NCBI GenBank assembly: GCA_009692385.1
Contig: SHZH01000006.1
Location: forward strand, 1,407-25,406
DNA length: 24,000 nucleotides
Reading direction: 5' to 3'
DNA from: Gammaproteobacteria bacterium
Lineage (GTDB): Bacteria; Pseudomonadota; Gammaproteobacteria; JABDGN01
Under the pieces are notes generated by a model. It was not told the origin of the DNA and made no database searches. It worked only from the letters and a program-made list of their open reading frames with translations. This document shows, piece after piece, positions 1 to 24,000 of the stretch. Position 1 is the stretch's first letter, and each line of letters opens with the position of its first letter. Both the position numbers and the translations under genes were made by a program.

Positions 1-72
1 TTCTGCTGTCTACATGGTGTCTACATGAGGGTGTCTTTAAAATCGTGCTCGTCCGTAACCTATTGATTTTAA

Positions 73-149
73 TGGTGGGCCCACTAGGACTTGAACCTAG
101 GACCAAAGGATTATGAGTCCTCTGCTCTAACCAACTGAGCTATGGGCCC
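73..149 (-). tRNA. tRNA with CAU anticodon, probably tRNA-Ile2 (lysidine type); elongator tRNA-Met not excluded; CCA encoded
   Basis: The reverse complement reads GGGCCCATAGCTCAGTTGGTTAGAGCAGAGGACTCATAATCCTTTGGTCCTAGGTTCAAGTCCTAGTGGGCCCACCA. It has a 7-bp acceptor stem (GGGCCCA/TGGGCCC), a canonical D-loop, the anticodon loop CTCATAA and a GGTTCAAGTCC T-arm. C4/C5 in the acceptor stem and overall resemblance to E. coli ileX favour Ile2. Confidence 0.9.
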
Positions 150-167
150 GTCGTGTGACGAGGGTGA

Positions 168-195
168 ATTTTAGCATATAGGCCTTATTTAACAA
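168..195 (-). promoter_or_regulatory. Candidate sigma70 promoter for the tRNA gene
   Basis: On the minus strand there is a -35 TTGTTA (195-190), a 16-nt spacer and a -10 TAAAAT (173-168). A GC-rich discriminator (TCACCCTCG) follows, about 12-20 nt upstream of the mature tRNA 5' end at 149. Confidence 0.35.
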
Positions 196-317
196 TATAT
201 ATTGACTATAGTGGGCTTTTAAAGGTTTGCCTATGGTTATTTGTTGTAATAAAAGACAATAATATCAAAGGATTATAATATTTGCTGGATTTTACTCAAT
301 GGGTTGAGTAATTTATT

Positions 318-527
318 ATGATTAGAAAATCTTTATTTGAAAAATTAAAGCGACGGCTTGAAGAGCCGCGGAAATTTATCCACGTTTTGATTCGACCACG
401 GCAGGTTGGTAAGACCACGTTGGTTAACCAAATCATCAGTGATTTGGATATTCCAACTCATTACGCTTCAGCTGACGCACCGGGCTTAGAAAATACGCTT
501 TGGTTCGAAAAAGGGGTCAAGTCTTGA
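318..527 (+). pseudogene. N-terminal fragment (69 codons) of an AAA+ ATPase of the AAA_14/DUF4143 family
   Basis: The translation reads ..FIHVLIRPRQVGKTTLVNQI.., with a Walker A GKT in the context typical of GPRQVGKTTL ATPases of about 380-420 aa. The ORF stops after 69 aa and no continuation was seen downstream. Confidence 0.7.
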
Positions 528-572
528 CAATATACATTTGCTCAGGCAGGGTAACCTCGTATCTCAAAGCCC

Positions 573-866
573 CTATGCATAGAATATGAAAATGCTGTGT
601 ATCATGTATATTTTGGATCGTGAGAAAGGGCGTAAAGTAGTATTTGATAATGGATCATATCGAGTTTTGTTTTTTTCAATGATGATAGCCAAATAAAGCC
701 AACCTTCAGCCGTGTGAATATACGTGATATCACCACACCATTTTTGATTGATGGTCGTCGTACTAAAGTCACGATTGAGGATATTTTTAAACACCGGTTT
801 AGTGTGTTCAGAATCCGTGGTCATTTTAAATTTACGATTCGCCACAGCGCCAATAATTCCACACAT
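573..866 (-). pseudogene. IS3-family transposase (OrfB/integrase) remnant
   Basis: Residues NRKFKMTTDSEHTKPVFKNILNRDFSTTTINQKWCGDITYIHTAEGWLYLAIII match the conserved IS3 OrfB block (..RKFK.TTDS....P.N.L.R.F....PN..W..DITYI.T..GWLYLA.V.D). Similarity is lost on both sides. No OrfA, DDE core or inverted repeats are present. Confidence 0.75.
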
Positions 867-906
867 ATTTAAAGTCCATTATTATTAATGCGAATTGCAC
901 GCTTAA

Positions 907-2157
907 TTACGCTTTTCGGCAAAAAAACACAGTTATGAGTGCAATTGCCGCCGCGGCGATTAAATAAAATGCCGGAAAGAGATTGTTGCCGGACTTGTAA
1001 ATTAGATACGTCGCGATGAGTGGTGTGGTGCCGCCAAAGATCGAGTAGCAGGCATTGTAGCCGATACCCATGATACTGAAGCGGATCTGGGTGGGGACTA
1101 ATTCTAACGTGAAGGCGATCAAGGCACTGGAGTAGAGCGCAATAATAATCGCAAAAATAAACTGCGCAATTAACAAACTTATAAGAGTTCCATGTTGGAT
1201 AAAATAATAAAGTGGCAAGGTAAATAATACTAGGCCAATTAGGCCAGAAACTAATAATAATTTACGGCCTATTTTATCGGATAGCCAACCTAAGAATGGT
1301 GTGAAGACATCAAAGAAGGTCATGATTGCAGTCGTAATAATGCTCGCAGCAGCCAGTGGCAAATTAATAAATTTATTCGCGTACGTCGGCATAAATACAA
1401 AAATTAAATAAAACGCAATCGCGCCGGGAATGAAAATAATAAAGATTTTGAGCAGTTGCACTTTGTGTTCGCGAAAAATGGTCAGCAGAGGAAATTTCAC
1501 AATTTCGTTTTTTTGTTTTAGTTCCAAAAAAGCGGCTGATTCCCCCGCTTGGCGACGTAACAAATAGCCGACGATACCCGTCACGATGCCAAAAAAAAAC
1601 GGTAGGCGCCAACCCCATGTTAATAATTGTTGATCAGATAAAAAATGTAATAATATACTGCTGACAATGGAGCCAAGTAAAATGCCCAATCCTGAACCAC
1701 ACCAAATGAGTGTGGTCACAAATCCCCGTTTTTTCTCAATCGTGACTTCATAAAAATAAGTCAGCGTGCCGATCATTTCTCCACCAATCGCAATACCTTG
1801 TAATAAACGTAATAACACTAATAAGCAAGGTGCTAAAATACCGACATGATAATAGGTCGGTAAAAAGCCAATTAACAGCGTCGCAATCGACATCAGCATG
1901 ATCGTTGCGACAAAGGTCGTGTTGCGGCCATAGCGATCGCCAAAATGACCAAAAATAAAACCGCCGATGGGGCGCATTAGATAACCAATTGCAAAAATGG
2001 AGTAAGTGAGAATTAATCCGAGATATTTATTTTCTTCCGGAAAAAATAATTTAGCGATAAAAATGGCTAGGTAAACATAAACACTAAAGTCATACCATTC
2101 AAGGATCGTGCCAAATAACCCAGCGATAACGGGTGGTTTATGAAATTTATTATTCAT
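907..2157 (-). CDS. MFS transporter, metabolite:H+ symporter (MHS) family, ProP-like but lacking the C-terminal coiled-coil
   Basis: The 416-aa protein is colinear with E. coli ProP (..LEWYDFSVYVY.., MRPIGG.IFGH.GDRYGR, QG...GGE, RGF, WGWR.PFF). It has 12 predicted TM segments. Its ATG overlaps the glmU stop by 8 nt (AATGAATAA). Confidence 0.85.
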   Translation of the reverse strand: MNNKFHKPPVIAGLFGTILEWYDFSVYVYLAIFIAKLFFPEENKYLGLILTYSIFAIGYLMRPIGGFIFGHFGDRYGRNTTFVATIMLMSIATLLIGFLPTYYHVGILAPCLLVLLRLLQGIAIGGEMIGTLTYFYEVTIEKKRGFVTTLIWCGSGLGILLGSIVSSILLHFLSDQQLLTWGWRLPFFFGIVTGIVGYLLRRQAGESAAFLELKQKNEIVKFPLLTIFREHKVQLLKIFIIFIPGAIAFYLIFVFMPTYANKFINLPLAAASIITTAIMTFFDVFTPFLGWLSDKIGRKLLLVSGLIGLVLFTLPLYYFIQHGTLISLLIAQFIFAIIIALYSSALIAFTLELVPTQIRFSIMGIGYNACYSIFGGTTPLIATYLIYKSGNNLFPAFYLIAAAAIALITVFFCRKA

Positions 2158-3592
2158 TTTTTTTGGGCGGTTTCCAATTTTCGATCACGGTTTGTTTGCT
2201 GCGTGAAATCGTTAATTTACCCGCCGGAGCATTTTTGCTGATAGTTGATCCAGCACCGATGTAAGCCCCCGCGCCAATAGTAACAGGCGCGATCAGTTGA
2301 GAATCAGAGCCGATGAAGGCACCCTCTTCAATCGTCGTAATATTTTTGTGAACGCCATCGTAATTACACGTGATCGTTCCTGCGCCGATGTTTACATTTT
2401 TGCCGATGTTGGCATCACCGATGTAAGAAAGATGCGGGATTTTTGATGCTTCGCCAACGATCGCTTTTTTGGTTTCAACAAAATTACCAATTTTAACGTG
2501 CCCTGCTAATTGTGTGCCAGGACGCAAACGAGCAAATGGCCCAATGATACAGTTATCACTGATTACACTCTCTTCGATCACCACGTTAGAATTAATCGTT
2601 ACGTTTTCGCCGATCACACAATCTTTTAAAATAACATTCGAGCCAATTTTGCTACCTTGACCAATAGCCACTTTACCTTCGACAATGACATTGATGTCAA
2701 AAAAGACATCTTGGGCAACATCGAGTTCACCACGTAAATCAAAACGGGTTGGATCGGCAAAGCTGACACCGCTGAGCATTAACGTCTCGGCAGCTAGCTG
2801 TTGATAGACGCGTTCCAAATAAGCTAGCTGTGAGCGATCGTTAACCCCCATCACTTCTTCAGTAAAGGTCGGTTCGATAGTACAGATGGGTACCTGATCA
2901 GCGACGGCATTTGCAATCACGTCCGTTAAATAATATTCGCCCTGCGCGTTTTTTGCAGTTAAATTGCCGAGCCAGTGTTTTAATTCTTTACCGGGTAGCA
3001 ACATGATGCCGGTATTTATTTCTTCAATTTCTTGTTGCTGTTCGTTGCAATCTTTATCTTCAATAATACCTACTACATTATCTTCAGCATCGCGAATAAT
3101 GCGGCCTAAGCCGGATGGATCGTCTAGTGTTACGGTGACTAAACCCAGAGCATTTTTGTCTGTATCAGTGATCAATTCACGTAAGGTGGTCGTTGAAATG
3201 AGTGGTGTGTCGCTGAGCAACACTAAGATTTGATCGTCATCATTAAAATAATGTTGCGCTTGTTGCAGAGCATGCCCTGTACCGAGTTGTTGGGTTTGCT
3301 CTACCCAGGTAATTTTTTCCAAATACGAAGGGTCCTGCCGCTGCGGCACCTTTGTCGCTTGCACTCCAAAGGAAACCGCCTCCGCGTCAGCCGTCACGCT
3401 CGTGAAAGCTGCCCGAACTTGTTCACCACCATGTCCATAGATGACAATAGTCTGGGCCGGATTTAAGTCAGTCGCGGCATCAATGACCCATTGCAATAAT
3501 GGCTTGCCCGCCAGCGTATGCAGCACTTTCGGCAATTTCGAATGCATGCGTTTACCTTGGCCGGCAGCGAGGATAACTATTTTTAGTGGCAT
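2150..3592 (-). CDS. glmU: Bifunctional UDP-N-acetylglucosamine pyrophosphorylase / glucosamine-1-phosphate N-acetyltransferase
   Basis: The protein is colinear with E. coli GlmU over its full length (LAAGQGKRM, LPKVLHTL, QLGTGHA, NAQGEYYLTD, and left-handed beta-helix hexapeptide repeats ending NYDG..K..T.I). It carries an extra ~25 aa in the N-terminal domain. Confidence 0.97.
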   Translation of the reverse strand: MPLKIVILAAGQGKRMHSKLPKVLHTLAGKPLLQWVIDAATDLNPAQTIVIYGHGGEQVRAAFTSVTADAEAVSFGVQATKVPQRQDPSYLEKITWVEQTQQLGTGHALQQAQHYFNDDDQILVLLSDTPLISTTTLRELITDTDKNALGLVTVTLDDPSGLGRIIRDAEDNVVGIIEDKDCNEQQQEIEEINTGIMLLPGKELKHWLGNLTAKNAQGEYYLTDVIANAVADQVPICTIEPTFTEEVMGVNDRSQLAYLERVYQQLAAETLMLSGVSFADPTRFDLRGELDVAQDVFFDINVIVEGKVAIGQGSKIGSNVILKDCVIGENVTINSNVVIEESVISDNCIIGPFARLRPGTQLAGHVKIGNFVETKKAIVGEASKIPHLSYIGDANIGKNVNIGAGTITCNYDGVHKNITTIEEGAFIGSDSQLIAPVTIGAGAYIGAGSTISKNAPAGKLTISRSKQTVIENWKPPKKNE

Positions 3593-3602
3593 CTTAGGTA
3601 CT

Positions 3603-4883
3603 CTAATTTTTTGGTTTGGCGTAGGTTTCTTTAATAAAAAATAATAATATTAAGGCTAATACAAAGCCTAAGACCAATACAAAAAATGCTTGGTGATAAT
3701 CCGTAACTGAATAAACTCGCACGTTATTGATCAGGGTGCCGTCCCAGTTTTTATCCAACAACCAACCGACTACGGGTTGGAACACAGCACCGCCTGCAAT
3801 CACGTTAAACGATACGACACTGACACTGGTTGCAGTGAGTGCGGGTGAATTTTTCTCAGCCACCAGAGGATAGTTAATAATTTGTGCGCTACTGACAAAG
3901 CCGAGTAAAAAGAATAATACAATTAAGGTATCGAAATGATGCTGCTGGCCGTACACAATGTAAATCAAAATGATAAGTGATAAAACTGCGCCAGCCGCGA
4001 TCGGTGCTCTACGGCGATGAATTTTATCTGAAAACCAGCCAATGATCGGCGAGCCAACTAAGGTGCCAACGAAAATCATCCCGGTGATAATCGATGCTTC
4101 GGTATGGGTGTAACCTTGTGTTTGTTCTAAAAATACCGCACCCCAAATCGCACCTAAAATAAATACCGGCAAGTTCATCATGTTGGTGCAAATGCCACTT
4201 AACCAGTTCTGCCAATTTAAATACGATAATTTTAAACTTTTTAAAAAACCGAGTTCGCGTAACTGCAGTTTGCGTTTTTCTTTGAGCTCAGCAATATGAT
4301 CGGGATAATCTTTAACGCCCCACCAAACTAAAATAAAAATAATCACACCCAATGCGGCGTCCAGATAGATCGCTTCACGCCAACCAAATGCGTTGATGAC
4401 TAAGGTTAATGGCGTTTGTGCTACGGTGCCACCTAAAAATGCCATGGTCATAATGAGGCCGATAATTAACGCTAATTGTTTTTCATGAAACCATACTGCC
4501 GCGAGGCGCATACAACTTAAAAAGCAGAAGGCGCTGCCAATTCCAGTTAAAAAGCGAAATGCTGATGCCCAACCCAGGGAGGTTGAACCCGCGAATAATG
4601 CCGTGCCTATGATACAAATACCTAAGGTGATCAGCACAATTTTTTTGGTGGAGAAACGATCTAACAGCATACCGGCTGGAAATAAAAACAGCAGATTCGC
4701 ATCGAAATACGTTGCGGCTAACACACCGAGCTGATTACCGCTCACATGAAAATCTTGCATCAAATAGGTGGAGAGTGAGTTAACCATATTCATTTGAATA
4801 AATTCGTAGAAAAAGAATAGGCCGCAGGTTAAGCAGACAATCCACGGTAAAAATTTATTTGAACTTGATTTGGTTACTAACAT
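3603..4883 (-). CDS. MFS transporter, paralogue 1 of a tandem trio (possibly Pht-type)
   Basis: This is a 426-aa polytopic protein. It shares blocks with the next two genes (LFFFYEF.QM.M, FPAG.LLDRFST.K, RLA..WF....LAL..G...TMA.LGG). It lies 10 nt upstream of glmU on the same strand. Confidence 0.85.
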   Translation of the reverse strand: MLVTKSSSNKFLPWIVCLTCGLFFFYEFIQMNMVNSLSTYLMQDFHVSGNQLGVLAATYFDANLLFLFPAGMLLDRFSTKKIVLITLGICIIGTALFAGSTSLGWASAFRFLTGIGSAFCFLSCMRLAAVWFHEKQLALIIGLIMTMAFLGGTVAQTPLTLVINAFGWREAIYLDAALGVIIFILVWWGVKDYPDHIAELKEKRKLQLRELGFLKSLKLSYLNWQNWLSGICTNMMNLPVFILGAIWGAVFLEQTQGYTHTEASIITGMIFVGTLVGSPIIGWFSDKIHRRRAPIAAGAVLSLIILIYIVYGQQHHFDTLIVLFFLLGFVSSAQIINYPLVAEKNSPALTATSVSVVSFNVIAGGAVFQPVVGWLLDKNWDGTLINNVRVYSVTDYHQAFFVLVLGFVLALILLFFIKETYAKPKN

Positions 4884-4904
4884 ATGATTGTTTCCTTAAA
4901 TTAA

Positions 4905-5049
4905 TAGACTTCATTCCAAACCGAATCTTAAGTAATTACTCTGCGTTGCAATTGCGCTCCGTTGCTCACATATGTCTCATATATGCTGCGCTACGGTGCT
5001 CATTGCGCCTTGATTAATCACTCAATCTTCTAGTTTGGAAAGAAGTCTA
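4905..5049. repeat. 145-bp imperfect palindromic (MITE-like) element with 17-bp terminal inverted repeats
   Basis: TAGACTTCATTCCAAAC (4905-4921) is complementary to GTTTGGAAAGAAGTCTA (5033-5049) with one mismatch. The inner arms remain roughly 70 percent complementary by hand alignment, with the centre near 4977. The right end contains the TAG stop (5047-5049) of the upstream MFS gene. Confidence 0.6.
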
Positions 5050-6330
5050 ATGATGTTCTTTCACTAAGCATGCACACACTAATCCGATCACAAACATGAT
5101 CGGAAAAATCCAAAAAGCAAATTGATAATCAGCAATGGAGTAAACTGGAACTCCCGCTATTTTCGTACCATTCCAATGTAGGTCTAATAAAAAACCCATT
5201 AACGGTTGAAATATAGCACCGCCTCCCATAATAATAACTGACGCGAGTCCTAATGCTGACGCCGTTAATGATAACGGATTACTCGCTGTAATTAAGGGAT
5301 AGCTGATGACTTGTGAGCTAATAAAAAGGCCCATTAAGAAAAACAAAATCAACATGGTGCTAAAGGATGCATTCGGCCAAAAACGGATCGTGAAAATAAT
5401 GATAATTGAAAAAATGGCACCGTAAATCATCGGTTTTTTACGTTGACGAATGCGATCAGAGATCCAGCCGAGTAATGGGCAGCCGACGATCATACCGAGA
5501 AAAATCATGCTATCAATCAGCGAAGCTTGAGTGCGCGAAAAACCATTTACTTGTACTAAATAGTTGATACCCCATAGGGCGCCGAGTACTAAAATCGGTA
5601 AATTTAAAAATGACGTGAACAGACCCGCAAACCAATTTTGGCTGTTGCGTATGGTCGTCCAGATCGCTTGACGCAATTGGGGGGCATGGGGTTCGAGATG
5701 GGTTTTAAGATAATTGCGTGGATAATCACGCACTAACAGAATAATTAACAGTAAGAAAATCAACCCAATACCCGAGTCAATCATCACCGCGTGTCGCCAA
5801 TTGACAGCAGCAACTAACAAGGTCATTGGCGTTTGCGCTGCCATACCGCCGAGCATTGCCATGGTCACCACCGCTCCTGTTACTAATGCGAGTTGTTTCG
5901 AAGCAAACCAACGAGAGGCTAACCGTAATGAACTGAGTAAATTAAAAGCAGCGCCAAAACCACATAATAAGCGCATCGCAAATGCAAACCAATAATTTTC
6001 TGAAAACGCGAACAAGAACGTCGCGACTACGCAAACACTCATCGCTGCTACCAGGATCCAGCGTGTAGAAAAACGATCTAACAAAATACCTGCGGGAAAT
6101 AGCAATAAAACGTCCGCATAAAAATAACCCGCAGAAAGATTGCTCACTTGAGTCGCACCAATATTAAACGCCTGCATCAAATCATTATTGATGACATTGA
6201 ACATGTTCATCTGTAAAAATTCGTAAAAGAAAAAGAGCGCTGAAGTAAGGACAACAATCCACGCAAGCAAACCACCGTATTGTACGGTAGGTTGTTTGAC
6301 ATATTGAACGGTCATATCAATTGTTGGCAT
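5047..6330 (-). CDS. MFS transporter, paralogue 2 of the tandem trio
   Basis: This protein has the same conserved blocks as paralogues 1 and 3. The start is ambiguous between ATG at 6330 (MPTID..) and ATG at 6315 (MTVQ.., 1 nt after the upstream stop). Neither has a clear SD. The track start at 6351 is a GTG. Confidence 0.82.
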   Translation of the reverse strand: MPTIDMTVQYVKQPTVQYGGLLAWIVVLTSALFFFYEFLQMNMFNVINNDLMQAFNIGATQVSNLSAGYFYADVLLLFPAGILLDRFSTRWILVAAMSVCVVATFLFAFSENYWFAFAMRLLCGFGAAFNLLSSLRLASRWFASKQLALVTGAVVTMAMLGGMAAQTPMTLLVAAVNWRHAVMIDSGIGLIFLLLIILLVRDYPRNYLKTHLEPHAPQLRQAIWTTIRNSQNWFAGLFTSFLNLPILVLGALWGINYLVQVNGFSRTQASLIDSMIFLGMIVGCPLLGWISDRIRQRKKPMIYGAIFSIIIIFTIRFWPNASFSTMLILFFLMGLFISSQVISYPLITASNPLSLTASALGLASVIIMGGGAIFQPLMGFLLDLHWNGTKIAGVPVYSIADYQFAFWIFPIMFVIGLVCACLVKEHH

Positions 6331-7621
6331 AGGCTTTACAATAAGTCTCACGTACTAGTAGGGCCATAAAGAATGCGATTATAAACATGATTGGGAAGAT
6401 CAGCCAGGCAAAATGATGATCCGCCGCGGTATAAATGGGGACATTGTTTATCTTTAAACCATTCCAATGTAGATCTAGTAACCAACCAAAGAGAGGTTGA
6501 CCGAATGCACCGCCACCCATGATCAAGACCGCTGCCCAACCCGTGGCTGTACCGACTAAACAGTTCGGATTACTTTCAGCGATCAAGGGATAACTGATAA
6601 TTTGACCGCTACTAATAAAACCGAGCGCTAAAAACAAGAAAAACGAACTCCAAAAACTCAAGTTCGGGATGTACATGATCAGTAAGATCAAGATAAGCGA
6701 CAATACGGCACAGATCAGCATGGGTAATTTACGACGCCCCCAATGATCTGACCACCAACCTAGCACGGGTGAGCCGATCACAAAGCCGAAAAACAACATC
6801 ATGTTGACGGTAGACGCTTGAGTTTGTGACATATGATGTACTTGGACTAAAAATTCAGTACCCCATAATGCACCTAATACTAAGATAGGCAAGTTGATGA
6901 ATGAGGTGTAAAAACCCGCTAACCAGTTTTGGCTATTACGCCAAGCACTGAAAACTGTTTTCCAGAAACCTAATTTTTGCAATTGCGCCTGACTGGTTTC
7001 TTGGATTTTTGAACCGGGTGGAAAATCGCGTACCTGCCACAAAATAATGGCAATGAAGACAATGCCTAATAAGCCATCGATGAATACCGTGTGACGCCAA
7101 CCGAAATGTTGTACCAAGATCGAAATTGGCGCTTGACCCACCATGCCACCGAGCATCGCCATCGTGACGATCACACCGGTTGCTAAGGCTAAATGTGCCG
7201 GTGGAAACCAACGGGTTGCTAAACGTAAAGCACTTAAAAAGCAGAATGCCGCACCAACACCCGATAATAAGCGCATCGTCATTGCTAATTCATAAGTATT
7301 AACGAACGAAAAAATAATCGTAGCGGCGGTGCAAAGTGACATCGCGGCGACAATAATTTTACGCGTTGAAAAACGATCGAGAATAATACCTGCGGGAAAT
7401 AAGAATAAAACATCGGCATAAAAATAACATGCTGACATATTACTAATTCGCGTTGCCGTGGTGTTAAAGGCTGCCATGAGATCAGCATTAATCGAACTAA
7501 ACATAGTCATTTGCACGAATTCATAGAAAAAGAATAACGAAGCGCAAATAATGACCAACCAGGCTTTGGCGAGAGGGGGTGTTGCGGTAGGATCAAATGA
7601 AGAAGTGTTTATTGTAGTCAT
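6317..7621 (-). CDS. MFS transporter, paralogue 3 of the tandem trio
   Basis: This is the closest paralogue of 5047-6330, with long identical runs such as YFYADVL.LFPAGI.LDRFSTR and TMAMLGGM. The start is placed at ATG 7621 (MTTINTSS) because a GAGG lies 9 nt upstream. The longer track ORF begins at a TTG. Confidence 0.85.
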   Translation of the reverse strand: MTTINTSSFDPTATPPLAKAWLVIICASLFFFYEFVQMTMFSSINADLMAAFNTTATRISNMSACYFYADVLFLFPAGIILDRFSTRKIIVAAMSLCTAATIIFSFVNTYELAMTMRLLSGVGAAFCFLSALRLATRWFPPAHLALATGVIVTMAMLGGMVGQAPISILVQHFGWRHTVFIDGLLGIVFIAIILWQVRDFPPGSKIQETSQAQLQKLGFWKTVFSAWRNSQNWLAGFYTSFINLPILVLGALWGTEFLVQVHHMSQTQASTVNMMLFFGFVIGSPVLGWWSDHWGRRKLPMLICAVLSLILILLIMYIPNLSFWSSFFLFLALGFISSGQIISYPLIAESNPNCLVGTATGWAAVLIMGGGAFGQPLFGWLLDLHWNGLKINNVPIYTAADHHFAWLIFPIMFIIAFFMALLVRETYCKAYANN

Positions 7622-7746
7622 TACGTTCATCCTCAACAATAAGAAGTCGCTAATATAGCATAGGGCTATTATTAAAGTCTTGTGCAATTTTATGATTATT
7701 GGATGGTACAGGCCTAGGGGATTGTAACAAGTTAGGGGACGCTCAA

Positions 7747-7799
7747 TTTCACCTCTCCCCTTGTGGGAGAGGTCGCGCGCAGCGCGGGAGAGGGGTGAT
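7747..7799 (+). repeat. Structured hairpin repeat, copy A
   Basis: The sequence is ATTTCACCTCTCCCCTTGTGGGAGAGGTCG-cgcgcagcgcg-GGAGAGGGGTGAT. The left-arm hairpin is ACCTCTCCC/GGGAGAGGT and the central hairpin is CGCGC-gca-GCGCG. Confidence 0.9.
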
Positions 7800-7850
7800 T
7801 AATAAGTTCGCGAAGCGAATCAAATAAATTTAAGGAAGAAAGCTATTTAG

Positions 7851-7911
7851 ATCACCCCTCTCCCGCCACGCCTTCGGCATGCCGACCTCTCCCACAAGGG
7901 GAGAGGTGAAA
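7851..7911 (-). repeat. Structured hairpin repeat, copy B (inverted relative to A, 51-bp spacer)
   Basis: The reverse complement has arms identical to copy A. The central hairpin is replaced by CATGCC-gaa-GGCGTG. Confidence 0.9.
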
Positions 7912-8038
7912 CTTCTTTTCCTCGTGTAATTTAAAATAAAGACGTTCTTGATATAAGATAGCGTAAAATACAGGTCAGCTTACGCGAAGCAAACCGACAA
8001 AAACGAAATAAGCGTTTAAATTATAGAGATGTTAATAG

Positions 8039-8842
8039 ATGGATACTTTAGAACGACCAACAGTGAATGAACAAAATCATAGAAAGCCATTTTTTGCTGT
8101 AAAAGAAATATTATTCGTTGGTACAACGTTATTAGCAATTTTTACTGGACTATTTTTAATAACCGGTTGGGGATATCAATTAGGATGGTCGTACATATTT
8201 AATTATTCTCCAGATTGGAACAGTATATCAATAATTAATTTACGGTTAGATGGGTTTAATGTTTTTGAAAAATACAAATATACGCTTGGCTTATACACTT
8301 GTGGTGTTGGACTACTATTTTTTCTTCTTTTCGAAGCTTTAAGAAAAACAAAAGAAATATGTAGGTCTATATTCGTAGTAAATTTAAGCAAACTATTTTC
8401 ATCTTTAATAATATTCATAGTTAGTGTATGGTTGATAAACATATTTTTAGATTACGGAATGGATTATGGTAAATCTAGAGCCTTATATAATATGTCGCAA
8501 TATAATGTTTCTTTTAAGAATCAAAATAATATAGTTCCTTTCATGTCAGGGGGTGTGCAAATCTATGATAAGAAAGATGTGCTATATAATGGCTATATAA
8601 TAAATGGCACTGCGGAAAATGGTGTTATTTATGCCTCAGTCAATGTAAATGATATTCCAGCAACTTATGTTATAAAAGATTCACTTATGAAATCCCCGAT
8701 AAGTTTTCCTACGGTTTATTATGATAAATTCATTGCCTGCATGAAATCCAAAAACAAAAATTTCTCTTATGTGATAATAAAAAGCGATCCAAATGTTAAA
8801 GAGTGTTGCACCTTAGCTTTTAAAGATGTAATTCAATGCTAG
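8039..8842 (+). CDS. Hypothetical membrane protein (orphan, AT-rich)
   Basis: This is a 267-aa ORF with about three hydrophobic helices in the N-terminal half and a polar, N/K/Y-rich C-terminal domain with paired Cys near the end. I recognise no family. It is the only long ORF in this interval. Confidence 0.55.
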   Translation: MDTLERPTVNEQNHRKPFFAVKEILFVGTTLLAIFTGLFLITGWGYQLGWSYIFNYSPDWNSISIINLRLDGFNVFEKYKYTLGLYTCGVGLLFFLLFEALRKTKEICRSIFVVNLSKLFSSLIIFIVSVWLINIFLDYGMDYGKSRALYNMSQYNVSFKNQNNIVPFMSGGVQIYDKKDVLYNGYIINGTAENGVIYASVNVNDIPATYVIKDSLMKSPISFPTVYYDKFIACMKSKNKNFSYVIIKSDPNVKECCTLAFKDVIQC

Positions 8843-8853
8843 AAATTTTTCTA

Positions 8854-8915
8854 ATTTCACCTCTCCCCTTGTGGGAGAGGTCGAACAAAGCTATGCTTTG
8901 TTCGGGAGAGGGGTA
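8854..8915 (+). repeat. Structured hairpin repeat, copy C
   Basis: The left arm is identical to copy A. The central hairpin is CGAACAAAGC-tat-GCTTTGTTCG and the right arm is GGGAGAGGGGTAT. The copy ends 5 nt before the DUF559 ATG. Confidence 0.9.
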
Positions 8916-8920
8916 TTAAA

Positions 8921-9316
8921 ATGAGCCTACAACATTTTAAAAGGCAATTACGCACTAACCAAACCGATGCTGAAAGCATGCTTTGGTATAATTTGCGTGC
9001 CAAGCGTTTTTGTAACTTTAAATTTCGTCGTCAAGTTCAAATTAGAAAATATATTGTCGATTTTGTTTGTCATGAGCATAAATTAATTATTGAGCTGGAT
9101 GGTGGTCAACATAACGAAACCTTAATTAGACTAAAAGATAATGTTCGAACTAAAGTTTTAGAAAGTGAGGGATATAATGTTATTAGGTTTTGGAATCACG
9201 ATGTATTGCAAAATCGTGACGCAGTTTTAGATAAAATCTTTACGATTTTATCTAACCCCCTCTCCCGCGCTACGCGCGACCTCTCCCACAAGGGGCGAGG
9301 TGAAATAATGCAGTAG
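8921..9316 (+). CDS. DUF559 domain endonuclease-like protein (Vsr-like, PD-(D/E)xK fold)
   Basis: The 131-aa protein contains ..ESMLWYNLRAKRF..FKFRRQ..I..YIVDFVCHEHKLIIELDGGQH......D..R...L...GYNVIRFWN.DV.. This matches the DUF559 pattern with the D...ExD..H motif intact. The C-terminal 20 aa and the stop are encoded by repeat copy D. Confidence 0.85.
   Translation: MSLQHFKRQLRTNQTDAESMLWYNLRAKRFCNFKFRRQVQIRKYIVDFVCHEHKLIIELDGGQHNETLIRLKDNVRTKVLESEGYNVIRFWNHDVLQNRDAVLDKIFTILSNPLSRATRDLSHKGRGEIMQ
9254..9306 (-). repeat. Structured hairpin repeat, copy D (inverted relative to C)
   Basis: The reverse complement is ATTTCACCTCGCCCCTTGTGGGAGAGGTCG-cgcgtagcgcg-GGAGAGGGGGTTA. It has one substitution in the left arm and its central hairpin is nearly identical to copy A. 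Confidence 0.9.
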
Positions 9317-9378
9317 CAAAGGCACTTTATTCCCCTAAGGGGAAAGATAAAATAATTAAATAATATAGGGTAATAAAC

Positions 9379-9981
9379 ATGTCTATTGATAAAATCATCT
9401 GTGTGGGCAAAAACTATCTTGAGCATGCGCGAGAATTGGGCGATGCTATTCCGGAAAAGCCGGTGATTTTTTTAAAGCCGCCGAGCGTATTGCAGCAATG
9501 TAAGGCATGGAATGAGACTATTCAGGTTTCCTATCCGCAGGATCGCGGTGAAGTGCATCATGAAATTGAGATCGTCTTGCAAGTGGGTGACGATGCAAAA
9601 ATTAGTGCCGTAACGATTGGTTTGGACATGACACTGCGCACCGAACAAGCGAAGCTTAAAAAAGCAGGGCATCCCTGGACGACGGGGAAAGTGTTTAAAG
9701 ATGCAGCAATTATTGGGCCTTGGATCAAAATGGCCGATTTCCCTCAGTATCTTTATAACGAATTTAGCTTAACAGTTGATGACGAAATTCGGCAACAAGG
9801 ATATGGTCGAGAAATGACGATGAAACCCGAAGATTTAATTAATTATATTGGCCAATTTTTCCCAATTTGCCCCGGCGATATTATTTTTACGGGAACCCCC
9901 GCAGGTGTGGGTGCTATTTCTGCCTCTAGTTTGGCTACCTTGAAATGGAATAAATACCAATTTAACGTTCAATGGAGCTAA
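9379..9981 (+). CDS. Fumarylacetoacetate hydrolase (FAH) family protein, YcgM-like
   Basis: The 200-aa protein starts ..IICVGKNY.EHA.ELG...P..P..FLKP.S.. and ends with ..PGD.I.TGTP.GVG... This is typical of short FAH-fold hydrolases/decarboxylases. Confidence 0.85.
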   Translation: MSIDKIICVGKNYLEHARELGDAIPEKPVIFLKPPSVLQQCKAWNETIQVSYPQDRGEVHHEIEIVLQVGDDAKISAVTIGLDMTLRTEQAKLKKAGHPWTTGKVFKDAAIIGPWIKMADFPQYLYNEFSLTVDDEIRQQGYGREMTMKPEDLINYIGQFFPICPGDIIFTGTPAGVGAISASSLATLKWNKYQFNVQWS

Positions 9982-9991
9982 ATAATACGTA

Positions 9992-11206
9992 ATGAAATTC
10001 AATATCCCACTATTATTATGGATCACTTTTTTAGATATTTTAGCGCTCAGTGTGTTTTTTGGCACCAGTATTCCGTTAATTTTAGCGCCGAATAGTGTGT
10101 TATTGGGCGCGATGAGCCAACATGATTTGATTTATGGATTTACACTCGCCATCTTGCCGATCGGCCAATTTTTGTTTGCTTCGATTTGGGGACAATTAGC
10201 CGATCAATACGGACGTAAAAGAATTTTAAGTATCACGTTGACTTGCTCAATGTTAGGTTTTTTATTAATGGCTTTGGCAATTGATGAGAAACTATTTTGG
10301 TTATTTATCATTGGACGTACGTTCAGTGCGATCGTCGCCATCAATGGTGCTTTAGCGCAAGCGAGTATGGCCGATTTTTCACAAGGCGTACAAAAAATAA
10401 AACGGTTTAATTTACAATTCATCATGGTTAGTTTTGGTTTTATTTTGGGCCCGTATTTTATTCAATGGACCACACATTATATTCATTTTTCTCATGTGTA
10501 TTGGTGGGTAGGTACGTTTTACGCATTAACAGCACTTGCTGTGGTAGCGAAATTCACAGAAACGTTACAAAACATTTCGCAACAAAAAATCAAATTAACC
10601 GTCAGCTTTCAGCGCATCACAATGCTGTTTAAAGAAAAATCGATCCGCAAAATATTGTTGGTGTGGTTGGTGTTTCAACTTGGCTGGTGTTTGTTTTTTC
10701 AATTTTCCGGTGAGTTTTTATATAGTGGTCGACATTTTTCTAATGAAGCGATCAATCAATTATTTTCTTGGGTGGGTGCAGGGGTGTTGCTCACCCAAAT
10801 TCTTTTCGTACCGCTAGCCGCAAAAAAAATATTACCGGCACAAATTGTCCCCTGGGCGATCATAATCGTTGGCCTAAGTTTATTACTTGGCGGTTTAGTG
10901 CCAATTGGCATGTGGTTTTATTTAACATTGGCATTTTATTGTATTGGCATCGGCTTTTTCCTGACTAACTTTAATGTTTATATTTCCAATTTAACACCCG
11001 CTACGCAACAGGGTCGTATTATGTCGATGTTGACAGCGGCACAGGCTGCCATGACCATTGTGGTAACTCTGTGTGGTAATTTTATCGCGACAAAATACTT
11101 AGCAACGCCTTATGTGATCGGCGGTGCTATTATTCTATTGAGTATAATTTTTTGGTTGTATGCTAAAAATGGTAGGTTGGCTTACGCGAAGCAAGCCAAC
11201 AATTAG
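9992..11206 (+). CDS. MFS transporter, DHA1/Tet-like family
   Basis: This is a 404-aa, 12-TM protein with an N-terminal arrangement like TetA (..LD.L......P.L....; G.L.D.YGRKR.L). It lies 10 nt downstream of the FAH gene, so co-transcription is likely. Confidence 0.8.
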   Translation: MKFNIPLLLWITFLDILALSVFFGTSIPLILAPNSVLLGAMSQHDLIYGFTLAILPIGQFLFASIWGQLADQYGRKRILSITLTCSMLGFLLMALAIDEKLFWLFIIGRTFSAIVAINGALAQASMADFSQGVQKIKRFNLQFIMVSFGFILGPYFIQWTTHYIHFSHVYWWVGTFYALTALAVVAKFTETLQNISQQKIKLTVSFQRITMLFKEKSIRKILLVWLVFQLGWCLFFQFSGEFLYSGRHFSNEAINQLFSWVGAGVLLTQILFVPLAAKKILPAQIVPWAIIIVGLSLLLGGLVPIGMWFYLTLAFYCIGIGFFLTNFNVYISNLTPATQQGRIMSMLTAAQAAMTIVVTLCGNFIATKYLATPYVIGGAIILLSIIFWLYAKNGRLAYAKQANN

Positions 11207-11210
11207 CCTG

Positions 11211-11789
11211 CTAAATTTCACCACTGACAAAATGTTTGTGACAGACTGAGATATAGCGATCATTACCACCAATTTCAACTTGTGCCCCGGTGCGTACCGG
11301 TTTCTGATCTTCATCAATACGCAACACCATGGTCGCTTTGCTGCCACAATGGCAAATGGTTTTGATTTCTATTAGGTCTTGCGCCCAGCATAATAAATAT
11401 TTACTGCCTTCGAATGGTTCACCTTGGAAGTCAGTACGTAAGCCATAACACAAAACCGGAATGCGTAATAGATCCGCAACACTGGCTAATTGCTCAACCT
11501 GTTTTTTGGTTAAAAAGTGCGTCTCATCCACTAAGATACATTTTATTTTTGGATCGTTGTTTATCGCATTTTGGATATACGTGAAAAAATCGAAATCACG
11601 ATCAAAGGTGATCGCATCTGCTTCTAAGCCGATACGTGATGCCACCTTACCGATTTTGTGGCGATTATCAAACGCGGGGGTGAAGATCAGGGTATGCATA
11701 CCCCGTTCGTGATAGTTATAGTTAGATTGCAGTAAAGTCGTGCTTTTGCCTGCGTTCATCGCTGAGTAATAAAAATAAAGTTTTGCCAT
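11211..11789 (-). CDS. tdk: Thymidine kinase
   Basis: [31 protein letters not shown].. is colinear with E. coli Tdk, including [13 protein letters not shown] and the C-terminal Zn-ribbon cysteines (KTICHCG..A....R....CHKH). Confidence 0.95.
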
Positions 11790-11831
11790 AGGGAGTATGG
11801 TAGCGTAAATTAATCGAACTGCAAAGAGATC

Positions 11832-12590
11832 TCAATAACCACTGGAGTTGGTTGTACCTTCTAACAAATTATTCAGCAAGCTACTGGCACCGATGCGAAA
11901 CGTTTGGGGTGTTACCCAATTTTCGCCCATGATAGACTGAGCGAGTTGGATGTACTGTGCGGCCTGCTCAGCGGTGCGAATGCCACCGGATACTTTAAGT
12001 CCTAAAGTCTGAGGCGTTTTAGGTTGATAATTCTTGATGGCGTTGAGCATAATTTCTGCCGCTTCAATCGTCGCACCGACGGGAACTTTACCGGTCGAGG
12101 TTTTGAGAAAATCAGCGCCTGCAGAGAGAGCATCATTACTGGCAGCAGCAATAATTTTTGGATCTTTTAATTCACCCGTTTCTAAAATCACTTTCACAAT
12201 TTTGTCACCACACGCTTTTTTCACCGCACGAACTAAATTGATCGCTCTATCAATTTCATTGGCCCGATCGCCATTCAGATACGATTTATACGGCCAAACC
12301 ACATCAATTTCATCCGCACCGTCAAACAGGGCCGCTTTAACATCATCAAGCACTTCATCCACATTTTCAGTGCCACTAGGAAAATTGACAACGGTCGCAA
12401 CTTTAATTCCCGTATCTTTAAGTTGCCGTATGGAAAAATCAACAAAACTTAAATACACACATACCGCCGCTACGTTGCCGAGCGGTGTAATGGCCCGATC
12501 ACATAAAGTGCGAATATCGTCATTCGTATCCGTGTCATTTAAACTGGTATAATCCAGACAGTTTATCGCTAATTTTTTAAGATCGATCAT
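11832..12590 (-). CDS. deoC: Deoxyribose-phosphate aldolase (long, E. coli-type)
   Basis: The protein is colinear with E. coli DeoC (LDYTSLND.DT, AAVCVY, ATVVNFP.G, DEIDVV.PY, K.ILETGEL, GADFLKTSTGK, LKVSGG.RT, FRIGASSLL). Confidence 0.93.
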   Translation of the reverse strand: MIDLKKLAINCLDYTSLNDTDTNDDIRTLCDRAITPLGNVAAVCVYLSFVDFSIRQLKDTGIKVATVVNFPSGTENVDEVLDDVKAALFDGADEIDVVWPYKSYLNGDRANEIDRAINLVRAVKKACGDKIVKVILETGELKDPKIIAAASNDALSAGADFLKTSTGKVPVGATIEAAEIMLNAIKNYQPKTPQTLGLKVSGGIRTAEQAAQYIQLAQSIMGENWVTPQTFRIGASSLLNNLLEGTTNSSGY

Positions 12591-12625
12591 ATTAATCTTT
12601 TCCTTTCATAATTCCCCTCTCCCGT

Positions 12626-13474
12626 TTATGGGATAGGGATAGGGTTATCATTGGCAAAACTTCCCACAAAATTTCCAACTAAGCGTAACATCGAGCCTGA
12701 GGCGACTGCTGCATATTTCAAGGTTTCGGCATGTGTAATTTCGGTATTGCTTAAACCAGCCGCGTAATTAGTTACAGCAGAAACGACCACCGTGCGCAAA
12801 CCACAGTGGCGTGCAATGATCACTTCGGGTACCGTTGACATTCCTACCGCCGAAGCACCCCACATCATAAAAGCGCGGATTTCAGCAGGTGTTTCAAACG
12901 TGGGACCTAATGTGGCAATCAATATTCCTTGATGCAAGGTAATATTTTGTTGTTCGGCTATTTTTAGCATACGTTGGCGTAACTCAGGATCATAAGCATG
13001 ATCTAAACCGATAAAACGCGGTCCAAATTCGTCATCGTTGATCCCGACTAAAGGATTGGTAAATTGAAAATTGATGTGATCTGTGATCATCATCAAGCTT
13101 CCCGGCCCCGCATCCATATTCATCGAGCCAACGGCGTTGGTTGCAAGCAACAGTTCACAGCCGAGTAATTTCAAGGTGCGCACTAAAATTTGCACTACCG
13201 GTTTTTCAACGCCTTCATAAAAATGGACGCGACCTTGTAAACAAGCGACGGGTACACCTTGTAAGTAACCCATTACTAAACGTCCGGCATGACCGGAAAC
13301 CGTTGACGTGCCAAATTCAGGTAATTCATCATAAGGAATGATCATCGGATCAGTAATGTGATCCGCTAATCCACCTAAACCAGAGCCGAGAATAATACCA
13401 ATCTTAGGTTTGAAATCAGGAAAGCGAGCTTTAATAGCGCGGGTCGCGCGACCTTGTTTAGAATTCGTGGCCAT
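12626..13474 (-). CDS. Purine nucleoside phosphorylase, trimeric PunA/XapA (PNP family 2) type
   Basis: Diagnostic blocks are ..IGIILGSGLG.L.., F..STV.GH.G.LV.G...G..V....GR.H.YEG and ..GP.FET.AE......GA..VGMSTVPE... The start is set at ATG 13474 (MATNSK) with a GAGG 7 nt upstream. The track start at 13486 is a TTG. Confidence 0.9.
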   Translation of the reverse strand: MATNSKQGRATRAIKARFPDFKPKIGIILGSGLGGLADHITDPMIIPYDELPEFGTSTVSGHAGRLVMGYLQGVPVACLQGRVHFYEGVEKPVVQILVRTLKLLGCELLLATNAVGSMNMDAGPGSLMMITDHINFQFTNPLVGINDDEFGPRFIGLDHAYDPELRQRMLKIAEQQNITLHQGILIATLGPTFETPAEIRAFMMWGASAVGMSTVPEVIIARHCGLRTVVVSAVTNYAAGLSNTEITHAETLKYAAVASGSMLRLVGNFVGSFANDNPIPIP

Positions 13475-13610
13475 AAGATACCTCAAAAATTTTGTTGGGC
13501 AAACTATAACATAATTTTTAGGCCTTTGTTTTTTATAAAACCCAATGGGTGTGAAAATCGCGCCCCAATATATGATATTATTATCGACTTTATTCAGGAG
13601 ACCCTACAAC

Positions 13611-14246
13611 GTGAAAAAACTATTAGCAATTTTTATATTAGTAACACTGCCTTTTATTTTTAATAATGTTTCTGCAGAAACGTTTGTAGCGGGTAAAGAT
13701 TACACCGTGATCAATGCGGATGCGCCGAAGCAAAACCCAGTGCAGGTCATTGAGTTTTTTAATTATGGTTGCCCATGGTGTGCTTTTATCGATCCAACGG
13801 TTGAAAAATGGATCCAACACAAACCGCGTAATGTTGAATTCAAACGCGTGCCTTTAGCGTTTGAGTCAGGTTGGGGTACGTATGCAAAAGCCTATTACTT
13901 AGCTAAAGCCTTAAAGATCGAAAACAAAATCACGCCGTTATTATTCACTGCTATTCATGGTAGCGACAATACCCAAAATAATGATCTGTCTTCTACTGCA
14001 GCGATCACGGATTTTTTTGTGAAACAAGGTGTTAAGCAATCGGCAGTTGAAAATGCGATGAATAGCGCCTCACCGAGCATGACCTTGCAATTGCAAGAAG
14101 GACCGCGCATGATGAAACAATATAGTATTACGACAATGCCGACGTTTATGGTGGGTGAAAAATATCGGGTTGGTTTGGATCAAGCCAAAACACCCGAACG
14201 CTTAATGGAAATTGTGGATTATTTAGTGAAATTGGATAATAAATAA
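13611..14246 (+). CDS. dsbA: Periplasmic thiol:disulfide oxidoreductase DsbA family (active site CPWC)
   Basis: A signal peptide (VKKLLAIFILVTLPFIFNNVSA|E) is followed by ..EFFNYGCPWCAF.. and the DsbA-type helical insertion, ending in ..TMPTF.V..KY... The start is set at GTG 13611 with an AGGAG 9 nt upstream. Confidence 0.85.
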   Translation: MKKLLAIFILVTLPFIFNNVSAETFVAGKDYTVINADAPKQNPVQVIEFFNYGCPWCAFIDPTVEKWIQHKPRNVEFKRVPLAFESGWGTYAKAYYLAKALKIENKITPLLFTAIHGSDNTQNNDLSSTAAITDFFVKQGVKQSAVENAMNSASPSMTLQLQEGPRMMKQYSITTMPTFMVGEKYRVGLDQAKTPERLMEIVDYLVKLDNK

Positions 14247-14321
14247 GTTTATATTGAGCTATTAAAATAAATATTGATTATATTAAAATTCATAGTAGAA
14301 TACACCTTAAGGGAAAACAAT

Positions 14322-14573
14322 ATGATAGATAACAAGCGGCTCAATGAGTTGTCGGAACGGTTGGCTAATGCGGTGCCAGAGTCTGTTAAAAAAACGGGTG
14401 ACGAAATTAAGCAAAGTTTTATTAAAATTTTGCAGACCGGTTTTTCTAAATTAGATTTTGTAACGCGTGAAGAATTTGATGTGCAAACCAAGGTATTAGC
14501 ACGCACCCGTGAAAAATTAACGACCTTAGAAAAACAACTTACTGAGTTTGAAGAAAAACAAAAAGCTTACTAA
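14322..14573 (+). CDS. ubiK: Ubiquinone biosynthesis accessory factor UbiK (YqiC/BMFP family)
   Basis: MIDNKRLNELS....P........LDFVTREEFDVQTKVLARTREKLTTLEKQL.. is colinear with E. coli YqiC. The start is set at the internal ATG 14322 (the MID.. N-terminus is conserved), not at the track start 14274. Confidence 0.85.
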   Translation: MIDNKRLNELSERLANAVPESVKKTGDEIKQSFIKILQTGFSKLDFVTREEFDVQTKVLARTREKLTTLEKQLTEFEEKQKAY

Positions 14574-14634
14574 CTAATGGTTGGTGGGCATCTATTCTTC
14601 GCACAAGTACGAAGAATAGTGAGCGAGCTCACTA

Positions 14635-16140
14635 ATGAACCTAGCAATTTTATATTCTCGTGGCCAACTCGGCATTCACGCGACTCCGATCATCATCGAA
14701 ACCCATCTCGCCAATGGGTTGCCGAAATTCTTAATGGTCGGTTTACCTGAAGCGGCGGTGAAAGAAAGTAAAGATCGTGTGCGCAGTGCGATCATCAATA
14801 GTCAATTTACCTTTCCCGCACGTCATATCACGGTAAATTTAGCACCTGCTGAATTACCCAAGGAAGGTGCCCGCTTTGATCTGCCCATTGCCTTAGGAAT
14901 TTTATTAGCCTCAAAGCAATTACAGGGTACCGATACCGATGAATACGAATTTGTGGGTGAGTTAGCGTTGTCGGGCGAACTCCGACCGATCCGCGGCGTG
15001 TTACCGATTGCTATCGCCACGCACCGGGCCAAACGTAAATTAATTTTACCCAGTGAGAATGCAGCTGAGGCGCGATTGATCAAAGGTTTAGAAATTTTTC
15101 CAGCCGATCATTTGTTACAAGTGTGTGCGCATTTGATCGGTAAGCAAAAAATTACGCCGTACACTGAAGATATTGTGGTACAAAAAAATCTCAGTGCTTT
15201 GGATCTGTGTGATGTCAGCGGTCAACCGCAAGCACGCCGTGCACTGGAAATTGCGGCAGCTGGTGGTCATAGTTTATTAATGTGTGGTCCACCTGGTACA
15301 GGTAAAACCATGTTAGCCAGTCGCTTAGGAACTATTTTGCCACCGATGACCTTGGATGCGGCGTTTGAAGTCGCTGCGGTGGCATCCATTACCGGTCGCG
15401 GTTTTAGCATAACGCAATGGCAACATCGACCGTTTCGCAATCCACATCACACCGCATCGAGCGTAGCGTTAGTCGGAGGTGGTAGACCACCCCGACCTGG
15501 CGAAATTTCTTTGGCGCATCAAGGTGTTTTATTTTTAGATGAATTACCCGAATTTAAACGCAGTGTGCTCGAAGCACTACGCGAACCACTTGAATCCGGC
15601 ACAATTATGATTTCACGTGCGGCACAACAAGTCGAATTTCCGGCACAGTTTCAATTAATTGCTGCAATGAATCCGTGCCCCTGTGGTTACCTCAGCGATC
15701 CACGCAGTAATTGTCGCTGCACCGAAGAACAAGTACAACGTTATCGCGCGCGGATCTCTGGTCCATTATTAGATCGTATTGACATGCATCTGGATGTCAC
15801 CCGCATACCACAAAGTGTGTTGCTCAAAGCCAATGAGCAAGAAAATGAATCGTCCGCCGTGGTGCAAGAGCGTGTCGTTAAAGCCCGCAATAAACAACTC
15901 GAACGCAGCGGAAAAGCGAATGTACAACTCACCAGTAAGGAATTAAACAGCGTTGCATCGCTCACACTCGATCAACAAGATTGGCTCGCCAAAGCCATGG
16001 AAAAATTACATCTCTCGGCGCGTAGCTATCATCGCTTGCTCCGCGTCACCCGCACCATCGCCGATCTGGCCAATAGTGATATCATTCAAATGTCACATCT
16101 CAGCGAAGCTCTTAATTATCGCAGCAAGATCAATCAATAG
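14635..16140 (+). CDS. comM: YifB/ComM family Mg-chelatase-like AAA+ ATPase
   Basis: The 501-aa protein has an N-terminal Lon-protease-like domain (..VE.HL.NGLP.F..VGLP..AVKES..RV), a Walker A (GPPGTGKTMLA), a Walker B (GVLFLDELPEF), a Zn-ribbon (NPCPCGY......C.C) and a C-terminal ..SAR.Y.R.LRV.RTIADL.. block. Confidence 0.95.
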   Translation: MNLAILYSRGQLGIHATPIIIETHLANGLPKFLMVGLPEAAVKESKDRVRSAIINSQFTFPARHITVNLAPAELPKEGARFDLPIALGILLASKQLQGTDTDEYEFVGELALSGELRPIRGVLPIAIATHRAKRKLILPSENAAEARLIKGLEIFPADHLLQVCAHLIGKQKITPYTEDIVVQKNLSALDLCDVSGQPQARRALEIAAAGGHSLLMCGPPGTGKTMLASRLGTILPPMTLDAAFEVAAVASITGRGFSITQWQHRPFRNPHHTASSVALVGGGRPPRPGEISLAHQGVLFLDELPEFKRSVLEALREPLESGTIMISRAAQQVEFPAQFQLIAAMNPCPCGYLSDPRSNCRCTEEQVQRYRARISGPLLDRIDMHLDVTRIPQSVLLKANEQENESSAVVQERVVKARNKQLERSGKANVQLTSKELNSVASLTLDQQDWLAKAMEKLHLSARSYHRLLRVTRTIADLANSDIIQMSHLSEALNYRSKINQ

Positions 16141-16313
16141 GCGGTACATAAAGCAGAAGCTGCCGTACGTAATGTCAGCGATTTCGTGCGTTTTTTACCG
16201 TTAGCTGCATCACAATCAGGAAAGCTCGTTAATTTTAATAGTCTCTCTCAAGAAATAGGGATCGCACATTCAACGATTAGTAATTATTATCAAATTAATG
16301 GCTTCGCCTTTTA
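16141..16313 (+). pseudogene. Internal fragment of a DUF4143-type AAA+ ATPase (no start codon)
   Basis: The frame opens directly after the comM stop. It reads AVHKAEAAVRNVSDFVRFLPLAASQSGKLVNFNSLSQEIGIAHSTISNYYQINGFAF*. This matches the ..F.RFL.L.A.QSG..vN...L..e.GiS..T...Y..iLe.. block of DUF4143 proteins. Confidence 0.6.
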
Positions 16314-16598
16314 ATTTATCCAAATCATTGGCATACCATTTTTTGGCTTTTTAGTCATGCTCATGGTATCCGTGGATTTCATATCCTCGTCATTCATGTC
16401 CATGGTCATATCTTCCATGTTCATCTTGCTATCCATTTTCATGGCAGGTTTAGCAGGCGTTAAATCGGGTGTAGGATAATTTTCTCTTAATTGCTTAAAT
16501 ATTTCTTTGGGCGGTGTAAAACTAAAATCTTGGAACATAACGACGACATCTTGATCGGATTTATAGGGATCGTTGGGATCTTTAATAATATATAGACT
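16311..16598 (-). pseudogene. Fragment of a CopA/PcoA-type multicopper oxidase with a Met-rich tail
   Basis: The open frame upstream of the track ATG reads ..SLYIIKDPNDPYKSDQDVVVMFQDFSFTPPKEIFKQLRENYP.. This parallels the CopA block G.LII.P.....YD.E.VV.LSDW....P..IF..LKK. A Met/Asp-rich stretch follows. There is no N-terminal domain, Tat signal or copper-ligand HxH motifs. Confidence 0.55.
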
Positions 16599-16609
16599 AT
16601 TTTTTACGT

Positions 16610-17179
16610 TTAGAAATTATAAGTAAATTCGATCTCGTTGATAAACAAACCATCATCGTTTTTAAACTGACTGGCATTGTTATAGGTAAGGTAGTGGTAG
16701 GCTAAATCATATTGTGCTTGGCTACCAAATTGAATACCAAAGCCCGCGGTTAATTCAAAGGTCGCATAGCCACCGAGTTTATTATTCGAAAATTGTTCTT
16801 GATTCATCAAGCCGATACCATAACCGAGATCGATATGCGGGGCGATGGTGTTTTCATAGGGCTGGAGTCGTTGATAACGAAAGGTTGGCGTTAAGGTGAG
16901 CATAGTGATATTGCTATAATGGGTGTTTTTTACTTTTTCGCTGTGCCAATAGGCTAAATTCGCATCCCACACACCCGTGATGTACCAATTGTTTTTGAAG
17001 GTGAAAATGTTGCCCCAATACGATTTTAAACCAATGGCAAAACCGTTCATATCTTCGGTGCCGTTGAAACTGCGAATGATACTAATACCATCTTCAGACG
17101 TATCTGCGTTCTTCGCTGCGTTGGCAATACTGAAAAAACTGCTGAATAAAATTAATAAAAATACCGCGATCTTTTTCAT
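16610..17179 (-). CDS. Small outer-membrane beta-barrel protein, PagL-like (lipid A deacylase / acyloxyacyl hydrolase family)
   Basis: A signal peptide (MKKIAVFLLILFSSFFSIANA|A) is followed by alternating amphipathic strands and a C-terminal ..FTYNF. The protein is colinear with P. aeruginosa PagL in the blocks WDA..AYW, LTPTFRY, I..G.G.G, FE...G.G..F and ..HY...NA.. The start is set at ATG 17179. Confidence 0.6.
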   Translation of the reverse strand: MKKIAVFLLILFSSFFSIANAAKNADTSEDGISIIRSFNGTEDMNGFAIGLKSYWGNIFTFKNNWYITGVWDANLAYWHSEKVKNTHYSNITMLTLTPTFRYQRLQPYENTIAPHIDLGYGIGLMNQEQFSNNKLGGYATFELTAGFGIQFGSQAQYDLAYHYLTYNNASQFKNDDGLFINEIEFTYNF

Positions 17180-17236
17180 GTTATATCCTATAAAAAACGG
17201 GTTGATCATAAACGGTATTGTAGTGCTGCACAAGAT

Positions 17237-18418
17237 TTAAAGAAACGATGAGCCCGTTGTAAGGGGTTTAATCGCTAAATGCTGCGCAATACTCTGGCCG
17301 ATATCGGCAAACGTTGAACGCTTGCCAATGCTACCATGAGGAATATGCGGACCAAACGCCAACACGGGTATATTTTCCCGCGTATGATCCGAACCGGGCA
17401 TGGTTGGATCGCAGCCGTGGTCTGCCGTGATGATCACTAAATCATCCGGCAATAATATTTTTTGTAATTCAGGTAAGCGATGGTCAAAAGCATCGAGCGC
17501 AGCGGCGTAACCTAGCACATCGCGGCGATGACCATATTTACTATCAAAGTCGACAAAATTGGAAAAAATCAGCGTTTTATCGGCGGTATTTTTTTGCATG
17601 GCGTTAAGCGTTGCGGTAAATAACGCCTCATTGCCGTCAGCATGAATTTCTTCGCTGATGCCTTGGTGTGCAAAAATATCGGCCGTTTTACCAATAGCAA
17701 TCGTGGTGCCACCTTGCCGGACTAATTGTTCTAATAAAGTTGCTGAAGGGGGCGAGGTCGCTAAATCACGGCGATTGCCGGTCCGATAATAGTTACCTTG
17801 CTCGCCTAAAAATGGTCGAGCAATCACTCGCCCAATATTATACGGATCGACTAATTTACGTGCGATATCACAAATTTCATAAAGTCGTTTCAGACCAAAA
17901 TGTTGTTCATGCGCTGCGATCTGAAATACACTATCTCCCGAGGTATAAACAATTGGCATGCCCGTTTTACTGTGCTCATCACCGAGTTCATTAATGATCT
18001 CCGTGCCAGAAGCATGTTTGTTTCCTAACACACCAGGGATTTTTGCTTGTGTAATAAACTCGCTAATTAACTCCGAAGGAAAGCAGGGAATTTGCGTTGC
18101 AAAATAGCCCCAATCAAAAGTCACGGGAACACCGGCAATTTCCCAGTGACCACTCGGCGTGTCTTTGCCTTTGCTGACTTCACTCGCGCAACCATACAGT
18201 GCAGTAATTTTTTTGGGTATCACTAAATTCGCCGGATAGTGGCCACAGCTAATTTTTAAGGCATTACCCAAACCTAATTGCAACAAATTAGGGATCTGTA
18301 GTGGGCATTGTTCAGCAATATGTCCGAATGTGTTAGCCTTCACATCGCCATAATTCGCCGCATCATCGGTAGCACCGAGACCGAAAGAATCCATTAATAA
18401 AATAATTGCGCGCGCCAT
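17237..18418 (-). CDS. deoB: Phosphopentomutase
   Basis: The protein is colinear with E. coli DeoB (..LDSFG.GAT.DA..GD..A.T.GHIAE, GKDTPSGHWEIAGVPV, YTS.DSVFQIA.HE, IGRVIARPF.G, FVDFDS.YGHRRD..GYA..L..FD.RLPE, ADHGCDPT..G.DHTRE.IPVL). Confidence 0.95.
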   Translation of the reverse strand: MARAIILLMDSFGLGATDDAANYGDVKANTFGHIAEQCPLQIPNLLQLGLGNALKISCGHYPANLVIPKKITALYGCASEVSKGKDTPSGHWEIAGVPVTFDWGYFATQIPCFPSELISEFITQAKIPGVLGNKHASGTEIINELGDEHSKTGMPIVYTSGDSVFQIAAHEQHFGLKRLYEICDIARKLVDPYNIGRVIARPFLGEQGNYYRTGNRRDLATSPPSATLLEQLVRQGGTTIAIGKTADIFAHQGISEEIHADGNEALFTATLNAMQKNTADKTLIFSNFVDFDSKYGHRRDVLGYAAALDAFDHRLPELQKILLPDDLVIITADHGCDPTMPGSDHTRENIPVLAFGPHIPHGSIGKRSTFADIGQSIAQHLAIKPLTTGSSFL

Positions 18419-18430
18419 GTCGATATATAC

Positions 18431-19738
18431 CTACGGTGTTACGGGTAAAGCAAACAGCTTTTGCCAGTTTTTTATTACGATAATAGAAAGATAAATCCAG
18501 TAACCAATTTGTAAAAACGCAAAACCAATAATCGCACCTACTACATTAAAGAAATAATCTAAGGGAATAGAAATCACGATAAAAATCACAAAAAATATCA
18601 TCGCCATACGAGTAATGCTAGAAAGATTTTTAGAAAACTGGGTTAACCACAAAAATGGGGTCAGCAAGGTGTTGATAAAAACGGTACTTGCCATCAACAC
18701 TAGCGCGACATTATAGCCAACATAATCTGCACCAAAATGGCCAAGCCAGACTTTGCCATAAAATAGTATAACCAGAAAACCAATAATTGAGGGCACAAAA
18801 CTTGCTAAAATAGATAATATTAGTAGTCGGCGTACTTTTGCGGAATTGAGCGTGGCGACGGCATTGCTAATTTCCGGTGAAAACAGTGCAAACACGCCAG
18901 TACTGACAGGATTGAAAATATTACAAATAATAGTCAACACGCCTAATACACCTGCAGCTTTAGGATCTCTTGAAAATATTTGAGCGAAGATAATGAGCAA
19001 AAATGCTGAGCACAGCGATACTAATAATAAAAGAAATAGATCGATAGTTGCTTTCGACCATTTATCACGAATAGCAGGAAACTTTTTAGTGTCTTTGGGA
19101 ATTAATTTTTTTTTGTAATTAAATAATAGGATGCCAACCCCGGAAACAACGGTCACCCCTATATAAAAAAAGATGGCCTCAATCATGAATATTTTTTTAT
19201 GTAACAGCCAAAACACACCTAATATTATTAACATTCCCACGGGCAGCGATCCGAATAAAACAAATACGGCGCGGTAACCATAACCGCCCGCTTGCGCTAA
19301 ATTACCGAAGTACCACATGATCGCATACAGCGGCACCACCCACAAAAAACTCATGATAATAGAACTATCATTGTCAGGTAACACCTGATATTTCACCAAA
19401 CTATGAATCAATAATGCGCCTAACAGGCCAATAACAAAAATGATTGCGAATTGGATCCAAGTCCGTTCACGGCTATAGCGTAAATACGCTGCGATAGCGC
19501 TGTTATTTTTTTGGTTACAATATTGTGGGATATATTTATTTAATCCCTGATCAACACCTAATAATAGACAAAGCGCAACCATGGAAATCATGGAAATTGT
19601 AGAAATATAAGCGCTATACGAAACGGAACCTAACATTCTCGTTAATAACACGGTCATTAAATAAGAGGCGAAGTAACCACCAAAGCTGATCGCTAAAATC
19701 ATGAGTATCGGTTTAATAGGTGGGTTCGAAGTATCCAT
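18431..19738 (-). CDS. Polytopic membrane protein, MOP-superfamily (Wzx/polysaccharide-biosynthesis-protein-like) flippase candidate
   Basis: This 435-aa protein has about 12 TM segments. Its N-terminus (..LLTR.LG...Y.....S....) and overall topology resemble oligosaccharide flippases. The assignment is by pattern only. Confidence 0.45.
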   Translation of the reverse strand: MDTSNPPIKPILMILAISFGGYFASYLMTVLLTRMLGSVSYSAYISTISMISMVALCLLLGVDQGLNKYIPQYCNQKNNSAIAAYLRYSRERTWIQFAIIFVIGLLGALLIHSLVKYQVLPDNDSSIIMSFLWVVPLYAIMWYFGNLAQAGGYGYRAVFVLFGSLPVGMLIILGVFWLLHKKIFMIEAIFFYIGVTVVSGVGILLFNYKKKLIPKDTKKFPAIRDKWSKATIDLFLLLLVSLCSAFLLIIFAQIFSRDPKAAGVLGVLTIICNIFNPVSTGVFALFSPEISNAVATLNSAKVRRLLILSILASFVPSIIGFLVILFYGKVWLGHFGADYVGYNVALVLMASTVFINTLLTPFLWLTQFSKNLSSITRMAMIFFVIFIVISIPLDYFFNVVGAIIGFAFLQIGYWIYLSIIVIKNWQKLFALPVTP

Positions 19739-19757
19739 CGCGTACGCTTCCTTTCAT

Positions 19758-20645
19758 TTATAAAATTTTTGACAAAAACTGCTGAATCGCTTGCTGGGTG
19801 AGTTGCGGTTGATCACGATAAATGGGATCACCGGTATTTTTAATCACAACTCTTTCCACGTTCGCATTACACATTAATTTTGCGGTGCTTTCGGAACAAA
19901 TCGGCGGATGCACCCAATCGTATTCACCCGCCAAATACAATACGGAACAGGTGATACGATATAAATCAGCCGTCAAATCAAAGGTACCAAACTCATCCGT
20001 CATAAATTTTTGCCAAGTCATAGGATGTTGCTGACACTGCGCAATTTCTTGGGGTGTATACGCATTTTTAGAATAAAGATTTATAAATAATTTATAGTTG
20101 TCAGCGTCCCAATTAGCATCCCAGTTAGCATCACACATACGCAGTTTTTCAGAAATGGCTGTGGCCTCTTCTTTCGTTTTACCAAAATATTCGGTGAGTG
20201 ATTTGTAGCATGCAGCGACGCGTTCGTCGGTTTCGCGTTTGGCATTGGTATTGCAAAGGATCAATGCAGCAACGTCGTTAGGATACCGACTGGCATAGGC
20301 TAAACTAATATAACCGCCATGTGATACACCTGCTAAGATGGGTTGCTGAATGTTTAGTGTTTGGCAAAATTCGTGTAGATCCGAAACATGTTGAGCAATA
20401 TTGAGTTTATCTAAAGTACAATCATCGCTGCGACCACTACCGCGTTGTTCATAAAAGACGATGCGTAATTTATCAGCGGCAAAACGTCCCCAAAAATCGC
20501 TATACATATGGGTATCAACTAATCCGGGAGCGCCATGAATAAACAACAACGTTTTAGTTTCTTGATCACCCAGGCTTAACGCTGGACCCAACGTCTCATA
20601 ATAAATCTGTAGTTTGTCTTTTAATTCAATATAGGCCATGAGCAT
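19758..20645 (-). CDS. Alpha/beta-fold hydrolase (prolyl aminopeptidase-like subfamily)
   Basis: Motifs present are ..LLFIHGAPG.., ..YEQRGSGRSD.., the nucleophile elbow GVSHGG and a C-terminal ..GD.I... An alternative start exists at the second ATG, 20639 (MAYIELKD). Confidence 0.8.
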   Translation of the reverse strand: MLMAYIELKDKLQIYYETLGPALSLGDQETKTLLFIHGAPGLVDTHMYSDFWGRFAADKLRIVFYEQRGSGRSDDCTLDKLNIAQHVSDLHEFCQTLNIQQPILAGVSHGGYISLAYASRYPNDVAALILCNTNAKRETDERVAACYKSLTEYFGKTKEEATAISEKLRMCDANWDANWDADNYKLFINLYSKNAYTPQEIAQCQQHPMTWQKFMTDEFGTFDLTADLYRITCSVLYLAGEYDWVHPPICSESTAKLMCNANVERVVIKNTGDPIYRDQPQLTQQAIQQFLSKIL

Positions 20646-20670
20646 ATTATAGCGAGCTTGCTGCTATAAT
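20646..20670. promoter_or_regulatory. Palindromic divergent promoter core: two TATAAT boxes as the arms of an 8-bp inverted repeat
   Basis: The sequence is ATTATAGC-gagcttgct-GCTATAAT. The plus strand carries TGcTATAAT (extended -10) 8 nt before the tsaC ATG. The minus strand carries TATAAT immediately before the hydrolase ATG. The whole intergenic region is 33 bp. Confidence 0.4.
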
Positions 20671-20678
20671 GCCACGAT

Positions 20679-21245
20679 ATGAAGATCAACTTAATAAACG
20701 CTATTCATGATGCCGTCACCTGTTTAAAAAACGGGGGGGTCATTGCGTATCCAACTGAAGCAATTTATGGCTTAGGTTGCGATCCATTTAATAAAAAGGC
20801 TGTACAACGTTTGCTCAAGATCAAACAACGTTCGATTGAAAAAGGATTGATTTTAATCGCGACTGATTGGGAGCAAGTGAAAGCACTAACCTTACCTATC
20901 CCAGAAGAAAGAATGCGTAAAATACAGGCAAGTTGGCCAGGCCCCTATACCTGGGTGTTCCCTGCTAGTCCCAAAGCACCCCCTTGGATCACGGGTAATT
21001 TTGAGACCATTGCTTTACGGATCACCGATCATCCAATCGCCCGGCAGCTATGCCGCCAATTTGGTGATCCCATTGTTTCTACCAGTGCTAACCTCGCTGG
21101 CGCATTACCTGCTAAAACAGCCGTCGAGCTGCCCGACTCGTTACTAGCTCACATTGATTTTATACTTAATGGTCAAACAGGCATCCTCGAAACCCCGACG
21201 ATGATTGCAGATGCAATAACGGGGGAAATTCTCCGGGCTATTTAG
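20679..21245 (+). CDS. tsaC: L-threonylcarbamoyladenylate synthase type 1 (t6A biosynthesis)
   Basis: The 188-aa protein is colinear with E. coli TsaC/YrdC (..VIAYPTEA.YGLGCDP....AV.RLL.IKQR...KGLILIA.., WPGP.T.VFPA, ..A.R.TDHP.., STSANL.G). Confidence 0.93.
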   Translation: MKINLINAIHDAVTCLKNGGVIAYPTEAIYGLGCDPFNKKAVQRLLKIKQRSIEKGLILIATDWEQVKALTLPIPEERMRKIQASWPGPYTWVFPASPKAPPWITGNFETIALRITDHPIARQLCRQFGDPIVSTSANLAGALPAKTAVELPDSLLAHIDFILNGQTGILETPTMIADAITGEILRAI

Positions 21246-21252
21246 TTTATCC

Positions 21253-22107
21253 TTATTCACGATAAAATATTTCTACTCCATCAGGTGAGATGGTTAGTTT
21301 TTTATGATCATAAGAAAACGATCCGTTTTCAGGAAAAGTAAAAATTTGTTTTAAATTCCCATCCACATATAAGAACAAACTTTGTAAATTTGCTTTGTAA
21401 TTATAAAATCTCAACCCAACCCCTGGTGCAAGCGGTTTATACCCACTAAACGTTAAACCAAATTGTGTTGCTATTTTGGTAGCGGGCGTTGCCTCTATTG
21501 TTAACCTACTCATATTAAGTTCTGGTGGAGATAATGGCGAAGGCATCGTAAGACTTTTTCTTGGAGAACGTCGTGCAGGAGTTAAGCATGCCGCAGGTAA
21601 TCTTGCAGAAAGTCGTGGTGGTGAACCGACCTCCATCGCCGATGACATAAAATCAATATTATCTAGATCAAGCATGGGAAGACCGCTGGGTGAAGCAGCA
21701 AGTGACGATTCTATGGTAGCTGCACTAAAGACCCGATCAAAAGACCTTTTTAACTGTCTCTTAGCTCGCGGACTCACCAGTGTAAGCGTCACATCATCTT
21801 TTCTTCTTATTGCAACCTCTTGCAGCGTGTGAAACCTTTGCAACGAAATTCTATGGAATTTTATATTTTTAACCTGGGGATTTTGAACTAAAATTGGCAG
21901 AAATTGCTGCAAAGTTTGATCATCAGCATCATGAAAAGCTATTGTTGCACAGGATAACCTTGTAAATAGGTTTTGCCAATCGAGGATAAAATCAGATTCA
22001 CCATTAATAACAGTACCATCAAATTCTATCTCTGAGGTAGCATTGTGGCGTAGACTGTTCAATCGTTGAATAGCTTGAAAACTTTCCACTGAGAAATCGT
22101 AGATCAT
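21253..22107 (-). CDS. Hypothetical protein with a central Ser/Pro/Arg-rich low-complexity region
   Basis: This is a 284-aa ORF and the only long frame here. It has a structured-looking N-terminal ~120 aa, a central stretch ..SPSG..GSPPRLSARLPAACLTPARRSPRKSLTMPSPLSPPE.. and a beta-rich C-terminus. I recognise no family. Confidence 0.6.
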   Translation of the reverse strand: MIYDFSVESFQAIQRLNSLRHNATSEIEFDGTVINGESDFILDWQNLFTRLSCATIAFHDADDQTLQQFLPILVQNPQVKNIKFHRISLQRFHTLQEVAIRRKDDVTLTLVSPRAKRQLKRSFDRVFSAATIESSLAASPSGLPMLDLDNIDFMSSAMEVGSPPRLSARLPAACLTPARRSPRKSLTMPSPLSPPELNMSRLTIEATPATKIATQFGLTFSGYKPLAPGVGLRFYNYKANLQSLFLYVDGNLKQIFTFPENGSFSYDHKKLTISPDGVEIFYRE

Positions 22108-22213
22108 ATTATTATCTCTTTATTGTATACTGGAGAACGTGTTATTCGGATTTTGATAGAGGATAACAAAAACTCCTTGAGTAAGCACGGAATTTTTTTA
22201 TCATAATGTTGAG

Positions 22214-22858
22214 TTATAGAAATGGCATTATTCCCGCTATACCTGCTTGTATACAAACTGTTCGCAAAGAATCATCAATTTTTATCCATTCTAGATAATG
22301 TTTATGTAAAAAAATAATAATTCGATCGGAGTCTTTACCGACATATTGTCTACTAGTGACATCTAATAAATCTTTGATCAATTCTATAGCTCTTTGTTTA
22401 TCATCAATTTCGAGACAAAGCGCAGCTTTTTTTAAGTTACTTTCTAATGACGTATCCAGTTTAACGCTAATAAGTGCTTGGAAAATTTTCTTAGCCTCGG
22501 TATCATCAGTAATTTCTTGCTTGAACCTTTTCAAAATATCTGTATCAGTAGGTGCTATTTTTATAGTATATTTTGAAATAATTTCCATCCAATGGATCGC
22601 ATTTAATTTTAGCTGGTCAGAAAATAATTGATCAAGATGGGGATTGATGGAGCGAAGTAATTCATTGTTCCCAGAACAATTTAAAAACTGATTAAGTGCA
22701 CATTTAAAATTTTTCCAGATCGCTTTTTTTCTAATTATATCGAAAGAATCATCATCAAGCTCTTCGCTTATCTCTTCTATAAAATTCACAAACCGAGCGG
22801 CTATGGCTACAGGGGGATCTATAGAAATGCAGGGAGGAAAAGGGTTAGAAAAGTACAT
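22214..22858 (-). CDS. Hypothetical protein, predicted all-helical, acidic
   Basis: This is a 214-aa ORF in an AT-rich region with amphipathic helix-like periodicity and no TM segments or signal peptide. I recognise no family. Confidence 0.55.
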   Translation of the reverse strand: MYFSNPFPPCISIDPPVAIAARFVNFIEEISEELDDDSFDIIRKKAIWKNFKCALNQFLNCSGNNELLRSINPHLDQLFSDQLKLNAIHWMEIISKYTIKIAPTDTDILKRFKQEITDDTEAKKIFQALISVKLDTSLESNLKKAALCLEIDDKQRAIELIKDLLDVTSRQYVGKDSDRIIIFLHKHYLEWIKIDDSLRTVCIQAGIAGIMPFL

Positions 22859-22924
22859 AAATTACCTTTATTATTATTTATTTCTAAAAATTAATCGAGT
22901 GACAGCTTAATAATAACATATGGC

Positions 22925-22952
22925 TAAAAAGGGCACTAGTAATTGTGCCCTT
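22925..22952 (-). terminator. Rho-independent terminator (minus strand), probably ending the ybiT transcript
   Basis: The minus strand reads AAGGGCAC-aattacta-GTGCCCTT followed by TTTTTA. The stem has a GC-rich 6-bp core plus 2 A-T pairs and is followed by a T-run. Confidence 0.65.
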
Positions 22953-23172
22953 AATACGATGCTCAAGGCGAAGGAGCCCCATTTGATAGGGTGAGGTAAT
23001 CTATCAAAAGTACAGCAAGAGCAGTCATAAAAGGGGACACTATTATTATTTGTATAGATAATTTCGATATGATTGGGATTAGCATAATTATTTGATCCAG
23101 ATTCGGATTTAGTGCAGCGCCTGCGCTTGGAGCAGCACAGGGAAGCTCGCCACAACTAAAAGGCGGCTATCT

Positions 23173-24000
23173 TTAGGCTAGCAACTGCTTCTCTAAGTAG
23201 CTTTCATAACTACCGCTGTAGTCCCGAATATCATGTGCCGTGATCTCGATAATTCGGTTAGCGACCGACGACACGAACTCGCGATCGTGGCTGACGAAGA
23301 TCACCGTGCCTTCAAATTCTTCCAGTGCTGTATTGAGTGATTCAATCGACTCCATATCTAAGTGGTTGGTGGGTTCATCAAGAATTAAAATATTTGGTTT
23401 TTCTAGCGTGAAACGCGCAAATAATAAACGCGCTTGTTCACCGCCCGACAATACGCGCAATTTTTTCTTGTCGTCGCTGCCGGTAAATAACATGCGGCCT
23501 AAAGCGCCGCGGATCGATTGTTCATCGTCGCTTGGTTTTTTATAACGGTATAAGTATTCGTAGGTGGTTTCGTCTGATTGAAACTCAAGGGAGTGATCTT
23601 GCGCAAAATAAGCCACTTGGGCCTGTTCGGCAAAGCGGATCACGGCTGGCTTATTATCACCATTACTATCGGGTGGTAAATCACCCATGATGCACCGCAA
23701 CAAGGTCGTTTTACCAACGCCACTGGCGCCGATGATCGCCACTTTACTACCGGCTTCGACCATAAAATTAACGTTTTTAAATAAAGTGTTATCACCAAAA
23801 CTTTTTGTTAAATGTTCTACGGTTAAGGCTTGGCGGTGTAATTTTTTGTCTTGAATTACTTTGATATACGGATTTTTTCGACTCGAGGGACGAATGTCTT
23901 CTAATTTAATTTTTTCAATTTGGCGGGCGCGTGATGTTGCTTGGCGCGCTTTTGACGCATTAGCCGAGAAACGGCGCACGAAGGCTTGCAGCTCTTCAAT
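23173..24000 (-). CDS. ybiT: ABC-F family ATPase, YbiT-like; C-terminal half only (gene continues beyond the window edge)
   Basis: The frame is open to position 24000 (..IEELQAFVRRFSANASKARQATSRARQIEKIKLEDIRPSSR..). The inter-domain linker and second ABC domain are colinear with E. coli YbiT, including Walker A (GASGVGKTT), the signature (LSGGE) and Walker B (ILILDEPTNHLD). Confidence 0.9.
   Translation of the reverse strand: MEELQAFVRRFSANASKARQATSRARQIEKIKLEDIRPSSRKNPYIKVIQDKKLHRQALTVEHLTKSFGDNTLFKNVNFMVEAGSKVAIIGASGVGKTTLLRCIMGDLPPDSNGDNKPAVIRFAEQAQVAYFAQDHSLEFQSDETTYEYLYRYKKPSDDEQSIRGALGRMLFTGSDDKKKLRVLSGGEQARLLFARFTLEKPNILILDEPTNHLDMESIESLNTALEEFEGTVIFVSHDREFVSSVANRIIEITAHDIRDYSGSYESYLEKQLLA

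Follow-up and report, generated by a model that had tools for sequence, protein, structure and literature searches.

Four copies of one repeat around a DUF559 gene

The window, that is, the whole stretch of 24,000 nucleotides (nts) analysed here, contains four copies of one structured element, which form a gene-less inverted doublet (A and B) and a pair (C and D) placed tightly around a gene for a DUF559 nuclease. These and the associated features are as follows.

7746 to 7799, plus strand: copy A; hairpin 1 at 7751-7773, second hairpin CGCGC-GCA-GCGCG, third strand GGGAGAGGGG
7776 to 8883, no strand: 1,108-bp segment, delimited by a 31-nt direct repeat, that the syntenic relative L022 lacks
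7800 to 7850, no strand: A/B spacer of 51 nt with a small palindrome (TTCGC-GAA-GCGAA) and no ORF
7851 to 7911, minus strand: copy B, inverted relative to A with the third strands facing each other; unique second hairpin GGCATGCC..GGCGTGGC
8039 to 8842, plus strand: orphan ORF of 267 aa, 29% GC, between the doublet and the cassette and inside the segment absent from L022
8854 to 8915, plus strand: copy C, upstream end of the cassette; second hairpin CGAACAAAGC-TAT-GCTTTGTTCG, third strand GGGAGAGGGG
8921 to 9316, plus strand: DUF559 (Vsr-like PD-(D/E)xK) nuclease gene, 131 aa; domain at residues 3-110, residues 112-131 encoded by copy D
9254 to 9306, minus strand: copy D, downstream end of the cassette, inverted relative to C; second hairpin the same as that of A
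12613 to 12645, plus strand: fifth, decayed short-loop copy, CCCCTCTCCC-GTTTAT-GGGATAGGG-ATAGGG, in a spacer absent from L022

Every copy has a conserved hairpin, ACCTCTCCC-CTTGT-GGGAGAGGT, followed by a second hairpin and then by GGGAGAGGGG(T). The second hairpin varies in sequence between copies and its pairing is always kept. The 8-mer GGGAGAGG was counted 12 times in the window, whereas shuffles gave an expectation of 0.17, and hairpins are predicted by the DNA folding z-scores of the copies (-3.0 to -7.6). The best-matching pair is A and D, which are complementary at 48 of 50 positions and have the second hairpin in common. An earlier note on this DNA had placed all four copies correctly, and its 30-nt left arm begins where it had said except in copy A (7746, not 7747). 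The single change that it described in D is present as a T to G substitution in the stem, but the arm is not identical in A, B and C, as B agrees at 29 of 30 bases with G replacing the first A. The geometry that it described was also found: A and B form an inverted doublet with a 51-nt spacer devoid of ORFs, and C and D enclose the DUF559 ORF, whose ATG lies 5 nt past copy C and whose last ~20 codons and stop come from copy D. The third strand of copy C stops 7 nt before the ATG and is positioned like a ribosome-binding site.

The 31-nt direct repeat bounding the segment absent from L022 corresponds to the left arms of A and C (7745-7775 and 8853-8883). Besides the remainder of A, copy B and the spacer between them, the segment contains a terminator-like hairpin and the orphan ORF. 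Neither a family nor relatives were found for this ORF, which is probably not part of the repeat and nuclease system. Copy C is identical to the upstream copy of L022 at 60 of 62 positions and keeps the orthologous second hairpin, yet A and D have one in common. The neighbours in the window are MFS transporters, the orphan ORF, an FAA hydrolase and thymidine kinase, with no transposase among them and no cytosine-5 methyltransferase gene adjacent to the DUF559 gene. The A/B spacer and the inner flanks of the DUF559 gene are unrelated, and by inspection the spacer contains no recognisable remnant of such a gene. The A/B doublet is the gene-less form of the inverted pair of the cassette, and a candidate empty site.

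Identity of the repeat and of the nuclease

Judged from their sequence, the repeats of the window are members of the family described as BoxC, PIT or intrastrand triplex motif (TM), as a variant whose second loop contains a hairpin. This family is not an undescribed one, having been known since the 1990s (Bachellier, 1990s; Hoyne & Maher 2000, 2002; Holder et al. 2015, PMC4666352). That literature gives neither a function nor an associated mobility gene, and in the most detailed TM study a mobility-related gene was never found near the repeats. In this family a pyrimidine arm pairs with a complementary purine arm, and a third strand rich in G mirrors the latter. All four window copies have the hairpin of the two arms and are followed by GGGAGAGGGG, and exact sequence words as well as the architecture agree with Table 1 of Holder 2015 (PMC4666352). 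The exact 21-mer of the window hairpin is common to at least 120 genome loci with TM architecture, and across the family the third strand mirrors asymmetric purine arms rather than copying them directly at a ratio of 146:24.

The window repeats thus resemble published TMs in their arms (CCTCTCCC / GGGAGAGG), in the mirrored G-rich third strand, in the T to G change in the pyrimidine arm of copy D, which is the same variant as in the 'mm'-type TMs of E. coli, and in their intergenic multi-copy dispersal with frequent tails-inward pairs. Four intact copies and one decayed copy lie within 24 kb, forming two inverted pairs, and E. coli K-12 for comparison has five tails-inward TM pairs, the hrpB-mrcB spacer being an example of a site with such a pair. 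They differ in three respects. Published searches limited loops to 6-10 nt (1-6 nt in ITxF; 0-10 nt in Hoyne), whereas loop 2 of all four window copies is 13-23 nt long and folds into a separate hairpin; GGGAGAGGGG replaces GGGTGAGGGG as the third strand; and no associated gene has been reported for published TMs. The long-loop form accounts for 61% of the oriented copies in the loci selected by the 21-mer and is treated here as a variant within the family. No Rfam family covered the element at gathering thresholds in the window and 18 repeat-bearing loci. An intrastrand triplex of TM-ECO was demonstrated in vitro by CD and NMR (PMC4666352).

The protein encoded between C and D matches Pfam PF04480 with 139.7 bits (curated cut-off, 20.6; E 4e-41) and PDB 3HRL with E 2e-25. 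Residues E18, D47, E58, D60 and H64 are invariant in 30 sequences and all are present in the window protein; as read from these residues, the Vsr-like active site is intact. The AF2 model has a pLDDT of 93-96 over the DUF559 domain, and the top Foldseek matches to the predicted fold are 3HRL, 3R3P and 1VSR, the closest characterised fold being that of the homing endonuclease I-Bth0305I (3R3P; E 1.4e-5, TM-score 0.78 on the target), followed by Vsr. The gene has a GC content of 32%, against 41% in the host, and its dN/dS of 0.18 indicates purifying selection. Neither PADLOC nor NCBIfam placed the standalone DUF559 protein in any defence system, and elsewhere the domain is a generic nuclease module of defence proteins. 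The DUF559 protein VsrA of Caulobacter is an active DNA-damaging nuclease in vivo, which damages DNA in cells without ScmA methylation and is interpreted as a mismatch-repair nuclease tied functionally to a cytosine methyltransferase (PMC12907096). The VsrA gene, CCNA_02930 at 3,090,917-3,091,450 of Caulobacter NA1000 with the 'ncRNA' CCNA_R0176 upstream, is unlinked to the methyltransferase gene, so that linkage is not obligatory, and its repeat context is not discussed (PMC12907096). Window residues E18, D47, D60 and H64 correspond to VsrA E73, D102, D115 and H119.

Association of DUF559 genes with the repeat across genomes

Within a set of 103 DUF559 loci selected on protein similarity only, a hairpin of the TM type was located within 250 nt upstream in 73 of 92, downstream in 48 of 85 and on both sides in 38 of 74, whereas 0.037 per search window were expected by background. 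Since the query included the repeat-encoded tail, loci whose match ended before residue 115 were analysed as a control. In this bias-free subset a hairpin was found upstream in 30 of 32, downstream in 17 of 23 and on at least one side in 22 of 22, and an artefact of the tail was therefore rejected. TM density was 8.6 per kb at 0-100 nt from DUF559 genes and 0.1-0.3 per kb beyond 250 nt. Across phyla, flanking is about 15- to 20-fold above background. The third strand ends a median of 8 nt before the start codon across loci, and with this spacing the suggestion that copy C could supply a Shine-Dalgarno sequence generalises. In addition, extra TM copies are stacked beside 29 of 87 DUF559 genes. 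An independent statistic agrees with the association, as inversion-type inverted repeats overlap DUF559 CDSs 14-fold more than expected (PMC9881135).

When loci were selected by the repeat instead (n = 120), 33 tails-inward pairs were obtained, 31 of which were empty doublets, and the only tight tails-inward pair with a gene inside enclosed a DUF559 gene. About 98% of the copies of the window hairpin lie away from DUF559 genes. That most copies have no such gene beside them was first indicated by 21 viral contigs with TM architecture, in which tblastn of the window protein found no DUF559. Small ORFs between heads-inward TM pairs proved to be ordinary genes or to lack a match; the one in locus L037 encodes YggX and the one in L088 had no match. 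Taken as a whole, the association of gene and repeat is general and looks unreported.

C, the DUF559 gene and D are one case of a compact, widely conserved cassette of ~450 bp (400-540 bp) with the third strands facing inward, other examples being E. coli ycjD, L042 of Sphingomonas and L022. Its ends resemble terminal inverted repeats, as they match each other in the hairpin and in 2-10 nt beyond it, and no consistent direct repeats indicating target-site duplication were found outside 58 cassettes. Cassettes at 74-80% identity have unrelated flanks, whereas syntenic pairs of similar divergence retain flank similarity. All cassette pairs of at least 90% identity have the same flanks as each other. 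Near-identical cassettes in different contexts were looked for and none was found, so there is no evidence of recent mobility. Dispersed copies carry the cassette variant of their own locus (0.63 vs 0.41, P = 5e-10).

In 5,426 E. coli genomes, TMs are present in 5,148 and ycjD in 3,378, which indicates that the repeats outlast the gene; they persist at conserved loci in ~1,770 genomes without ycjD. The earlier note had counted an abundance of the repeat in genomes lacking DUF559 against a partnership, and these numbers go part of the way in that direction. In the comparison of ycjD with TM doublets, the genome counts of 3,378 and 3,266 lie suspiciously close together. The ycjD gene is single-copy. 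The site between fabI and sapF is occupied either by ycjD with its TMs or by the 8-kb eefRABCD operon, and no clean empty site was seen there.

A candidate partner enzyme and its alternatives

REPIN/RAYT systems, reportedly described by Nunvar in 2010 and by Bertels and Rainey in 2011, consist of dispersed hairpin repeats in inverted doublets, which outlive loss of the gene, and of an IS200/IS605-type HUH (Y1) transposase, usually single-copy and flanked by inverted repeats. The likeness in layout pointed out in the earlier note holds, and beyond the window, for the inverted doublets and for the one enzyme gene between inverted copies. Repeats outliving the gene are a further resemblance; that the enzyme acts on the repeat is the part that stays a candidate. 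As the note also maintained, the enzyme is not an HUH transposase: Pfam reports only DUF559 and MTES_1575, and the system is therefore an analogue and not a member of REPIN/RAYT. It differs in having a Vsr-like PD-(D/E)xK hydrolytic nuclease and a third, triplex-type module in the repeat, and no sign of DUF559 mobilising the repeats was found. MITEs and their parent IS elements likewise combine a gene-containing and a short gene-less unit with the same terminal inverted repeats, but here there is no transposase, no target-site duplication and no recognisable gene remnant in the A/B spacer.

Because DUF559 genes lie between inverted TMs across many bacteria, the DUF559 nuclease is the first concrete candidate for the partner enzyme of the TM repeat. 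That it is the cognate enzyme and acts by a homing-like mechanism is the reading we favour, as plausible though short of probable. A DUF559 dimer would recognise the two-fold-symmetric TM pair, or folded hairpin or triplex DNA, and would nick or cut it. The break would be repaired by copying from another TM-bearing site through the 30-60 bp of arm homology, which would homogenise the TM copies of a genome, swap second hairpins between them, leave indels bounded by TM arms and now and then move the gene itself; the upstream TM would also provide the ribosome-binding site. The second hairpin common to A and D despite the orthologous C is consistent with such break repair, as are the 1,108-bp indel bounded by TM arms and the rearrangement-prone TM loci of E. 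coli (Holder 2015, PMC4666352). I-Bth0305I (Vsr-like EDxHD) is itself selfish and spreads by break repair. It is, however, encoded within a phage intron and possesses an additional DNA-binding region, whereas DUF559 is free-standing, ~110 aa long and repeat-flanked, and its homing site and pair of empty and filled alleles are only candidates.

Several observations count against the homing-like model, namely the ~98% of hairpin copies away from DUF559 genes, the TMs persisting in E. coli without ycjD, and the cassette pairs of at least 90% identity, which all lie in the same flanks without any recent movement seen. Efficient homing would predict multi-copy genes, yet ycjD is single-copy and the A/B doublet, at a distance of 1 kb, contains no gene. 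The upstream TM is placed like a ribosome-binding site, which is a simpler reason for adjacency on that side, and Caulobacter VsrA is tied in function to a cytosine methyltransferase and not to repeats. The wider proposal, that small, YcjD-like DUF559 proteins are the missing TM enzymes, in a second and RAYT-independent partnership of repeat and enzyme with hairpin or triplex recognition and with break repair spreading and homogenising the repeats and the cassette, is put forward as a tentative one that may well prove wrong.

In an explanation that is unlikely but deserves serious weight, a portable gene has an unrelated job (for example Vsr-type mismatch nicking, or a restriction-like role with a cytosine methyltransferase, as proposed for Caulobacter VsrA) and TMs serve it only as conserved expression signals and insulators. 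The upstream third strand would be a ribosome-binding site and the downstream hairpin a stabiliser of the 3′ end, both transferred horizontally with the gene, and the dispersed TMs would be an independent structural repeat. The median distance of 8 nt to the start codon fits this explanation, as do the persistence of TMs without a DUF559 gene and the generic use of the domain in defence proteins. Vsr and VsrA have the same fold and catalytic constellation as the window protein, and the damage by VsrA in cells without ScmA methylation agrees with a job of this kind. Nevertheless, these enzymes are interpreted as T:G mismatch nickases with cytosine methyltransferase partners, and no methyltransferase gene is adjacent to the DUF559 gene in the window. 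The explanation also does not account for the same inverted element at both ends with matching outer bases, for the extra TMs beside DUF559 genes or for the locus-specific dispersed variants, and PIT elements had no promoter or terminator activity in E. coli, as far as Hoyne & Maher 2002 is cited in PMC4666352.

It is improbable that DUF559 is a host nuclease which removes or nicks the TM hairpin or triplex during replication and so protects the genome, its gene lying among TMs by autoregulation through the repeat or by recruitment there. PD-(D/E)xK enzymes do include structure-specific nucleases, and the single-copy gene under purifying selection would suit this role. In addition, the triplexes that TMs form in vitro are stable, and TMs block polymerases (PMC4666352). 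However, a housekeeping role predicts neither the relocation of the gene and two TMs as a unit nor the low GC content relative to the host, and the gene is lost in 38% of the E. coli genomes that keep TMs.

We regard as still more doubtful a RAYT-like transposition, in which DUF559 itself would use single-stranded hairpin intermediates to excise and reinsert both TM doublets and the cassette that encodes it. The layout is that of RAYT/REPIN, target-site duplication is absent as in IS200/IS605, and the covariation of the third strand points to folded DNA; to our knowledge, however, a 110-aa Vsr-like hydrolytic nuclease has no strand-transfer chemistry. Recent copies in new contexts are also missing, and E. 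coli TMs remain at orthologous loci (PMC4666352).

Inversion of the gene between its TMs as an on/off switch is very unlikely. DUF559 CDSs are 14-fold enriched among CDSs overlapped by inversion-type inverted repeats, the predicted targets of programmed inversion (PMC9881135), and in the window no sigma-70-like promoter oriented with the gene was found upstream of it, but the enrichment is expected for any CDS overlapped by inverted repeats, no recombinase lies near the gene, and no alleles in opposite orientation were found among same-locus pairs. Coincidence of a common repeat with a common gene, although the repeat is widespread, is effectively refuted by the 15- to 20-fold enrichment with fixed spacing and geometry at ~90 independent loci.

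BoxC/PIT/TM repeats have been catalogued for ~30 years in hundreds of genomes without a known function, origin or means of spread, and few uncharacterised nuclease families are as widespread as DUF559. The finding that DUF559 genes are almost always located between inverted TMs connects the two problems, and both become testable by simple experiments. A consequence for annotation is that the database entries of many DUF559 proteins contain spurious extensions at the N- or C-terminus (…DLSHKGRGE, …PLPQAGEG, LSPCGRGR…), because the flanking repeats were translated. If the proposed partnership is true, it would represent a new class of repeat-and-enzyme symbiosis, based on a hydrolytic nuclease and non-B DNA instead of a transposase, and it would account for the extreme sequence conservation of TMs across phyla and for the genomic instability at TM loci.

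Repeat copies in the window and their family

Four copies of one repeat are present in the window, essentially at the coordinates given in the earlier note:

7746-7799, + strand: copy A, TM-type repeat
7851-7911, - strand: copy B, TM-type repeat
8854-8915, + strand: copy C, TM-type repeat
9254-9306, - strand: copy D, TM-type repeat

The 30-nt left arm, described there as identical in A, B and C, is conserved, but it starts at 7746 and B matches 29/30 bases only. The window contains GGGAGAGG 12 times, where 0.17 occurrences would be expected. On its own strand, each copy consists of a conserved first hairpin (ACCTCTCCC-CTTGT-GGGAGAGGT), a second one and then the G-rich tail, GGGAGAGGGG(T). The second hairpin varies in sequence among the copies with pairing complete in every one: it is CGCGC-GCA-GCGCG in A, nearly identical in D, CGAACAAAGC-TAT-GCTTTGTTCG in C, and yet another sequence in B. 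A and D, with this hairpin in common, are the closest pair (48/50), and the copies' DNA folds are much more stable than those of shuffles (z -3 to -7.6). As described earlier, A and B form a gene-less doublet with the tails inward and an ORF-free spacer of 51 nt. C and D have the same geometry around ORF 8921-9316, a clear DUF559 gene (PF04480, E 4e-41, domain residues 3-110), and its last ~20 codons are therefore translated from D, again as first read.

The repeat is already known as the G/C-rich intrastrand triplex motif (TM; TM-ECO in E. coli), earlier named BoxC and PIT (Hoyne & Maher 2000, 2002, as cited in Holder et al. 2015, PMC4666352). In it a pyrimidine arm is joined by a loop to a purine arm, which a second loop connects to a G-rich third strand (PMC4666352). 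According to the same paper, E. coli K-12 carries 23 copies including five inverted pairs, TM is tied to genomic instability, and mobility-providing activity was never found near TMs (PMC4666352). Neither DUF559 nor any endonuclease is mentioned in the TM literature (PMC4666352), and Rfam has no model for the element. The exact 21-nt hairpin of the window was found in at least 120 GTDB species of more than 10 phyla, and almost all listed copies are built of the same three parts, the third strand being GGGTGAGGGG(T) or GGGAGAGGGG. Where the purine arm is asymmetric, the third strand is its mirror rather than its direct copy by 146:24 (shuffled controls, 2 and 3), as expected from the geometry of a triplex. 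In one respect the window copies depart from the published definition: their loop 2 is 13-23 nt long and has its own hairpin, whereas published searches limited loops to 6-10 nt (PMC4666352). Family-wide, loop 2 is bimodal (≤6 nt or >10 nt), and the long form makes up 61% of oriented copies at repeat-selected loci (among the matches listed) and 33% of those beside DUF559.

A decayed, short-loop fifth copy, CCCCTCTCCC-GTTTAT-GGGATAGGG-ATAGGG, was also seen at 12613-12645, in a 35-nt spacer between two minus-strand genes; in L022, the syntenic relative, the corresponding genes, DeoC and PNP, overlap and this spacer is absent. At two Legionellales-type AT-rich loci (L045, 1092-1112; L109, 4996-5016), the same 21-nt hairpin lies inside a longer perfect stem (GCTTAGGACA…TGTCCTAAGC), which may represent a separate derived form of the element; L045 lacks the third strand, and L109 is readable for only ~20 nt downstream and masked with N beyond.

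DUF559 genes between inverted copies

Flanking by inverted copies, which the earlier note proposed to check for other DUF559 genes, proved to be general. We used 103 DUF559 loci picked on protein similarity alone (80 from metagenomes, 25 from viral contigs) and a generic hairpin detector, which required a pyrimidine arm of 8 nt or more, a 3-8 nt loop and a complementary purine arm and tolerated no more than 1 mismatch. Within 250 nt of the gene, 73/92 loci had a hairpin upstream and 48/85 had one downstream (both sides, 38/74), against an expectation of 0.037 per 250-nt window, deduced from 0.147 per kb at more than 500 nt in the same loci. Because the locus search had ranked matches against a query including the repeat-encoded tail, we recounted the loci whose match ended before residue 115, and obtained 30/32 upstream, 17/23 downstream and 22/22 on at least one side. 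The close viral set, which is unranked, gave 8/10 upstream and 9/10 downstream, and hairpins were absent only from distant DUF559 relatives, such as those on giant-virus contigs.

Hairpin density was 8.6 per kb at 0-100 nt from the gene and 2.2 per kb at 100-250 nt, then reached background, and 29/87 loci had at least two copies on one side. The commonest geometry is that of the window, third strands pointing toward the gene from both sides (oriented copies: 42 vs 11 upstream, 31 vs 11 downstream); at L042, from Sphingomonas, the gene sits exactly between two TM copies. The upstream third strand ends a median of 8 nt before the start codon, a position resembling that of a ribosome-binding site. 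The unit is 400-540 bp long and its two ends match one another, often with 2-10 nt more beyond the hairpin, and no consistent target-site duplication was found at the cassettes. These loci show a conserved and specific TM-DUF559-TM cassette with ends like terminal inverted repeats. An unrelated survey of 35,000 species reported "DUF559 domain-containing protein" as 14-fold enriched among CDSs overlapped by inversion-type inverted repeats, unexplained there (PMC9881135).

Many of 120 homologues of the window protein end in …DLSHKGRGE, …PLPQAGEG, …PLPQGER or …PSHQGRGE, and some start with …LSPCGRGR…GEGY; these peptides are flanking TMs read into the ORF. Such N- or C-terminal extensions occur in many database DUF559 proteins (P0013, P0018, P0021, P0063, P0066, P0089, P0119 and others) and are a systematic annotation artefact.

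Seen from the repeat, a DUF559 gene was present in 2/120 hairpin-selected loci among the matches listed, so that the great majority of TM copies are gene-free. Among 33 adjacent tails-inward pairs in the matches listed, 31 were empty doublets (gap 30-150 nt), one surrounded DUF559 (gap 464) and one was more than 600 nt apart. A heads-inward pair at L037 merely brackets an ordinary YggX gene. DUF559 is thus the sole gene nested in the tails-inward geometry among the matches listed.

Variation between loci and strains

Comparison of cassette sequences shows that cassettes have relocated in the course of evolution. Both flanks were unrelated in several pairs of 74-80% identity, and syntenic pairs of similar divergence retained flank similarity. 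Pairs with at least 90% identity always had their flanks in common, being the same locus in related strains, and no recent jump was seen among the compared pairs. Dispersed copies were more similar to the cassette copies at the same locus than to those elsewhere (0.63 vs 0.41, P 5e-10).

L022 has 77% protein identity and both the C and D copies. The upstream copy is identical at 60/62 positions, with the synonymous sites of the neighbouring gene saturated (dS 1.3), and in the downstream copy the second hairpin has been replaced outright. A 1,108-bp segment (7776-8883; L022 5824-6016) is missing in L022; it comprises most of A, all of B and the spacer, together with a terminator-like hairpin and a 267-aa orphan ORF. 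At its edges the left arms of A and C form an identical direct repeat of 31 nt. The difference could reflect an insertion beside the cassette, or else an arm-to-arm deletion on the L022 side. The orphan ORF (8039-8842, +; 29% GC vs 41% in the window) matched only itself among 5.8 billion proteins and nothing in Pfam, PADLOC or NCBIfam, and its product looks membrane-like. The dS of the DUF559 gene (8921-9250; L022 6016-6345) was 0.60, roughly half the 1.30 of the FAA-hydrolase gene next to it, and its GC was 32% vs 41% in the window; later cassette exchange between lineages, or small-sample noise, could account for the lower values.

The terminator-like hairpin, AGGTYRGCTTACGCGAAGCAARCCRACAA, occurs twice (7972-8000 and 11174-11202, 86% identity), one copy at the convergent ends of MFS and thymidine-kinase genes and the other between B and the orphan ORF, away from any gene end. 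Three MFS-transporter paralogues lie in tandem at ~3900-7690 (-), giving direct repeats spaced 1,290-1,430 nt with 64-75% identity; in L022 a nucleotidyl-transferase gene lies between MFS genes.

E. coli ycjD is an independent example of the association. At its 3′ terminus the gene continues into CCCTCTCCC-TGAAAGA-GCGAGGGGG; behind this comes a second, partial copy of the terminus, and TM-ECO #9 is located 170 bp downstream. In K-12 (1,351,240-1,351,407) the partial copy reads GGAGACGGTGCTGGAGAATATTC…CTGAACCG, then GGGTTAGGGG, as though a unit of 'gene end plus TM' had undergone duplication. The fabI-sapF spacer holds ycjD and TM #9 in 3,346-3,378 of 5,426 E. coli genomes, and an 8-kb eefRABCD operon in the remainder (PMC12817139); the polymorphism is real, and a clean empty site was not found in this spacer. 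TM copies were present in 5,148 of the 5,426 genomes, indicating that the repeats persist without the gene. The TM doublet #1/#2 in the K-12 hrpB-mrcB spacer was complete in 3,266/5,426, near the 3,378 for ycjD; if these were the same genomes, gene and doublets would co-occur at lineage level.

The nuclease and its possible action on the repeat

The window protein retains all family-invariant residues (E18, D47, E58, D60, H64 and others) and has a dN/dS of 0.18 against L022, values that show a predicted nuclease intact and under selection. Its AF2 model is confident at residues 1-111 and poor in the repeat-derived tail, and the nearest structures are, in order, 3HRL (DUF559, function unknown), the homing endonuclease I-Bth0305I (catalytic domain; E 1.4e-5) and Vsr. 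In Hhe, ProA and DpdF the DUF559 domain serves as nuclease module, and no defence-system model fits the standalone protein.

We infer that the nuclease acts on the repeat, and tentatively favour a homing-like mechanism through break repair. Hydrolytic cutting is all that it would require, and it would fit the closest characterised fold, the missing target-site duplications, the homogenisation of copies within a genome, the swapping of second hairpins (A matching D, with C staying orthologous), the indels with TM arms at their edges and the reported instability of TM loci.

The main rival, which we consider unlikely, takes TMs as mere portable expression signals and gives the nuclease an unrelated, Vsr-like role. 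Work on TM/PIT elements found no promoter, terminator or other function for them (PMC4666352). The only functional data found on DUF559 proteins concern Caulobacter VsrA, of 177 aa, which causes an SOS response in cells lacking ScmA, a solitary methyltransferase (PMC12907096); its proposed catalytic residues align to the window protein at a constant offset of 55. VsrA (NA1000 3,090,917-3,091,450) carries ~55 additional N-terminal residues in its annotation, with a 'sense ncRNA', CCNA_R0176, reported immediately upstream; an upstream TM could underlie either of them.

Explanations by a host nuclease that processes DNA structures, by true RAYT-like transposition or by an invertible switch are weaker than the two above. 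The analogy with RAYT/REPIN drawn at first reading describes the layout well, but membership does not hold because the HUH transposase, the defining feature of that family, is absent, and the repeat is not new. Overall, the first observation was confirmed and its interpretation is supported in part only. A systematic TM-DUF559 partnership appears to be unreported in the searchable literature and, if functional, would be a new take on the theme of a repeat with its cognate enzyme.
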